Assembly: GCA_012103315.1 (NCBI GenBank)
Contig: WLWZ01000011.1
Location: 11,869-75,868, forward strand
From: Alphaproteobacteria bacterium
GTDB lineage: Bacteria; Pseudomonadota; Alphaproteobacteria; MPNO01; UBA2964
DNA: 64,000 bases
Direction of reading: 5' to 3'
Made by a program: the position numbers and the translations under genes. This document shows, in pieces, positions 1-64,000 of this stretch. Under the pieces are notes generated by a model. The model was given only the letters and a program-made list of their open reading frames with translations, had not been told where the DNA came from and searched no databases. Numbering within the stretch: the stretch's first letter is position 1; each line of letters starts with the position of its first letter.

Positions 1-8
1 TCATTTGG

Positions 9-1265
9 TTATTCTCCTATCAACATGTCGATATCCACCGCTGCTGCCATCGCCTGATAGCCAACACGATTAGGATGGAGCTTGTCGCCCGGTCCACCAA
101 TACAGCTGTTCGGCACCATTTCGAGTCTCAATTCGCCGGTCGCGTCGTCATAGGTTGCAGCGTCGAAATCGATAATGCCATCGTAGATATCGGTTGTTCG
201 CACGAACTCGTTGAACGTACGGCGTCGGCTATCGACGGATTCCTTGCCATGGCCGCCGGTGGTCGCGTTTAACGCTGTGGTCAGGGTGGCGCCGATGATG
301 CGTACGCCGGGGATGGCTTTTCGCATTTGCGCCACACCTTGCTGCACCCCTTTGATAACCTCTTCCGCTGATACGTCAGTGAAACCAAAATCATTGATGC
401 CCTCGAGCCAGATAACAGTACTAACACCCGCCATGCTAACGACATCACGTTCCAACCGTTTGAGCGCTGATATGCCACCCAGACTGTCTGCCGGTGGCGT
501 ATCATCCGGTGGGCCGAGCACCTGATTGCCACCGATTCCTTGGTTTACCAGCGAAACAGAATTGCCGAACTTGGCATGCAGCCGTCGCGCGACGACGTCC
601 GGCCATCGGTCGAAGCCGTTAATGGTTGAACCCGACCCATCTGAAATGGAGTCACCAAACGCGACGATGACTTTGGTTGGCGCGACCATGTTCATATCGA
701 GGGCATCGAAAAAGAACCACGACGTGGTCGAGTAGGGGAAGGCGGTTTCCTCTTCGGAGGCACAAACATCCTCTGCACCGGGTTCTGACAGGTAGGAGGT
801 TTGCGACGCCTTGGCGTGATAGGTCATTGGCCCGCTGTCACCGGCAACGCGGAAACTCACAGCGAGGGCTTTACCTGTAAGGAGCGGGTCGTTGGGGTCA
901 GTAATAAAATCGAGATCAACGGCATCACTTGTAGCCGAGGCTCCGGCTTCAATCGTGACATTGTCAGCGCCGTCAAACGTGATTTGTCGGTTGGTGCCGG
1001 TTAGGATTGCGCTGCTCATTGCCTGCATGCCGATGTGAATATTGTCAAACGTAACCGGTTTCGAGCCATGGGCGTTGGAGAGACGGATACGCGCCTGCGA
1101 GCCCCAGACATCGGGCCGTACAATCATGCGGAATGATTGATCACGTGCGCCAAATCCTGGCTCTGGAAATATCGTGGATAGATCAGGCTGTGCGGTTTCC
1201 CGACCATGCGGAAACGGACCTTGCGCCGAAGCGCTCCACGCGGCGGTCCAATGATCGGTCATCAA
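9..1265 (-). CDS. SGNH/GDSL-family hydrolase with an N-terminal ~200 aa domain of unknown function
   Basis: C-terminal half carries the GDSL block I motif 'AFGDSISDG' and a later 'GINDF' block typical of SGNH esterases/lipases. The ORF is complete, with a TAA stop at 9-11. No obvious signal peptide. Confidence 0.7.
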   Translation of the reverse strand: MMTDHWTAAWSASAQGPFPHGRETAQPDLSTIFPEPGFGARDQSFRMIVRPDVWGSQARIRLSNAHGSKPVTFDNIHIGMQAMSSAILTGTNRQITFDGADNVTIEAGASATSDAVDLDFITDPNDPLLTGKALAVSFRVAGDSGPMTYHAKASQTSYLSEPGAEDVCASEEETAFPYSTTSWFFFDALDMNMVAPTKVIVAFGDSISDGSGSTINGFDRWPDVVARRLHAKFGNSVSLVNQGIGGNQVLGPPDDTPPADSLGGISALKRLERDVVSMAGVSTVIWLEGINDFGFTDVSAEEVIKGVQQGVAQMRKAIPGVRIIGATLTTALNATTGGHGKESVDSRRRTFNEFVRTTDIYDGIIDFDAATYDDATGELRLEMVPNSCIGGPGDKLHPNRVGYQAMAAAVDIDMLIGE

Positions 1266-1277
1266 GAGCTCCCAAAT

Positions 1278-2519
1278 TCAATACGCCGTTACGTGCATCT
1301 GCCCACGGCTATCGACCATCGCTCGTTCGGATGTTACGGGCTTTCCGTCCACTCTGTCGCGTAACCAATCATAGACCAGACTATCGCGGGCTTCACCGAG
1401 TTCGCCGGAGGATGCGGTCGCCATGCTGTGATTGGCGTCCTGATAGACGACCAGTCGTTTGGGCGCTTTGATCAGATCAAACAGCTCATAGGTATGTTGG
1501 ATGGGCGAAAGTTGATCCACCTCTCCCGCGACAATCATATAAGGCGCGGTGATATCTTTGGCGATTTTGCGCAGATCAAACTCCTGCCGGAATTCATCAA
1601 ACGCGTCTTCATCTTCATATCCGGCCATAAACATGAAACGGACTTTGAAGGTTGGAGAGGCCTTATTGAAAATTGTGTCGCATGTTGGCTCCTGGCATAC
1701 ACCCGTGCCGCAATAGCCCTTGATTTTGTCTTTCAATCCGGCGGCGGCAACTGTGCCGTAATAGGTTCCAAAGCTGGAGCCGCGAATGACGATGCGGTCG
1801 GAATCGATCTCTGGCCGGTCAGCGAGCCATTGGACTGCCGTTTCGGCGGCTGCGGCGAAATTATCTGAGGATATGGTGACGCCACGATTGCGGGTTTCAC
1901 CCTGGCCAGGACCATCGAGCGCCAGTACGGCCATGCCGCGCGTCAGAGCTGAATCGCCATGTAACGCGACCATGTTCTCCTTACTGCCATCCATACCGCC
2001 GATATGCAGAACACAGGGAAACGGTGCGTCCTCGACGGGTGCGGAAGGTAAATGCAGGAAGGCTGACATGGCGGTGTCCTGAAACGGGATATCAACCCGT
2101 TCAACAGGGTGCGGTGCATGCTCGATAAACTTGTCATAGCAGTCGATCATCCGGCGTTCCCATTCGAGATCTTCATCATTGATATCGAAATAGGGCCATT
2201 GCGCGGAGGCGTAGAGCAGGGAGGCGATGAAATAGTTTTCACCGGCGGAAACCATTCTCCCTTGCTCTTCAAAACCTTTGGCGATGCCTTCCATGCGTTG
2301 GCCTTCGCGCCCTAGCTCCGGCCCGATATCGTCAAATTTCTTCATCTTGGCACCGGCGCGGCGGAAAGAGGAGAGCCCCGCGCTTCCACCTTTGCCGCCT
2401 TTGCTGCCGAGGCGTCCTTGATCCCATTCCGGGCCGACGGTTTTGATAACGGAGTCTAGTAACCAGCGTTGCTCACGCCAGCGTTTGGTCCGGTTTTCCA
2501 TGCGCAGTGTTTTTTCCAT
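1278..2519 (-). CDS. alpha/beta-hydrolase fold protein (dienelactone hydrolase / S9 peptidase-like)
   Basis: Nucleophile elbow 'GSSFG', downstream Asp and His, and a Gly/Lys-rich N-terminus. I trimmed the start to the ATG at 2519 (MEKTLR...), which follows a GGGAGA RBS. The longer ORF to 2561 would overlap the amidase on the other strand. Confidence 0.6.
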   Translation of the reverse strand: MEKTLRMENRTKRWREQRWLLDSVIKTVGPEWDQGRLGSKGGKGGSAGLSSFRRAGAKMKKFDDIGPELGREGQRMEGIAKGFEEQGRMVSAGENYFIASLLYASAQWPYFDINDEDLEWERRMIDCYDKFIEHAPHPVERVDIPFQDTAMSAFLHLPSAPVEDAPFPCVLHIGGMDGSKENMVALHGDSALTRGMAVLALDGPGQGETRNRGVTISSDNFAAAAETAVQWLADRPEIDSDRIVIRGSSFGTYYGTVAAAGLKDKIKGYCGTGVCQEPTCDTIFNKASPTFKVRFMFMAGYEDEDAFDEFRQEFDLRKIAKDITAPYMIVAGEVDQLSPIQHTYELFDLIKAPKRLVVYQDANHSMATASSGELGEARDSLVYDWLRDRVDGKPVTSERAMVDSRGQMHVTAY

Positions 2520-2625
2520 CGAGTTTCTCCCTGATTGGCGTTTTATTAGTGAGCGTGGCACTGAATTGGGTTGTGGTCAACATCCCGACGATCAGCATTT
2601 CCAATTTGCGGAGTTTCCAGAGAGA

Positions 2626-4005
2626 ATGGCATCCCAGATAACACGGGAGAGAAATTCGGTGGCACAAAACAGCCCAGTTAAGAAATCATATCGCGCGGCG
2701 CAGGCTTCATTCAGAAATGGATCGTCTAGCCCTAGCGCTTTCCTGGAGGAATGCTTGGCATCCATTGATGCACAGGAGGGCGATATCGGCGCGTTTGTGG
2801 CGACCGATCTCAAAGGTGCCAAGGCCGCCGCCGGTGAGTCAGATAAACGCTGGCAAGCAGGCGCACCGTTGTCGCTGATTGATGGCATGCCGCTTTGTAT
2901 CAAGGACATCATGGAAACCGCATCGATGCCAACGGAGCAAGGCTCAGACCTATTCGTCGGTTGGCGGGGCAACCGTGACAGTGCTGCCGTTGCAGCGCTT
3001 CGTGAAGCGGGTGCCGTTATCGTTGCCAAGGCAGTGACTACTGAGTTTGCGGCGCAGCCGGCACGAGGAACGCGTAATCCTTGGGATTTGTCGCGAACAC
3101 CGGGTGGTTCGAGCAGTGGTACAGTTGCATCTATTGCTGCTGGAATGCTTCCGGGTGGTCTCGGAACACAAGGGTTGGGGTCAACAATTCGGCCCGCAAG
3201 TTTTTGTGGTGTGTTTGCCTTTAAGCCGAGTTTTGGTGGCATTAATCGTGGCGGTAGCTTTGATACGATTAGCCAAAGCAGTACCAGTACATTCGCGGCG
3301 ACTTTGGAAGAAACCTGGGAGATAGCGCGCGCCATTACGGCCCGTGTTGGTGGCGATCCGGGCTTTATGGGCGTATCGGGACCGCTGGAAGCACCGGAGG
3401 CCGAAATGCCCAAGCGGGTCGCCTTGCTGATGACTGAGGGCTGGGACCGCACGGTTGATGATGCCAAGCAGGCGCTGATAGATGCCCGGAGAAAACTCGA
3501 AGTTGCCGGTGTTGAGGTCGTGGACAAGACTAATGATGACAGCGCTGCGGCCTTGGAGAAATCTCTGGAGGGTTTACTGGAGCTCTCAGGTGGTTTGAAT
3601 AACTGGGATTTCCGTTGGCCGATGAACACCTATGCCTACGATATGGACATTAACAAGATGAGCCCCGAAGCACAGGAACGGTTGGTCGCTGCGGAGGCGA
3701 TGACCCATGAGGATTATCAGGCGTTGGTTTTGAAACGAAAAGGGCTCCGTTCCTCCTACGATGCCCTGCAAAATGAGTTCGGTGTCTGTGTGACCTTGTC
3801 AGCACCCGGGCCGGCACCCGAAGGACTGAAATGGACGGGCGATGCGGTTTATGCCGTGCCGTCGTCTGTATTGGGTAACCCATCCTACTCTCTGCCAGTG
3901 TTGGAGGCCGAAGGTATGCCGCTGGGTCTACAGGTCATGGGCTATGCCGATCAGGATGCGAAGGCTTTTTCTGCGGCGCGTGCGATTTTGGGTCTCTATA
4001 ACTGA
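2626..4005 (+). CDS. amidase-signature family amidase
   Basis: Canonical AS motif 'GGSSSGTVASIAAG' with the Ser-cisSer-Lys context. The start is moved to the ATG at 2626 (MASQITRE...), because the ORF-track start at 2443 overlaps the divergent hydrolase. Confidence 0.8.
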   Translation: MASQITRERNSVAQNSPVKKSYRAAQASFRNGSSSPSAFLEECLASIDAQEGDIGAFVATDLKGAKAAAGESDKRWQAGAPLSLIDGMPLCIKDIMETASMPTEQGSDLFVGWRGNRDSAAVAALREAGAVIVAKAVTTEFAAQPARGTRNPWDLSRTPGGSSSGTVASIAAGMLPGGLGTQGLGSTIRPASFCGVFAFKPSFGGINRGGSFDTISQSSTSTFAATLEETWEIARAITARVGGDPGFMGVSGPLEAPEAEMPKRVALLMTEGWDRTVDDAKQALIDARRKLEVAGVEVVDKTNDDSAAALEKSLEGLLELSGGLNNWDFRWPMNTYAYDMDINKMSPEAQERLVAAEAMTHEDYQALVLKRKGLRSSYDALQNEFGVCVTLSAPGPAPEGLKWTGDAVYAVPSSVLGNPSYSLPVLEAEGMPLGLQVMGYADQDAKAFSAARAILGLYN

Positions 4006-4071
4006 TCGTTGGCTATGTGATGACGACGTTCTGCAATACGCTTTCAGTTGTGGTTACGAATGTAATTAGAC

Positions 4072-4806
4072 ATGGGGTGCATTTTGAATTCGACTGATGA
4101 AGATGTTCGAGGCGCGGCCATTGAGTTAGCCAAACAGCTTTGCACCTCTTGCGCCGGAAGGCTTGGGCCAGAATTTATCGGATTCTATCTACTTGGCAGT
4201 CTGGCGCATGGCGGGTTTAACCGACGCTATAGCGATATCGATATAGCTCTGATATCTGAGAACGGAATTGATGGCGTTTTTCTGGAGGCGTTAAAGGCAG
4301 AAGCTGAAGCCATCGCGCCTGAATTGGCGTCCAAAGTTTCTCTATTCTGGTCGGATAGGGATTTTTCAGTTGGCCGCTTTCCGCCACTCGATCGGTTGGA
4401 TTACATCGAGCACGCGGTTGCGCTGAGGGAAGAGGAAAAGGTTCTTCCGCCGAAGCCTGATCTGGAAGAAATCAGAGACTATCTTCGCGGGGCACCTTTT
4501 GAGCAGTGGGCAGAACGCGGAACAAAGTTCTCAATCCAATCGACGCTCGATCCAAATGACCGAAAATCATTTCTGAAAACGCATCTTTATCCTGCACGCT
4601 TCGCCTATAGCTGGATAACAGGACAGATAGGCTCGAATGATACAGCTATCGCGTATCTCCACGACCATCCTGTCGGAGGACTCGATTTGGCGCTGCTGGA
4701 TCGTGCGTTGGCCTGCCGTCATGAAGCTGCCGATCCGGATATTCTATTTGATGATCGAGCTTCGTTGCCGGCGCAGTATCAAGCGTGTGCCAAATTGATG
4801 GGATAG
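4072..4806 (+). CDS. nucleotidyltransferase-domain protein with AadA/ANT(3'')-like architecture (NTase plus C-terminal DUF4111-like helical domain)
   Basis: 'LLGSLAHGGFNRRYSDIDIAL' matches the pol-beta NTase G[SG]x9-13DxD motif and lines up with AadA's 'LYGSAVDGGLKPHSDIDLLV'. Length and domain order resemble streptomycin/spectinomycin adenylyltransferases. Any resistance function is unproven. Confidence 0.55.
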   Translation: MGCILNSTDEDVRGAAIELAKQLCTSCAGRLGPEFIGFYLLGSLAHGGFNRRYSDIDIALISENGIDGVFLEALKAEAEAIAPELASKVSLFWSDRDFSVGRFPPLDRLDYIEHAVALREEEKVLPPKPDLEEIRDYLRGAPFEQWAERGTKFSIQSTLDPNDRKSFLKTHLYPARFAYSWITGQIGSNDTAIAYLHDHPVGGLDLALLDRALACRHEAADPDILFDDRASLPAQYQACAKLMG

Positions 4807-4808
4807 AA

Positions 4809-4838
4809 AAAAGGCCGATGTTTGAGCACCGGCCTTTT
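4809..4838. terminator. bidirectional rho-independent terminator between convergent genes
   Basis: A 9 bp stem, 'aaaaggccg' ... 'cggcctttt', with a 12 nt loop. It has an A-tract on one side and a T-tract on the other. It lies between the nucleotidyltransferase gene (stop 4806) and the minus-strand TctC gene (stop 4859). Confidence 0.6.
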
Positions 4839-4858
4839 CATTGTGTATTTAACGGCGT

Positions 4859-5917
4859 CTATTTTTTCTTCTTGCCGCCTCTTTTGCGTTTGCCGGTCAG
4901 GCCGAGAAGTTTGCGGGCCTTTTTGATTTTTTCCGGTGACATTTTCATCATGGCGTTCACAAATTTCTGAATCTTCGGTCCCGGAATAGGCGTAATGTGA
5001 AAAGAACGACTCTTTGCCTTGGAAAGGAACTCCTTGTCATGGAGTGTCGCCCAATAGGCTTTGCCGAGCGCGGCGGCACGGTCCTTTGGCACACGCGGTG
5101 CGGCGGCAAAGGCCCGGTCAGACACGCCAGTTTGAATGAACTCAAAGATTTCGCGCTGGTCGGCATTTTGTGCCAAATCTGACAGCAAAGGGACGTTCGG
5201 CAGGTCAGGATGTTTTGACGATCCCATCTGGACCAAAACAGAGATCTTACCGTCGCGAATCCAGTCCGCTTTGCGGAGTGTCCATCCGAGCCAGCCACCT
5301 GCCCAGCCATGGAGTTCGCCGGTTTCAATGGCTTTACGGATTGGTGAGCCACCACGATAGCCGGTAACGATTTTGAATTTCGTTCCGAGCGCATTATTGA
5401 GCAGGCTTGGCAACATATAGGTGTTGTTCGACCGACCGATGGCGCCGACGATGGCTTGTTTCTTCTTGGCCTGTGCGATGCTGTGGACTCCGGCATCTTT
5501 GCGGAGCACCATTGTATTGGTCGCTTCACCCCAGCCACCGAGCCATTGGAATTTAGAAGGATCGTATTTAGCTTTGGTCAGCTTTAAGACCATCCGTTTG
5601 TCGATCCCAGCGTTCGGCGCGATGGCGACTGAGCCATCTTGTGGCGCGACGTTATAGACATAGTTGACGGCCTTGGTACCGCCAGCACCCCGAAGATGCT
5701 TAACGATAATGGTTGGTTTGCCGATCATATGTTTTGCCATATGCCGCGACAAAAGCTGCGCCATGGTTCCGTAAATACCGCCCGGCGATACACCGACATA
5801 GATTGTGAGTGTTTTGCCGTCATAGAATTCAGCGGGGCTTTTTGCTATTGCCGCGTTGGAAATTCCTAAAACAGCCGCCGCGGAAACTGCCGTGAGCAAA
5901 ATGCGAGTAGCTTTCAT
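4859..5917 (-). CDS. tctC: tripartite tricarboxylate transporter substrate-binding protein (TctC/Bug family) with a Lys-rich C-terminal tail
   Basis: Signal peptide 'MKATRILLTAVSAAAVLGISNAAIA', then the Bug-family fold (conserved 'GYRGG', 'PGGxxD'-like segments). It ends in '...GKRKRGGKKKK'. No adjacent tctAB. Confidence 0.75.
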   Translation of the reverse strand: MKATRILLTAVSAAAVLGISNAAIAKSPAEFYDGKTLTIYVGVSPGGIYGTMAQLLSRHMAKHMIGKPTIIVKHLRGAGGTKAVNYVYNVAPQDGSVAIAPNAGIDKRMVLKLTKAKYDPSKFQWLGGWGEATNTMVLRKDAGVHSIAQAKKKQAIVGAIGRSNNTYMLPSLLNNALGTKFKIVTGYRGGSPIRKAIETGELHGWAGGWLGWTLRKADWIRDGKISVLVQMGSSKHPDLPNVPLLSDLAQNADQREIFEFIQTGVSDRAFAAAPRVPKDRAAALGKAYWATLHDKEFLSKAKSRSFHITPIPGPKIQKFVNAMMKMSPEKIKKARKLLGLTGKRKRGGKKKK

Positions 5918-6016
5918 AAATTCCTCCTGTTACACCGTTCGATTGAAATCTGGCAAAAATTTATACATTCTGCCTGACCGGTGGCTAAAGGCTAGACGAA
6001 GAAAGAGAATAAATAA

Positions 6017-7066
6017 ATGCGTCCTTATAAATTCGGTCTGACTGAACACGACCCTTCCCGGGCATATCCCGGTTTTACGATGTTTTCACCGTCAGACGGC
6101 AGTGAGACTTTTTTGCTCGATATGGCGGGCGACGTCGTCCACAAGTGGGATTTACCTCAACAGCTGGGAAATTATGCGCAGCTTCTGCCGACCGGTAATT
6201 TACTGGTAAGTTGTCAGACCGAGGTAGGGCCGAAATTGATGGCGGCGGGCGGCCGTCTCCTTGAGATGGATTGGGATGGAAATATTGTTTGGGAACATAT
6301 TGATCATCTTCAACATCACGATTTTAACCGTTGTCCCAATGGCAATACGGCCTATCTCGCCTGGGAACTTGTCCCGACTGAGGATGCGAAAGCAATTATT
6401 GGCGGGATTGCCGGCTCCGACCATGAAGATGGCGGTATCTATTGCGATGTCGTCCGCGAGGTAAACCCAGCCGGTGAACTCGTTTTTGAATGGCGGATGA
6501 TGGATCATTTTCCTTTCGAGAAATATCCAATTCGTCCTAATCGGCATCGGCATGAATACGCCCATGCCAATACCTGTTTCGTTCAGGAGGATGGAAACTT
6601 TCTGCTGAACTGGCGTGACCTTGATCTCATCGTACTTCTGAATCGAGAGACCAAAGAACTGGTTTGGGAAATGGAAGACCGTAGATGGGGTGGGCAACAT
6701 GATCCCCGACGGCTCGACAATGGTAATATCACGATCTTTGCCAATGGCAGCGAGCAGGTCGGGCCCGAGTTTTCCCGTATCCTCGAGCTAAACCCTGAAA
6801 CAGGGGAGACCGTTTGGGAATATAAGGGCTCACCAGTTGATACTTTCTTCTGGCCACGTGTCAGCGGCGCACAGCGTCTTCCAAACGGCAATACATTTAT
6901 CTGCGAAGGCCGACAGGGACGCTTGTTTGAAGTCACGCAAGAAGGTGACATCGTCTGGGAATATATTTCGCCGCATGAACATGTCCGGACCGAAGGCGTT
7001 ATTCGTCAGATATTTCGGGCTTTCCGCTACGGCGTGGACTCGCCAGAAATTGCTGGCAGGGTTTAA
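6017..7066 (+). CDS. arylsulfotransferase (ASST_2)-like beta-propeller protein, apparently cytoplasmic
   Basis: Repeated 'GN...WE' / 'DG(N)IVWEY' blades characteristic of the ASST/PQQ-like propeller family. There is no N-terminal signal peptide. RBS AAGAGAA precedes the ATG. Confidence 0.4.
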   Translation: MRPYKFGLTEHDPSRAYPGFTMFSPSDGSETFLLDMAGDVVHKWDLPQQLGNYAQLLPTGNLLVSCQTEVGPKLMAAGGRLLEMDWDGNIVWEHIDHLQHHDFNRCPNGNTAYLAWELVPTEDAKAIIGGIAGSDHEDGGIYCDVVREVNPAGELVFEWRMMDHFPFEKYPIRPNRHRHEYAHANTCFVQEDGNFLLNWRDLDLIVLLNRETKELVWEMEDRRWGGQHDPRRLDNGNITIFANGSEQVGPEFSRILELNPETGETVWEYKGSPVDTFFWPRVSGAQRLPNGNTFICEGRQGRLFEVTQEGDIVWEYISPHEHVRTEGVIRQIFRAFRYGVDSPEIAGRV

Positions 7067-7090
7067 CGATAAGGTGTTGAGGAGGGTTTT

Positions 7091-7825
7091 ATGCTGACTT
7101 TGTATCACGGGGTGACATCGACCTGTTCCAAACGCGTGCGAATGACGCTCGCTGAAAAAAATATTGAGTGGGAGAGTGTACATCTCGATCTCTCGAAACG
7201 GGATAACCTCAATCCTGAATATTTAAAAATAAACCCCAATGGGGTGGTGCCCACAATCGTGCATGACGGCAAGGCTCTCTATGAGTCCAATTTCATTATT
7301 GAATATCTTGATGATGTTTTTCCGGAGCCTGCATTGCGACCGGTTGATCCTTACGAGCGAGCGCGGATGCGGATTTTGATGGATCGTATAGAGCATGTTC
7401 TGCATCGCAATATCAATACGGTCTCGTGGATAAGACAGGAGCGATACAAACGGTTCGATGGCATGACACCCGACCAGCTACAACAGGTGCTGGATGACCA
7501 GGCGACCGAAGAAAAACGCGCCATTCTCAAGAAACGTCTCGAAGATGGCGTGTCAGAAAATGATATGGCATTTGCCGAAGCCCGTGTTGCCGAAGTGCTG
7601 GATGAACTGGATGTTGTCCTCCAGGACCGTCCCTGGCTCTGCGGTGACAGCGTTTCGCTGGCCGATATCAGTATCGCGCCGTTTATGGAACGGTTTGAGG
7701 CCAATAAAATGCCGGCTTTAACGGATTGGGTTAAACGCCCCCGGCTCGGTGATTGGTGGGAGCGGACGAAAGAGTTGGAGTCTTTCCAGAAAGCTTTCTC
7801 GTTTCGGCCGCCCGAAGCGGCTTAG
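7091..7825 (+). CDS. glutathione S-transferase
   Basis: N-terminal thioredoxin-like GST domain ('LTLYHGVTSTCSKRVRMTLAEKNIEWESV', 'NPNGVVPTIVHDG') and a C-terminal helical domain ('LCGDSVSLADISIAP'). GGAGGG RBS. Confidence 0.75.
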   Translation: MLTLYHGVTSTCSKRVRMTLAEKNIEWESVHLDLSKRDNLNPEYLKINPNGVVPTIVHDGKALYESNFIIEYLDDVFPEPALRPVDPYERARMRILMDRIEHVLHRNINTVSWIRQERYKRFDGMTPDQLQQVLDDQATEEKRAILKKRLEDGVSENDMAFAEARVAEVLDELDVVLQDRPWLCGDSVSLADISIAPFMERFEANKMPALTDWVKRPRLGDWWERTKELESFQKAFSFRPPEAA

Positions 7826-7829
7826 CTCG

Positions 7830-8996
7830 CTAACCCCAAAGTTCCTTACTGGCGATTTCCGCGCCTTCAACTAGCGCGTCGAACTTGGCCCACATCACCG
7901 ATGGATGCACCCGGCGATAGAATGGTCCTTGTGCGAAACCACAGTCTGTCCCTGCGATGACTCGTTCTTTACCGATTAAGTTCGCGATCCGGACAATACG
8001 CTCGGCAACCAGTTCAGGATGCTCGACGACATTGGTGGTGTGGCTGATGACGCCATGGATGAGAACTTTGTCATTCGGCAATCCGGCATCGCCCCAGACT
8101 TTCCATTCATGCTCATGGCGGGCATTGGCACCTTCGATGACGTAGGCTCCGGCATTCACCTTGAGGATCAAGTCCACGATGTCTTTCAATGCGACGTCAG
8201 TGGTGTGTGGGCCAGGCCAGCTACCCCAGCAAACGTGATAGCGGATTTTTTCAGCCGGAATGCCTTCAAGGGCAAAGTTCAGAACTTCGACATGCTTGGC
8301 AACCCAATCGCGATATTCCTCGAAAGTGCCGGGCGGTACCATACGGTCGTAGGTAACGGTGGCGCGGGCATCATCGAGCTGCAGGAGCAACCCAGAATCC
8401 ACGATGGCGTTGTATTCGACCTTCATGGCGTTGCCGATGGCTTCCAGGCAGTCATCTTCGGTGGCGTAATACTCGTTGATCCGGTCGGGAATAACGCTTG
8501 ATGGTGCTGCGACGGGCAGGAAGCCTTCCCTCACACCGGCCTGATCAAGCGCGGCCTTCATATTTGCGACATCGCGTTCAACTTCTGGCAGGCCGGTATA
8601 TTTAATCGGTCCGGTGCAAACCGCCTGATTAACCGTCGCGTATTTTTGTTTGCCATCTAGCTCTTCATAGAACTCCGCAAAGCGTTCGCGGTCAGCACCC
8701 TGAGCGAAGGTGTCATTGTCGGCTGGCATCTCACGTTTCTCAAAGCCGCTGAGCCGTTCGAGGGCATATTGCGACCAGCTGATTGATTTGCCGAACTCGC
8801 CGTCACTGGGAATGTCGATGCCAGCTGCTTTTTGTTCGGCAACAATTGTTGCGACGCTGCTCTTCAGACAATCAGCATAGGCGGCTTCATCGTATGGCTG
8901 ACCGGCCTGCAACGGCTTAATGTAGGTGAGCAATTCCTCAGGTCGGATAAGGCTGCCGACATGGGTTGTAAGGATTTTGTTTGTACTGCGCTGCAT
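7830..8996 (-). CDS. cobalamin-independent methionine synthase (MetE) C-terminal-domain-like methyltransferase
   Basis: Zn-site motifs of the MetE catalytic domain are present: 'YHVCWGSW' (H-x-C), '...AGTDCGFA' (the Cys ligand) and 'LQLDDA'. The N-terminus 'LTTHVGSLIRP' resembles the MetE 'TTTIGSFP' region. At 388 aa it is the short 'methionine synthase II-like' type. Confidence 0.6.
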   Translation of the reverse strand: MQRSTNKILTTHVGSLIRPEELLTYIKPLQAGQPYDEAAYADCLKSSVATIVAEQKAAGIDIPSDGEFGKSISWSQYALERLSGFEKREMPADNDTFAQGADRERFAEFYEELDGKQKYATVNQAVCTGPIKYTGLPEVERDVANMKAALDQAGVREGFLPVAAPSSVIPDRINEYYATEDDCLEAIGNAMKVEYNAIVDSGLLLQLDDARATVTYDRMVPPGTFEEYRDWVAKHVEVLNFALEGIPAEKIRYHVCWGSWPGPHTTDVALKDIVDLILKVNAGAYVIEGANARHEHEWKVWGDAGLPNDKVLIHGVISHTTNVVEHPELVAERIVRIANLIGKERVIAGTDCGFAQGPFYRRVHPSVMWAKFDALVEGAEIASKELWG

Positions 8997-9070
8997 GCGG
9001 AAAACTTTCTAAGAATAGGAAGCGTGCACAGTAGGGACTTAGGTTGTTTGTGTCACCGGGACGGTGCAAA

Positions 9071-9985
9071 TCATTTCGGTATAATACGTTGTGGCTTTTC
9101 ACCGCGATCCCACTGCCACAGCGAGCCGTCCGTTTTGAGAGCTATGGTGGTGTTCGATGATGCAGCGACAGCCGTGACGCTGTCGAGGATGGGCTTTGGA
9201 TCGGTGCCATATTCGCTACCCCAGGCGACTAGTGTGTTGTCTTTGAGGATGGCGACGGTGTGAGACGAGCCTGTGGCAATGGCCTTGGCATTGCCGACGA
9301 TTTTGCTCCAGCGCACGGCCTTGTCGCCGAGGCCATGTTTGCCCACCGGGCCATAGATATTGCCGCCGGTGCCAAGCACATCGCCATTGCTATTGAGCAA
9401 GATGGCGTGGCCGGTATGGGCAGTGATATAGGAAACGTCGGTAGCCGTGCGAACGAATGTCTTGGTGCGCTCTAGCCGTCCATCGCCATATTGGCCGCGA
9501 TGAGCTTTGCCTTTGACATATAGATCACCGGATGTCGTGACGTAATAATTAGCGCCATCACCGACAGCTACAGTTCTGATATCATTGGCGATCTTTTGGC
9601 CATTGCGGGTACCGGTTTCAATCCACCAAAGCGTATTGGTCTTATCGATTGCCATGACGCCACTATCGCCCGCGGAGAAACGAACTACTCCATTCTTTAG
9701 GAGACGCGGTTTACTAAAATCGTCGTTGTCGAACCGGAGCAGGGCGCCATTCGGCGTCAGGATATAGTTACTGTCGTCGCCGACACCGACTTGAATAGCC
9801 TTGTGGGGGATTGTCTTTGGAGTGTTATCACCCCGCCAGCCATAGGTGGTGCCATTGATAATCGCCATCTGCCGGTCGTAATAGGCCGCCAAAAGCGGGG
9901 ATGAGCTGTCTGCTCGCGCCGATGAAGCAATCAGGCAGATGATAACGTACGATATGAATGTCGATGCGCATGCTTTGCGGGTCAT
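9071..9985 (-). CDS. secreted beta-propeller protein with RCC1-like repeats
   Basis: Signal peptide 'MTRKACASTFISYVIICLIASSARA', then roughly 50 aa repeats with 'G..H..A(I)L.DG.(L/V)..WG'-type spacing. Confidence 0.4.
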   Translation of the reverse strand: MTRKACASTFISYVIICLIASSARADSSSPLLAAYYDRQMAIINGTTYGWRGDNTPKTIPHKAIQVGVGDDSNYILTPNGALLRFDNDDFSKPRLLKNGVVRFSAGDSGVMAIDKTNTLWWIETGTRNGQKIANDIRTVAVGDGANYYVTTSGDLYVKGKAHRGQYGDGRLERTKTFVRTATDVSYITAHTGHAILLNSNGDVLGTGGNIYGPVGKHGLGDKAVRWSKIVGNAKAIATGSSHTVAILKDNTLVAWGSEYGTDPKPILDSVTAVAASSNTTIALKTDGSLWQWDRGEKPQRIIPK

Positions 9986-10887
9986 GGCTCGATGATCCTT
10001 ACAAGTTTCTTCGGGACTGATTGTCGAACGATATCGGAAAGCCCCTCGATGATTGCCGTTCTGGGAAAGGAGGCGCGGTAGGCTAACCGAACGATCCTTC
10101 CCGCAGTCCCCGAGGCTTCTTTCAGAGTAACGATATTGGGCGTATTCGTCGGTTTCGAAAGCGCGGGGACAAGGGTGATGCCGTCGCCAGCTGCGACCAG
10201 TGCCAGCAATGTTCCAAGACTGGTTTCCCTAGTATTGGAATTGGCAGTACCGGTATTCGCGCTGCAAACATCGAGGACCTGATTGCGCAAACAATGACCA
10301 TCTGCCAATAGAAGAAGTTCCTCGTGGGGCAGGTCACAGACGTCGATGGATTGATTGGTGCAGAGGGTATGACCTTTGGGCAGAGCAATCCAAAATGGTT
10401 CATCATAGAGCAGCTTTTCGGTGAGCCGTTGTTCTTCTGGCGCTGTGGCCAGAATGGCGCCATCCAGATCGCCGACGGCTACTGCCTTTTCCAAGTCAGC
10501 AGTGAAACCTTCGACGAGGGTGAGGGATAGATTTGGCAGGTCATCTCGAATTTTTGCGAGGATAAGAGGCGAGAGTGACGGGGCAATGGTGGCGATCATC
10601 CCGAGCCGAAAGGGACCGGATAGCGGGTCTTTGGCAGCTTGCGCTGTCAACACAATCTCATCAGCCATTGTGATGAGTTGTTGCGCCTGGGCAACAATCT
10701 TTTCGCCGACTGGCGTAATTGAAACGGACCGGTTGGTGCGCTCGAACAACGCCACGCCGAGAAAGTCTTCCAGCTTTTGAATTTGTCCGCTCAGGGCAGG
10801 TTGGCTGACATGACAACGATCAGCGGCGCGACCGAAATGTTTCTCTTCGGCGACGGCAACGACGTATTCCATGTCACGTAGATTCAT
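9982..10887 (-). CDS. oxyR: LysR-family peroxide-sensing transcriptional regulator OxyR
   Basis: The N-terminus aligns almost residue for residue with E. coli OxyR (MNLRDMEYVVAVAEEKHFGRAADRCHVSQPALSGQIQKLED versus [41 protein letters not shown]). The redox Cys pair is conserved ('DGHCLRNQVLDVC'). The start is set to the ATG at 10887. It is divergent from a catalase gene. Confidence 0.85.
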   Translation of the reverse strand: MNLRDMEYVVAVAEEKHFGRAADRCHVSQPALSGQIQKLEDFLGVALFERTNRSVSITPVGEKIVAQAQQLITMADEIVLTAQAAKDPLSGPFRLGMIATIAPSLSPLILAKIRDDLPNLSLTLVEGFTADLEKAVAVGDLDGAILATAPEEQRLTEKLLYDEPFWIALPKGHTLCTNQSIDVCDLPHEELLLLADGHCLRNQVLDVCSANTGTANSNTRETSLGTLLALVAAGDGITLVPALSKPTNTPNIVTLKEASGTAGRIVRLAYRASFPRTAIIEGLSDIVRQSVPKKLVRIIEP

Positions 10888-11001
10888 AACGATAAGTGTA
10901 ACCAATCATAATAATAAGAAGAATCGATTTTGTTAATGATTGTTCCTTCGCTATCTCTAAGGACGAGGCAATTAGGCCCGCAAACCAGAGGAGATAGGTC
11001 G
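10888..11001. promoter_or_regulatory. divergent oxyR / catalase promoter region with a probable OxyR operator
   Basis: A 114 bp AT-rich spacer between the oxyR and catalase start codons. It contains ATAA/ATCA/CTAT tetrads at roughly helical-turn spacing. No exact OxyR consensus could be placed by eye. Confidence 0.35.
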
Positions 11002-12438
11002 ATGAGTAAATGTCCCGTTATGACAACCGCAAACGGTAGTCCTGTGCCGGACAACCAAAATAGCCTGACAGCGGGGCCTCGCGGTCCGCTTCTGGCTCAG
11101 GATTGGCAGCTGTTCGAGAAGCATGCTCACTTCAATCGAGAGCGTATTCCCGAACGCGTGGTTCATGCCAAGGGATCTGGAGCCTACGGTACGCTCAAGA
11201 TTACAGACGATATTTCCAAATACACCAAAGCCAAGGTCTTTGAAGTTGGTAAGGAAACAGAATGCTTCCTGCGATTCTCAACGGTGGCCGGTGAGAAGGG
11301 TGCTGCTGATGCAGAGCGGGATGTCCGTGGTTTCGCTGTGAAGTTTTATACGGAAGAAGGCAATTGGGACGTCGTTGGCAATAACACGCCGGTGTTCTTT
11401 GTCCGCGATCCTTACAAGTTCATGGACTTCATCCATAGCCAGAAACGCGACCCGAAAACCAACCTGCGAGATGCAACCATGCAGTGGGATTTCTGGTCGC
11501 ATTCACCGGAAGCGTTGCATCAGATCACGATCTTGATGTCAGATCGCGGTGTGCCGAGCAGTTATCGTCATATCAACGGCTATGGCTCGCATACTTACAG
11601 CTTCATCAATGCCGACAATGAACGGTATTGGGTAAAATTCCATTTCAAAACTCAGCAAGGCCATTCGTTTAATCTTGGTGATGATGAGGCCAATGTGATT
11701 GGTCAGGATCGCGAGAGCCATCAGCGTGACCTGTATGATGCAATCGAACGTGGTGACTTCCCGAAATGGACGGTGAAAGTCCAGATCATGTCGGAAGCAG
11801 AAGCCGAGAAGACATCTTATAACCCGTTTGATTTGACCAAGGTCTGGCCGCACGCGGAGTTTCCGTTGATCGAGGTCGGTACGATGGAGCTTAACCGCAA
11901 TCCTGAGAACTACTTCGCGGAGGTCGAGCAGGCGGCGTTTACCCCGGCGAATGTTGTCCCGGGGATTGGTCACAGTCCGGACAAGATGTTGCAAATGCGG
12001 ATTTTGTCTTACGGTGATGCCCAACGCTATCGGGTCGGGGCCAACCATCAGGCGTTGCCGGTAAACGCGCCGAAATGTCCGGTCCATAATTACCAGCGTG
12101 ATGGTGCGATGCGGTTCGATGGCAACAATGGCGGTGCGGTAAATTATGAACCGAACAGTGTCGGTGGCCCGGTTGAAGATCAATCTGTCAAAGAGCCACC
12201 ACTTGCTGTTGGTGATGTGGCTGATCGGTACGATCATCGTGACGAGAATGATGATTACACCCAGGCCGGAAACCTGTTCCGCTTGATGTCATCAGAGGAG
12301 CAAGGGCGTCTCATGGATACCATTGCCGGTGCGATGGAAGGCGTGCCGGAAGAGATCATCAATCGACAGGTGGGTTACTTCCATCGAGCTGACCCGGATT
12401 ACGGGAACGGCATCATGAAACGTTTGGTAAAGAAGTAG
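11002..12438 (+). CDS. katA: monofunctional haem catalase (small-subunit, clade 3-like)
   Basis: Catalase core motifs are present: '[18 protein letters not shown]' (distal His), 'FDRERIPER', the 'RxxxxY' proximal region, and the NADPH-binding-clade length (479 aa). The start is moved to the ATG at 11002, which follows a GAGGAG RBS. Confidence 0.85.
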
Positions 12439-12452
12439 CAGGAAGAAGGTGA

Positions 12453-12479
12453 TATCCGGGGCCCTTTAGGTCCCGGATA
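12453..12479 (+). terminator. strong GC hairpin downstream of the catalase gene, with no U-tract
   Basis: An ~11 bp stem 'tatccggggcc' / 'ggtcccggata' with a 5 nt loop. It sits 15 nt after the catalase stop and is followed by 'cgcatgcttt', not a T-run. It may be a Rho-dependent or attenuator-type structure. Confidence 0.35.
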
Positions 12480-12760
12480 CGCATGCTTTGAGACCAGGAG
12501 TAATTTGAAATGAAAGCGCTGACTTATTCACTACTAAATGAATTTTGTGACGTTTCAATCTGGGTAACGTTAGGGCTCAGAGAAAGCCTGCCCATCCCGC
12601 GGATTAATGGCACTTATCATGCCAAATCTGTCATTTAGATGAGGTCTTGCTGAATCAGTGATTTGAGTCTTAGAATATTGGGGAATCGGTTTTTGATCGA
12701 CCGCTTCGATACGGCGTCAACGGTATGGCGCGAAGCAATAAATCAACTTCGGGAGGTACT

Positions 12761-13795
12761 ATGATTAAATACACTTTACCAATAGTTCTCGCCGCCTCCG
12801 TGACCGCTCTGCCGGCACTGGCGAATAAAGCGAAGCTAATGGAACTTTACAAAGAGAAAACCGTGACCATTACGATTCCGTATGGTCCTGGCGGAACTTA
12901 TGACAAATATGGTTTGAGTTTCTCTAATCATCTGGGACGTCAACTTCCCGGTAAGCCAAATATGATTCTGCAGTATATGCCAGGTGCCGGTGGTGCTAAG
13001 GCCATGAACTGGTTTGCCAATGTCGCCCCTAGACATGGCCGGAACCTGATTGTGCCGCTCGACAATACGGTTATCAACCAGGTCCTGCGTCCAAAAAAGA
13101 TGCGCTACAATGCAAACGATTTCACATGGCTTGGTTCTTCTAACCAGACTAATTCAGTGATCGTTATTCGTGCTGATAAAGGCATCAAGCACATCAATGA
13201 CATGAAAAAGATTCAGGCGATCGGTTCAACGAGTGGTAAGAACTCAAGCACTTATATCTTTTCTGTCTTAGCGGCAAAATTACTTGGCCTTAAGATGAAG
13301 ATGGTGACAGGTTATAAAGGGTCATCACGGTCTATCTTCGCCATCGAACAGGGTGAAGTCGATTTCACGGCACCGAACTGGCTGGCTTGGAATTCAAAAG
13401 TGCCGCATTGGTTCAAGGGCAAGAAACCTTTTGCTATTCCGATTTTGCAGAATGGGTTCTTTGTTGACCCCAATATTCCAGATGTACCCATGTTCACGGA
13501 ACTTGTGAAACCAGCAGACAGGCCTTTGGCTTCATTTCTGGCGTCAGCTGGTCCGCTTGGTCGCGGTTTGATTTTGCCACCAAAATCGCCGAAATACCTG
13601 ACGAAACCGCTTCGCGCGGCTTATGATGCGATGAACGCTGATCCGAAGTTCAATGCTGAACTGAAGAAACGTAAGCTTCGCTTGATCGCCAGTAAGGGTG
13701 AAGTCATTCAGGGTATTGTTGCTAAAGCGCTTAAAGACACATCACCTGCCGTCATCGCACGGGTAAGGTCATTGGTCTTTGGTAGCGGAAGCTAA
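12761..13795 (+). CDS. TctC/Bug-family periplasmic substrate-binding protein (orphan)
   Basis: Signal peptide 'MIKYTLPIVLAASVTALPALA'. Bug-family motifs 'PGAGGAKA', 'GYKGSS'. The start is moved to the ATG at 12761, which follows a GGGAGG RBS. Confidence 0.75.
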   Translation: MIKYTLPIVLAASVTALPALANKAKLMELYKEKTVTITIPYGPGGTYDKYGLSFSNHLGRQLPGKPNMILQYMPGAGGAKAMNWFANVAPRHGRNLIVPLDNTVINQVLRPKKMRYNANDFTWLGSSNQTNSVIVIRADKGIKHINDMKKIQAIGSTSGKNSSTYIFSVLAAKLLGLKMKMVTGYKGSSRSIFAIEQGEVDFTAPNWLAWNSKVPHWFKGKKPFAIPILQNGFFVDPNIPDVPMFTELVKPADRPLASFLASAGPLGRGLILPPKSPKYLTKPLRAAYDAMNADPKFNAELKKRKLRLIASKGEVIQGIVAKALKDTSPAVIARVRSLVFGSGS

Positions 13796-13821
13796 GTCCT
13801 AGACTTTAAGTTCGACAGAAA

Positions 13822-13854
13822 GGCGGTCCCTGGTTTCCAGGGGCCGCTTTTTTT
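13822..13854. terminator. rho-independent terminator (probably bidirectional)
   Basis: 11 bp stem 'gcggtccctgg' / 'ccaggggccgc' (one G.U pair), 3 nt loop, then a T7 run. It lies between the tctC paralogue stop (13795) and the convergent Rieske gene stop (13857). Confidence 0.7.
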
Positions 13855-13856
13855 AT

Positions 13857-14906
13857 TTAAACAGCATGAAGTTTGGTGTTTTCAGTCTCTTCAGCAATCA
13901 AGCGGTCGACAAGACGTCGTACTTCAAGGGCACCGGCATCTGCACCAACATCTATCTTAGGCGCGCCGTCCCATCGATCCTGTTGGGCCTCGATGATCAC
14001 AATATCTTCGTTAAAGGCAAGGACAGAGGCATCGTAGATGGCATCCTCCTGTTCACTTGATAACCCATCTGCCTTGTTGGCCATTACCCAGAGATAGAGC
14101 GTGGTCTCATCGGTCTCGGGCATTGCAAGATGCAAGGTATGACGATCTAACAACATGTTCTCTGGGGCGGCTTCACGACCGCCAGTTCCGGCCTTGGATG
14201 AGCCGACCTGGAGCCAGACAAATCCCGGTGGGGCGTACTCAATTACTTGCCAGCGATCAACATTATCAGAATAGCCAGTCACAGCGACATGTGCGGGGGC
14301 CGGGGCGATATCTTCCATAAATCGGGTAATACGAACCCGGTCACCATCACGTTCGGTTTTGGCCACGGCTTGTTCCGCCACGCCGGATGCGCCGATGGTG
14401 GATTTGTGGGCGAACGGCAGGTGCGTGACATCCATCAAATTATCGATGAGTAGGCGGTTATCAAAATGCCCATATAGATGCGCATAGCGGACACGCCAAT
14501 CGGCGTTGGAGGCGAAGGGAAAATCATAGGGCACTACGGAATTGCTGAGAGCTGGGTCGCCCATCCAAACGTGGATAAATCCCTGTTGTTCGATACACGG
14601 GTATGAGCGCACGGCGGCACCCGGCGGAATCTGCTTTTGGCTCGGAACGCGAACGCAGGCACCACTGCAGTCATATTCAAGGCCGTGATAGCCGCATTGA
14701 ATATTGTCCCCGACAATCTCTCCGAGCGACAAAGGTGCCTGCCGGTGAACACAGCGATCTTCCAGAACAACAACCTTGCCGGTGGATGGTGTACGAAACA
14801 AAACAAGAGGCTCGTTCAGCATGCGCGATGCAATGGGTTTATCCGTTACCTCTTCGGTGAGGCCTGCGACATACCAACGATTTCTCAATTGGGGGGTATT
14901 GATCAT
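13857..14906 (-). CDS. Rieske non-haem iron oxygenase alpha subunit, VanA-like (O-demethylase/monooxygenase class)
   Basis: Rieske motif 'CVHRQAPLS...CGYHGL'. The N-terminus 'WYVAGLTEEV' and the 349 aa length are typical of the VanA/TsaM class. There is a catalytic mononuclear-iron domain with H/D ligands ('DVTHLPFAH'). No reductase partner is present in the window. Confidence 0.7.
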   Translation of the reverse strand: MINTPQLRNRWYVAGLTEEVTDKPIASRMLNEPLVLFRTPSTGKVVVLEDRCVHRQAPLSLGEIVGDNIQCGYHGLEYDCSGACVRVPSQKQIPPGAAVRSYPCIEQQGFIHVWMGDPALSNSVVPYDFPFASNADWRVRYAHLYGHFDNRLLIDNLMDVTHLPFAHKSTIGASGVAEQAVAKTERDGDRVRITRFMEDIAPAPAHVAVTGYSDNVDRWQVIEYAPPGFVWLQVGSSKAGTGGREAAPENMLLDRHTLHLAMPETDETTLYLWVMANKADGLSSEQEDAIYDASVLAFNEDIVIIEAQQDRWDGAPKIDVGADAGALEVRRLVDRLIAEETENTKLHAV

Positions 14907-14965
14907 CTATCTCGTCCAGACTGTGTGAGGCGACATTCTAGAGCGCCTTCGATCAGAATCAAAAT

Positions 14966-15769
14966 TCAAGGCACGTGGTGTGTGTTTGTTGCGCGGAGCA
15001 TTTGGATAACGATAAAGGCGGCCACGGCGGCGAAAAGATGTTTGAGCGTATGGCCGCTTAGCGCACCCTGTAGAACGCTATAAAGCCAGTGATCGAGTTT
15101 CTCCAGCGCCATGGCACTGCCATACCAGGCGATTACCCAGAGTAGGTATGATGCTTTGGTGTAACGACCATTTGGAAACAGGATTAAAACAATGGGCAAC
15201 AAGGCGATTGGAAAGAATTGGACAAAGCCATAGAACCGTAAATCCCCGGTCCCCTGCGCTTCGGTGATGGACCAGTAGATCAGGCTAGCAGCACCTAGCG
15301 TTACGAGAAGGGGCAAAAGCCAGGGAATGATGTTTGGGCGGTTGATCCGGTCGGTTAGAAAAGCTGTGAAGAAACCCATAAAGGCCATCGTCATTGGCAA
15401 TCGGTCCCAGAACAAACGATCATTATCCGGTGCCCCGTGATAGTAGGCAGAGCCAACACTGACCAAAGCCACGCCGCTAAAGAAAACGATATAGGGCCAT
15501 TTTTCGAGAGATCGTGGAAAAATCGACTGCCCTGTTGGCCCAAGTATGGTCCAAAGCCCCCAGAGGCCGACCAGCGCAAAAGCGGCATTTGACACGGTGT
15601 TCCCAAAATTCACGATGCCGAGACAGGTGCGTACGTCGGCAAACAAGTGAAATGTGGGGTCCTGTGGGATCGGTGAAACTTGAAGCAGGCCAATGAATGC
15701 GGCTATTCCAATGGCGCTCAAAATACTGACGTTTCTGGCATAGTTTGGTCCGTCGGTTTCAGGTCTCAT
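14966..15769 (-). CDS. 7-TM integral membrane hydrolase of the ceramidase/CREST superfamily (alkaline-ceramidase-like)
   Basis: Seven predicted TM helices. It carries a C-terminal 'HTLKH' (HxxxH) motif and an earlier 'YYHGAPDND' His/Asp motif, as in alkaline ceramidase / PAQR-type 7TM hydrolases. Its ATG overlaps the EutA-like stop (TGATG), so the two are translationally coupled. Confidence 0.4.
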   Translation of the reverse strand: MRPETDGPNYARNVSILSAIGIAAFIGLLQVSPIPQDPTFHLFADVRTCLGIVNFGNTVSNAAFALVGLWGLWTILGPTGQSIFPRSLEKWPYIVFFSGVALVSVGSAYYHGAPDNDRLFWDRLPMTMAFMGFFTAFLTDRINRPNIIPWLLPLLVTLGAASLIYWSITEAQGTGDLRFYGFVQFFPIALLPIVLILFPNGRYTKASYLLWVIAWYGSAMALEKLDHWLYSVLQGALSGHTLKHLFAAVAAFIVIQMLRATNTHHVP

Positions 15770-17283
15770 CAACCGTCCACTCCATCTCGTCCCAGCGCAG
15801 CGCTATCCGGAAACAACAATGACTTTATAACGACGGGGACGGCGCCGGAAGCGGCCATCATGTCGCCGATATCGATATAATCGAACTCTTCAAGGGCGAT
15901 GCTGTCGATCGAGATGATCGGGACCTCTAGCTTCAGCTCTTCGGCAGCATGAATGCCAAAGACTTTCCCGATATCGCCTTCGCAGACCATGACCAATGGG
16001 TGTCTATTTTTAAGGTGCCTGGAAAGCCCTTCAGACACACCTGATAGGAAGTCATGAATACGCTGGTAGCTCGCTGAACCCAACCAGTCGAAGCATAGGG
16101 CAATCGGTTGCTCTGCACCAGCTTGGTCGAGGCGCAGTAAGGCATTGGTGACAGCGTCGGTGACATTCGTTTGGTCGATCTCATCCAGTTCCAATGCGAA
16201 GGCGGGTTTGATAACCGGGATATTGCGCAACGGCAGAAGCGTTTCGTCTGACACCATGATCGTGGTGCCAGATAGTTGGATGGTATATTGCGAGGCTCCG
16301 ACGACTGTGGCTCTAATATTCTCGACCGGCGGCATGACGCGATAGCCGGCGCTTTCTATTCGCCGGTGAATAGCCCGCCCGAGATAGTTACCAAGATCGC
16401 CGAACGTGCTTTCCTCATACCCGTAGATGAATTCAGAAACGCCGCCGGAAAAGGTGAGTGCATCGATTTCGCCGCGCCAGCTAATCGGTGCTAGCCGATG
16501 GAGTGCCTCGGTTTCAGTTGAGGGAACGCGCAATGTAATAATTTCTTCCAGCCGATCCGCCATCTTTTCTGCGATGTTCTCACAATCAGCTGCTGTAATG
16601 TGATCGCCCGGTGAAAGCTCAAGCCCCGCTTCATGAATAAAAATCCGCCCAGCTTCTTCAATTCGCGTGATGGTGCCAGCATCGTCAAAGGCGATTAGCC
16701 GCGCGCCAATATCAACAGCAGTCAGCCCAACGATCTCACCTTTGTCGCAAATAGCAACCTTGGTTGTGCCACCGCCGATATCAATGTTCATCACCACGAC
16801 ACCAACGTCTTTAGAATTTATCACTGCGCCAGAACCGTAGGCCGCCATCGCCGCTTCCATCTGATCTCCGGCGGAGACAGAGACAAATTTACCGGTTTCG
16901 ACGGCGAAGAGTTCTCCGATAGCCCGGGCATTTTGTCGTCGAACGGCGAGGCCGGTGAGAATGAGGGCGCCGGTATCAACTTCGTCGGGGCGCAGCTGGG
17001 CTGAGCGATACTGGCCAGCGATATAGTCAGCGAGCTTGTCGGAATCGATGGTTTGCTGGTCGGTGTAGGGCGTCAGGAAGATATCAGAGTCATAGATGAC
17101 CTGGCGTTCGGCCGCGACATAGCGGCCATCGCGCTGTTCCATTCGTAGCCGTGAGAATACGAGATGCGATGTCGAGGAACCAATGTCGACACCGACACTG
17201 ACGAGTGAGGTCTTTTCTGCTCCAGCGAGATTGCGTTGCTCGGCAAAAACAACCCGACCACCTTCTTCTTCCTCGTCATACAC
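15769..17283 (-). CDS. eutA: EutA homologue (ethanolamine ammonia-lyase reactivase family, ASKHA ATPase), orphan
   Basis: It matches E. coli EutA blocks: 'LVSVGVDIGSSTSHLVFSRL' vs 'LLSVGIDIGTTTTQVIFSRL'; 'IDIGGGTT'; 'IRATVVGASQYTIQLSGTTI' vs 'VRATVIGAGAHTLSLSGSTI'; 'LPLRNIPV'; 'DYIDIG'; 'VPVVIKSLLFP'. No eutB/eutC-like ORF is present anywhere in the window. Confidence 0.75.
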   Translation of the reverse strand: MYDEEEEGGRVVFAEQRNLAGAEKTSLVSVGVDIGSSTSHLVFSRLRMEQRDGRYVAAERQVIYDSDIFLTPYTDQQTIDSDKLADYIAGQYRSAQLRPDEVDTGALILTGLAVRRQNARAIGELFAVETGKFVSVSAGDQMEAAMAAYGSGAVINSKDVGVVVMNIDIGGGTTKVAICDKGEIVGLTAVDIGARLIAFDDAGTITRIEEAGRIFIHEAGLELSPGDHITAADCENIAEKMADRLEEIITLRVPSTETEALHRLAPISWRGEIDALTFSGGVSEFIYGYEESTFGDLGNYLGRAIHRRIESAGYRVMPPVENIRATVVGASQYTIQLSGTTIMVSDETLLPLRNIPVIKPAFALELDEIDQTNVTDAVTNALLRLDQAGAEQPIALCFDWLGSASYQRIHDFLSGVSEGLSRHLKNRHPLVMVCEGDIGKVFGIHAAEELKLEVPIISIDSIALEEFDYIDIGDMMAASGAVPVVIKSLLFPDSAALGRDGVDG

Positions 17284-17314
17284 GATCTTTTACGAGGCCT
17301 TCCGTCATTTAGGT

Positions 17315-18541
17315 TTAGCCACCAGCAAAGGAGTAGGTAGTGTTCTTATCATAGAATTTTTCGTCCATCCGGTTCTCTGATCCTTCGGAGGTTAACGCTT
17401 CGGCAAAACTCGACCGTACCTGTGGATCTTCGAGCGAATAGGGAACAGAAGCGCCACCAGCATAGGTTATATCGACCATCCCAGGGTCGACGACCGTATC
17501 ACCTGGGATGCCGGCTTGTTGCGCGAGGTGATTATTGGGACCGTACCAGCCAAGTAATCGAAGCGGTTCATCGCCAGTTGAGAAATGCTGATGAAACCAG
17601 TCACCCTCCATCGGTGCGGCGGAAATCATGCTGAACTGGCCATATTCTTGGCGAAGCACATTGTCACCCTGGCCGTCTTGCCAGGGCGTTGGACCGAGCT
17701 CCTGTGGCCAGGTGTAGGAATACCCCTTTCCGCCAATGCATATGAACGCGGCGGCTGAGCCCGGCGAATAGGCCCGTGAATAACGGCCAGCGGGGTGCTC
17801 GCCGATATATTGGTAAAACACATTTTCCGCCATTTGCGGTTCCATCCGGCGGTAGCCGGGTGTTCGACGATTATCGAGATAAAGCTCTGTTGTGAAGACG
17901 TCGGCGACGACATTGGTCCTGCACATGGCCAAGCCGCGTGCAGGGTCAGGCTGTAACCCGTCTGATGGCTCGAAGCTGCTACCGGTTGGGTCATAGCGCT
18001 TCTTCATTTGTAGGGACGAGGCAAAAATAATGTCTTCATCCCGCATCAGATTGAACATGTTAGGTGCGGTGGTTCCCGCCAACAAAATTGCCGGATTGGC
18101 GGATGAGTTCACGATGCGATGATGGGTATTCATCGGGATTGCAAAAAGTGAACCGCGGCTCCATTCAAAGACTTCAGGACGATCTTGCCCATCTTCCCAA
18201 ATCTCGGTTGTGCCGCGCCCTTCGAGAACCAGATAGACCTCTTCGTAAAGGTGCCGTTCTTCGTTTAGTGCCCCGGCGCCGGGAACCTCAATAAGATAGC
18301 TACCCCATTTGCCTTCGGTGCCAAACAGCTGGATAAAGCAACCGCGTCCACCCATCTGGTCCCAAGGTTGCATTGGCAAATTCAGAACGTTGGCGATCCC
18401 AATTTCCCGGATTACTGGAATATTCTGTGCCTCCATAAAATCATCATAAGGCGTCGCCAATCTCGGCCAGGATGGGGTGCCGGCATACAGGTCGCGTCCG
18501 GGTTCGTGCCAGTGCGGATCACCCGCGACATCATGGGGCAT
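17315..18541 (-). CDS. bicupin-fold protein (gentisate-dioxygenase-like architecture), paralogue of 23052-24254
   Basis: Cupin motif 2 ('...WFHQHFSTGDEP', P-x5-H-x3-N spacing) is retained. The paralogue's 'HRHAAGTHVH' His cluster is replaced here by 'RYSRAYS'. It is the first gene of the minus-strand operon ending with the Rieske oxygenase. Confidence 0.4.
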   Translation of the reverse strand: MPHDVAGDPHWHEPGRDLYAGTPSWPRLATPYDDFMEAQNIPVIREIGIANVLNLPMQPWDQMGGRGCFIQLFGTEGKWGSYLIEVPGAGALNEERHLYEEVYLVLEGRGTTEIWEDGQDRPEVFEWSRGSLFAIPMNTHHRIVNSSANPAILLAGTTAPNMFNLMRDEDIIFASSLQMKKRYDPTGSSFEPSDGLQPDPARGLAMCRTNVVADVFTTELYLDNRRTPGYRRMEPQMAENVFYQYIGEHPAGRYSRAYSPGSAAAFICIGGKGYSYTWPQELGPTPWQDGQGDNVLRQEYGQFSMISAAPMEGDWFHQHFSTGDEPLRLLGWYGPNNHLAQQAGIPGDTVVDPGMVDITYAGGASVPYSLEDPQVRSSFAEALTSEGSENRMDEKFYDKNTTYSFAGG

Positions 18542-18694
18542 AAATCGCTCTTAACTAGTTAGAAAACTGCCAAAAAACTTGATACCGAACATGGTCAAAC
18601 GAAGGACAGCTGTCAAGTTTGGCCCCGGTGTTCCTTAGAATACATATGCGGCGCATAATGGTGGTTAAGCAGGGATCGAACGAGAGGTGTGAAC

Positions 18695-19480
18695 ATGAAT
18701 TGGTTAGAAGACAAGGTCGTTTTTATCACCGGCGCTGGCGAAGGCATCGGCAAGGTCGTTGTAAACCGGTTTTTGAACGAAGGTGTTGCCGGCATCGTGG
18801 CGTTTGACTTGATCGATGACCGGCTAGCGGAGCTGCAATCAACGTATGGCGATCGCATTGAGACTGTTTGCGGTGACGTTCGAAACCTCAAAGATAATGA
18901 GAAAGCAGTCGAACTAGCGGTATCCAAATTCGGCAAGCTCGATGTGTTCGTTGGGAATGCGGGTGTTCGGGATGGTCGCAAACGACTGGAAGATATGGGC
19001 GAAAAGGAACTGCATCAGGGTTTCGACGATGTCTTCGGTATCAATGTGAAGGGCTACATGATTGGAGCCGCCGCGGTACGGGAAGAACTCGTGAAAATCC
19101 GGGGCTGTATCGTCCTTACATTATCGACGTCATCTTTTTATGTTGGCAGTGGACCGATTTATACGGCCTCCAAACATGCAGCTCTTGGTCTTATGCGAGC
19201 GCTTGCGCATGAACTTGCGCCCGATATCAGGGTCAATGGTGTGGCACCTAGCGGAACACCGACGTCTTTTTCAGATGCTGACAGTTTGGTTGAGCCCGAC
19301 TCCGCTCGGACGGCAATCCGTACAGGTGGTCCGAATAGTAATATTCTGCATCGTCAGACAGAGCCAGAAGATCACGCGGCCGCTTATGTGTTGCTGGCAT
19401 CCGATCAATCTGCGGTGATGACGGGATCGGTCATCAATAGCGATGCGGGACGCGGCGTTTCCGTCGCGTCCCAGCGTTAA
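18695..19480 (+). CDS. short-chain dehydrogenase/reductase (classical SDR, BphB / cis-diol dehydrogenase-like)
   Basis: 'VVFITGAGEGIGK' Rossmann motif, 'NAG' and 'YTASKHA' (YxxxK) catalytic motifs. It is divergent from the bicupin-EutA operon. The start is taken at MNWLED. Confidence 0.75.
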   Translation: MNWLEDKVVFITGAGEGIGKVVVNRFLNEGVAGIVAFDLIDDRLAELQSTYGDRIETVCGDVRNLKDNEKAVELAVSKFGKLDVFVGNAGVRDGRKRLEDMGEKELHQGFDDVFGINVKGYMIGAAAVREELVKIRGCIVLTLSTSSFYVGSGPIYTASKHAALGLMRALAHELAPDIRVNGVAPSGTPTSFSDADSLVEPDSARTAIRTGGPNSNILHRQTEPEDHAAAYVLLASDQSAVMTGSVINSDAGRGVSVASQR

Positions 19481-19490
19481 AAGGTCGAAC

Positions 19491-20861
19491 TCAGGCACCC
19501 CAGGGTGTGATGGCTTCTTTCAAGGAAGCATAGCCCTGCAGGAAGCCAGGTCGATCACCGTTATAGACTTCGTCAAACTTGGCGAGCGCATCATCAAGGA
19601 ACGCTTCTAGCTCCTTATTGTCTTTATTAGCATCAAGATAGGCATCGCGGATCAGGACGAAATGAATACGGGAGTCATAAGGCTGTTTCGTACCGCCGAC
19701 CCATTCATCACCATCCAATAAACGCAGCAACATGGCATCCGCTGACCCCAGCGTCTGCTCATGAATGGCAGGACCCGTCATGCGGTGCATAACAGACGTC
19801 ATGTCACGACCGTTGCCGGTGGTGTAACCCATATCAGTCCATATTTTGCGCATGTCGACGTCTTGACCGAGATGCTTGGCAACCTTGCCACCAAAAGCAC
19901 GCAACGGATCGGAAATATCAGCCATCAGATCTGTCAGGCGGTCGCCATCAAGATCGGTGGCGAGAACAATGCAGTCCTGCTGTTCAATTAGATCCCATAC
20001 CAACAAGCCATAGTTCGTGTCAGCAATATGCTGTTCGATCCGGCCACCCCAATTTTCCATGCCGTCCTTAAAGTCGGCTGGGAGGAGGGCAATGATCTTG
20101 TCGATCTCTTCCTTAAACTCATCATACGGGTCAACTGCGTATTTACGTCCTACCTCAAATTTGGTGCCTTGAAGTAACCAGCTGTGAAGACCGGCATTGA
20201 TGCCATCTTCTTGCGCCTGCGTCGGCTTGGTGGCGACGCGGCCCAAGCGGCCCGTTTCGTGGACCATTTGGAGGAATAGGCGGTTGGCGTAGGCAAGCTG
20301 GACGCCGGGGGTGTTCATTTCTGAATGCACGATGCCGGTCTCGGCGTTGACGCCAAAGACGGCCTTGTCCTGCGAATAGGGTAGACATGGCATACAGCGC
20401 ACGGCAGTGATCGGACCATAAGGGCGCACGTTGCAATATACGCCTGCTTGGGTCCGCAGCGGTGCGTTACCGGACTTACCCATCACAACGACTTTGCCGC
20501 CTTTGCCGTCATTAACGTACGCATCACCTGCCGTTGACCATTTGATGGAGATACAGGGCATGTTGCCGAACCAGGTCAGGGGTTCGAGATTATGATCATG
20601 TCGATATTGCGACCACATAGGTACTGCGTAGAAAGGCAGGCCCAACACATCGATCGCGGCCATGGTACCGATCAGCGCAAATGCATCTGTCATTGAATGA
20701 GCAACTGGCTCAACCTTGCCATCATGATTTCCACCCTGCCAGACAGCAGCGTCCGGAAAGCCTGTTGGTCGTACATCGGTGGGCTCATATAAATCGTTGA
20801 GCAGGCCAAACAGGTCTCCGCCATCGGCTTCGGTGCGGGCAATATTCATCAGATCAAGCAT
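19491..20861 (-). CDS. conserved hypothetical protein (456 aa), no recognisable family
   Basis: A long ORF with coding-like composition. It has paired Cys ('CMPCLPY') but no hydrogenase-type RxCGxC/DPCxxC motifs. It lies immediately downstream of the EndoG-like nuclease gene. Confidence 0.3.
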   Translation of the reverse strand: MLDLMNIARTEADGGDLFGLLNDLYEPTDVRPTGFPDAAVWQGGNHDGKVEPVAHSMTDAFALIGTMAAIDVLGLPFYAVPMWSQYRHDHNLEPLTWFGNMPCISIKWSTAGDAYVNDGKGGKVVVMGKSGNAPLRTQAGVYCNVRPYGPITAVRCMPCLPYSQDKAVFGVNAETGIVHSEMNTPGVQLAYANRLFLQMVHETGRLGRVATKPTQAQEDGINAGLHSWLLQGTKFEVGRKYAVDPYDEFKEEIDKIIALLPADFKDGMENWGGRIEQHIADTNYGLLVWDLIEQQDCIVLATDLDGDRLTDLMADISDPLRAFGGKVAKHLGQDVDMRKIWTDMGYTTGNGRDMTSVMHRMTGPAIHEQTLGSADAMLLRLLDGDEWVGGTKQPYDSRIHFVLIRDAYLDANKDNKELEAFLDDALAKFDEVYNGDRPGFLQGYASLKEAITPWGA

Positions 20862-21001
20862 AGGTGCCTCTTCAAATTGGTAAGTCAGTCAGAACACGGG
20901 AGCAAGAAGCACCCGCCCTAAAATTTCGGGCTAAACATGCTGATTTGGAGACCAACTGTAAAGAGCCAGTTGACGATAAAATTTAGGGAGGAACCCTGGT
21001 G

Positions 21002-21754
21002 CTAAATCTTCCACATGGCGCGAACGCGCTTCTTCTCACTAGCGACTTTTCGGCCGCGTAACCGTTCCCAGAGTATGATTCCGGCGTAATTCTCGACCTT
21101 CGTCGCAGGCACGCGAAAATCCGCCAGTTTCTTGTGGGTTTCCTCATTCGGAAGAATGAAGGACCACATGTTCAATGCGCCTCTGTTATTTTCCGTCAGG
21201 ATAGATTTAAAATAGCGATGCGGTATTGGGATGCTAACGCCATTTTTATCCGTAGAGCCAATAACCTTAATCGATTTACCAAAATCGAAAATTGGCCCTG
21301 ATATGACATAGGTTTCAAATATCTTCGGATCGCTATCCAGTTCCCGTACCGCGCTTTCGTGGTCCTTCCAAATTGCCCGGTTAAATTTTGGCTTTTGTGG
21401 AGACATATTGGAAAGCAGGAAAGTTTCGCTGTTCTGCATCTCGCCTTCGCGCTGGTTAGCACTCGATACTAAGTGGCCGCGGTCATGACCCGACCCTTTG
21501 TAATCAACCAGGTCTGCGCGAAAAGCTTGGGGTATACGAAAGTCAGAGCGGAAATTATCAAGCCGCTCGACAGCTTCCTCGCCTTCGTCGATGCGCCCGA
21601 CAATTTCGAGAGCCCATTTAGCCTGTCGAAAATAATAGGAATAACCAATCGTGAAGTAGCGATTGACCATGATCTGGTCGGCGGCCGGGGCTCCGTATCG
21701 AGCTTCCCGGCAATGGCTCAGTAGCTCCGTCATGACAAACGCCCCGTTATTCAA
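21002..21754 (-). CDS. DNA/RNA non-specific endonuclease (EndoG / Serratia nuclease family), apparently cytoplasmic
   Basis: Active-site block 'SGHDRGHLVSSANQ' (the DRGH motif). There is a downstream Asn/Glu metal site region. No signal peptide is visible at either candidate start (MNNGAF... or MTELL...). Confidence 0.7.
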   Translation of the reverse strand: MNNGAFVMTELLSHCREARYGAPAADQIMVNRYFTIGYSYYFRQAKWALEIVGRIDEGEEAVERLDNFRSDFRIPQAFRADLVDYKGSGHDRGHLVSSANQREGEMQNSETFLLSNMSPQKPKFNRAIWKDHESAVRELDSDPKIFETYVISGPIFDFGKSIKVIGSTDKNGVSIPIPHRYFKSILTENNRGALNMWSFILPNEETHKKLADFRVPATKVENYAGIILWERLRGRKVASEKKRVRAMWKI

Positions 21755-21816
21755 TGTGTTGATAGGTATGGTATTCCCGTATTGTTTGCATCATCAAGCG
21801 GCGGGTTAGAAATTTT

Positions 21817-23045
21817 TTATACTTGAAAGCGGTTTGGCTTGAAGGGGGCGTCGTCAACGACTGGCGTTTTGTTTTCAAATAAATCCGCGAGAAGCTCTGC
21901 ACTTGCGGCCGACGTTGAGAGACCGTTGTGCTGGTGGCCAAAATTAAACCATAGCCCTTGATGTTGGGGGGCAGCGCCAATCATTGGAAGGCTATCGACC
22001 AAGGTCGGGCGGCGGCCCATCCAAGGCGTGTCTTCTACCTTGTCGCCAAGCGATGTGGCTTGCCGTGCGGAGCGGATAGATTGTTCAACTTGGCGATCAT
22101 TTAGAGGCGCATCCCGATCAGTGAGCTCTACGCCAGATGTAACCCGGACTCCTTGCTGCTGTGGGGTCATGACATATCCCGCGTCGACATCATGAACGGC
22201 TCTTTGCAGGGCTGGGCCCGTTCCCAGGCCATCGGTATTTTGTAGCCAAGACCCTTGGCAATTTCTGCAGACCAAGGTCCGGCTGCGAGGACAACCGCGT
22301 CGCTTGATATTAGCTCACCGTCTGTTAACTGAACTTCCCAAGTGGCGGATTTCTGTATCTTCTTAGCCGCACCGAGAATGACCTGTCCGCCCGCTTCGAT
22401 GAATATGGAGAGATAGGCATCGCAAAGGGCTGCCGGGCTGGAAACGCTACAGGCATTATGAAGAAGAACACCGTGGCGAAATATTGGGTTTAGCGCGGGC
22501 TCCAGCTGTCTGAGTTCCTCTTCTGAATATTTTGTATGTCCAACGCCGGTCTTCTCAAACACCTTGAGTTCCATACCATAGGCCTGATAGCTCGTGTCAC
22601 TGCGGAAGACCTTAAGCCACCCTGTTTTGCGCAATAATGAGTCGGCTCCGGAATCGGAAATAAGACCCAGATGGAGTTGCAACGAATGAGCTTGCAAGGC
22701 ACGCAATGCCCAGCTGCTATGGTCTAGATGTTGATCAGTGCAATAGCTTAGAAAGCGCGTGACCCAGGGCAACCGCTTGATAACAAACCAAAGGCTGTAG
22801 TTGAGCGCATTGCTCTTTTTCAGAATGAGCTTTGGGAGGCGCTTTCGGAGACCCGGATTATTAGAAATAACCACAGACCCATCCGATAATACGCCGGTAT
22901 TGCCGTAGGACGTCTCACGACCGGGCTGTTTTGGATCAAGCAGCGAGACCTGATAACCGCGCCGCTGGAACTCCAGGGCGGTTGTTATCCCGACGATTCC
23001 GCCGCCAACGACCGTTATGCGTTGAGGCGACGTCACCGATTCCAA
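21817..23045 (-). pseudogene. FAD-dependent oxidoreductase (DadA / D-amino-acid dehydrogenase-like), interrupted by a 1-nt frameshift
   Basis: The N-terminal part (22167-23045) has 'RITVVGGGIVGITTALEF' (GxGxxG). The C-terminal part (21817-22275, a different frame) has the 'RP...D..P.IG...GLWFNFGHQHNGLSTSAASAELLADL' tail of the DAO family. The two frames overlap, and the switch maps to a G/C homopolymer region near 22205-22218. Confidence 0.55.
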
Positions 23046-23051
23046 TGCCGC

Positions 23052-24254
23052 TTAAACTGCGGGGCCAATTGATTGTGGTGTCTTGATTGGGCCAGTAAGC
23101 TCGCTATCAGGCAGAGCTAGAATCGAAGGCTCGTCGAAGACATCGGTCATGTTTGAGCTCACACCATTCTCGGCAATCGCTTCCAGCCATTTGCGATGGA
23201 TGCGAGGATCCTGATCTTCATATTCGACCTGGCGGCCACCTTCCTGAATTGATGTCGCGCCTTTGCCTTCTGCGCTTTTGCGGCGTAGCGCAATAAATGG
23301 ATAGCGACGGCTGCCCATGCTGCACGCCAGATAGCGCGCCGGTTGATCGCAGGTGTTGAAATGTTGATGGAACATCCAGAACGGCGGCGTGTACATAAAG
23401 CCATGTTCCCAGGGAAATTCCTTGAATTCCTGATCGCCTTCATACCACAGAAGGGTATAGCCGGTGCCGCTAACGGCATGAACATGGGTCCCGGCGGCAT
23501 GACGATGGGCCTTTTTGTAGCGGCCCATTGGTATTTCTGACGAATGGGCATGCATTGTGCTGTCGGCCAGAATAAACGAAACGTTCAACGATCCTTTGCC
23601 GCGTGAATCCATCGCGTAAAGTTTGAAGTTGGTCAGGTCATTGACGAAATTCGTTTCCCAAAGATTAGCCTCTGCAACATTGTCGCCGCGATTAACCGTG
23701 AGATGATCACCCTCGCCATCAAAATGCTTGCTGTCGCCAATCCTCTCCGGAAAATCGAAATCATTTTCGAACACAAAGCGTTCGTTATGAAATAGGTTGA
23801 TGACCAGCGGTGCGTCATTCGTGCAAGACAGACGCGCGGGCTCTTGTCCGGAGCCGTTGAATATCTGGTATTCGCAGTTCAGTGGCACTGTGAACAGAGA
23901 TTTGGGTCCCCATTCAAAGGTACGCACTTCGCCGTCGGGGTAGGTGACTGTGGTTGAGCCATAGCCTGACAGGGCATAGAAGAAGGCTTCGTAGATATGT
24001 TTGATGGGGGCAGTCTTTTTACTCGGCGCAACTTCTAAAACATAGTTTGCCATGAAGTCGCCATTGCCGTGGGTGTGCGCAAAACAGCCGCGCGCATCCC
24101 ATCGATCCCAGACATCTGTCTCAAGCGCCAGCAGGTTATGCCCGAAGTCGAGATGCATGGGTATGCCTTCACCCTTCGCCCAGTCCATATAGGGATCAAC
24201 CAGGAATTTCTTGCTTAAATCGATTTCTTCTTCGGGAGTATTTTCGTCAGACAT
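23052..24254 (-). CDS. bicupin-fold protein (gentisate-dioxygenase-like), paralogue of 17315-18541
   Basis: 'KAHRHAAGTHVHAVSGTGYT' (His-rich cupin motif 1) and 'PPFWMFHQHFN' (motif 2). The C-terminal half shares long blocks with the other paralogue. Confidence 0.45.
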   Translation of the reverse strand: MSDENTPEEEIDLSKKFLVDPYMDWAKGEGIPMHLDFGHNLLALETDVWDRWDARGCFAHTHGNGDFMANYVLEVAPSKKTAPIKHIYEAFFYALSGYGSTTVTYPDGEVRTFEWGPKSLFTVPLNCEYQIFNGSGQEPARLSCTNDAPLVINLFHNERFVFENDFDFPERIGDSKHFDGEGDHLTVNRGDNVAEANLWETNFVNDLTNFKLYAMDSRGKGSLNVSFILADSTMHAHSSEIPMGRYKKAHRHAAGTHVHAVSGTGYTLLWYEGDQEFKEFPWEHGFMYTPPFWMFHQHFNTCDQPARYLACSMGSRRYPFIALRRKSAEGKGATSIQEGGRQVEYEDQDPRIHRKWLEAIAENGVSSNMTDVFDEPSILALPDSELTGPIKTPQSIGPAV

Positions 24255-24316
24255 ACGGATCCTCTAATGAGAAGCAGGCTAAAATAATGGTGATCTTTTG
24301 GGCCGCGAAGTGCTTC

Positions 24317-24805
24317 CTAGACCAGACCTGCCCATTCTAGCAGGACGCCCGGTGGGAAGGGAAGATGCAGCAAGTGCCCGAAGACATACCAGGTGGCAAT
24401 TCCGGTCCCGAGTGGTAGGGCTATCGTCATCGCGAGTGTTTCTTTATGGCGCAGCATATAGGCCAGCACCATAACCGGGGCAGCGGTATAGAAACCGATG
24501 AGCCAAAGCAGCAAGGCGAAGCCATACATCCAGGCAAATAATTCCAGCGCACGACGTTTGCCTACTTTCGAGGACTCTTCTTCTGAAAAATCAATGTCGA
24601 CTCCGGTTTCATCCGTCTCAGTCTTGGCCGGAGGCAGGATTTCCCGGATCAGCTGGTAAACCAATAAGGCCAGCGCAATAAGACCAATGGTCCATGGGTA
24701 AAGTTTTGCCTGTAACGGCATGTCTGACGACGAAATGACGACATAGGCAAACAAGGCAATAAAGCAAAGTGTCAGCAAGGACCTGGGTTGAAATCTTAAA
24801 CTCAT
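24317..24805 (-). CDS. tctB: tripartite tricarboxylate transporter small permease TctB
   Basis: A small four-TM protein directly after tctA. The start is set to the ATG at 24805, which follows a GGAGG RBS, and is adjacent to the tctA stop. Confidence 0.65.
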   Translation of the reverse strand: MSLRFQPRSLLTLCFIALFAYVVISSSDMPLQAKLYPWTIGLIALALLVYQLIREILPPAKTETDETGVDIDFSEEESSKVGKRRALELFAWMYGFALLLWLIGFYTAAPVMVLAYMLRHKETLAMTIALPLGTGIATWYVFGHLLHLPFPPGVLLEWAGLV

Positions 24806-24806
24806 G

Positions 24807-26303
24807 TTATGCCTCCGTTTCCTGTGCCCGGAGTTTTGAATTCCGGTCCTGGAACATTGGATAGCATACGCAAACCACGAGGATCGCAAAGATGATCAAC
24901 ACACCGGGTCGTAATAGGAAGTCGGCGCCAAAGAGCTGTACTGATGTCCACATATGACGTTCAGCGATCGGGCCAAGCACAAGCCCGAGCAGAAGTGGCG
25001 GGCGCGGCCAACCCGCGGCCCGCATGAAATAGCCGATGGTTCCGAAAGCGAACATGATTATGACATCTTCGAAACGGCTGGAGGCGGCGAAGCTGCCAAT
25101 TACCGCCATTGCCAGAATGATGGGAATCATCAGGGAGGGGCGTAGCTTGGACGCCATCGCGAGTTGCCGGGTAAAGGCAAGACACAAAATCGATGTAATG
25201 ATTGTTCCGATGATCAGGAGCCAGATCATTGAGAAGGTGAGATGCAAATCTTTGGTCAGCATGTCACGTCCGGGCGTAATCCCGACGATGATCAACCCGC
25301 CAAAAATGAGCGCCAATGTGCTCGACCCTGGAATACCAAAGGCGAGGGTAGGGATTAGGGAGCCACCTTCTTTGGCATTGGTCGCTGCATCGACGGCGAT
25401 AACACCGCGAACATCACCTTTGCCAAATGTCTCGCGAGCACCTTCACAAGTTTGTTTGGCGCTACCATAAGCGAACCAGTCGGCAACCGCTGAACCGAGG
25501 CCCGGGATAATGCCAACCCAAACGCCGATCAGGCTACTGCGGAGGACGAGCCAGCGGTGGGTAAATGCATCCTTGATGCCTTGCCGCCGGCCTTTGCCAA
25601 GATCGCCCAGCGGAAGGTCAGAAATTCCTGTTCCTTTAACGCCCATATAGATCAGCTCGGGAATAGCGAACAATCCAATGGTGACCGGAATTAGTTTTAA
25701 CCCATCCAGCAAGTAAATTTGGTCGAAGGTAAAACGGTGCAGGCCGGTAATCATGTGAACACCGACCATCGAAATAACAAGCCCGAGGCCGCCTGCAATG
25801 ATGCCTTTAACGGGAGCTTTTCCGCTCAGGGCACCGACCATGGCGATACCAACCATTACCAACATAAAGAATTCAGGGGGGCCGAGTAATAGGACAAGAG
25901 GGCGTAGGATCGGGATCGCGACAAGAAGCACCATTGCGCCAATGATGCCGCCTATTGCTGAGGAGGTGAAGGCTGCGGCCAAGGCACGCGCGGCTTCACC
26001 TTTCTTGGCCATTGGATAGCCATCCATGATGGTGGCTTGCGAGCCACCACCACCCGGGACGCTGAACAGAATTGAAGTGATCGAATTGGCGGTATTGCTG
26101 ACCGCCCAGACGCTCATAATGAGGCAGATCGCTTCGAACTGATTGAGAACGAAGGCAATAGGGAGCAGTAATGCGATGGCGGTTTTACTGCCAATGCCGG
26201 GCATAGCGACCAACGTCGAACTAATGACGATACCTACCATCATCAGTAACAACGCTTTCCACTGTAGAATGCCGTAGAGGCCTTCAAGGGCAGCGTCGAT
26301 CAT
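24807..26303 (-). CDS. tctA: tripartite tricarboxylate transporter large permease TctA
   Basis: 498 aa polytopic membrane protein with the duplicated TctA fold and repeated 'G.PG..' / 'GIIPGLG' motifs. Confidence 0.8.
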   Translation of the reverse strand: MIDAALEGLYGILQWKALLLMMVGIVISSTLVAMPGIGSKTAIALLLPIAFVLNQFEAICLIMSVWAVSNTANSITSILFSVPGGGGSQATIMDGYPMAKKGEAARALAAAFTSSAIGGIIGAMVLLVAIPILRPLVLLLGPPEFFMLVMVGIAMVGALSGKAPVKGIIAGGLGLVISMVGVHMITGLHRFTFDQIYLLDGLKLIPVTIGLFAIPELIYMGVKGTGISDLPLGDLGKGRRQGIKDAFTHRWLVLRSSLIGVWVGIIPGLGSAVADWFAYGSAKQTCEGARETFGKGDVRGVIAVDAATNAKEGGSLIPTLAFGIPGSSTLALIFGGLIIVGITPGRDMLTKDLHLTFSMIWLLIIGTIITSILCLAFTRQLAMASKLRPSLMIPIILAMAVIGSFAASSRFEDVIIMFAFGTIGYFMRAAGWPRPPLLLGLVLGPIAERHMWTSVQLFGADFLLRPGVLIIFAILVVCVCYPMFQDRNSKLRAQETEA

Positions 26304-26365
26304 CGCCTTGTCTTTCCGTTAAAGGTAAAAAGGCCGCCCCATCGGGACGGCCCTTTTTGTAACGC

Positions 26366-27625
26366 CTATTTACAGTCGATCTTTGCGGCTTCTTTGCCAG
26401 GCTTTGGATAGGTGAATTTGCAGGTCATACCTACTTTGATCTTTTTACGTTTCACCTTTTTACCATTGAGTGTGACCTTGGTCCGTGAGCCCGAGACCTT
26501 GGCCATCACTTCTTTACCTTTGTAGTCGATCCAAATGCGACGGCCTTTTCTTTTGATCTTGGTGACCTTGCCGCTGTGCTTCGCGAATTTGCTCAGATCT
26601 TTTTTAGGTTTCTTGGCACCAGATTTATAAAGCGCGATGACTTTGTCAGATGCTCCTAGAATTTCAGCATTGATCTTTGTCATCAGAGCCGGTGCTGTCC
26701 AAGCAACGTTGCGCTTGGCGCGTTTGGACTCTCTCAAAAGATCTTTGTCATGCAATGCCGACTTAAAAGCTGCCCTCAATGTTTTTAGGCGGTCGGCGGG
26801 AACCCCACCTGTCGTGAAGAACGGACGACCAGCGGCCAAAGGTGCGCCGAGAAGGGCTGCGAGAGCTTTCCCTTGGCTGGACAGCTCGGTCCCAACATGG
26901 GGAACGCCCTTAAGAGCTGGATGTGGGGCGCCATTATACAAGATTGGAATTAGCCCCAATTCCTTGATCGCCTTGCTGGTGCTCTCATAGCTGTTTGCTG
27001 TGCCCTGAACATCACCGCGTTCGATGGCAAGAAAACGGTTTTGGCCACCGCTGAATCCGGAGATGATTTTGACGTTAAATCCATCTTGTTTCAAAAGGGC
27101 CGGGTATTGATAAGATCCGGAGCCGGGGCCGGTAGCTGCAAACAAAATGGTCTTTTTTGATGCTTTAAGCTGCTTGAGGCTACGGATGGGCTGGTTCTTG
27201 CCCATTACAACCAGGAAGGTTGAAGAAGCGGCACTGCCGATTGCACTCAATTTACTGAGGTCATATTTGACGCCTACGGCTTTGGTGCGCTGTGCCAGGG
27301 CCAGTTCGCGCGTGAGGATCGCGATCTCGGTACCATTCTTCTTGGCGCGGTTGGCCATATAGTTGGCAGCGACGATGCCGCCAGCGCCTGGCATATTAAT
27401 GACAATCATCTTGGGTTTGCCGGGAATAAATTTAGGCATATGGCGTGCTAAAAGACGGCCATAAAAATCGTAACCGCCGCCGGGTGCGGAACGCACGATC
27501 ATCTTAATCGTTTTGCCTTTATAGAACCCTTGAGCATTAACCGTTTGAGTATCGGCGACGCCCCAGGCCGCGATGCCAGCGATGAGGCTGCCAAGCGCGA
27601 GTGATCCTGAAAATTTCTTCATCAA
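26366..27625 (-). CDS. tctC: TctC substrate-binding protein with a ~95 aa Lys/Arg-rich C-terminal extension
   Basis: Residues 1-~320 are a normal Bug/TctC domain with a signal peptide. The remainder, 'KSGAKKPKKDLSKFAKHSGKVTKIKRKGRRIWIDYKGKEVMAKVSGSRTKVTLNGKKVKRKKIKVGMTCKFTYPKPGKEAAKIDCK', is not part of the family fold. It is the first gene of the tctCAB operon. Confidence 0.75.
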   Translation of the reverse strand: MMKKFSGSLALGSLIAGIAAWGVADTQTVNAQGFYKGKTIKMIVRSAPGGGYDFYGRLLARHMPKFIPGKPKMIVINMPGAGGIVAANYMANRAKKNGTEIAILTRELALAQRTKAVGVKYDLSKLSAIGSAASSTFLVVMGKNQPIRSLKQLKASKKTILFAATGPGSGSYQYPALLKQDGFNVKIISGFSGGQNRFLAIERGDVQGTANSYESTSKAIKELGLIPILYNGAPHPALKGVPHVGTELSSQGKALAALLGAPLAAGRPFFTTGGVPADRLKTLRAAFKSALHDKDLLRESKRAKRNVAWTAPALMTKINAEILGASDKVIALYKSGAKKPKKDLSKFAKHSGKVTKIKRKGRRIWIDYKGKEVMAKVSGSRTKVTLNGKKVKRKKIKVGMTCKFTYPKPGKEAAKIDCK

Positions 27626-27699
27626 AATTCCTCCAAGTTAGTGTTTGTATTTTTGTTCTGTAGAGACGCTAACGGAGCTTGTTGAATGTTTCAACAGGA

Positions 27700-29196
27700 T
27701 CAATCCACATTGATGCCGGATTCTTTAGCGGCGTGCCGGCCTGCCCGACGACCTGAGGTGAAGGCCCAGCCAATATGATGGCCATGTCCTTTGAGCATTA
27801 GCCCGCCTTGGCCGGCGGAAGCAGCCGCAAAGACTCCGGGAATGGCAGTGTCGTTTTCGCCCAATAGACGATGATCTTCATCAACGGCAAGACCGCCATC
27901 GGTCAAGACGATATAGCTCTTAGCCGGACCCAACGCATAGAACGGCCCTGATGATAATTTTGTTTCGCTTGTTGCATTATGGGCTTCAACGGATTTCTTG
28001 AACTCCTCGGGTGGCATATCCATGGCACCGGCAAGTGTCATAACGGTCTCAGCCTTATGAAAAATATCAGGTCGAGTTTTTCGAAAGTCATCGAGATAGG
28101 CGTATGAAACGCCCGGTGCGGTAGCGATAAAATCGGGCCACGCTGAATACTTTGCTGCCAATTCGCTATCCAGGATGACATAACCAATCTTGTCCGGTTC
28201 GGAGGCGATGGCGAGACCGAGCTTTGACGGCTCGTCGGTAATACGTTGCCCGTTTTTATTCACGAGCAAGGCACCATTGGTAAAAAGAGCGAGTTCCGGA
28301 GCCATAGAAGTCGTGGTGAAACCCAGTACGAAAGGGCGAAGAATTCGATCTGGTAAATACTTCAAGGCGAACCGCATAAATTTGGTGACGACTGGCCAGG
28401 GCGGTAGCATGCGATCAATTGTTTCTCTCGGCGGAGCGATAAATCTCAGCGTTGGACCGGAAAGAACGTCACCATTCAATACTTTGGCACCAAGCGGAAA
28501 AGCCATTTCATGGCCATCGCCGGTGGCGTTGGGGTTCATGGCATCAACCAAGGCGACTTCTGGTGAAATGTATTGAGCCTTGAGTTTATGGTTGGCGGCG
28601 TAGTCACCACTGGCAAGGACGACGGTCTTGGCGTGAACTTCCGTTATGCCTAACGGCATTTCGCATCGAGCCCCGACAACGCGATCACCGTCGAGCAGGA
28701 ATTTGTTAGCACGGCTATTGCAACGGATTTCGACTCCAATTTTGGCAGCATATTTTCCGAGATGGTGGATATAGGCTCGCGAATTGGGCAGGACGTTATG
28801 CATACGCGGTTTACGATGCGGTGGCTCAGGCATCGGGCCGAAAAACTCGACGCCCATCGACATCAGCCAGCGCAACGTCTCATTGGCATTGTCGACGAAA
28901 ATACGACGTAGTTTGGGATTGTCTCGATCGGCCTGATCACCAGAAAACTTGGGCATATCTTCAAAATGCTCGTCGGGTGTATCGACAATGCCGTCCGAGA
29001 GCTGGTGCGGAGTTTGCGTGGCCGAAAAAGACCCAATTGACCAGGCGGTGGTTCCGCCCAGTTCAGGATTTTTCTCGATGAGCATGACTTTGGCACCATG
29101 AGTTCGGGCTTCGATAGCTGCTGCCAAACCGGCGCCACCCCCGCCGACGACTAATACATCACAACTCAAAGATTGCTCTTCGGACACGTATCCCAC
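27700..29196 (-). CDS. FAD-binding flavoprotein dehydrogenase (fumarate reductase / 3-ketosteroid dehydrogenase-like)
   Basis: N-terminal 'CDVLVVGGGGAGLAAAIE' dinucleotide fold. The C-terminal 'GLYAAGE'-equivalent region is 'GVFAAASAGQGGLMLKGHGHH'. Confidence 0.65.
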   Translation of the reverse strand: MGYVSEEQSLSCDVLVVGGGGAGLAAAIEARTHGAKVMLIEKNPELGGTTAWSIGSFSATQTPHQLSDGIVDTPDEHFEDMPKFSGDQADRDNPKLRRIFVDNANETLRWLMSMGVEFFGPMPEPPHRKPRMHNVLPNSRAYIHHLGKYAAKIGVEIRCNSRANKFLLDGDRVVGARCEMPLGITEVHAKTVVLASGDYAANHKLKAQYISPEVALVDAMNPNATGDGHEMAFPLGAKVLNGDVLSGPTLRFIAPPRETIDRMLPPWPVVTKFMRFALKYLPDRILRPFVLGFTTTSMAPELALFTNGALLVNKNGQRITDEPSKLGLAIASEPDKIGYVILDSELAAKYSAWPDFIATAPGVSYAYLDDFRKTRPDIFHKAETVMTLAGAMDMPPEEFKKSVEAHNATSETKLSSGPFYALGPAKSYIVLTDGGLAVDEDHRLLGENDTAIPGVFAAASAGQGGLMLKGHGHHIGWAFTSGRRAGRHAAKESGINVD

Positions 29197-29340
29197 CCTT
29201 ATTAAACGTTATAGTTGTGTTGAGTTTATGCCAGCGATTGAGCATTGCCAAGTTCGCGAAATTGACCCTACTGCGGTAACCGAGTCTGCGGTAGCGTAGG
29301 GGATAAGCTGTGTTGGTTTGTTTGACTAAAAGGATGCGTA

Positions 29341-30336
29341 ATGAAGATCGACGTTTTTAACCATGTGTTCCCCAATGAGTTCTTTGAAGCCGCTGAAAAG
29401 CTGATGCCAGCGCGCGCTGTAAAGCGTTGGAAGGCGATGGAAGAACTCTACGATATGGATGCCCGAATGAAGGTAATCGATAAGTTTGACGATTATCAGC
29501 AGATCATTTCCATATCTCAGCCACCGTTAGATATCATCGCGGGGCCAAATGATTCGCCTGAGCTCGCCCGCGTCGCGAATGATGGTATGGCGCGCATTTG
29601 TCGGGAATACCCAGATCGCATGCCGTGGTTTATCGCAGCATTACCGATGAATAATACAGATGAAGCTATCCGCGAAGTTGACCGCGTTCTCGATGAACAT
29701 GGTGCCGTGGGTTTTCAGATCCATTCGAATGTTGGCGGCAAACCGCTTGATGCGCCAGAGTTCCGTGACATTTTTGCGAAGATCGCCGAACGAGGGAAAT
29801 GTGTCTGGCTTCACCCAACACGACCAGCAAGCCATGCAGATTATTTGACCGAAGACCAGTCACACTACGAAATGTTTTGGGGCATCGGCTGGGCTTATGA
29901 GACGACAGCCGCGATGTGCCGGATGGTTTGTTCGGGCATGTTTGATGAAATCCCCAACTTCCATGTCATGGCACATCACTGGGGTGCCTATATTCCGCAC
30001 GCGGAAGGTCGTATGCCACTGTGGGAGGCACGGAACGGGACTATGTCGGCGGATGGTAGGTCCTTTGCCGATGATCTTGAAAAGCCGATGCTCGATTATT
30101 TCAAAATGTTTTATGGTGATACGGCGATGTTTGGCGCTAAGGCACAAAGCCAAGCAGGGCTGGATTTCTTTGGGTCTGGCAATTCGTTCTTTGCCACGGA
30201 TGCGCCGTATGACCTCACAGGTGGCGAGGATAATATTCGGGAAACCATCGACGTTATCGAGAGTCTAAATTGTACCGATGAAGACCGCCAGGTGATCTAC
30301 GAGGACAATACGAGAAAGCTCATCCTTGGTGAATAG
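29341..30336 (+). CDS. amidohydrolase-2 family (ACMSD / LigW-type) metal-dependent decarboxylase or hydrolase
   Basis: 'MKIDVFNHVFP' has the HxH metal motif at the start, typical of the PF04909 family. There are later His/Asp ligands ('WLHP', 'HHWG', 'FATDAPY'). Its stop abuts the next start (TAGATG). Confidence 0.65.
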   Translation: MKIDVFNHVFPNEFFEAAEKLMPARAVKRWKAMEELYDMDARMKVIDKFDDYQQIISISQPPLDIIAGPNDSPELARVANDGMARICREYPDRMPWFIAALPMNNTDEAIREVDRVLDEHGAVGFQIHSNVGGKPLDAPEFRDIFAKIAERGKCVWLHPTRPASHADYLTEDQSHYEMFWGIGWAYETTAAMCRMVCSGMFDEIPNFHVMAHHWGAYIPHAEGRMPLWEARNGTMSADGRSFADDLEKPMLDYFKMFYGDTAMFGAKAQSQAGLDFFGSGNSFFATDAPYDLTGGEDNIRETIDVIESLNCTDEDRQVIYEDNTRKLILGE

Positions 30337-31065
30337 ATGACCGAATTCGACGCTATTATTCCACGGGCTCGGTTGGGTTTTATCATTCCGTCATCAAACC
30401 GGATGGTAGAACCGCAATTGCAGCATTACTGCCCGGATGGCGTCGTTCCCCATTTTAACCGGATCGGCATGACCAATCGGCATAAGGCGCCGCTCGATGA
30501 GTTGATGCCGCGGATACTATTGGCCGCTGAATTGCTCGGTGATTCCAAATGCGACGTGACGGTATTGCAATGTACCGGGACGTCGATGTCGGGCGGTGTC
30601 GAGAACGAACGAGAGGTCATCTCGGCGATTGAGGATTTGACCGGAAAGCCGGCAGCCTCGGCGGCTTCTTCGCTGATGGATGCTTTTCAGGCGATAGATG
30701 CACAGCGTTTGGTGTTTGTGTCGGAAACCCCTCAGGCCGGCCATGACAAAAAACTGGCCTTTTTGAGAGAGGCTGGGCTGGACATCATTGCGGACAAGGC
30801 AATGGAACTCGGGGGCAGTGATATCTATTGCAGCACGCCACCTGAATTCTGGTTTGAGAATGTAATGGCCATGCGCAATGACGATGCTGATGCTTACTTC
30901 GTCAGTTGCGCCAATATCCACAGTGTCGATGTTATCGAAGCCCTGGAAGATGAGCTTGGTCGACCCGTGATCACCAGCAATCAGGCGGCGCTTTGGTCAG
31001 CGCTCCGCCTGGCTGGTTTAAACGACAATATCTCCGCTTTGGGCCGGTTATTTAAGACCGGCTAA
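30337..31065 (+). CDS. Asp/Glu/hydantoin racemase superfamily protein (maleate isomerase / arylmalonate decarboxylase-like)
   Basis: 'LGFIIPSSNRMVE' N-terminal motif and the two-Cys architecture of the maleate isomerase / AMDase class ('LQCTGTS', 'VSCANI'). Confidence 0.55.
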   Translation: MTEFDAIIPRARLGFIIPSSNRMVEPQLQHYCPDGVVPHFNRIGMTNRHKAPLDELMPRILLAAELLGDSKCDVTVLQCTGTSMSGGVENEREVISAIEDLTGKPAASAASSLMDAFQAIDAQRLVFVSETPQAGHDKKLAFLREAGLDIIADKAMELGGSDIYCSTPPEFWFENVMAMRNDDADAYFVSCANIHSVDVIEALEDELGRPVITSNQAALWSALRLAGLNDNISALGRLFKTG

Positions 31066-31073
31066 ACGGTTTC

Positions 31074-32039
31074 TTAGTCTGGCGCGTCTTCGCCAGGCAC
31101 AACACCGATAGCCGCAAGCGCATCCGCGACGAAATTCTCGGCAATCACATCTTCCCGCGTCACTTTGGGGAGGGAGGGGTTGAGCTTGTAAAACAACTCC
31201 ATCTCATCCTTCCAGTGACCTGTGGTCAGCTCACCATTGATGGCGAAGCCTGCGGTGTCGTGTTCCTGCTGCCAGATGGTTTGGACGTCTTCTTCAGGAA
31301 CTGGGACGGTAACGTAATGGTCATAGACCTTTTTGAACGTCTCAAAGTCATTGTGGAGTGCCCGCGACGCGTTGATCATACCTCGGGTAAGGCGATTGAG
31401 CTCTTCAACATGACCTTGTTCGTAGGCTTCGAGAGTGCCCAGCACACCATGTGGCTGAACAGGAACCAATTTCTTGAGATCGGCAAAGCCAAGCAATGTG
31501 TGCAAACTATTGCTGGAATCCTGGTTTAAAGAAATCGCTTCCTCGACCCGGATAAGGGAGACGTCAATTGTATCGCCGAGCAATCTATCGATACGTTCTG
31601 GCGGTGGGCCTACGGCTTGCCAGTCGATCTCGCTCTCTTCGATGTCGAGCGCTGCAACCAGCAATCGGGCCATATGATGGCTTAGCGCGCCGAATCCATC
31701 GAGTGCCCAGGAACAACCCTTCAGCTGAGCGGGGTCCGTGATTCGGCTCTGGGTGACAAGGTTTTGCGCGAGCCCACGCGCCATTGAAACGATGACGCGA
31801 ACTGGCTGTCCTTCTGATCGGAATTTAAGAACCGGACCAAGTCCACCATAGGAAACATCGACAACATCGTCGAGGACGGCCTGCATAGCGGCAACGCCGC
31901 CATGAACTGGTGTCCAGGTTACATCGAGGTTTTCGTCTTCCCAGCAACCGAGAAGGGTCGCTGCGGCACAGGCAAGATCATCGACGCCGAAGGTCGGTCC
32001 TGACCCTGCTGCGAGCCGGATAGAAAGTGTGTCACTCAT
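31074..32039 (-). CDS. NMT1/THI5-like (SsuA/TauA-type) domain protein without a signal peptide
   Basis: Type-II periplasmic-binding-protein fold of the NMT1 family. The N-terminus 'MSDTLSIRLAAGSGPT' lacks any secretion signal, so it is probably cytoplasmic. Confidence 0.45.
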   Translation of the reverse strand: MSDTLSIRLAAGSGPTFGVDDLACAAATLLGCWEDENLDVTWTPVHGGVAAMQAVLDDVVDVSYGGLGPVLKFRSEGQPVRVIVSMARGLAQNLVTQSRITDPAQLKGCSWALDGFGALSHHMARLLVAALDIEESEIDWQAVGPPPERIDRLLGDTIDVSLIRVEEAISLNQDSSNSLHTLLGFADLKKLVPVQPHGVLGTLEAYEQGHVEELNRLTRGMINASRALHNDFETFKKVYDHYVTVPVPEEDVQTIWQQEHDTAGFAINGELTTGHWKDEMELFYKLNPSLPKVTREDVIAENFVADALAAIGVVPGEDAPD

Positions 32040-32050
32040 GATTTGTTCCT

Positions 32051-33166
32051 TTAAGGCGCTACGGTTGTATCGAGATGAATATGAATTGGTTCTTCGCTGT
32101 CTTTGATTTCACGACCCAGTAATTGCACGGCCTTCTCTGCTTCACCGAGGGAATAGTTATGGGTGCATAGTTTTCCAAGGTCTTGCCACTTGTCGGTCAG
32201 GATTTCGACGGCGCGGGCGGTGTCCTCCCAATCCGAGGACAGGACACCGAGCATTGAAATTTCGTTGAACAGCAATTTGTCGCTATAGAAATTATTGAGC
32301 GCGTTATGTGTTTTGACACCGGCGACCACCAGCGTGCCACCTTTTCTCAGCATTTCCACGCCTTGGATCAAGGGTTCAACAGCGCCCATCGAGACATCCA
32401 AGACGATATCTGCTTTGCGGCCACCAGTAATCTCATGGACCCGTTCGACAGGATCTTCGGTTTCGACATTGATCGTTGCATCGGCGCCCAGTTCTTTGGC
32501 GACCTGCAAACGGTATTCGTCTGCTGCTGTGCCCGTCACGATAATCTGTCCGGCCCCCATTTCCTTGGCGACAAGGACACTGAGTAACCCTCGTTGGCCG
32601 GGGCCTTCGATAACGATGGTTTGACCTTCCCGCAAATTGGGGCGCGCCCAGGCCCAACGCACCGCATTTGAGAGCGGGTTGTTAAGGCTCATGATATCGG
32701 TCGGTATGTGATCAGGGATCTTATGCATCCGCGCCTTAGGGTGTAGATAAAGATGTGATGCGTAACCACCCCAAAGGTGCGGCTCGTTGTCGAACCCCAT
32801 TCGAATGCCATACCCCATATTGGCATCACAGAAGATAGGACGGCCGTCGTGACAGGCGAGACATTCGCCGCACGGGATCGAGGTTTCGACGATGACGCGG
32901 TCACCCTCTTTTACGTTCCATTTCTTGGCGGCGTTGGCGCCAACCTTATCGATCCAACCGAAAATCTCGTGTCCTGGTGTAATGGGCAGAGTTCCGTGCG
33001 GGGTGCCAATAAAGTGCCCGTCATATTGTTCGTAGTCAGTGCCGCACAGTCCGGCCGCTTCGATACGAAGGATGCCTTCGTCCGCGCCGATATTGGGAAT
33101 CGGAACCTCGCGGGTCTCAAATTTACGTTTCTCAACAAGTACGGCGGCGTATGCGGTCTCGGTCAT
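32051..33166 (-). CDS. Zn-dependent alcohol dehydrogenase (MDR superfamily)
   Basis: Catalytic-Zn ligands 'GLCGTDYE...GHE', structural-Zn Cys cluster 'CGECLACHDGRPIFC', and a Rossmann segment. Confidence 0.8.
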   Translation of the reverse strand: MTETAYAAVLVEKRKFETREVPIPNIGADEGILRIEAAGLCGTDYEQYDGHFIGTPHGTLPITPGHEIFGWIDKVGANAAKKWNVKEGDRVIVETSIPCGECLACHDGRPIFCDANMGYGIRMGFDNEPHLWGGYASHLYLHPKARMHKIPDHIPTDIMSLNNPLSNAVRWAWARPNLREGQTIVIEGPGQRGLLSVLVAKEMGAGQIIVTGTAADEYRLQVAKELGADATINVETEDPVERVHEITGGRKADIVLDVSMGAVEPLIQGVEMLRKGGTLVVAGVKTHNALNNFYSDKLLFNEISMLGVLSSDWEDTARAVEILTDKWQDLGKLCTHNYSLGEAEKAVQLLGREIKDSEEPIHIHLDTTVAP

Positions 33167-33169
33167 TAA

Positions 33170-34000
33170 TTAGCTCCGTCCACCAACAGCGATTTTATCT
33201 GCCGTGGTGTTTGTAAATTTTGCGCGGGTGTTCTCCATGAACTTAATGCAGTCAGGATCGTAGTCGTGCTGGGGCTGAGGGTCGATCCCCCAATTGTCAC
33301 CGACGTTTTCACCGCGCACCAGCATTGCGGTGGCGCCGTCGAAACGCGTCTCTTTAACGTGTGGCGCGACATAATGGATCGAGAACCCAACGCGGGGGTG
33401 ATTGGCATTATTGGGTCCTGACCCATGCACAACGCTTTCATGATGTAACACAACTTGGCCTGCATTGACCTCTGCGAAGATGGCTTTGTCCTCAGGAACA
33501 TCGATAACGGTTTGACCTTGCTGAACCAGGTTATGTTCGTGCTTCTTAATCTCATGAATAGCGGGCGGACCTTTATGGGTGCCCGGAATATACTGCACGC
33601 AACCGGACTCGACCGTTGCGTCGTTGAACGCCAGCCAAGCTGTCACTGTTTCTGCCGGTTCAAGCCCGTAATAGAAGCTGTCGGTGTGCCAGGACACAAA
33701 CCTCGGGTCGTTGGCTTTCTTGGTAAAAAACGAGGCGCCCCAACACAGGATATTCGGCCCGAGAATGTCTTCGATTGCGTCCAACAGGTTTTCGTTGCGT
33801 ACGACATCGCATAGCCAGGGAAATGGTAGGTGCGCTTTGATTCGAAATTTCTTTTGCGGTTCGTGGCCGAGCCGTTTCTCCATTGCTGCAAAATTTTCAT
33901 GTAAGCTCGCAGCCTCGTCGGGAGTGTACGCTTCTACGGGAAACAGGAATCCGTTTTCATCAAATTCCCTGACCTGTTCCTCTGTCAAAACATTTGGCAT
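33170..34000 (-). CDS. phytanoyl-CoA dioxygenase (PhyH) family Fe(II)/2-oxoglutarate oxygenase
   Basis: 'WHTDSFYY' (HxD) plus a distal 'HHESVVHGSGPN'. The start is moved to the ATG at 34000 (MPNVLTEEQ), which follows GGAGTG. Confidence 0.65.
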   Translation of the reverse strand: MPNVLTEEQVREFDENGFLFPVEAYTPDEAASLHENFAAMEKRLGHEPQKKFRIKAHLPFPWLCDVVRNENLLDAIEDILGPNILCWGASFFTKKANDPRFVSWHTDSFYYGLEPAETVTAWLAFNDATVESGCVQYIPGTHKGPPAIHEIKKHEHNLVQQGQTVIDVPEDKAIFAEVNAGQVVLHHESVVHGSGPNNANHPRVGFSIHYVAPHVKETRFDGATAMLVRGENVGDNWGIDPQPQHDYDPDCIKFMENTRAKFTNTTADKIAVGGRS

Positions 34001-34119
34001 GTGCAACACTCCACAATCGATCTTTGCTTTCCCATTTTGGCGCGAATTGCTTCCGATTACCAATATCGGCACCATCGATAGGGAATTCCGTTATAATGAT
34101 CAAAATATGGGAGGATGAA

Positions 34120-34563
34120 ATGGCAGACAAGAAAGCAAAGGCACTCGGGATCAATCACATCGTGCTTGAAGTTGGTGATCTCGATGATGCGCTGGAATTC
34201 TATGGGAAACTATTTGATTTCAGCCTACGTGGCCGGAACGACAAAAATGCGTTTATTGATCTTGGTGATCAATTTATCCAGCTTCGTCTTGGTAGAACGC
34301 AGGAAGCAGATGGAGCCCGGCATTTTGGATTTGTGGTGGATGATCGAGCACCGGTAGAGCAAGCACTAAAAGAAATGGGTGTTGAGTTGCTTGAGCGGGG
34401 CATGAATTTTCGTGATCCCTGGGGCAATCGTGTTGAGATCGTTCCTTATGATGACATTCAGTTTAGTAAGGCACCGAATGTTCTTCGGGGTATGGGATTA
34501 GAGGGGCTAAAGAAAACACCTGCGGCCATCGAAGAGCTGACAAAAAAGGATATGGCGCCTTAG
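34120..34563 (+). CDS. VOC (glyoxalase/bleomycin-resistance/extradiol dioxygenase) family protein
   Basis: 'INHIVLEVGDLDDALEFY' beta-alpha-beta-beta-beta module and 'DPWGNRVEIV'. The start is the ATG at 34120, which follows GGGAGG. Confidence 0.7.
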   Translation: MADKKAKALGINHIVLEVGDLDDALEFYGKLFDFSLRGRNDKNAFIDLGDQFIQLRLGRTQEADGARHFGFVVDDRAPVEQALKEMGVELLERGMNFRDPWGNRVEIVPYDDIQFSKAPNVLRGMGLEGLKKTPAAIEELTKKDMAP

Positions 34564-34657
34564 GAGCCCAATCCGGTAACGAAACCGTTATTGGCGGATT
34601 GCCAGGCGGGGCACATATTGGGATCAAGAAAACAGGCGGGGCAAAGGAGACAGCATC

Positions 34658-36199
34658 ATGAATGACATGAGCATGGAAAAGACGTTTGATTTTATCCAGA
34701 CAGCGAATGACATCCTGATTTCGCTGGTCGTGTTTGCGCTCGGAGTCGGCATCGTTGTTGTAGCAGTTCTCTATGTCATCGACGTAACCCAAACAAAACA
34801 GGCGGTACGTCGGAACTTTCCGGTTGTTGGACGTTTCCGATATTTGTTTGAACATATGGGGGAGTTTTTTCGTCAGTATTTTTTCGCGATGGATCGTGAA
34901 GAAATGCCTTTCAATCGGGCGCAACGCTCGTGGGTTTATCGAGCGGCCAAGAACGTCAGTACGCAGCTCGCCTTTGGGTCAACGCGTGACATCACGCCGC
35001 CTGGGACAATTTTTTTCGTTAACTGCCCGTTTCCAACGTTAGAAGTAGATGCGGCTGAACCGGGTCAGGTTACAGTCGGGCCTTACTGTGAAAACCCTTA
35101 TACGACGACCTCGTTCTTTAATGTCTCCGGTATGAGCTATGGCGCTATTTCGGAACCTGCAGTACGCGCGCTTTCCAACGGTGCCAAGGCAGCGGGAAGT
35201 TGGATGAATACTGGTGAAGGCGGGCTGTCGCCATTCCACCTAGAAGGTGGGTGCGATATCGTCTTTCAGATGGGCACGGCCAAGTACGGTGTTCGCGACC
35301 AAAATGGTGAATTATCAGACGAAAAGTTGAGGGGCATCGCCGCTCACGAGCAGGTTCGGATGTTCGAGATCAAATTAAGCCAGGGCGCGAAACCAGGTAA
35401 AGGTGGCATTCTGCCAGGCGGTAAAGTGTCAGCAGAAATCGCCACAATTCGCGGAATACCCGAAGGTCAGGATTCTATTAGCCCAAACCGGCACCCTGAT
35501 ATCGATAATGTTGAAGACATGATCAATATGATTGATCGTATCCGGAAGGTGACCGGTAAACCGGTTGGCATAAAATGTGTCATTGGTGCCTATGGCTGGC
35601 TTGATAGCCTGTTCAAAGCGATTACCGAGCGCGGTATTGAAAGTGCGCCGGACTTTATCACCGTCGATTCTGGTGATGGCGGAACCGGGGCTGCGCCCAT
35701 GGCATTGCTCGACTATGTCGGCCTACCGGTAAAGGAAAGCCTGCCAATGGTTGTCGATACACTGACACGACACGGTCTTAAGGATCGCGTGAAAGTGATT
35801 TCATCCGGCAAGTTGGTGACGCCAGAGGAAGTGGCCTGGGCGCTTTGTGCAGGCGCTGATTTTGTTGTCTCCGCGCGCGGATTTATGTTCGCGCTCGGCT
35901 GTATCCAGGCTTTGCAATGCGACAAAAATACCTGTCCAACCGGGATCACGACGCATAACAAGCGCTTGCAAAAAGGCCTCGATCCAACCGACAAAGCTGA
36001 GCGGGTCATGAACTACATTAAGACGATGCGAAAAGAGGTCGGCATAATTGCTCATTCCTGTGGCGTGAAAGAGGCCCGACATTTGCGTCGCTACCATTGT
36101 CGTGTCGTCATGGCAGATGGCAAATCCAAGGCACTTGATGAGGTTTTTCCTGAACATCGGTCTCCCGGTTCAAAACAGGAAAGTGAAGCCGCGGCTTGA
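34658..36199 (+). CDS. FMN-binding glutamate-synthase-family protein (GltB domain-2-like) with an N-terminal TM helix
   Basis: PF01645-type blocks 'GMSYGAIS', 'NTGEGG', 'KLSQGAKPGKGGILPG', and the [4Fe-4S]/FMN region 'DFITVDSGDGGTGAAP'. There is one N-terminal TM segment. Confidence 0.7.
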   Translation: MNDMSMEKTFDFIQTANDILISLVVFALGVGIVVVAVLYVIDVTQTKQAVRRNFPVVGRFRYLFEHMGEFFRQYFFAMDREEMPFNRAQRSWVYRAAKNVSTQLAFGSTRDITPPGTIFFVNCPFPTLEVDAAEPGQVTVGPYCENPYTTTSFFNVSGMSYGAISEPAVRALSNGAKAAGSWMNTGEGGLSPFHLEGGCDIVFQMGTAKYGVRDQNGELSDEKLRGIAAHEQVRMFEIKLSQGAKPGKGGILPGGKVSAEIATIRGIPEGQDSISPNRHPDIDNVEDMINMIDRIRKVTGKPVGIKCVIGAYGWLDSLFKAITERGIESAPDFITVDSGDGGTGAAPMALLDYVGLPVKESLPMVVDTLTRHGLKDRVKVISSGKLVTPEEVAWALCAGADFVVSARGFMFALGCIQALQCDKNTCPTGITTHNKRLQKGLDPTDKAERVMNYIKTMRKEVGIIAHSCGVKEARHLRRYHCRVVMADGKSKALDEVFPEHRSPGSKQESEAAA

Positions 36200-36242
36200 A
36201 GGCTGGCGCCAGAACGCCTGATCGATCATTATTAAGTATCGA

Positions 36243-36782
36243 TTGAGTGCTTACACAGGTGACATCATGTCCGGTTTTAAGAGCGACGCTTTCAAAGGTG
36301 CCGATACTATAAAATATGAGGAACCGCGCAGAGTCGCTGCGACAGGTATTCTTCATTTTACAATTGGCGTAACCGACCTTGAGGTGTCACGGAAATTCTA
36401 CGAAGAGGTCGTTGGCTGTACCTATTGGCGGCAGAATGACACCACGGTGTTTATGAAGGCCGGTGAGGACTATTTCGTTTTGTCGCGGACGGGGTATCAT
36501 CAACCACCCAATAAGCCTCAGGATTCGCTTATCCATCACGCCTTCATGGTTGATGGAGCTGATTTCGATGCAGCAATGTCTCACTTGGAGGACCAAGACG
36601 TTGAGATCTTGCTTTATGAAGATACAGGACATCGTAGTTTTTCAGGTCGCCACGCGTACTTTCATGACCCCGATGGCAACGGCATTGAGATTATTGATTT
36701 TCAGGGTGTGGGCGACATCTCTGCTGAAGCTTATCAGGGGCGTCAACGGCGTCTTCCCAAATCACATCTGTCCGGGGAGTAA
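36243..36782 (+). CDS. VOC family protein
   Basis: 'ILHFTIGVTDLEVSRKFYEEVVG' and 'HAYFHDPDGNGIEI'. Confidence 0.65.
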   Translation: MSAYTGDIMSGFKSDAFKGADTIKYEEPRRVAATGILHFTIGVTDLEVSRKFYEEVVGCTYWRQNDTTVFMKAGEDYFVLSRTGYHQPPNKPQDSLIHHAFMVDGADFDAAMSHLEDQDVEILLYEDTGHRSFSGRHAYFHDPDGNGIEIIDFQGVGDISAEAYQGRQRRLPKSHLSGE

Positions 36783-36791
36783 CGAGTCGTT

Positions 36792-37982
36792 ATGGAGGGA
36801 AGTGTTTCGGGATCTACGACGGTCACGCATAAAGAAATTGTCGCGTGGGCAACTGCTCTTGTCCCTTTCTTGCGCGAGAAAGCAGCCGAGACCGAAAATC
36901 GTCGCTCGATGTTGCCGGAAGTTTATGATCGTTTAAATGAGGCTGGTCTTCTTGGCATAACGTTGGCGCCGGGTCTTGGGGGGCTTGGTATGGGCTTACC
37001 CACACATCTTGAAGCCGTCATGGAAACGGCGCGTGGATGCGGTTCCACTGCCTGGCTACACAGTCTGATCGGCAATCAAAACTATCTCGTTGGTTGGTAT
37101 CCGCCGCAGGCGCAAAATGAAGTCCGGGCAGCAGGTGGATCACTGTTTACGTGTCTGGTTATGGGCGCAACCATCACGGCGGATAAAGCCGAAGGCGGCG
37201 TACGGCTTACCGGAAGTTGGCCATATGTATCTGGTGTAGACCAGGCGAATTGGTTGATGCTTAGTGCGCATGACCCTGACAACCCGAAACGCAACCTGAC
37301 ATGTCTCATTCCGAAATCTTCAGTCTCGGTAAAAGATGACTGGTATTGCTTTGGTATGAAGGGAACGGGCAGTAAAACGGTCTCGTTAGATGACGAATTT
37401 GTGCCTGATCATCGCGTTTTGTGCTTCCGCGAGGCCGAACAAAACGGAATCCCCGGTTCTGCGATAAACGATGGGCTGCTCTACAAAACGAGCCCCAATT
37501 CTACGGTGTTTGCATTTGTCGTTGCCGCTCCGGCCGTGGGGCTGGCGCAGTGTGCTATTGAAGCTTATCGGGATCGTTTAAAAAGTCGGACCAATGCGCG
37601 GATGCCATCAGCGCAATCAGAGTGGGCGTCTTCGCAGCAACGTCTGGGGCGCGCTAGAACGCAATGTGATATCGCGAAGGCGACAGTGCTTGAGAGTGCC
37701 CACAAACTGATGAAACAGCTGGAGGCGGGACAACGTATTTCGGCTGAAGATCGGATTCGCTATCGCATGGCGATGGTCGAAATCGTGCGTCTCTGTAGTG
37801 AGCTCGTCTATGACCTCTTCTGTGATGCTGGAACAGGCGTCATGATGGACGACAGCGGCTTACAACGTGCTTTCCGTGATATACATGTCTTGAGGAGCCA
37901 CTTCGTGATCCTGCCTGAATTTGCGACCGAGAATGCTGGACGAATACAGCTTGGACTCGATCCAACAGGGCCATTTGTGTAA
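36792..37982 (+). CDS. acyl-CoA-dehydrogenase-fold flavin-dependent monooxygenase (HsaA/DszC/C2-hydroxylase class), paralogue 1
   Basis: ACAD-like N-terminal helical domain, middle beta domain and C-terminal domain, with no CoA-binding Glu base. Similar to group-D two-component monooxygenases. Confidence 0.55.
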   Translation: MEGSVSGSTTVTHKEIVAWATALVPFLREKAAETENRRSMLPEVYDRLNEAGLLGITLAPGLGGLGMGLPTHLEAVMETARGCGSTAWLHSLIGNQNYLVGWYPPQAQNEVRAAGGSLFTCLVMGATITADKAEGGVRLTGSWPYVSGVDQANWLMLSAHDPDNPKRNLTCLIPKSSVSVKDDWYCFGMKGTGSKTVSLDDEFVPDHRVLCFREAEQNGIPGSAINDGLLYKTSPNSTVFAFVVAAPAVGLAQCAIEAYRDRLKSRTNARMPSAQSEWASSQQRLGRARTQCDIAKATVLESAHKLMKQLEAGQRISAEDRIRYRMAMVEIVRLCSELVYDLFCDAGTGVMMDDSGLQRAFRDIHVLRSHFVILPEFATENAGRIQLGLDPTGPFV

Positions 37983-38099
37983 AGCGCTCTCGACTTCGGG
38001 TTTATTTGCCGATGAGGTTGTTAATCCGCTCGTTTTCCTTTCCTATATTTGTAAAGAATAACAAACGGCTTCACCTAAACGTTCAAGAGTGGATTGATT

Positions 38100-39314
38100 A
38101 TGCCTGATGCTGGACACAGCGCGGACGTTTCGCGCGAAGAATTGGCAGAACGTGCCCGTGCGATGGTCCCTGTTTTACAGAATCGTGCGCCCGAGGCGGA
38201 AAAGAACCGGCGGGTGCCGGATATCACGCACAAAGAATTTGTCGAAGCAGGATTTTACAGAATGTTCCAGCCGCGCCGCTATGGTGGCTATGAAATGGAC
38301 TGGGATTGTATTCTGGACGTGGCTTCCGAGCTTGGACGCGGTTGTGGTTCGAGCTGTTGGGTGTTTACGAACTTGACCGGTCAAACTTGGATTAATGGGA
38401 TGAAGGGGGAGCAGGCTCAGGATGACGTTTGGAAGGACAATCCTGACGCCGTCATTGCATCATCTTTCCCAGGCAAAGGCGCATCCGTCAAAGTCGTCGA
38501 TGGTGGTTGGATCGCCGATGGTATGTGGGGATTTTCGAGCGGTATCGATTTTGCCGACTGGAGCAACGTCCAGCTTTTCGTGCCACAGGAAAATGGTCCG
38601 CCGCAGCATCAGTTTGCGCTTGTTCCGAAAACCGATTTCACTGAGATGGTGGATGATTGGAACCCGAGCGGGTTGGCAGCGACGGGTAGCCGGTCTTTTG
38701 TTCTGAAAGAAGTGTTCATCCCTGAACATCGGGCAATATCGGCCGGGCAAGTTCAAGGCGGTCCGACCCCGGGGAGCGATGTTAATCCAATCTCGCTCTA
38801 CAAGATTCCACTATTTGCCATGGGGACCAAACAATTTGCTTCGACAGCGGTTGGTATCGCGTTGGGTGCACTGGATGCCATGTGGGCGGATTTAGCAACG
38901 CGCAAATCGGTGGCCGGGGTAAAACTCAGTGAGCAAGGGACGGTTCAGTCTCGCGTTGCTGAGTCGAGCGCTGAGATTGAAGCAGCGCGGGCACTTTTGC
39001 TGGAAGACTTCCGCGAGAGCAATCTGGTTGCGGCGAGCGATGATCCGCCGACCCAAGAGCAACGGGCCCGCTGGCGCCGGAATAATTCTTTTGCTGGTAA
39101 ACTGTGCGTTCAGGCTGTCGAAAGGCTATTTCCGCTGGCAGGCGGGCGAGGACTAGGGTTTGATAGCCCGTATCAACGCGCAGTCCGCGATGTTCATGCC
39201 GCAACCTCACAAAATAGTATGGCGTGGGATGTCGCGGCGACCACCTATGCCCAGCAGCAGTTTGGTGCGGTGATATCAGATCCGAGATATTTTCCCGACA
39301 CCAAAAAGAATTGA
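38100..39314 (+). CDS. acyl-CoA-dehydrogenase-fold flavin-dependent monooxygenase, paralogue 2
   Basis: Same architecture as 36792-37982, with conserved 'GG.EMDW', 'GMWGFSSG' and C-terminal 'ARWRRNNSF' regions. The start is at the ATG at 38100. Confidence 0.55.
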   Translation: MPDAGHSADVSREELAERARAMVPVLQNRAPEAEKNRRVPDITHKEFVEAGFYRMFQPRRYGGYEMDWDCILDVASELGRGCGSSCWVFTNLTGQTWINGMKGEQAQDDVWKDNPDAVIASSFPGKGASVKVVDGGWIADGMWGFSSGIDFADWSNVQLFVPQENGPPQHQFALVPKTDFTEMVDDWNPSGLAATGSRSFVLKEVFIPEHRAISAGQVQGGPTPGSDVNPISLYKIPLFAMGTKQFASTAVGIALGALDAMWADLATRKSVAGVKLSEQGTVQSRVAESSAEIEAARALLLEDFRESNLVAASDDPPTQEQRARWRRNNSFAGKLCVQAVERLFPLAGGRGLGFDSPYQRAVRDVHAATSQNSMAWDVAATTYAQQQFGAVISDPRYFPDTKKN

Positions 39315-39352
39315 TCAGGTATAATCCTCTTATCGCATTTCAGGAGAACGTT

Positions 39353-39832
39353 ATGGCTAAGCTAAGACACATTGCAATGTCGGTTGATGATCCCGAGAAA
39401 ACCGCGGATTTCTATTGTGAAGCGTTTGATATGGAGCGCGTTGGGACAACAGATTCACCGCTGGCCAAAGGTTGCTATGTGTCTGACGGCGTTATTACCG
39501 TTGCGTTGTTAAAATACAAATCCGACCATTGGGCAGGGTATGTTGATGGCGAGGATGAGCGTGGCAAAGATTATGTCGGGCTTCATCATATTGGCTTTTG
39601 GGTCGACGATGCGGAAGAGGCTGATAAAAAGATCGAGAAGGCCGGCGGTAAATACTTCATGGGTCGTCCGGACAAGAAAGCCCCGACAACATTTTATGAA
39701 ATAAAATACCGCGACCCCAATGGCGTCATCTTTGACGTGACCCATCTGGGCTGGGGCGGTGCCACCAAGGACGTCATTCCCGCACCTGGAACACCAGAAC
39801 CACCTGGCCGGGGCCATCCCAAAGATAACTGA
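39353..39832 (+). CDS. VOC family protein
   Basis: 'LRHIAMSVDDPEKTADFY' and 'LHHIGFWVDD'. The start is the ATG at 39353, which follows AGGAGAA. Confidence 0.65.
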   Translation: MAKLRHIAMSVDDPEKTADFYCEAFDMERVGTTDSPLAKGCYVSDGVITVALLKYKSDHWAGYVDGEDERGKDYVGLHHIGFWVDDAEEADKKIEKAGGKYFMGRPDKKAPTTFYEIKYRDPNGVIFDVTHLGWGGATKDVIPAPGTPEPPGRGHPKDN

Positions 39833-41740
39833 TTAGAGAGCTGCCGTTGCTTCGGCGGTTTCCAACTCTTCCTGAAGTTCGAGCCAGGCTTCTTCGGCAT
39901 CCGCTAACGTTTTAGCGGCATATCCAGCTTCAACCTGCAGGGATTTAACCGCTTCGTTATCGCCTTTTTCATATAATTTAGGATCGGCAAGGGCGGTCTG
40001 CAATCTCTCCGTCTCGGTCGTTAATTTTGTTACCTTGTCTTCGGCACGCTTTACGCGTTTACGAAGCGGTGCGAGCTCGTTGCGTTTTTCAGCCGCTAGC
40101 TTGCGTTGTTTTTTCTTTGTAACTTCTGGCATGACAGCTGCAGCAGGCTCGTCGGCCCTTTTTGGCTTCTCGCTATTTTTAGCTGGTTTCGATAAGAGCT
40201 TGCGGTAGTCATCGAGGTCACCGTCATAGGGCGTAACGGTGCCCTGATCGACGAGCCATAGGCGGTCTGCGGTAAGTTCAATGACATGTGGATCATGGCT
40301 GACGATAACAACAGCGCCTTCGAATGCGTTGATCGCCTGAACCAATGCTTCGCGGGCAATAACATCGAGATGGTTGGTCGGTTCGTCGAGGAGCAGGATA
40401 TGGGGTTCGTCACTGCTCATCATCGCAAATAATAATCGTGCCTTTTCACCACCGGATAGGTTACCGGTTCGGGTGTCAGCACGCTGCTGCGAGAAACCAA
40501 ACCGCCCTAAATGATTCCGCAGTTTTACTTCGAGATCTTTTGGTCTTCGACGCGAGAGCTCTATAAGCGGCGTGGCATTGAAATCGAGCTCGTCAGTTTG
40601 GTGTTGGGCGAAATAGCCGACGCGCAATTTCCTGGATTTAACGACATGGCCCGACATCTCTGTCAAACGTCCGGCAAGTAATTTAATCAGGGTTGATTTA
40701 CCGTTACCGTTGGCACCGAGTAGTGCCACGCGGTCATCGAGATCTAATCGGAACGAGACCTTGTTCAGGACAGCTTTGCCATCATAGCCGATTGACGCGT
40801 TGTCGATGCTGTAGAGAGGTGGCGCCAGAGGTTTGGGGTCAGGGAATGTGAAAGCCACCGAGCCGTCTTCGCTGCGTTCTGGAAGTGGTTCCATCCGTTC
40901 CAACATCTTGAGACGGGATTGCGCCTGTCGAGCCTTGGTTGCCTTGTAACGGAACCGGTCGACGAACTTTTGGATGTGAGCCCGCTGTGCTTCCTGTCGA
41001 GCCCGTTCGGAAGCGATGCGCTCGAGCTTTGCGCGGAAACTGATCTCAAATCGATCATAGCCGCCGGTATAAAGCTTGAGGCGCGTGTCATCTAAATGGA
41101 GAATTTGATTTACCACGCGGTTCAACAGCCCGCGATCATGACTAACAATCAGGATCGTTCCCTGATAGCGCTTCAGGTAGTCCTCCAGCCAAAGACAGGC
41201 TTCTAGATCGAGATGGTTTGTTGGCTCATCGAGCAACAGAAGGTCTGGCTGGGTAAACAGTAACCCTGCGAGGGCAACACGCATGCGCCAACCTCCGGAA
41301 AACTCATCACAGGGTCGTTGCATTTCGGCTTCGGAGAACCCCAGCCCGGCAAGGAGGCGAGACGCTCGAGACCGTGCTCGATGAGCTTCCTTTTCATGCA
41401 GCCTCGTATGTATCTCGGCAATGCGGTTGGGGTCCGTCGCGGTTTCAGCTTCTTCGTTAAGCTTCACTAATTCGCGATCGGAAGACATGACGGTTTCGAC
41501 AAGGCTTTGTGAGCCGCTAGGAGCCTCCTGTCGTGTAATCCCGATACGCCAGCGAGATGGGTAATCAATGACACCAGTATCGGGGATTATCGATCCCATG
41601 ATCATATTGAGCAGGGTCGTCTTTCCGGCGCCGTTACGTCCAACGAAACCGACGCGATGGCCTTCATTGATCGCAGTATCGGCGTTGTCAAAAAGGGTCC
41701 GGGGGCCGATCCGGTATGTCAGCCCTTCAATGCGCAACAT
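39833..41740 (-). CDS. uup: ABC-F family ATPase (Uup/YheS-like), two ABC domains plus a C-terminal coiled coil
   Basis: Two Walker A motifs ('GRNGAGKTT', 'GANGNGKST'), two ABC signatures ('LSGGWRMR', 'LSGGEKAR'), no TM domain, and a Lys/Glu-rich coiled-coil tail. Confidence 0.8.
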   Translation of the reverse strand: MLRIEGLTYRIGPRTLFDNADTAINEGHRVGFVGRNGAGKTTLLNMIMGSIIPDTGVIDYPSRWRIGITRQEAPSGSQSLVETVMSSDRELVKLNEEAETATDPNRIAEIHTRLHEKEAHRARSRASRLLAGLGFSEAEMQRPCDEFSGGWRMRVALAGLLFTQPDLLLLDEPTNHLDLEACLWLEDYLKRYQGTILIVSHDRGLLNRVVNQILHLDDTRLKLYTGGYDRFEISFRAKLERIASERARQEAQRAHIQKFVDRFRYKATKARQAQSRLKMLERMEPLPERSEDGSVAFTFPDPKPLAPPLYSIDNASIGYDGKAVLNKVSFRLDLDDRVALLGANGNGKSTLIKLLAGRLTEMSGHVVKSRKLRVGYFAQHQTDELDFNATPLIELSRRRPKDLEVKLRNHLGRFGFSQQRADTRTGNLSGGEKARLLFAMMSSDEPHILLLDEPTNHLDVIAREALVQAINAFEGAVVIVSHDPHVIELTADRLWLVDQGTVTPYDGDLDDYRKLLSKPAKNSEKPKRADEPAAAVMPEVTKKKQRKLAAEKRNELAPLRKRVKRAEDKVTKLTTETERLQTALADPKLYEKGDNEAVKSLQVEAGYAAKTLADAEEAWLELQEELETAEATAAL

Positions 41741-41785
41741 GGTGTTTTGTAATTCGGTTCTTTGAAACGGGTAGCGGCCAGCGGT

Positions 41786-42094
41786 TTACTGTTCCGGTGG
41801 CAAGATTTCAACCGTGCAAATTTCTGCTGTTAGGTGACCTCGACCTATATCCTCCAGATGCATGCGCTTTTGCTCGTTGGAAAGAACTTGTCCTAAGCCC
41901 TGCGTCATCATGAGAATGATTGAACGATCTGCCATATCGAGCCAGTAACCGCGTCTGGCCAATTTGCCATCTGCATCGCGTGCAAAAGGATTGTTGGGAT
42001 CTTGTCCCATGTCGGGTTCGTAGAACTTGGCCATGATCTCTATTCGCTCAATTAAACGGAGCGCTAAACTGCCCAGCTTTTCGACTATTCGCAA
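41786..42094 (-). CDS. small hypothetical protein upstream of uup
   Basis: A 102 aa ORF (or 82 aa from an internal ATG). No recognisable motif. Weak call. Confidence 0.2.
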   Translation of the reverse strand: MRIVEKLGSLALRLIERIEIMAKFYEPDMGQDPNNPFARDADGKLARRGYWLDMADRSIILMMTQGLGQVLSNEQKRMHLEDIGRGHLTAEICTVEILPPEQ

Positions 42095-42163
42095 GAGCTC
42101 AGTTTCCCTGAAGCAGTGTTATGCGTTAGCGTGCGAAAAATTTCATTATTGAAAGGTTTGATC

Positions 42164-43045
42164 ATGCATTGGGCAGATAGACGCGAACGGTTTCGGACCC
42201 TTATTGAAGGAGATCGTTGCGTTCATCCTGGGTCGGTGTTTGATCCGATTTCCGCGCGAATTGCCGAGGAGTTGGGCTTTGAAGTTGGTATGTTTGCTGG
42301 TTCAGTCGCGTCCCAAACAGTTTTGGGGTCTCCGGATCTCATCGTGCTCAGCCTGTCAGAATTTGCGGAGCAGGCTTACCGGATTTGTCGCGCCGGTAAT
42401 CTTTCGCTCTTGGTTGATGCCGATCACGGCTATGGCAATGCTCTGAATGTCCGGCGGACGGTTGAGGAGTTAGAAACCGCTGGCGTTGCAGCGCTGACTA
42501 TTGAAGACACTGAGTTGCCGCAAAGTTATGGCAGCGTCGGCGGTACAAGACTTATTTCGATTGAAGAAGGCGTTGGTAAGATGAAGGCAGCGCTTGACGG
42601 TCGTCAGGACCCCAGTCTCGTCATCGCAGGTCGCACGAGCGCCATGGGAATCACTGGGCCCGAAGACACCGTTGCGCGCATAAAGGCCTATGAAGCTGTT
42701 GGTGTGGACGCTGTGTTTTTGTCCGGCGTCACAAACACAGATCAGCTCGCGGTCGTTTCAGATGCGGTAAACATTCCGATTTTTCTTGGTGGGGCAGCCT
42801 CGGCGCTCGGCGATTTGGATTCACTGAGTGCCGCCGGCGTCCGCATTTGTTTACAGGGGCATCACCCATTCCAGGCCGCGGTAAAGGCGACTTATGACAC
42901 GCTGAAAGCGTTACGGGATGGCACGCCGCCCTCAGAGATAGATACGATTGCGCCGAAAGATATGATGAAACGCCTTACTCACGAAGATGATCATCGTAAA
43001 TGGATGCAGGATTGGTTGGGCGGCGAATTAGCCGAGCGGGATTAA
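42164..43045 (+). CDS. isocitrate lyase / PEP mutase superfamily enzyme (methylisocitrate lyase / carboxyPEP mutase / oxaloacetate decarboxylase-like)
   Basis: 'LLVDADHGYGNALNVRRTVEELETAGVAALTIEDT' is the superfamily hallmark. The start is the ATG at 42164 (MHWADRR...). Confidence 0.65.
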   Translation: MHWADRRERFRTLIEGDRCVHPGSVFDPISARIAEELGFEVGMFAGSVASQTVLGSPDLIVLSLSEFAEQAYRICRAGNLSLLVDADHGYGNALNVRRTVEELETAGVAALTIEDTELPQSYGSVGGTRLISIEEGVGKMKAALDGRQDPSLVIAGRTSAMGITGPEDTVARIKAYEAVGVDAVFLSGVTNTDQLAVVSDAVNIPIFLGGAASALGDLDSLSAAGVRICLQGHHPFQAAVKATYDTLKALRDGTPPSEIDTIAPKDMMKRLTHEDDHRKWMQDWLGGELAERD

Positions 43046-43175
43046 TTCTGCGACGGAATTTCAATTCCGAATCGTTGTATTCAACATGCAACGGTTTTAG
43101 TCATTTATTGCAGCCGTCTTTCTGACGGTTATTTTTATAAACTCTTCGCAAGCAGCTTCGGCGGATTGTAAGCCC

Positions 43176-43838
43176 GTGGAGACGGCTTTCGCAGGTACGA
43201 TAGTTTTGTCTGATGAGGAACAGTCAAGTTTCCAGGCAGACTTTCAATCAGCGTACGTCAAGGTCTGTAATTGGTGGGGGCAGAGTTTCACCGGACCGTT
43301 CAAGGTTATTATTGTTTATCGTGGTCCCTCCCGTGCACTGACGCCAGCCTGGAGAGGCAATCGCGGGACAATGTTTTTCCGCAAAAACACCTTGTTGTTT
43401 CGGAACGCCGCGATCACACATGAACTAACGCATGTGTTGGCACCAAACGGAAATCGTTTTCTCGCAGAAGGCTTGGCTGTATACGCTCAAGAGCATTTGA
43501 AAGGCCTCTCTGCATATCCTAATGATGGAGAGGATATTCATACGCTGGCTAAGGAATTTTCTGAACAGGCAAATTTGTCCGATCTTGATGAGCAGGCGAC
43601 GCCGAGTTCTCTCTCCGTCGATGGTCTCAGCGTGAGAGAGGCCTATTTGGTGTCTGGGTCCTTCGTCCGATATCTGATCGAGCGTTATGGAATGAAGAAA
43701 TTCCGCGAACTATATGCCCTTTCGCCCTTCCAGTCATATCGCAGAAATGCTGGCTCTTCGGGAAGGTGGAAAGATGTTTACAAGAAATCACTAAAATCAC
43801 TGGAAGCTGATTGGCGTGCTATGCTGGGAAAACTTTAG
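43176..43838 (+). CDS. putative zinc metallopeptidase-like protein (HExxH), start uncertain
   Basis: 'AAITHELTHVL' is an HExxH motif. The listed start is a GTG. A hydrophobic signal-peptide-like segment is encoded in frame upstream but is separated from an ATG by a stop codon (see findings). Confidence 0.4.
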   Translation: METAFAGTIVLSDEEQSSFQADFQSAYVKVCNWWGQSFTGPFKVIIVYRGPSRALTPAWRGNRGTMFFRKNTLLFRNAAITHELTHVLAPNGNRFLAEGLAVYAQEHLKGLSAYPNDGEDIHTLAKEFSEQANLSDLDEQATPSSLSVDGLSVREAYLVSGSFVRYLIERYGMKKFRELYALSPFQSYRRNAGSSGRWKDVYKKSLKSLEADWRAMLGKL

Positions 43839-44440
43839 CTAACTTTTTGCCGCTGTTTTCGCCATTTGTACCAGGTGAGGAGGGCGAAAGCGGGGGCGCC
43901 AACTGAAGCGCCGACCACAAACGGCATTTGCCAGCCAAGCCAGACAATGGGTGCGAACAAATAAAGCACGTCATCGAAATCAAACCCCCAGATGCCGGGG
44001 TAGGCTTTGTCGCCGGTGTCAGTGTTCATCTGGTCGATCTTTTCGGCATAGATTTCGGCAGCGAAGACACCGGCCGTGCCCAGGGCACCCATCAAGATCA
44101 TCCAGTTTCCAAAATGTCCGTCACGTAGCCCGATGCCGGCGCCGATGAAGAACAGAGAGGTCACGGTAATATCGCAGAACATGTCATAACGATGACCGCC
44201 AGGAGTAATCTTGCCGGTTAACCGAGCTAGTTCGCCATCAGCGCGGTCCATAAAGGCGGAGAACAACCAGAGCCAGCCGCCCCAGATATCCCACTGGCGA
44301 TCACCGATTGCGAAGGCGGAGCAGGCGGCGACGCCTGTAATTAGCCGCAACGTCGTCAAATGGTTCGGTGTGACGGCCGTGTTGGCCAGCGGGGCGATAC
44401 ATATTTTTGCAATTTTATGGGTCCAGGAGTCGCCGACCAT
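43835..44440 (-). CDS. CDP-alcohol phosphatidyltransferase family protein, translationally coupled to hpnK
   Basis: Signature 'DRADGELARLTGKITPGGHRYDMFCD' (D-x2-D-G-x2-A-R...G...D-x3-D). It is a six-TM protein. Its ATG overlaps the hpnK stop. Confidence 0.7.
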   Translation of the reverse strand: MVGDSWTHKIAKICIAPLANTAVTPNHLTTLRLITGVAACSAFAIGDRQWDIWGGWLWLFSAFMDRADGELARLTGKITPGGHRYDMFCDITVTSLFFIGAGIGLRDGHFGNWMILMGALGTAGVFAAEIYAEKIDQMNTDTGDKAYPGIWGFDFDDVLYLFAPIVWLGWQMPFVVGASVGAPAFALLTWYKWRKQRQKVS

Positions 44441-45270
44441 TATATATCCCTGTATGTCGATAGTTTGATATCAGAATTAGCGATTGCCGCCGCAACATCA
44501 GGCGAGATCAAGGCATCGAATTCCTCTTTAAACTTAAAGTCAGACGCCGCAGGGTCCATACCCTCCCAATCTCCCGTAGCGGGATGAGAGAAAATTTCCG
44601 TGACCCCATCACGCAATTTTGTGATGGCGGACAGGAGCTGGGTTTGATTGAGCGTTCCAGTCTCAGTGATGCCAATAATTTGGTCGTTATACCGGATGCC
44701 CGCCCGCCGCAAACGCCAACGCATCAAACTGATCCATGGTGAAAGTAACACCGCTCCCAAGCCACCATTCTTTTCAGCAGGCAGCCGAACCGCTTTGATG
44801 CCAAATTCCGCTGCATTCTCGAGAATGCAGCTGAGCACGATCGGGTGAAGATGCATATGGTTGTGGGCATTCACATGATCGAGCGCCAAGCCGGTATCTC
44901 GAAAGGCTCTGAACTGCGCTCGAATCTCTGCACTGAGTTGGCGCCGTGCCCTAGGTGAAAAGAAGTAGCGAAACCCTGCGCGAACAAGGTTGTCCTCCAA
45001 GAACCCATTTGGCGCAATGGAGGAAAGCTGGTCCGGTGGTAGCGTAGATCTGCCTCGTGCAACGACGATGTGAAGCCCAACACCAAGATCAGGGTGCCGT
45101 TTAGCGCGCGCGATAGCGTCTCGTACTTCAGGCTCGCCGACCATCAGGCAGGTCGCTGTCAAGATTCCGTTGGAATGTGCTGCTTCGATCGCTTCGTTTA
45201 CCGGAATCGATATGCCGAAATCATCACCCGTGACGATTAAGCGTTTCAGACTGCGTTCTCCCGGCCCCAC
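44440..45270 (-). CDS. hpnK: YdjC-like carbohydrate deacetylase, hopanoid-associated HpnK
   Basis: 'LIVTGDDFGIS' N-terminal ChbG/YdjC motif and 'HVNAHNHMHLHP'. It sits directly after a B12-radical-SAM gene and a GT2 gene, in the hpnIJK order. Confidence 0.65.
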   Translation of the reverse strand: MGPGERSLKRLIVTGDDFGISIPVNEAIEAAHSNGILTATCLMVGEPEVRDAIARAKRHPDLGVGLHIVVARGRSTLPPDQLSSIAPNGFLEDNLVRAGFRYFFSPRARRQLSAEIRAQFRAFRDTGLALDHVNAHNHMHLHPIVLSCILENAAEFGIKAVRLPAEKNGGLGAVLLSPWISLMRWRLRRAGIRYNDQIIGITETGTLNQTQLLSAITKLRDGVTEIFSHPATGDWEGMDPAASDFKFKEEFDALISPDVAAAIANSDIKLSTYRDI

Positions 45271-46673
45271 AGGAAGCGGAAGAACTCGACGCCTTCACGG
45301 GCCTGACGCTTCATGACATTCCAGTCTTTGCACATATCGAAAAATAGCGACGCCATCTTCCGCGGCCGGAAGTAGAAGCGTTTGTAAAACACATCAACCG
45401 CTTCGAAGATCTCTTCTTTGCTAAGATGGTCGTAATGCAGAACGCTATTCTGCACGCCGTTCTCCGCAACCAGCTCGTTGCCATCTTCAGCGATGAGCCA
45501 GCCATTCTCGGTTGCTTGCTTGTACAAGAAAGTCCCTGGATAGGCGGCAGGTAGAGAGACCTGAATAGTCTTTGGGTCGATCTCTTGTGCGTATTGGATG
45601 GTCTCTTCGATTGTATCGCGGGTCTCGCCAGGAAGTCCGACAATGAAAGTCCCGTGGATTAGGATGCCGAGCTCGTGACAGTCACGTGTGAACTGCTTGG
45701 CTTTCGTGACCAATATACCTTTTTTGATATTGTTCAGGACTTTTTGATTTCCTGACTCATAGCCCACGAGAAGCAGGCGTAAGCCGTTTTCTTTCATGAT
45801 CATCAAGGTTTCATACGGGACGTTGGCTTTGGCATTACAAGACCATGTGATGCCCAGTTTTCCGAGTTCACGGGCCAACGCTTCGACGTTCTCACGATTA
45901 TCGGTAAGGGTATCGTCGTCGAAGAAGAACTCCTTGATCTCGGGGAAATTATCGCGTGCATATTTAATTTCGGCGGCGACATTATCAACCGAGCGCGTTC
46001 GGTAATTATGACCAGCAATCGTTTGTGGCCAGAGACAAAACGTACAGCGGGATTTGCAGCCACGGCCGGTATAAAGCGACATATATGGATGCAGCATATA
46101 GCCGTTGTAATAATCGCTGGGGACCAAATGTTCTTTGTAGATTGGTGTGACCCAGGGAAGAGTGTCCATATCTTCGATGAGTGGTCGTTTACCGGTAAAA
46201 TGCGGTTTGCCGTCTTTCAGAATAGTAATCCCAGGGACGTCTTCAAGGGGCTTACCCTCAGCAATTTCCTGAATTGTGAAATCGAATTCATTGTCGCAAA
46301 CAAAATCAATTGCCGGCGACGCGATAATTGTCGCCTCGTTATTGATGGCCACGTGGGCGCCACAAAACCCGATCAATAATTCGGGGTTCAGCTCTTTGAA
46401 AAGTTCAGCGACCTTAGTGTCATTCGCAAAAGACGGCGTTGAAGTGTACAGGACCAAGAACTCGTAGTCCTTCGCGTCCTTTAAGACATCGTCCACCGAT
46501 AACCCTCGTGCCGGCGCATCGACCAGCTTGCTGCCGGGGACTAATGCGGCAAGTTGTGCCAGCCATGTTGGGTACCAGAAGGATTTAACTTCCCGTTTGC
46601 ATTGATATCGTGAACCGGCACCGCCGTCATATCCGGCATAAGTCGGTGGGCTCAAAAAGAGAGTCTTCTTCAT
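45246..46673 (-). CDS. hpnJ: B12-binding radical SAM protein, hopanoid-associated HpnJ
   Basis: N-terminal B12-binding-like domain and a radical SAM core 'CKSRCTFC' (CxxxCxxC). At ~475 aa it matches the HpnJ class. Confidence 0.65.
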   Translation of the reverse strand: MKKTLFLSPPTYAGYDGGAGSRYQCKREVKSFWYPTWLAQLAALVPGSKLVDAPARGLSVDDVLKDAKDYEFLVLYTSTPSFANDTKVAELFKELNPELLIGFCGAHVAINNEATIIASPAIDFVCDNEFDFTIQEIAEGKPLEDVPGITILKDGKPHFTGKRPLIEDMDTLPWVTPIYKEHLVPSDYYNGYMLHPYMSLYTGRGCKSRCTFCLWPQTIAGHNYRTRSVDNVAAEIKYARDNFPEIKEFFFDDDTLTDNRENVEALARELGKLGITWSCNAKANVPYETLMIMKENGLRLLLVGYESGNQKVLNNIKKGILVTKAKQFTRDCHELGILIHGTFIVGLPGETRDTIEETIQYAQEIDPKTIQVSLPAAYPGTFLYKQATENGWLIAEDGNELVAENGVQNSVLHYDHLSKEEIFEAVDVFYKRFYFRPRKMASLFFDMCKDWNVMKRQAREGVEFFRFLWGRENAV

Positions 46674-46709
46674 CCTGTATTCCGTATCCCCTGGATCTTG
46701 ATTTCTGGC

Positions 46710-47876
46710 CTACTTGGCAACCTTTAGCCTGTTGTCAGCCAAGACAACGAATTCCCGCTCCCGCCACAGAACTTTCGTTCCACAAAAACTATAAATTCGT
46801 ACCGCGAAGGATAGCATATCCCGCACCGGAATTAACCACGCGCCGCAGGATTTACCATTGGTGAGCCCGCGGCACACTGCATAATGCAAGATTGTCCGCA
46901 TGCCCAGTGCAATCGTCACCGGCATTAAAGACATAGAGATGGAAGCGCCTAAAGTGAAGGCACCAAAGGCGGCGAAAATTGAAAGTGGAAAAATTTCAGT
47001 CGTTATTGAGGCAGCATAGCCACCGGGTTGAACGGAACGAATTGTCCGCGCCCATCTGATTTCGTGGAAAAATACACCTTTAAGGTCTTCTTCCAATATG
47101 ACGTTTTCAACAATGTATGGCACCAAGGCGACATCATAACCCTGGTCGACGACAAACTTTCCAAGCATGTAATCGTCCGCGAGAAAGTCGGCCAAAGCAG
47201 GGAATCCTCCGAAATCCTCTAGCACATTCCGCCGAACAGCCATTGTTGCACCGAAGCAGAATTTTAACTTACCAAACATCGTTGGGATCAGAGCTGACGG
47301 TAAAAACCAGTCATTGACGAACATGGCGCCGAGCCGTGACGCCAGACCTTTCGCAGCAGTGCCGGAATACAGGCACGTGGTGGCACCGACCTTGCTGTCA
47401 CCAAAGGGGGCGGTCACACGTTGTAGATAGTCGGGACTTACCCGCATGTCGCTATCAGAGATAACGAAAATGCCGTGTTTCGCAGTTTTGGCCATATTGG
47501 CAAGGTTGCTGATCTTATAGTTGGATCCGATGATCTGATCATCGACGACCAGAGAGATATCCCGGTCGGGAAATTCCTTTATGACTGCTTCGATAACGGG
47601 AATGGCCGGGTCGGTTTTTTCTCGAACACCGAATATTACCTGGTGTTCAGCGTATTCCTGACGGCAAAAAGAGCGCAAATTTTCGGCCAGTTCGAATTCC
47701 ATGCCACAAATGGGCTTCAAAACTGTCACAGGAAGATTATTTGACGAAGAGACGGGATGTCGTGTCTTCTGACGAAAGACCAAAACGCGACCGGTCGCCA
47801 CGATCATGTACCCCATTGCGAACACGAATAGCGATAGCGCGAGAACAGATAGAACTGTGGGTATGGTGAAAACCAA
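46710..47876 (-). CDS. hpnI: GT2 glycosyltransferase, ceramide-glucosyltransferase-like, hopanoid-associated HpnI
   Basis: N-terminal TM, 'VLKPICGME' then 'ISNLANM' and 'DSDM' (D-x-D). A C-terminal multi-TM region, as in HpnI / ceramide glucosyltransferases. Confidence 0.6.
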   Translation of the reverse strand: MVFTIPTVLSVLALSLFVFAMGYMIVATGRVLVFRQKTRHPVSSSNNLPVTVLKPICGMEFELAENLRSFCRQEYAEHQVIFGVREKTDPAIPVIEAVIKEFPDRDISLVVDDQIIGSNYKISNLANMAKTAKHGIFVISDSDMRVSPDYLQRVTAPFGDSKVGATTCLYSGTAAKGLASRLGAMFVNDWFLPSALIPTMFGKLKFCFGATMAVRRNVLEDFGGFPALADFLADDYMLGKFVVDQGYDVALVPYIVENVILEEDLKGVFFHEIRWARTIRSVQPGGYAASITTEIFPLSIFAAFGAFTLGASISMSLMPVTIALGMRTILHYAVCRGLTNGKSCGAWLIPVRDMLSFAVRIYSFCGTKVLWREREFVVLADNRLKVAK

Positions 47877-47965
47877 ACCGGTAACCTCAACCTTCCGTAT
47901 TAATGCGGGCGCTATGTCTAGCCTGTAACCGCTTCACACACAATCTTTCTAAGGCATTCTGGCGA

Positions 47966-48985
47966 TCAATTCTTATCATTTGATCCAGTCTGCATATTCT
48001 GTGATTCGGCGGAATGACGCTTACGGAGCAACGCTTTTCCTTCAGCATGCTGCCAAAATACCAGGCCGGGAACATCAATTAAGAATTCCCGTATTCGGAT
48101 CGCCAACGAAACAGCGATGGCAACATCGGGCGTCATGCCGACCAGCGCGCCGAGTACGACGAAGGCGCCTTCTTGGACGCCATAGCTGTTGGGCACGATA
48201 AAGGCGGCATCGCTAAGCGTTGAACTCAGACTTTTGAGCATTAGGGCTTCGAGAACGCCAATTGGAAATCCGAGCAACCAAGCGGCTAGCCAAACTTCTC
48301 CGGTTTGTAAAATGAGAGCGCCAAATCGCCACGCAGTAGCGGCGATCAGGGTACGTCGTTCGCGGTAGACCTGAAGAACAATGTCGTCGATCTGATCTGC
48401 CGTATCGATCAAGTCGTTGAGGAATTCCGCTTTTGTCACCTTGTGGGCAGACTTAACGGCGATTCCAAAGATTCCTGCCTTTTGAACTACTAGAAATCCT
48501 GCGACGCCAGCACCAAGGAGAGCCAGCCCAACGGCACCTGCAGCGACCAATTCATTATCCAAAGCCATCATGGAGAGTAGGATCACACCAAGAACGCCCC
48601 AAAAGATGAGGGTAATAACCTGTACAGTTTTGTCGACGATGGTCGACGCACTGGCGTGACGGGCATCAGTTCCCCAAAGCGTCAAAACCCGCGCCTTTAC
48701 GACCTCCCCACCGATGGAGGCGACGGGAAGCAAAGTATTGACGGCACGGCCCATCCATTGAGCGTAGAATGCTTTCCCGAAACTGGGCCGGTGTTCCATT
48801 AGGAATAGTAACTGCCAGCAGCGGGCATTCATCAATACTGTTGGAAACCAGATCGCGGGTACCAGAAGAAGGGCCCAACCTGACGCGGCGAGAAGACCCC
48901 AAATATCGCCTAACCCTTGCCAGGCAATTAAGCCTGTCAGGATTACGAGGCCGATAACCAAGCCAATGTATGACGCGATTTTCAT
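47966..48985 (-). CDS. hpnL: lysylphosphatidylglycerol-synthase-TM-domain-like integral membrane protein (HpnL-like)
   Basis: An ~8-TM protein with the flippase-like LPG_synthase_TM arrangement and a Gly-rich helix 'GAGVAGFLVVQKAG'. It lies 89 bp upstream of hpnI on the same strand. Confidence 0.45.
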   Translation of the reverse strand: MKIASYIGLVIGLVILTGLIAWQGLGDIWGLLAASGWALLLVPAIWFPTVLMNARCWQLLFLMEHRPSFGKAFYAQWMGRAVNTLLPVASIGGEVVKARVLTLWGTDARHASASTIVDKTVQVITLIFWGVLGVILLSMMALDNELVAAGAVGLALLGAGVAGFLVVQKAGIFGIAVKSAHKVTKAEFLNDLIDTADQIDDIVLQVYRERRTLIAATAWRFGALILQTGEVWLAAWLLGFPIGVLEALMLKSLSSTLSDAAFIVPNSYGVQEGAFVVLGALVGMTPDVAIAVSLAIRIREFLIDVPGLVFWQHAEGKALLRKRHSAESQNMQTGSNDKN

Positions 48986-49134
48986 AAGACGCTTTGTTGA
49001 TTTCTCCGACCTCGTGGTTGTAAGCGGAGAGGACAGCCTTGGCCAGAATCTTTGTAACGTTGAGAGACCTATGACCTTGCGTCGATTATGTAGCCCTATT
49101 AGACAGAGCTGGACTCAAAAGTAGTTCGGCGAAT

Positions 49135-49851
49135 GTGACGCATATGACAAACTCAGAAATGCCCCAGGAGGACAGACCCGCCCTTACAAAACCGGAACAG
49201 TTATTTCCGTTGATTAGGCAGTTCTCGTATCGTTTGACCAAGCTACTGATTTTACTGCCATTGACACCTAACCATGTGACGGCTTTGTCAATGCTATCTG
49301 GTTTGGCGGCCTCTTGGTTTTTTGCTCAGGGAACCTATCAGGATGCCGTCATAGGAGGTGCACTGTTTGTACTTGGTTATACCTTTGACAATTGTGATGG
49401 GGAGATCGCACGCTTGAAGAACCTGTCGTCGGAATTTGGCGCTAAGTTCGATGATGTCGTTGATTGGCTGGTGGATAGTGTTTTTTTTACCGCGCTGGGC
49501 TTTGGCACGTGGGTTGCTACCGACAATATGATTTGGTTTTGGTGCGGGGTTGCTGCGACCGCAGGCGCAACGATCGACTATGTTGTTGACTTATTCTATT
49601 ACGCGAAGAAGAGCGCGGCAGAAGATGCCGAGAGCCGGGAAGAACAGGCGGTTGTCCAAAAGACGCCAGAAAACTTAATCGACTGGCTGATTTTGATTTT
49701 TCACAAATTCAGCCGTGCTGATTTCTGCTTTATCGTCTTTGCGCTCGCGATATTCGATATTCTCTGGCTTTTACTGCCTGCCGCAGCAATCGGCGCACAA
49801 GCGTACTGGATCACAGATTTGTTTAATCGCGCCCGAGGCTGGCGAATATAA
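49135..49851 (+). CDS. CDP-alcohol phosphatidyltransferase family protein (second copy)
   Basis: 'DNCDGEIARLKNLSSEFGAKFDDVVD' signature, six TM segments. It is divergent from the hpnL-like gene. Confidence 0.65.
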   Translation: MTHMTNSEMPQEDRPALTKPEQLFPLIRQFSYRLTKLLILLPLTPNHVTALSMLSGLAASWFFAQGTYQDAVIGGALFVLGYTFDNCDGEIARLKNLSSEFGAKFDDVVDWLVDSVFFTALGFGTWVATDNMIWFWCGVAATAGATIDYVVDLFYYAKKSAAEDAESREEQAVVQKTPENLIDWLILIFHKFSRADFCFIVFALAIFDILWLLLPAAAIGAQAYWITDLFNRARGWRI

Positions 49852-49862
49852 AAGCGTTGCTT

Positions 49863-51344
49863 TTAGAGCTTCACGCAGACGTTGCTCATCTCGGTATAGA
49901 ATTCCATCGAATAGGTACCGCCTTCGCGGCCAATCTCTGATTGTTTTGAACCGCCAAAGGGTGTCCGTAAATCGCGCAAAAACCAGCTATTGATCCAGCA
50001 AATACCGACTTCCATCTGTGGCCCCACGCGATGGGCACGGGTAAGGTCTTCTGTCCAGATAGAGCAGGCGAGGCCATAAGGTGTATCGTTTGCCATTGAA
50101 ACGGCTTCTTCTTCCGTATCAAAAGGCGTTATATGGCAGCAGGGACCAAAGATTTCTTCCTGTACTACCGCAGAGTTTTCCGGAAGACCCGTCCAGATCG
50201 TCGGTTCGATCCACGCACCATCGCTCATACCATTCATTTCAGGCACACCACCGCCAGTAACGATAGTTGCGCCTTCTTCAGCGGCCTTATTGTAGTAGCC
50301 GAGGACTTTTTCCTGATGTTCTTTGCTGATGAGCGGGCCAAGCGACGTTGAATCGTCTTCGGGCGCACCGCAAACCAGCCCTTCTGCGCCCTCTTTAAGG
50401 CGGCTAACAAACTCGTCAAAGACCGGTCGTTCGACATAGACCCGCTCCGTACCGAGACAAACCTGGCCACAATTGGCAAATGCGGAGCGCATGGTGCCTT
50501 CGATTGCTTTATCGAGATCGCAATCGGCAAAGACAATAGCGGGGTTTTTACCACCGAGCTCAAAGGACACATCGCGCACGCCAATGGCCGCATTTTGGAG
50601 GATAGCCTCGCCAGTACGGGTTTCACCGGTGAAGGTAATGGCGTCAACATCGGGATGTTTGGTCAGAAATTCACCTGCGGAACCCGGTCCCATACCTTGC
50701 ACAACGTTGTAAACGCCGGGTGGGACGCCGACATCGTTCATGACTTCGCCCAGTAAAGCAGCGGTAGACGGGGTTTCTTCTGAAGGCTTAACGACAACGG
50801 TGTTGCCACAAGCGAGAGCAGGGCCGGCTTTCCATGTCATCAACAACAAAGGCAAGTTCCACGGGCAGATGATCCCGATTACCCCTTTGGGCTTGGTGAC
50901 CGTGTAGTTTAGCGCGCCAGTGCCGTCGGGCGTCGGCATCCGGAAGCACTCGTCATGATGGTTTTTCATCATGTCCGCAAAGACTTCAAAGTTCGCTGCG
51001 CCACGCGGAATGTCGAGGTGGGAAGCCAAACTCACCGGTTTACCAGTATCGGCAACCTCGGCATCTAGAAAGTCATCAAAACGTGCCTGAATGCCACCAA
51101 CGATGGCGGTCACCAGCTTTAGCCGTTCCGGTAGGGGCATTGTGCCCCAAGGACCCTTCAACGCCGCCTTGGCAGCCTTCACCGCATCATCGACATCTGC
51201 TTCGCTCGCTTCATGAACTATTGATAAAAGAGAGCCGTTTACAGGACTGATATTATTGAATTTCTTTCCAGAACCACCAGTACGATATTCACCATTGATG
51301 AAGTTCATTGCTTGGTGATTGTCAGACTTGTCAGGCGTGGCCAC
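49863..51344 (-). CDS. NAD(P)+ aldehyde dehydrogenase (hydroxymuconic-semialdehyde / HpaE-like)
   Basis: 'ELGGKNP', catalytic Cys in 'FANCGQVC', and the Glu in 'LELGGK'. 493 aa. Confidence 0.8.
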   Translation of the reverse strand: MATPDKSDNHQAMNFINGEYRTGGSGKKFNNISPVNGSLLSIVHEASEADVDDAVKAAKAALKGPWGTMPLPERLKLVTAIVGGIQARFDDFLDAEVADTGKPVSLASHLDIPRGAANFEVFADMMKNHHDECFRMPTPDGTGALNYTVTKPKGVIGIICPWNLPLLLMTWKAGPALACGNTVVVKPSEETPSTAALLGEVMNDVGVPPGVYNVVQGMGPGSAGEFLTKHPDVDAITFTGETRTGEAILQNAAIGVRDVSFELGGKNPAIVFADCDLDKAIEGTMRSAFANCGQVCLGTERVYVERPVFDEFVSRLKEGAEGLVCGAPEDDSTSLGPLISKEHQEKVLGYYNKAAEEGATIVTGGGVPEMNGMSDGAWIEPTIWTGLPENSAVVQEEIFGPCCHITPFDTEEEAVSMANDTPYGLACSIWTEDLTRAHRVGPQMEVGICWINSWFLRDLRTPFGGSKQSEIGREGGTYSMEFYTEMSNVCVKL

Positions 51345-51421
51345 TCTACGTCTCCATCATGAATTTATGTGTGCGCAACATGCGTCGATCGTGCCGTTAA
51401 ATCAACTAGCGGCAACGAGAT

Positions 51422-51604
51422 TTAAATTTTCTCGATATAGTAAGCGCCTTCATCGTCGCGCTTGAGAATATCGATCTCCCGCAGTTCGCCCCAGGCGCGC
51501 AGGAAATCTGGCCAGGGGACATCCATATGGTGGTCAACCACGTCGTGGAATTGTTTGGCTTCCGCTTCGAGGTTTGTTTTTAAAGTTGTTGCCAGCGGGC
51601 TCAT
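51422..51604 (-). CDS. 60 aa protein translationally coupled to the UbiD-family decarboxylase
   Basis: Its ATG overlaps the UbiD-like stop (ATGA). It is acidic, with no Cys, so it is not the Zn-ribbon BsdD/VdcD type. Confidence 0.35.
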   Translation of the reverse strand: MSPLATTLKTNLEAEAKQFHDVVDHHMDVPWPDFLRAWGELREIDILKRDDEGAYYIEKI

Positions 51605-52953
51605 TCGAAATCCTCCAGCTTGATGCGGTCGCGGCCGTAATTCTTGATCCGGCGGTACAAAATCTTTGGCACACCTTCGGGGATTGTCGCATCAATCCCC
51701 AGTTTGGCCGTCGTGGGCAGGCCACCTTTGCCAAGAAGCCAAGATTTTACACTCGGATCGATGTGTTTGGCACGCGCCCCTTTGAGGATAACCGCGTCTT
51801 GATCAGCCTGAACCCGAAATGCAATGGCCCAATCCAGCTCATCCGGGTCGTGGATATCGATATCGTCATCCGTAACGATGACATATTTAACCTCCGCCAC
51901 TGACAGTAGCGCTGCGACGGCATTTTTACCCTCGCCGGGACGTTTTTTGATCGAAGCAATAAGCGACCAGTAGCCGCAACTACCCACAGGTGCTCGGATA
52001 TCGACAGGCTGAACACTGGCGATCCGCAAGGCCTGCAAACCTGCGGCTTCCGTGACCGGGGCGGCGAGCCAATCATTCTCCCATGGCATTTGCAGCATAT
52101 AAAAGATCGGGTTTTTCCGGTGCGTAATGCATTTAATCCGAAAAATTGGGTTCCATTTTACATCACCGGAAATCTGGCTGAACTCCCCAAAAGGCCCTTC
52201 ATCAGCTGTCCAGCCAATAGGGAGCAGCTCCCCTTCGAGAACGAGTTCTGCGTCAGCAGGGACACTAAGATCCAAGGTCTTGCATTTAACCATTTCAAGT
52301 GGTTCGCCGCGTAGACCGCCGGCTAGCGCTAATTCGCTGGTATCAATTGGTGCTTTATAGGACGCCGCCAGCATATCCAGCGGATGGACGCCAACCGCGA
52401 TCGCAATTGGCAGTGGTTCGCCCTTATCGAGGGCACGCTGATAGTAAAATCGCATATCCGACGGCGAAACCAGATCAATGCCGGTTTCCTTTGGCGTTCG
52501 ATACATCAGCCGGTAACAGCCAACATTGGGGCCATGCTCAGGGTCTTCGGAAACCGCAAATGTCCCGGAAATATAGGGGCCACCGTCAAATAGATGCATC
52601 AGGGGCAGGGGAATGGACGTCAAATCGACATCATCGCCTTCCATCACGACTTCCTGACAGGGAGCAGTATCGACTGTGATGGGATCAATCGGCCTCGCTG
52701 ATTTTGCCTCAAATTCAAAGGCGATACGGTTCTCGGTACAGCCCATGGCAACGGCGAGGCGTTTGCGCGTGGAGACCAAGGCTGTTGCAACGCGCCAGCC
52801 GGGGTAGCCCTCAATGTTTTCAAACATCGTGGCTTCGTCAGCCTGTTCGCCGAGCGCTGATAATTGGCGGCAATCAACCGGTTTGGTCACTCGTTTTAAC
52901 TCTCCCGCGGCATCGAGATCGTCCAGAAAACTCCGAAACCCTTTATCGGCCAT
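51601..52953 (-). CDS. UbiD-family (prenylated-FMN-dependent) non-oxidative decarboxylase
   Basis: UbiD blocks 'FENIEGYPGWRVA', 'GGPYISGTFAVS', 'NVGCYR', 'PFGEFSQ'. 450 aa. No UbiX-like flavin prenyltransferase is present in the window. Confidence 0.75.
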   Translation of the reverse strand: MADKGFRSFLDDLDAAGELKRVTKPVDCRQLSALGEQADEATMFENIEGYPGWRVATALVSTRKRLAVAMGCTENRIAFEFEAKSARPIDPITVDTAPCQEVVMEGDDVDLTSIPLPLMHLFDGGPYISGTFAVSEDPEHGPNVGCYRLMYRTPKETGIDLVSPSDMRFYYQRALDKGEPLPIAIAVGVHPLDMLAASYKAPIDTSELALAGGLRGEPLEMVKCKTLDLSVPADAELVLEGELLPIGWTADEGPFGEFSQISGDVKWNPIFRIKCITHRKNPIFYMLQMPWENDWLAAPVTEAAGLQALRIASVQPVDIRAPVGSCGYWSLIASIKKRPGEGKNAVAALLSVAEVKYVIVTDDDIDIHDPDELDWAIAFRVQADQDAVILKGARAKHIDPSVKSWLLGKGGLPTTAKLGIDATIPEGVPKILYRRIKNYGRDRIKLEDFE

Positions 52954-53067
52954 AATTTTTCCCTGCTGAGTTCAGCCATAAAACTATCGCAGGGCACTCA
53001 TTGGAGTCTAGCGGGCCGGCCTGAAAATCCCTATCTTGAGGGAACAGGTTAGCCGGAAAGGTGTGCA

Positions 53068-53718
53068 ATGTGGTTTTCATCGAACAAGTTGGAAGTTCCA
53101 AAAGCTGAAGATGCTCTGCCGGGGCGCGATACGCCGTTGCGGGTCTCTGAAAAGCACTTTGCCAATGGTAACCCCCTTAAACCACCGTTTCCCGATGGCA
53201 TGGAGCAGATTGTTTTTGCGCTTGGCTGTTTCTGGGGGGCGGAGCGTATCTTTTGGCAAACGCCAGGGGTTTACACGACGGCAGTTGGCTATATCGCCGG
53301 TCACACCAATAATCCGACCTATGATGAGGTTTGTTCCGGGCGCACGGGCCATACTGAAGCTGTACTCGTGGTTTACGATCCATCCGAAGTCAGCCTCGAC
53401 GCACTGCTTAAGCTTTTCTGGGAGGGCCATGACCCGACGCAGGGGATGCGGCAGGGCAACGACGTTGGTACGCAATATCGGTCAGGCATTTACACTTATT
53501 CAGAAGCTCAGAGAGAGACCGTGATCGCATCCTATGAACAGTTTGGTGAAGCATTGGCGGCCGCAGGACATAGCGGCATAACCTCCCAAGTCATCGAGGC
53601 GCCAGAGTTTTTCTACGCTGAGGATTATCATCAGCAATATCTCGCCAAGAACCCGGGCGGCTATTGCGGTTTGGGTGGGACGGGTGTGACTTGTCCGATG
53701 CCAGCCGCTGCGGAGTAA
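53068..53718 (+). CDS. msrA: peptide methionine-S-sulfoxide reductase MsrA
   Basis: '[10 protein letters not shown]' active-site motif with the catalytic Cys. Confidence 0.85.
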
Positions 53719-53727
53719 AATTTTCGC

Positions 53728-54471
53728 TTAAGTCGCGACGGCCTGTAGGATCAGTTTGATCCACATGACGATGATCACGGCGATGATCAGCCGGTTAAAC
53801 CATTTGGCGCTTATATAGGGCGTTGTCCACATTCCGAACTGTGTAAACAGGACTGTTGGAATGACCGCCAGTAGCCCCTGATATATGCGTTCCTCGGTAT
53901 AAAGTCCGAGCCCACCGACCGCAAATACATGCGTACCTGAAATCGCCAGAAACATAAGCGAAGCTGCAAAGACGTAGGTTTTACTGTGCAGTCGGTAGGA
54001 GTGAATCCAGGTTGCGATCATCGGCCCAGCGATTCCGGTCGCCCCCTGACAGGCACCGCCAACAAAGGCGAGAATGGGCGCGCCACGTTTGGCGGCTTTG
54101 CCCTTGAGTTGGAAGTCAGGTTTAAAGGCGAGCACAACCAAATACAGCCCGAGCCAGATGATGATGAGCCAAAGCAGGGCGATGTCAGTGAGGGCGGCCA
54201 GCACAAAGGCGCCTGATGCCGTCCCGACAGCAGCACAAATAAGCGAGATATTGAGATGCGGGACATCGCTGGTCATTTTCCGGTAACGCCAGCAAATCCA
54301 GATATTACTGGCGGCAACCGGAATTGTCAGGACGACAATGGCGTGTTCCGCGCCGATAAAGGCAGCAAGTGTTGGCACCGCGATAGTCGGTAACCCAATA
54401 CCAACGGCACCTTTAAAGTATGACCCAACCGCGATGGCGGTCAGGACGATGGCCAGCTCTTCGAAACCCAT
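53728..54471 (-). CDS. TSUP-family (TauE/SafE) sulfite/anion exporter
   Basis: A duplicated 4-TM repeat, ~250 aa. The 'GAVGIG.P' and 'GGACQGATGIAGP' glycine motifs are typical of TauE. Confidence 0.65.
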   Translation of the reverse strand: MGFEELAIVLTAIAVGSYFKGAVGIGLPTIAVPTLAAFIGAEHAIVVLTIPVAASNIWICWRYRKMTSDVPHLNISLICAAVGTASGAFVLAALTDIALLWLIIIWLGLYLVVLAFKPDFQLKGKAAKRGAPILAFVGGACQGATGIAGPMIATWIHSYRLHSKTYVFAASLMFLAISGTHVFAVGGLGLYTEERIYQGLLAVIPTVLFTQFGMWTTPYISAKWFNRLIIAVIIVMWIKLILQAVAT

Positions 54472-54558
54472 TAATTTATACGTTGGTTGTTATGGTGGGG
54501 CGTCACAGTCCCGACGACATAGCCTGCTATGTCAGATCAAGCAACAGCGGCACCAATG

Positions 54559-55581
54559 CTATTTGGCGAAAATGATCGAACGGAGGCGGGCTTTGTGACC
54601 GGCACTGATAGTTTTGACTGCGTCACCGACGATTTTTTGAACCTTTAGCCCAGACGTCGGTAAAAGGCGGAGCCGTTGTTTGCGAATGTCGCCGATGAAC
54701 TGCTTGTCTTTAATCATCTTGTCAAAAGCGCTACGCAGAGCTTTGAGGGCCCCTTTTGGTGCTCTTGGCGGGAGCAAGAGGCTGTAGCCGATGGCGCCGG
54801 GCGTTGAAACCAGCTTTACCAGGCTGTGGTCTTGTTTGTTGGTTATTTCATGCAGCATTGGTAGTTTCTTGAGCAATGGATCGCGAAAATACCCAACCTG
54901 TACCAGTGGGATCGCGAAATTGCCGGTCTTCTTGAACCAGTGCGGAACGATGGTGTTCCAGGTCAGCCAGTCAAACGCTGCACCGACATGCGTTTTCTTC
55001 TCCATTTCGCTGATTGTCTTGCGAGCGGTCTTCAGCTCGGCGACCAGTTTGATTTCGGTTTTAACGATATATCGCATGAGCTTCGGGATGATGTAAGACA
55101 TCGATCCGCGATTGGTATAGCCGATGACCAGTTTTTTGCCGATAATATCCTTTGCGGTTTTCAGGTTGGTATCCTCGCGCAGCGCGAAAACCCGGTTTGC
55201 GGCACTAACTGATCCGATCCAGGAAAAATGGCTGGGATTATATTTTACTGCTTTGGGCCATAGCGCCCGTGACAGAACGAGTGTGTCGGGTGGCAAGAGA
55301 ATGTTCAGCCCATTTCTGGGCATGGCATTGTAGGCAAAGTTCGTCGCCTTTATGCCGCCGGCGCCAACGATAGATTGCACCGTTATCTTTGGCTTTCCGG
55401 GGATGAACCGATAAAGGTGTCGGGCGATTGTGCGTGAGTATTTCTCACTTGCGCTGCCAATCATCCCGGTATTAACCAGCTTGATTTGTGGAGATTTCCC
55501 TTTGGCAGCATTTGTGGTGCCTGCGGTCAGGCTAACCGCAATCAAAGCTGTCATCAGAAATGTTCTATTCAAAATGTTCAT
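54559..55581 (-). CDS. TctC/Bug-family periplasmic substrate-binding protein (orphan)
   Basis: Signal peptide 'MNILNRTFLMTALIAVSLTAGTTNA' and Bug-family motifs 'GAGGIKA', 'GYTNRGS'. Confidence 0.7.
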   Translation of the reverse strand: MNILNRTFLMTALIAVSLTAGTTNAAKGKSPQIKLVNTGMIGSASEKYSRTIARHLYRFIPGKPKITVQSIVGAGGIKATNFAYNAMPRNGLNILLPPDTLVLSRALWPKAVKYNPSHFSWIGSVSAANRVFALREDTNLKTAKDIIGKKLVIGYTNRGSMSYIIPKLMRYIVKTEIKLVAELKTARKTISEMEKKTHVGAAFDWLTWNTIVPHWFKKTGNFAIPLVQVGYFRDPLLKKLPMLHEITNKQDHSLVKLVSTPGAIGYSLLLPPRAPKGALKALRSAFDKMIKDKQFIGDIRKQRLRLLPTSGLKVQKIVGDAVKTISAGHKARLRSIIFAK

Positions 55582-55682
55582 CCGGTGCCGGCGTCGTTAG
55601 CAAGTGGGGATACCTTTGTATGGTATCATCTGCAAGCTAGCGGGTTCCATAATATCGTCGCAAGCGGCAAAAATGAGCCATT

Positions 55683-57062
55683 TTGCGTACCTTGTTAGAA
55701 TATGGGGGCGCTGATACCTTTTTTCACCAGAAAACTCTAAAACTCGTTAATGAGGGGTTTTATCGCGTGCCAGCCACATACGAACTCTTTACCGAAGAAG
55801 AAAATGAAATTCTGACCCGCACTGGGCCAGGCACCCCGATGGGTGATCTCCTTCGGCGTTATTGGCTACCGGCGGTGCGCTGCGACGAAATTCCCGACGC
55901 CGGCGGCGATCAGCTGCGTTTGAAGTTGATGGGTGAGGATTTGATCGTCTTTCGTGCCAGCGATGGCCGTGTCGGCGTGCTGGATCAGTTTTGTCCGCAT
56001 CGGCGATCCAACTTGTTTTTCGCCCGAAACGAAGAGTGCGGGTTGCGATGTTCCTATCACGGCTGGAAATTCGATCTGGATGGCAATGTTGTTGATATTC
56101 CGTCAGAGCCTGATTTTGAACAGTGGGATGATAAACCCCGGATTAAAGCCTACCCTGCGGTGGAAGCGGGTGGCATCGTTTGGACCTATATGGGGCCGCC
56201 TAGCAAACAACCGCCGCCACCGGAGTATGAATATTGTCTGGTGTCAGATGCGCACCGTTTTGCAACAAGGCGTTGGGAGGAATGCAACTGGTTGCAGGGG
56301 CTGGAAGGGGGCATCGATCCGGTCCATGTACCGTTTTTACATAAATATGAGCTAAGCACCGATCCGTTGCACAAAGACACTGCGGGAGCCGACATGACGT
56401 CGGCAACGGACATCCATTACGACAGCATCGACCAACCTTATGGCACCAACGTCATTGCCCGCCGCAAGGCAGATGAGGACAGCTATTACTGGCGGATCGG
56501 TCAGTGGGTGTTGCCCTGTTTCACCATAGCGCCGCCCTATGGTGATTTCGCGATGGGGTCTAATGCCTGGATACCGCGTGATGATGAAAGCTTTTGGCGT
56601 TGGATTATCAGCTGTCACCCGACCCGACCGCTCACCAATACGGAGCGTTCGGCGATGGAGGAGGGAAAGGGCACCCACGTCAAGCTGGACTCTGACCTCC
56701 GGGCATTGGCTAACCGCGATAATGACTATTTTATAGACCGTGAAGGTCAGCGCGCCGAAAAGACTTTCAACGGTGTTTACACGGTTGGCCTGCAAGACAA
56801 GGCGATGCAGGAGAGCCAGGGTAAGATTCACCAGCGCCAACACGAGTATCTCGTGAACAGTGATAAATCGATTATCATGATGCGCCGCCGTTTGCTGGAT
56901 GCTGTAGCCAAGAATGAACGCGGCGAAGATCCGCCAGGACTAACGCCGGAGGATCAACGCATTCGGGCAGCATCGCTCGTTGAATCAAAAGACGTATCGT
57001 ATGAGCAGCTGAGTAAAGACATCTTGCGGACGCGCGAAGGCGTTCCAGTCACCTCTATCTGA
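55683..57062 (+). CDS. Rieske non-haem iron oxygenase alpha subunit (CntA/GbcA/Stc2-like, quaternary-amine or N-methyl demethylase class)
   Basis: N-terminal 'TRTGPGTPMGDLLRRYWLP', Rieske 'CPHRRSN...CSYHGW', and a catalytic 'D...H....H' region. The real start may be the GTG at 55767, which follows GAGGGG. Confidence 0.7.
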   Translation: MRTLLEYGGADTFFHQKTLKLVNEGFYRVPATYELFTEEENEILTRTGPGTPMGDLLRRYWLPAVRCDEIPDAGGDQLRLKLMGEDLIVFRASDGRVGVLDQFCPHRRSNLFFARNEECGLRCSYHGWKFDLDGNVVDIPSEPDFEQWDDKPRIKAYPAVEAGGIVWTYMGPPSKQPPPPEYEYCLVSDAHRFATRRWEECNWLQGLEGGIDPVHVPFLHKYELSTDPLHKDTAGADMTSATDIHYDSIDQPYGTNVIARRKADEDSYYWRIGQWVLPCFTIAPPYGDFAMGSNAWIPRDDESFWRWIISCHPTRPLTNTERSAMEEGKGTHVKLDSDLRALANRDNDYFIDREGQRAEKTFNGVYTVGLQDKAMQESQGKIHQRQHEYLVNSDKSIIMMRRRLLDAVAKNERGEDPPGLTPEDQRIRAASLVESKDVSYEQLSKDILRTREGVPVTSI

Positions 57063-57106
57063 ATATCTCAATCTAAAACAAAAGACCTGCAGGAAGGCAA
57101 AGACCC

Positions 57107-58186
57107 ATGACACTCATTTTGTCCAATGACGACATCGAACAAGTCCTCGAGATGAACGAACTCGTGCCGGTGCTTGAAGAAGCTTATATCGAGCTTGTCG
57201 AAGGGCGTGGCGGTAATCGACGGCGCTCCGATATTGTAACGCCGACGACCCTACGCGACGACGGGCTCTATGCTCTTAAATCGATGGATGGTGTGATCCC
57301 GAAACTTGGTGTCGGGGCGGTTCGCCTCAACTCGGATATTCTGACTTTCCCAACCACCGGGAATGAGATGCGCCGGGTCAAAGTACCGGCAGCCCCTAAC
57401 AACCGCTATGTCGGGTTAGTGTTGTTATTTAGCACCCATAACGGTGAGCCGTTAATGATTTGTCCTGATGGCGTCATGCAGCGCATGAGGGTCGGCGCCA
57501 CCAACGGCATCGCGGCGAAATATATGGCGCGCGAGGATGCCGACACTTTGGCGGTGCTGGGGTCTGGCTGGCAAGCTGGCGCGCAGGTTTTAGCGCATGC
57601 GGCGGTGCGCGACCTCAAAGACGTTCGCGTCTATAGCCCCAACCCGGATAACCGTAGGGCGTTTGCGGCGGAGATGTCCGAGGCATTGGATTTAGACGTT
57701 CGGACCTGTGAGACCGGTGAGGAAGCCTGCAAAGGAGCACAGATGATTTCCTGCGCGACCAACGCGGTGATGCCGGTATTCTTCCATGATTGGTTGGAAC
57801 CGGGCATGCATATTGGCACGGTGCGTCCCGGCGCTACGGAAGTTGAAAAGGCGGCGTGGTCGGATATCGAACTCTTTGCGCTGCTCGATCACGACGATAA
57901 TGCCGAGATGATCTATACCCACGGTGTTTTGGTCGGCGAGGATAAGGTCGGTTCCTACGGGGTGGAACAAGATGACTGGCACAATGGTTTGCCATCGCTG
58001 CCACAGATCATCAATGGCGACCGCGAAGGCCGTATTAATGACGAACAGTGCTCATGTTTTTTGAATAATCTCGGAATGGGCTACCAGTTCGCGGCCACTG
58101 GCTACGTGGTTTACAACAAGGCGAAAGAGCTCGGCCTTGGGACGGAACTACCGACCGACATGTTCACCGAAACGGTGCATCCTTAA
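57107..58186 (+). CDS. ornithine cyclodeaminase / mu-crystallin family NAD(P) enzyme
   Basis: OCD-family Rossmann block 'LAVLGSGWQAGAQV' plus the family-length N- and C-terminal domains. Confidence 0.7.
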   Translation: MTLILSNDDIEQVLEMNELVPVLEEAYIELVEGRGGNRRRSDIVTPTTLRDDGLYALKSMDGVIPKLGVGAVRLNSDILTFPTTGNEMRRVKVPAAPNNRYVGLVLLFSTHNGEPLMICPDGVMQRMRVGATNGIAAKYMAREDADTLAVLGSGWQAGAQVLAHAAVRDLKDVRVYSPNPDNRRAFAAEMSEALDLDVRTCETGEEACKGAQMISCATNAVMPVFFHDWLEPGMHIGTVRPGATEVEKAAWSDIELFALLDHDDNAEMIYTHGVLVGEDKVGSYGVEQDDWHNGLPSLPQIINGDREGRINDEQCSCFLNNLGMGYQFAATGYVVYNKAKELGLGTELPTDMFTETVHP

Positions 58187-58626
58187 TCGTCGGTCGATAC
58201 CAAAGCCTCTTTCAGGATCTCTCGGATTTCATCTGGCATGTCGGTTGATTTGCGGGCCTCAAGGTCAAAGAAAACCTCCACTGCATCCTGAGTAGCGATC
58301 AGCGTGCCGTTTTCGGCATTGGTCATGCGTTGCGTATAGGTCAGGCTTTTATTGCCGAGCCGGGTGAAGCCGCTTTTGACGACAAGGAGTTCTCCGGCGT
58401 TAGCTTCGTGAACGAAATCGTTGGTAGTGCGCGCGACGACGACGCCGACGCCATGTTTTTTCATCGCAGCATGGGCGCCATCAATCATGTTCCAGATGTG
58501 AAACCCGGCATCATCGAAAAAATGTCCGTAAAAGCGGACATTCATATGTCCGATATGATCGCAATACCAAGGATGCACGACGGCACGATGGGTTTCCATC
58601 CAGTCAGCCATGATCGGGTCTCCCAA
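58183..58626 (-). CDS. hotdog-fold acyl-CoA thioesterase (4HBT/YbgC-like)
   Basis: 'HIGHMNVRFYGHFFDDA' contains the 4HBT catalytic region. Confidence 0.6.
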   Translation of the reverse strand: MGDPIMADWMETHRAVVHPWYCDHIGHMNVRFYGHFFDDAGFHIWNMIDGAHAAMKKHGVGVVVARTTNDFVHEANAGELLVVKSGFTRLGNKSLTYTQRMTNAENGTLIATQDAVEVFFDLEARKSTDMPDEIREILKEALVSTDD

Positions 58627-58690
58627 AAATTATTCTCAGCACAGCATAGGACGGTGTGACAATCGATGGAATGCCGCTAACATCGACATC

Positions 58691-59668
58691 ATGAAAGCGG
58701 CAGTCATTGAACAGCAGGGCGGTGTCGAGAACATCGTCTATCGCGATTGGGAAGATCCGGAGCCGGGTCCTGATGATGTCGTTGTCCGCGTGAAGGCCTG
58801 CGGGCTCAACCATCTCGACATTTTTGTGCGACGCGGGATGCCCGGTTTTCCGGTGCCGATGCCGTTTATTTCCGGCGGTGACATTGCAGGCGAAATCTGT
58901 GCCTTGGGGAACAATGTTCCCGGCTGGTCGGTCGGCGATCGGGTAACACTCAATCCTGATACACATGAAGGAATGATTGGAGAGCAGCTGATTGGTGGTC
59001 TGGCGGAGAAAGTCCGTGTTCCTGCCCAGAATCTCGTGGCGTTACCCGACAGTCTTTCTTATGAGCAAGGCGCGGCTATTCCAATCAATTATGGTACGGC
59101 ACATAGGATGCTATTTCATCGCGGCAGGTTGGCGGCAGGGGAAACAATCCTGGTGCTCGGCGCGAGTGGCGGCGTTGGTATTGCCTGTGTTCAATTTGCT
59201 CAGATGGTCGGTGCGACGGTGATTGCAGCGGCTGGCTCGGCGGAGAAATGTGAAAAGCTCTCCGCGCTGGGGGCTGATCACACGATCAATTATGCCGATG
59301 AAGACTTTAGCGCGGCGACTTGGAAACTGTCAGAAAAGAAAGGTGTCGATGTTGTCGTCAATTTTACCGGTGGCGATACCTGGGCACCATGTTTGCGGAC
59401 GGCGAAGCCAGGCGGTCGAATCCTGACATGTGGGGCGACGGCAGGGCATTCGCCAGAAACGGATCTGCGTTATATCTGGGTGAGAGAACTCGATGTCCTG
59501 GGGTCGAATAGCTATAGCCAGGAAGACGTCGCGAAGTCTGTTGCCTATGCGGCGGAAGGTAAGATTGCGCCGGTGATCAGTGATGTGTTGCCGCTGGAGA
59601 AAACCGGTGAGGCAGAAATGCTGATGGAAGATCGGAACTTCTTTGGCAAGATTGTCGTCTGCCCCTAA
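58691..59668 (+). CDS. MDR-superfamily Zn-dependent oxidoreductase (quinone oxidoreductase / ADH-like)
   Basis: 'GLNHLD', 'GGDIAGEI', Rossmann 'VLGASGGVGIACVQFA'. The start is the ATG at 58691 (MKAAVIE...). Confidence 0.75.
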   Translation: MKAAVIEQQGGVENIVYRDWEDPEPGPDDVVVRVKACGLNHLDIFVRRGMPGFPVPMPFISGGDIAGEICALGNNVPGWSVGDRVTLNPDTHEGMIGEQLIGGLAEKVRVPAQNLVALPDSLSYEQGAAIPINYGTAHRMLFHRGRLAAGETILVLGASGGVGIACVQFAQMVGATVIAAAGSAEKCEKLSALGADHTINYADEDFSAATWKLSEKKGVDVVVNFTGGDTWAPCLRTAKPGGRILTCGATAGHSPETDLRYIWVRELDVLGSNSYSQEDVAKSVAYAAEGKIAPVISDVLPLEKTGEAEMLMEDRNFFGKIVVCP

Positions 59669-61287
59669 GACGTGTCGGTGGAAATCGAGTCCTCGATGAT
59701 TTTTCGGGCGGCCGGCCGGTCGACTTTTCCTGTGCCGCCAATAGGTAGGGCCTCAACAATAAAGACACGCCGCGGATGCGCGTAGGCTGCGCCATGCTCC
59801 AGCGTAAATGCTTTGATCGAGTTCTCGTCGCTGCGTGATCCCGACCGCACTGTCACGAGAGCAGCCGGAGCGAGACCTTTGACGTCATGTGTTATCGGCA
59901 TCATGACGGCATCTATAATGTCAGGATGCTGTACGAGAAGAAGCTCGACCTCTTTGGGGTAGATGTTTTCGCCGCCACAGGAAAACTGGTCGTCTATGCG
60001 ACCCATAAAGAAGTAGAAGCCGTCTTCGTCTTTACGGAAGATATCTCCGGTATGGAGCCAGCCGTCGGTCAGCCGTTCTTTGTTCAGGTCCGGACGATTG
60101 TTATAACCCGCGAGCACAGCAGGGGACTTAACCCAGAACTCTCCGTGACTATCGTTTGCCTCTCCGTCTTCTCCGACCATCTTGACCGCGACCTCCGGAG
60201 CGGGGACACCGCAACTTCCCCGAGGGACAGGACGCCCATCAAGGGGATTGCGAAGCGGGCCGCCGCCTTCAGTGAGGCCGTAAGCTTCCTCGACATCGGC
60301 GCTAAAAGCTTTTTCGACGGCATTTAATAATTCAGCGCCTACGACGGCAGATCCCATTTCAAGACATTCCAGTCTTGGAAATTTTAGGTCTCGCAGTAAT
60401 TCTTCTTCGGCGAGCATCATGCGATACATCGCGGGTACGCCGCCGGTATCGGTGCATTCGTAATCCGCGAGAGCTTGCAGCATAGTGCGTGGTTCAAATC
60501 GTGGAAGTATAACGGCAGATGCTCCGGCATAGAGTTTAGGCTTAATCGATACCCGCATTGCATTCTTGTGAAACAGCGGTCCAGCCACCAGAGTTCGATC
60601 TGTTGGTTTGCAAGGCCAGTGCTGTTGGGCCGCTCTGATGCCCCACAACATTCCTTCGTGAGTTAGTAGGACGCCCTTGGGACGCCCGGTTGAACCCGAT
60701 GTATATGGAAGGAAGGCGATTTGGCCCGGTTCTACGGGCGAAGGGATAAATGAGTCTGGCGTCGATGCGGCGAGCGCCTCTTCATAATCTGTCCAGCCAG
60801 GGGGAACGGGCTCAACGGCAATCAAAGTCTGGAAGTTATGCCGTTCGACGACTTCAACGAGCTGAGGGTGACAGTTGGGTTCGATGATCGCACCGCGACA
60901 CCCAGAGTCCCTAATAATAAAATCAATAGTCTCCGCACCGAGCTTGATGTTGAGTGGAATAGGAATGATTCCAGCGCGCATTGCCCCAAAAAAGATCTCG
61001 ATGAATTCGAAACGGTTGCCCATCGCAAGCAGTAATCGATCCCCCCGGGCCATGCCGATGTTTGAAACCATCGTTGCGACGGAGTCCATTCTCCTGTCCA
61101 GCTCACTATGAGAAAGTAGATGATCGGGGTTGCGCGACAAATCGATCAAAGCTGTTTTGTCGGGATAGGTTGATGCTGCGGCGCGGTTAAAGTAGCCGAG
61201 ATTCAAGTTTTCAGTGTCCATGGTCATTGAGCTTATATCCGGAAATATCGGGTGCCTACGTCTAGATTGGGGTGTGATTTTGATCAC
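59665..61287 (-). CDS. AMP-dependent synthetase/ligase (acyl- or aryl-CoA ligase)
   Basis: 'LPYTSGSTGRPKGV' AMP-binding motif, then 'GYGLTE'-like and 'GWLHTGD' blocks. The longest ORF starts at a GTG; ATG alternatives lie at 61227 and 61221. Confidence 0.8.
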   Translation of the reverse strand: MIKITPQSRRRHPIFPDISSMTMDTENLNLGYFNRAAASTYPDKTALIDLSRNPDHLLSHSELDRRMDSVATMVSNIGMARGDRLLLAMGNRFEFIEIFFGAMRAGIIPIPLNIKLGAETIDFIIRDSGCRGAIIEPNCHPQLVEVVERHNFQTLIAVEPVPPGWTDYEEALAASTPDSFIPSPVEPGQIAFLPYTSGSTGRPKGVLLTHEGMLWGIRAAQQHWPCKPTDRTLVAGPLFHKNAMRVSIKPKLYAGASAVILPRFEPRTMLQALADYECTDTGGVPAMYRMMLAEEELLRDLKFPRLECLEMGSAVVGAELLNAVEKAFSADVEEAYGLTEGGGPLRNPLDGRPVPRGSCGVPAPEVAVKMVGEDGEANDSHGEFWVKSPAVLAGYNNRPDLNKERLTDGWLHTGDIFRKDEDGFYFFMGRIDDQFSCGGENIYPKEVELLLVQHPDIIDAVMMPITHDVKGLAPAALVTVRSGSRSDENSIKAFTLEHGAAYAHPRRVFIVEALPIGGTGKVDRPAARKIIEDSISTDTS

Positions 61288-61365
61288 AAGAACAACACCC
61301 GCACGTTAAGCGGGTTTTAATGGATATGATTGTACAACGTGTCGTTGGTAAAACGAATTTCTTGA

Positions 61366-64000
61366 ATGAGTTGTACTGTGTTCGAAGAAGAGATCAATCA
61401 GGCAAAAGAAAAACCGTGGTGGCGAACTGCCGATGGCCGCGTCGGCGGTGCGCTTCTCGCTATACTTTTATTTTGCCTCACAACGCTCTATTTCAGTCTG
61501 GAACATGCCGAAAAATATTTGTTTCGATCGGAGGCAAGTGAAGTTGGTTCAACAGTTGTTACAAATCTTCTGAACGGACTTCCTAACCTTGGAAGTGTTC
61601 TCAAAGATCGCGATCCGAGAGATAAAGAAGTAGAAAAAATCGAGGAGATCATCGGCATCACCGGAGTCATGGGACTTCGGCTTATCGATCCACAGGGATC
61701 TGTTGTATTCGAACCGCTCGACCTACCCGTTTATGGTCAAAAAGACAGCAAGGTTTATGCCCGTGAAATTAAAGGGCGCAAAGTGCTGGTTCAAATTACA
61801 CACCGTAAGATCCAGGGCGTTGTTATCGGGACAGCGCTAGTGCCGGTTTTTGATAATGGTGTTGTGGCGGGAGGTGCAGAGATCTTTTTGAACATGACGC
61901 GCCGTCACCAAGAGATGCAACAGCTCGAGGCGATTGCCTTTATCGGGATCGGCTCCTTCATGATCCTGATTGCATTTGCTATCGGCGTTATTTTTCGGCG
62001 GCACGCGCAGGCGAATAAGAATTTTGTTACTGCGTTGCGTGAAGGTGAAGAACGCTACCGTAAATTAATTGAATTCTCACCGGATGCCATTCGCGTCATC
62101 GTTGGTGAACGGATTGGCTTTGTAAATCCGGCGGCCGTCGAACTGTTCGGCGCCAAAGATGAAGCGGAATTGATCGGAATGGAAGGTAGTTCATTTGTTC
62201 CTAATGATATTCAAGAGAACCGAGACGATCCTAGGCAGATAATCAGGCGTCAGAGCCTTACCGACAAGGCGATGCCTTGGACCGAGACAAGACGTGCGAA
62301 GCTCGACGGTACAGTGATCGATGTTGAGGCTTGCGCTATTCATTTTACTTGGGACGGGAAGCCTGCACGGCTGGCAATGGCGCGAGACATTAGTGAACGA
62401 AAACGCGCGGAACGGGCGATGGCTGAGTTGTCGAAGCGTAACGAATATCTTCTGGCTTCTGTTGCAGAGGGTATTTTTGGCCTTGATCTGGCTGGTCATA
62501 TTACATTTGCGAATCCAGCGGCAGCTCGAATGCTAGGTTGGCGTATCACTGATATTGTTGGCAGAGAATTTACCGATATTGATCCGGTAATGAGAAACAA
62601 AGATGAGTCAACATCTGAATCTCTTATTTTGTCCGCGCTTAGGAGAGGAGAAGAGCTCCGCGTCGCGAGCGAGACGATGTGGCATACTGACGGGGTGTCA
62701 TTTCCCGCCGCTTACAATGTAAATCCCATTCGGAATAGCGATGGCGATGTTGAAGGTGCTGTTGTTACGTTCCGCGATATCGCCAAACGAAAAAGAGATG
62801 AAGAAAATTTGCGGCAGAGCGAAGCGCGTGCCTCTTTGGCTCGCCAGCAACTGCTTGATGCCGTCGAGGCCACAAGCGATGCCTTTGCGTTGTTTGGTCC
62901 TGATGACAGGTTTGTACTCGGAAACTCGACGTTCCGTTCGATGTTGCCAATGTCGATTGACCTCATGCAGGCTCATGCATCGTTCGAGGAAATCGTTCGA
63001 TTTACTGTTGAGAGTCGTAAAAAAGAAGCACCCGAGGGTGAGCTACTAAAGGGGCAAATCGGCGTTGATGAAGTCCTTGATATTCACGCTAATCCCGGCA
63101 AAATTCTCGAACGCCAACTTCCTGACGGTCGTTGGGTTCGGATGATGGATCACCGTACGAGTGATGGCAGCACGGTCTGTATTCGGACAGATATTACCGA
63201 GCTAAAGAAACGTGAGGATGTTCTAAAACAAAGCGAAGCGGAAGCTTCCCGCGCGCAGCGCCTGCTGATCGATGCTATCGAGGCCGTGAATGATGGGTTT
63301 GTCTTGTTTGATTCCGATGAACGCATCGTAATGGCCAACTCAAAATATAAGGCTATGTATCCAGCGGCGGTCGATGGCCAGTTCGAAGGAATGCGTTTAG
63401 AGGAAATGGTTCGGCGTACTGCAATGGCGACGCTTGGAACCGACGTCTTTCCAACTGCAAAGGATGTCGAGGCATACGTGACGGAACGTATGGAGGCGCA
63501 TCGTCAATCGGGGACCATTGCAGAGCGGCAACTGGAATCCGGACGTTGGCTTAGGATTACGGACCAGAAGACCTCCGATGGTGGGGTTGTCGGCATCAGA
63601 ACCGATATCACTGATCTAAAAACGCGGGAGGCAAAGCTTAAAGAGCAGGCTGCTATTACCGCACTCCTAAATAAAGTTGCGGTAAATGCAAACAAATCCC
63701 CGACTTTCCGCGAAGCTTTGCAGCAAACCATCGATGATATTTGTGAAGCCATCGATTGGCCTTTGGGACATGTGCTTGTCCCATCAGCCGGCGGGAATGG
63801 AAAATTTGAATCGCTCCGGTTATGGCATTTGGACGACCCGGAAGGATTTGAAGAGTTCAAGGTTTGGATGGAACAGGCAAGTCTAACCGGTGATCGCGGT
63901 TTAATTGGACTTGCGTCGCTCCGACGTGGCCCTATTTGGGCAACAAAAATTGAGCGTGAAAATTCACCCATTTATATGCCCGCAGCGGCTAAAGAAGGTA
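61366..64000 (+). CDS. membrane-bound multi-PAS signal-transduction sensor, 3'-truncated by the window end (absent from the ORF track)
   Basis: An open frame runs from the ATG at 61366, preceded by an in-frame TGA, to the window end. It has two TM helices flanking a ~170 aa periplasmic domain. Then come at least four PAS-like modules: 'RYRKLIEFSPDAIR...', 'LLASVAEGIFGLD...', and two 'W.R..D..TSDG..V.IRTDIT(E/D)LK' modules separated by coiled-coil linkers. A GAF/PAS-like segment follows. The output domain lies beyond the window. Confidence 0.7.
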   Translation, partial: MSCTVFEEEINQAKEKPWWRTADGRVGGALLAILLFCLTTLYFSLEHAEKYLFRSEASEVGSTVVTNLLNGLPNLGSVLKDRDPRDKEVEKIEEIIGITGVMGLRLIDPQGSVVFEPLDLPVYGQKDSKVYAREIKGRKVLVQITHRKIQGVVIGTALVPVFDNGVVAGGAEIFLNMTRRHQEMQQLEAIAFIGIGSFMILIAFAIGVIFRRHAQANKNFVTALREGEERYRKLIEFSPDAIRVIVGERIGFVNPAAVELFGAKDEAELIGMEGSSFVPNDIQENRDDPRQIIRRQSLTDKAMPWTETRRAKLDGTVIDVEACAIHFTWDGKPARLAMARDISERKRAERAMAELSKRNEYLLASVAEGIFGLDLAGHITFANPAAARMLGWRITDIVGREFTDIDPVMRNKDESTSESLILSALRRGEELRVASETMWHTDGVSFPAAYNVNPIRNSDGDVEGAVVTFRDIAKRKRDEENLRQSEARASLARQQLLDAVEATSDAFALFGPDDRFVLGNSTFRSMLPMSIDLMQAHASFEEIVRFTVESRKKEAPEGELLKGQIGVDEVLDIHANPGKILERQLPDGRWVRMMDHRTSDGSTVCIRTDITELKKREDVLKQSEAEASRAQRLLIDAIEAVNDGFVLFDSDERIVMANSKYKAMYPAAVDGQFEGMRLEEMVRRTAMATLGTDVFPTAKDVEAYVTERMEAHRQSGTIAERQLESGRWLRITDQKTSDGGVVGIRTDITDLKTREAKLKEQAAITALLNKVAVNANKSPTFREALQQTIDDICEAIDWPLGHVLVPSAGGNGKFESLRLWHLDDPEGFEEFKVWMEQASLTGDRGLIGLASLRRGPIWATKIERENSPIYMPAAAKEG

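Follow-up and report, generated by a model that had tools for sequence, protein, structure and literature searches.

Coupling of a hopanoid side-chain gene set to two CDP-alcohol phosphotransferase genes in a mostly marine proteobacterial clade

The 64-kb stretch of alphaproteobacterial DNA analysed here (the window) carries an hpn operon together with two genes for CDP-alcohol phosphotransferases (CDP-OH genes, CDP1 and CDP2), and raises the question of what such enzymes could do beside genes for hopanoid side-chain synthesis. The hpn gene set is known; its conserved coupling to two CDP-alcohol phosphotransferases appears to be new. The initial annotation had placed these enzymes outside the described hpn set and, in agreement, no mention of them was found in the hpn literature consulted, nor was a description of a phosphate- or phosphonate-bearing hopanoid found in the literature.

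Layout of the cassette and identity of its genes

The open reading frames are present where the initial annotation had placed them, and the assignment of four of them to hpnL, hpnI, hpnJ and hpnK holds, since all four products exceed the trusted cut-offs of the curated hopanoid-family models of NCBIfam (Table 1), namely, 195.65 bits for HpnL (TIGR03476), 310 bits for HpnI (equivalog TIGR03472), 577.6 bits for HpnJ (equivalog TIGR03471, with a full-length match over residues 2-472), and 232.6 bits for HpnK (TIGR03473). By homology, HpnI would add N-acetylglucosamine (GlcNAc) to bacteriohopanetetrol (BHT) and HpnK would convert BHT-GlcNAc into BHT-glucosamine, while the role of HpnJ is taken as summarised in PMC13459092. 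There is a 25-nt overlap between hpnJ and hpnK and, as had been noticed, the stop codon of hpnK overlaps the start of CDP1, in this case by one base (TAATG at 44442-44438).

Table 1. Features of the six-gene cassette, in window coordinates
Feature	Coordinates	Strand	Evidence
CDP1, CDP-alcohol phosphotransferase, 201 aa, last operon gene	43835..44440	(-)	PF01066 54.5 bits, motif DRADGELARLTGKITPGGHRYDMFCD intact
hpnK, YdjC-type deacetylase	44440..45270	(-)	TIGR03473 335.3 bits, PF04794 210.5 bits
hpnJ, hopanoid-associated B12/radical SAM	45246..46673	(-)	TIGR03471 742.5 bits
hpnI, GT2/GT21 glycosyltransferase	46710..47876	(-)	TIGR03472 406.8 bits, PF13506 145.7 bits
hpnL, MprF-flippase-like membrane protein (LPG_synthase_TM), first operon gene	47966..48985	(-)	TIGR03476 253.9 bits, PF03706 107.9 bits
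hpnL/CDP2 divergent intergenic region, presumed shared control region	48986..49143		Geometry only
CDP2, CDP-alcohol phosphotransferase, 235 aa, divergent from hpnL	49144..49851	(+)	PF01066 44.5 bits, motif DNCDGEIARLKNLSSEFGAKFDDVVD intact

The second CDP-alcohol gene is divergent from hpnL, as annotated, but its start needs correction. The reading frame opens with GTG at 49135 and has an alternative ATG at 49144, which is probably the true start, since an NCBI protein of 235 aa (P0121) is 100% identical to CDP2. Neither is CDP2 the second copy of CDP1 that had been proposed: the two proteins are 36% identical over 89 residues, confined to the N-terminal half and, on sequence grounds, they are distant paralogues rather than duplicates. 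The region between hpnL and CDP2 contains a single sigma-70-like match (49060-49089, plus strand), which is within chance expectation, and no Rfam match was found in it.

The HpnI-HpnK-HpnJ pathway to BHT glucosamine and BHT cyclitol ether is known from the genetics of Burkholderia cenocepacia (Schmerk et al. 2015, as related in PMC12583986 and PMC13459092). The window shares with it three orthologous genes in identical order, hpnL alongside, and scores above the curated cut-offs. Nevertheless, the canonical loci surveyed have no CDP-OH gene in flanks of up to 10 kb on each side, whereas in the window one such gene stands at either end of the operon, and its HpnL belongs to a subfamily separate from that of canonical loci. 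None of shc, hpnG, hpnN, and hpnA was found in the 64-kb window, and hpnH had no match there at E <= 1e-8; therefore, it is by comparison with relatives that the source genome is predicted to make hopanoids.

A recurrent arrangement confined to one clade

The synteny of the cassette was followed in 80 metagenomic loci centred on CDP1, 63 of which had more than 900 bp of DNA upstream of it and 35 more than 6.2 kb. The gene directly upstream was hpnK in 58 of the 63, hpnL in three, and hpnJ in two, so that the CDP1 family adjoins an hpn gene in every informative locus. All six genes, including a CDP2 that runs in the opposite direction to hpnL, were found in 32 of the 35 loci with enough DNA, in unrelated flanks. 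Shumkonia mesophila and two MAGs have the unit as well, and there, too, the flanks are unrelated. Thus, the arrangement recurs far beyond chance, and the CDP-OH genes are kept next to hpn genes in relatives, a point on which the initial annotation had made its proposal depend. There are exceptions, since one member of the clade (L018) has no CDP1 after hpnK and a few cassettes lack hpnK. Clustering of the cassette flanks found no other universal partner gene.

In a survey of 80 hpnJ loci, one per species and with flanks of up to 10 kb on each side, CDP-OH reading frames were present at 12, all of them within the 13 highest HpnJ scores, and these loci form a near-monophyletic, mostly marine clade of alpha- and gammaproteobacteria. 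No CDP-OH reading frame was found in the flanks of canonical hpnJ loci (up to 10 kb on each side; 46 loci with at least 3 kb on both), which include Paraburkholderia, Caballeronia, and Acetobacteraceae. Moreover, a single bipartition of the HpnJ tree contains 62 of 64 loci with CDP-OH genes. The coupling is thus not a general feature of hpnIJK cassettes, being limited to a single clade of them. The HpnL of the window belongs, by sequence similarity, to a distinct subfamily that goes together with the CDP genes: phmmer scores against it were 326-607 in the main CDP-positive clade and 42-178 in CDP-negative loci, with 75-192 in four rearranged, divergent CDP-positive loci (L161, L162, L164, and L165). 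The similarity of HpnI to that of the window is continuous, with 349-711 bits in CDP-positive loci and up to 423 bits in CDP-negative ones.

Some relatives place the cassette in an explicit hopanoid context. In L154-L160, it adjoins a squalene synthase gene, squalene-hopene cyclase (SHC; TIGR01507, 786 bits), an HpnG-like gene, and HpnN, and in L153 and L161, HpnN lies beside it (968.8 bits in L161). The cultured carrier Shumkonia encodes Shc and HpnH (PMC12583986, Table 2), and a preprint (10.1101/2025.07.29.667474) reports HpnI and HpnJ only in genomes that bear SHC and HpnH.

The two transferases and their relatives

Both CDP1 and CDP2 score above the PF01066 gathering score of 22 bits and contain the complete D(x2)DG(x2)AR(x8)G(x3)D(x3)D motif, which is conserved across 87 and 48 sequences, respectively. 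The AlphaFold2 model of CDP1 (pLDDT 84.3, pTM 0.81) has the six-transmembrane-helix fold, as assessed with Foldseek for CDP1 only. By sequence and fold, the best PDB matches of CDP1 are AF2299 and IPCT-DIPPS from Archaeoglobus fulgidus (PDB 4o6m/4q7c and 4mnd; 29.6 and 30.7 bits in profile searches, and TM 0.81 and 0.71 in fold comparison, AF2299 being the closest solved fold), ahead of CDP-diacylglycerol (CDP-DAG) enzymes, with PgsA and PssA the weakest. These proteins have the six-helix core and the signature motif in common with CDP1; however, identity is 17-21%, the sequence match covers the N-terminal half only, and CDP1, unlike them, has no cytosolic domain. The similarity of CDP1 to PDB and NCBIfam entries resides mainly in this nucleotide-binding half and says little on the acceptor. 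An invariant acidic loop, DxGxKAYxGxxGFDFDD, is peculiar to the C-terminal half of the CDP1 family, and therefore the acceptor of CDP1 probably differs from that of AF2299 and IPCT-DIPPS.

Assignment to characterised families failed for both proteins. Against the models for archaetidylinositol-phosphate, phosphatidylinositol-phosphate, and DIPP synthases (NF040950, NF045883, and NF041135; cut-offs of 180, 170, and 580 bits), CDP1 scored 43.4, 25.1, and 19.9 bits and CDP2 61.2, 47.9, and 58.4 bits. Against those for PgsA and PssA (TIGR00560 and TIGR00473; cut-offs of 109.1 and 107 bits), CDP2 reached 21.3 and 29.4 bits and CDP1 had no match to either.

Fusion proteins provide further clues, with the reservation that they are unannotated metagenomic gene calls, some of which could be mis-called. 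HpnL is fused to CDP1 in P0262, P0274, and P0350 (HpnL part 260-267 bits, over the cut-off), and the reverse order, CDP1 followed by LPG_synthase_TM, occurs in P0247 (48% identical to CDP1), P0267, and P0282. A CDP1-HpnN fusion, P0313, exceeds the TIGR03480 cut-off (805.6 vs 751.85 bits), and P0241 is a tandem CDP-OH protein, while another tandem homologue, P0391, adjoins HpnA (517 bits) and HpnL (298 bits).

Regarding the donor, the head-group pathway of 2-aminoethylphosphonate (AEP) comprises PEP mutase, phosphonopyruvate decarboxylase, AEP transaminase, a cytidylyltransferase of the PntC/LicC type, and a transferase of the CDP-alcohol family. Relatives of CDP1 fused to cytidylyltransferases occur amid such genes: P0390, which matches CDP1 across its full length at 45% identity, is part of an aminoethylphosphonate cluster that also encodes a true PEP mutase (EDKLFPKTNS) and, at 271 bits, an HpnL over the cut-off, and P0303, 36% identical, lies in a phosphonate-gene cluster. 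Moreover, L168, an SHC/HpnH/HpnA island, combines an AEP-like pathway with an HpnL-like gene and two CDP-OH transferases. The window cassette itself has no phosphonate or cytidylyltransferase gene, and clustering revealed no recurrent donor-making gene in the flanks; therefore, a small-head-group donor would come from elsewhere. A nearby reading frame of the ICL/PEP-mutase family was rejected as a PEP mutase (81 vs 319.55 bits, EDKxxxxxNS motif missing). In L166 and L167, HpnL is the only hopanoid gene within 10 kb, and thus CDP1 relatives may act on other lipids as well.

A candidate pathway and its alternatives

It seems reasonably likely that the six genes function as a unit in the synthesis of a modified extended hopanoid, with CDP1 and CDP2 in head-group transfer and HpnL in flipping. 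As their Burkholderia cenocepacia orthologues suggest, HpnI, HpnK, and HpnJ would successively form BHT-N-acetylglucosamine, BHT-glucosamine, and BHT cyclitol ether at the cytoplasmic face. CDP1 and CDP2 could then use a CMP- or CDP-activated donor to place a polar head group, linked through a phosphodiester or a phosphonate, on a hydroxyl of the hopanoid, either BHT-glucosamine or BHT-cyclitol ether; we infer donor, acceptor hydroxyl, and product alike. HpnL, which is homologous to the flippase domain of MprF, would move the product to the outer leaflet, from which transporters of the HpnN type could export it. The head-group modification of a hopanoid put forward by the initial annotation gains support from the fusions of the CDP1 family to HpnL and HpnN and from cassettes inside shc/hpnG/hpnN islands, whereas its phospho-alcohol, phosphono, or phosphatidyl chemistry is conjectural.

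MprF, a lysyl-phosphatidylglycerol synthase, carries a flippase domain (PF03706) at its N-terminus, and this synthase-plus-flippase architecture is common to the CDP1/HpnL relatives, in which HpnL, itself a carrier of the flippase-type domain, is fused in either order to a lipid-modifying enzyme. In the window, the PF03706 domain is encoded in the same operon as the presumed head-group transferase and its flippase activity is predicted. However, both functions are on separate genes, the synthase of MprF is cytosolic and aminoacyl-tRNA-dependent, whereas that of the cassette is a membrane CDP-alcohol phosphotransferase, and the substrate of MprF is phosphatidylglycerol, whereas that of the cassette is presumably a hopanoid.

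The fusion partners of CDP1 relatives and the closest solved relatives, AF2299 and IPCT-DIPPS (a CDP-inositol enzyme), make us favour a small activated head group, such as CMP-aminoethylphosphonate, CDP-ethanolamine or similar, over CDP-DAG. CDP-DAG is the universal bacterial CDP-alcohol, and the lack of a donor-making enzyme in cassette and flanks would be accommodated if CDP1 and/or CDP2 transferred phosphatidyl from the housekeeping pool to the BHT polyol or aminocyclitol, giving a three-tailed hopanoid-phospholipid hybrid in a reaction that would parallel cardiolipin or phosphatidylinositol synthesis of the eukaryote type. The best NCBIfam matches do include inositol-phosphate enzymes dependent on CDP-DAG or CDP-archaeol, the acceptor of which is a cyclitol, like the BHT cyclitol ether head, but their scores are far under the cut-offs, the nearest solved relatives are not PgsA or PssA, and the full-length CDP1 relatives fused to cytidylyltransferases in phosphonate clusters suggest small donors for the family, so that phosphatidyl transfer seems unlikely.

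Both enzymes could, instead, make an ordinary or unusual glycerophospholipid (e.g., phosphatidylinositol-like) whose only connection to hopanoids is shared regulation, for membrane packing, with no covalent bond between them. To our knowledge, the products of the bacterial PF01066 enzymes characterised so far are all glycerophospholipids or soluble inositol phosphates, and the nearest models are indeed the phosphatidylinositol- and archaetidylinositol-phosphate synthases; nevertheless, the constant hpn neighbourhood of CDP1, its fusions to HpnL and the hopanoid transporter family HpnN, and scores far below every phospholipid-synthase equivalog cut-off make this decidedly improbable. That the HpnI, HpnJ, and HpnK homologues and transferases of this clade act on a non-hopanoid lipid, with a misleading hopanoid label, could be argued from the window and most cassette loci, which have no shc or hpnH nearby, and from L166, L167, and L169, where CDP1 relatives occur with no other hopanoid genes in view. 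Yet the continuity of HpnI similarity between CDP-positive and CDP-negative loci, the curated cut-offs exceeded by the four hpn products, the cassettes within shc/hpnG/hpnN islands, and the Shc and HpnH of Shumkonia make this very improbable.

Returning to the hopanoid head-group pathway, we tentatively propose, with confidence a little short of balanced, that marine alpha- and gammaproteobacteria contain an undescribed hopanoid class, in which a phosphate- or phosphonate-linked head group is placed on a glucosamine or cyclitol-ether side chain by two dedicated CDP-alcohol phosphotransferases and the product is flipped by HpnL. If true, this would be the first assigned function for HpnL, which the hpn literature consulted states to be of unknown function. 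More speculatively, one paralogue might run in reverse on bulk phospholipid to yield a CDP-head group, which the other would pass to the hopanoid; such a CMP-catalysed head-group swap would explain the presence of two paralogues without a cytidylyltransferase.

The hopanoid cassette and its two transferases

Hopanoids count among the major membrane lipids of bacteria and are key biomarkers in the geological record. On the minus strand of the window, hpnL, hpnI, hpnJ and hpnK follow one another and precede the ORF of CDP1, a CDP-alcohol phosphotransferase, with its paralogue CDP2 placed divergently upstream of hpnL. The ORF map agrees with the coordinates proposed in the initial annotation for the hpn operon and both transferases, and the four hpn assignments were borne out by a profile check, in which all of them exceeded the curated NCBIfam cut-offs. 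The divergent second transferase was likewise seen, as was the proposed overlap between the hpnK stop and the CDP1 start (TAATG, with one base common to both), and hpnJ runs 25 nt into hpnK. The hpnIJK steps correspond to those reported for Burkholderia cenocepacia, as summarised in PMC12583986 and PMC13459092, and the function of HpnL is given explicitly as unknown in two recent large studies, including 10.1101/2025.07.29.667474.

Cassette genes of the window and convergent neighbours of CDP1 in other loci
Feature	Position	Strand	Evidence or description
hpnL	47966-48985	minus	TIGR03476, 253.9 bits (cut-off 195.65)
hpnI	46710-47876	minus	TIGR03472, 406.8 bits (cut-off 310)
hpnJ	45246-46673	minus	TIGR03471, 742.5 bits (cut-off 577.6)
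hpnK	44440-45270	minus	TIGR03473, 335.3 bits (cut-off 232.6)
CDP1	43835-44440	minus	201 aa; PF01066 above gathering score
CDP2	49135-49851	plus	238-aa ORF divergently upstream of hpnL; PF01066 above gathering score
Methyltransferase/phosphopantetheinyl transferase neighbours	L004:9412-10182, L156:1391-2245, L155:2155-2910 and about 15 other loci		

Both transferases contain the full D(x2)DG(x2)AR(x8)G(x3)D(x3)D motif; sequence comparison shows them to be distant paralogues, with 36% identity across 89 residues confined to the N-terminal half. Both fall short of every named phospholipid-synthase family in NCBIfam: their best matches, the archaetidylinositol-phosphate, PIP and DIPP synthases, give 20-61 bits where the cut-offs lie at 170-580. 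In sequence-profile and fold comparisons alike, IPCT-DIPPS and AF2299 are nearest to CDP1, whose structure model (pLDDT 84.3) has a TM score of 0.81 to AF2299. Deduction of the acceptor from PDB or NCBIfam matches was rejected, since these alignments span the CDP-binding half only. An invariant acidic loop of CDP1, DxGxKAYxGxxGFDFDD, located between predicted helices 113-138 and 155-167, could accommodate a cationic acceptor, for example the free amine that HpnK produces.

In a collection of 5.8 billion proteins, CDP2 was matched at 100% identity by P0121, an NCBI protein of 235 aa from an alphaproteobacterial MAG, and thus CDP2 probably starts at ATG 49144; the best match of CDP1 was only 85%, so that this gene may be uncalled in the public annotation of the present MAG. 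A third, CDP1-like paralogue lies beside CDP2 in one surveyed locus (L152:12-641, minus strand), and may be inactive, with the last Asp of its catalytic motif replaced (…GYYFDYAAG). An Rfam scan of window positions 42000-52000 gave no match, hence no B12 or other riboswitch, and promoter-like matches around the operon were at chance level only; terminator-like matches numbered 22 against 7.9 expected from shuffles, none of them at the operon ends.

Conservation of the six-gene linkage

Look-ups of CDP1 homologues recovered the six-gene unit in Shumkonia mesophila, in an ENA MAG and in a gammaproteobacterial MAG, with wholly different flanks. In a survey of 80 hpnJ loci on genome contigs (one per species, with flanks of up to 10 kb on each side), a CDP-OH ORF was present in 12, all within the top 13 by HpnJ similarity to the window, the thirteenth being a contig too short to judge. 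No ORF with the CDP-OH motif was found in the fetched flanks (at most 10 kb per side) of any other locus, including those of Paraburkholderia, Caballeronia, Acetobacter, Komagataeibacter, Eremiobacterota, Acidobacteriota and Methylomirabilota, and in 46 of the negatives each flank extends for 3 kb or more. A second survey covered 80 metagenome loci centred on CDP1, the closest relatives being Tara Oceans contigs. Where more than 900 bp upstream of CDP1 was available (63 loci), the gene directly upstream was hpnK in 58, hpnL in three and hpnJ in two, and, where the upstream sequence exceeded 6.2 kb (35 loci), all six genes were present in 32. Conservation of the transferase next to hpnK in relatives, on which the initial annotation had made its proposal depend, is thus observed and is confined to one lineage.

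In a neighbour-joining HpnJ tree, a single bipartition holds 62 of the 64 loci with a CDP-OH ORF, together with only two loci scored as negative, of which one is a truncated contig and the other, L018, is a genuine case of CDP1 absence. HpnL similarity to the window protein breaks sharply between the main CDP-OH-positive clade (326-607 bits by phmmer) and the rest (75-192 bits in four rearranged, divergent positive loci and 42-178 bits in negative ones), whereas HpnI similarity is continuous. Clustering of flanking ORFs yielded no further universal partner and, therefore, the unit is a discrete cassette of six genes, conserved and widespread, that belongs to a single, mostly marine, alpha/gammaproteobacterial hpnIJK lineage. 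Convergent with CDP1 and immediately beyond it, 17 loci have a class-I SAM methyltransferase and 14 a 4'-phosphopantetheinyl transferase; both were rejected as universal cassette members, being specific to the gammaproteobacterial and island-type lineages, and the window has neither.

In L092, L118 and L152, CDP1 directly follows hpnJ and hpnK is missing; if these arrangements are real, deacetylation would be dispensable or encoded elsewhere. Around the window cassette (36792-39314 and 49863-52953) lie aromatic/steroid-type catabolic genes, comprising two HsaA-like flavin monooxygenases, a UbiD-family decarboxylase and a 2-hydroxymuconic semialdehyde dehydrogenase (852 bits, above cut-off), which are unrelated to the cassette in other genomes.

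Hopanoid islands and fusion proteins

Within the 64-kb window, none of SHC, HpnG, HpnN, HpnA and HpnH was found. In relatives the hopanoid link is direct, as squalene synthase and SHC follow the cassette in L155, L156, L159 and L160 (TIGR01507 786 bits in L156), with an HpnG-like gene after SHC in the last three and HpnN in L156 and L159; L154 carries the whole cassette on a contig ending at squalene synthase. HpnN adjoins CDP1 in L153 and L161 (968.8 bits in L161), and a truncated HpnN-like ORF does so in L152. These SHC genes were detected by phmmer with a verified SHC, a DxDDTA motif scan of ORFs of at least 500 aa having missed them. The genus Shumkonia possesses two Shc and one HpnH according to Table 2 of PMC12583986, and the survey 10.1101/2025.07.29.667474 reports that HpnI and HpnJ are confined to genomes encoding both SHC and HpnH. 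In Table S8 of the latter work, a CDP-alcohol phosphatidyltransferase family (label 6) is counted 1409 times within 20 ORFs of shc, and a CDP-OH/MobA-like NTP-transferase fusion family is listed as well; this is a lead only, since the numbering guide of the table seems partly scrambled or misaligned, with label 6 absent from the rows inspected, and a text search of the main text returned no mention of CDP-alcohol transferases.

An exhaustive profile search with the CDP1 family gave 102 cluster representatives at E <= 1e-30, among which fusion proteins connect the family with both HpnL and the hopanoid exporter family. They comprise HpnL-CDP1 fusions (P0262, P0274 and P0350, the HpnL part at 260-267 bits, above cut-off), CDP1-LPG_synthase_TM fusions (P0247, 48% identical to CDP1, P0267 and P0282), a CDP1-HpnN fusion (P0313; TIGR03480 805.6 bits against 751.85) and a fusion with an NTP-transferase domain (P0303). 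Pairing of two CDP-OH domains is recurrent, as in the tandem protein P0241 and the tandem homologue P0391, which adjoins HpnA (517 bits) and HpnL (298 bits). The CDP1/HpnL fusions repeat the synthase-plus-flippase architecture of MprF, the lysyl-phosphatidylglycerol synthase whose flippase domain belongs to the same Pfam family as HpnL.

Proposed function, activated donor and alternatives

The conserved linkage, the hopanoid islands and the fusions support the head-group modification of a hopanoid put forward in the initial annotation, the chemistry being predicted. The best explanation, which we consider probable, is a transferase-plus-flippase module for a hopanoid head group that would have been added to the BHT-glucosamine/cyclitol-ether operon. 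For the donor, sequence and modelling favour a small CMP/CDP-activated head group, owing to the nearness to IPCT-DIPPS and AF2299 and to relatives in phosphonate clusters. Thus, P0390, a cytidylyltransferase fusion with 45% full-length identity to CDP1, is encoded with a PEP mutase/NTP-transferase fusion of canonical mutase motif (EDKLFPKTNS), a phosphonopyruvate decarboxylase, an AEP-type aminotransferase, a PhnY-like hydroxylase and an HpnL that passes its cut-off at 271 bits; the L166 cluster resembles it. The hopanoid island L168:1-13092, with no hpnIJK, contains SHC, HpnH (524.6 bits), HpnA (476.8 bits), HpnG-like and IspH genes, and among them a split phosphonopyruvate decarboxylase, an AEP-type aminotransferase and a PEP-mutase-like/NTP-transferase fusion, together with a 204-aa CDP-OH transferase overlapping an HpnL-like gene and a second one fused to an NTP transferase. 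Several of its phosphonate genes fall just below cut-off and its mutase motif is non-canonical (EDNLFPKRCS), and the island suggests phosphono-hopanoids in another lineage. Moreover, PhyH-family proteins between hpnG and hpnN in CDP-OH-positive islands (L156:6830-7603 and L159:7267-8019) are close homologues (286 and 266 bits) of the PhnY-like hydroxylase L167:11353-12120, which, like L166:9213-9980, adjoins a CDP-OH/cytidylyltransferase fusion in a phosphonate cluster; the best NCBIfam match of all four is the methylphosphonate hydroxylase PhnY, below cut-off (184-199 bits).

Phosphatidyl transfer from CDP-diacylglycerol is a serious alternative, if a rather unlikely one, since the window cassette encodes no enzyme for making a small activated donor and the similarity of CDP1 to solved structures concerns the nucleotide-binding half only. 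Nevertheless, the CDP-diacylglycerol enzymes PgsA and PssA lie farthest from CDP1 by profile and fold, and the full-length relative P0390 is fused to a cytidylyltransferase within a phosphonate cluster. That the transferases make a co-regulated ordinary phospholipid is improbable, and a non-hopanoid acceptor slightly more so. An ICL/PEP-mutase-family ORF of the window (42116-43045, plus strand) was rejected as a phosphonate source, as it lacks the EDKxxxxxNS motif and scores 81 bits with TIGR02320 against 319.55; it is convergent with the cassette, and its homologues directly follow CDP1 in the closest relatives (L086, L087, L090, L093 and L094).

The component families are already known, whereas their combination, its confinement to a single clade and the product it implies have no description in the literature searched and, thus, the hopanoid head-group module would represent a new variation on a known pathway. 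In the literature searched, no description of a phosphorus-containing or phosphorylated hopanoid was found; three papers there mention both hopanoids and CDP-alcohol phosphatidyltransferase, but neither term stands in the title or abstract of any of them. If the cassette makes such a lipid, this would be a new class to seek in ocean lipidomes, hopanoid decoration would be tied to phosphorus, possibly phosphonate, metabolism, and HpnL would acquire a concrete model as the flippase partner of a transferase. Shumkonia mesophila, which carries the complete cassette, is in culture, and this makes the prediction testable now.

The transferase-flippase module may serve several head-group chemistries. 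At L169:2079-4981, a CDP1-LPG_synthase_TM fusion is followed by a sulfotransferase, and the CDP1-like protein P0322 has a C-terminal domain weakly similar to the Fe/2OG enzyme BesD.
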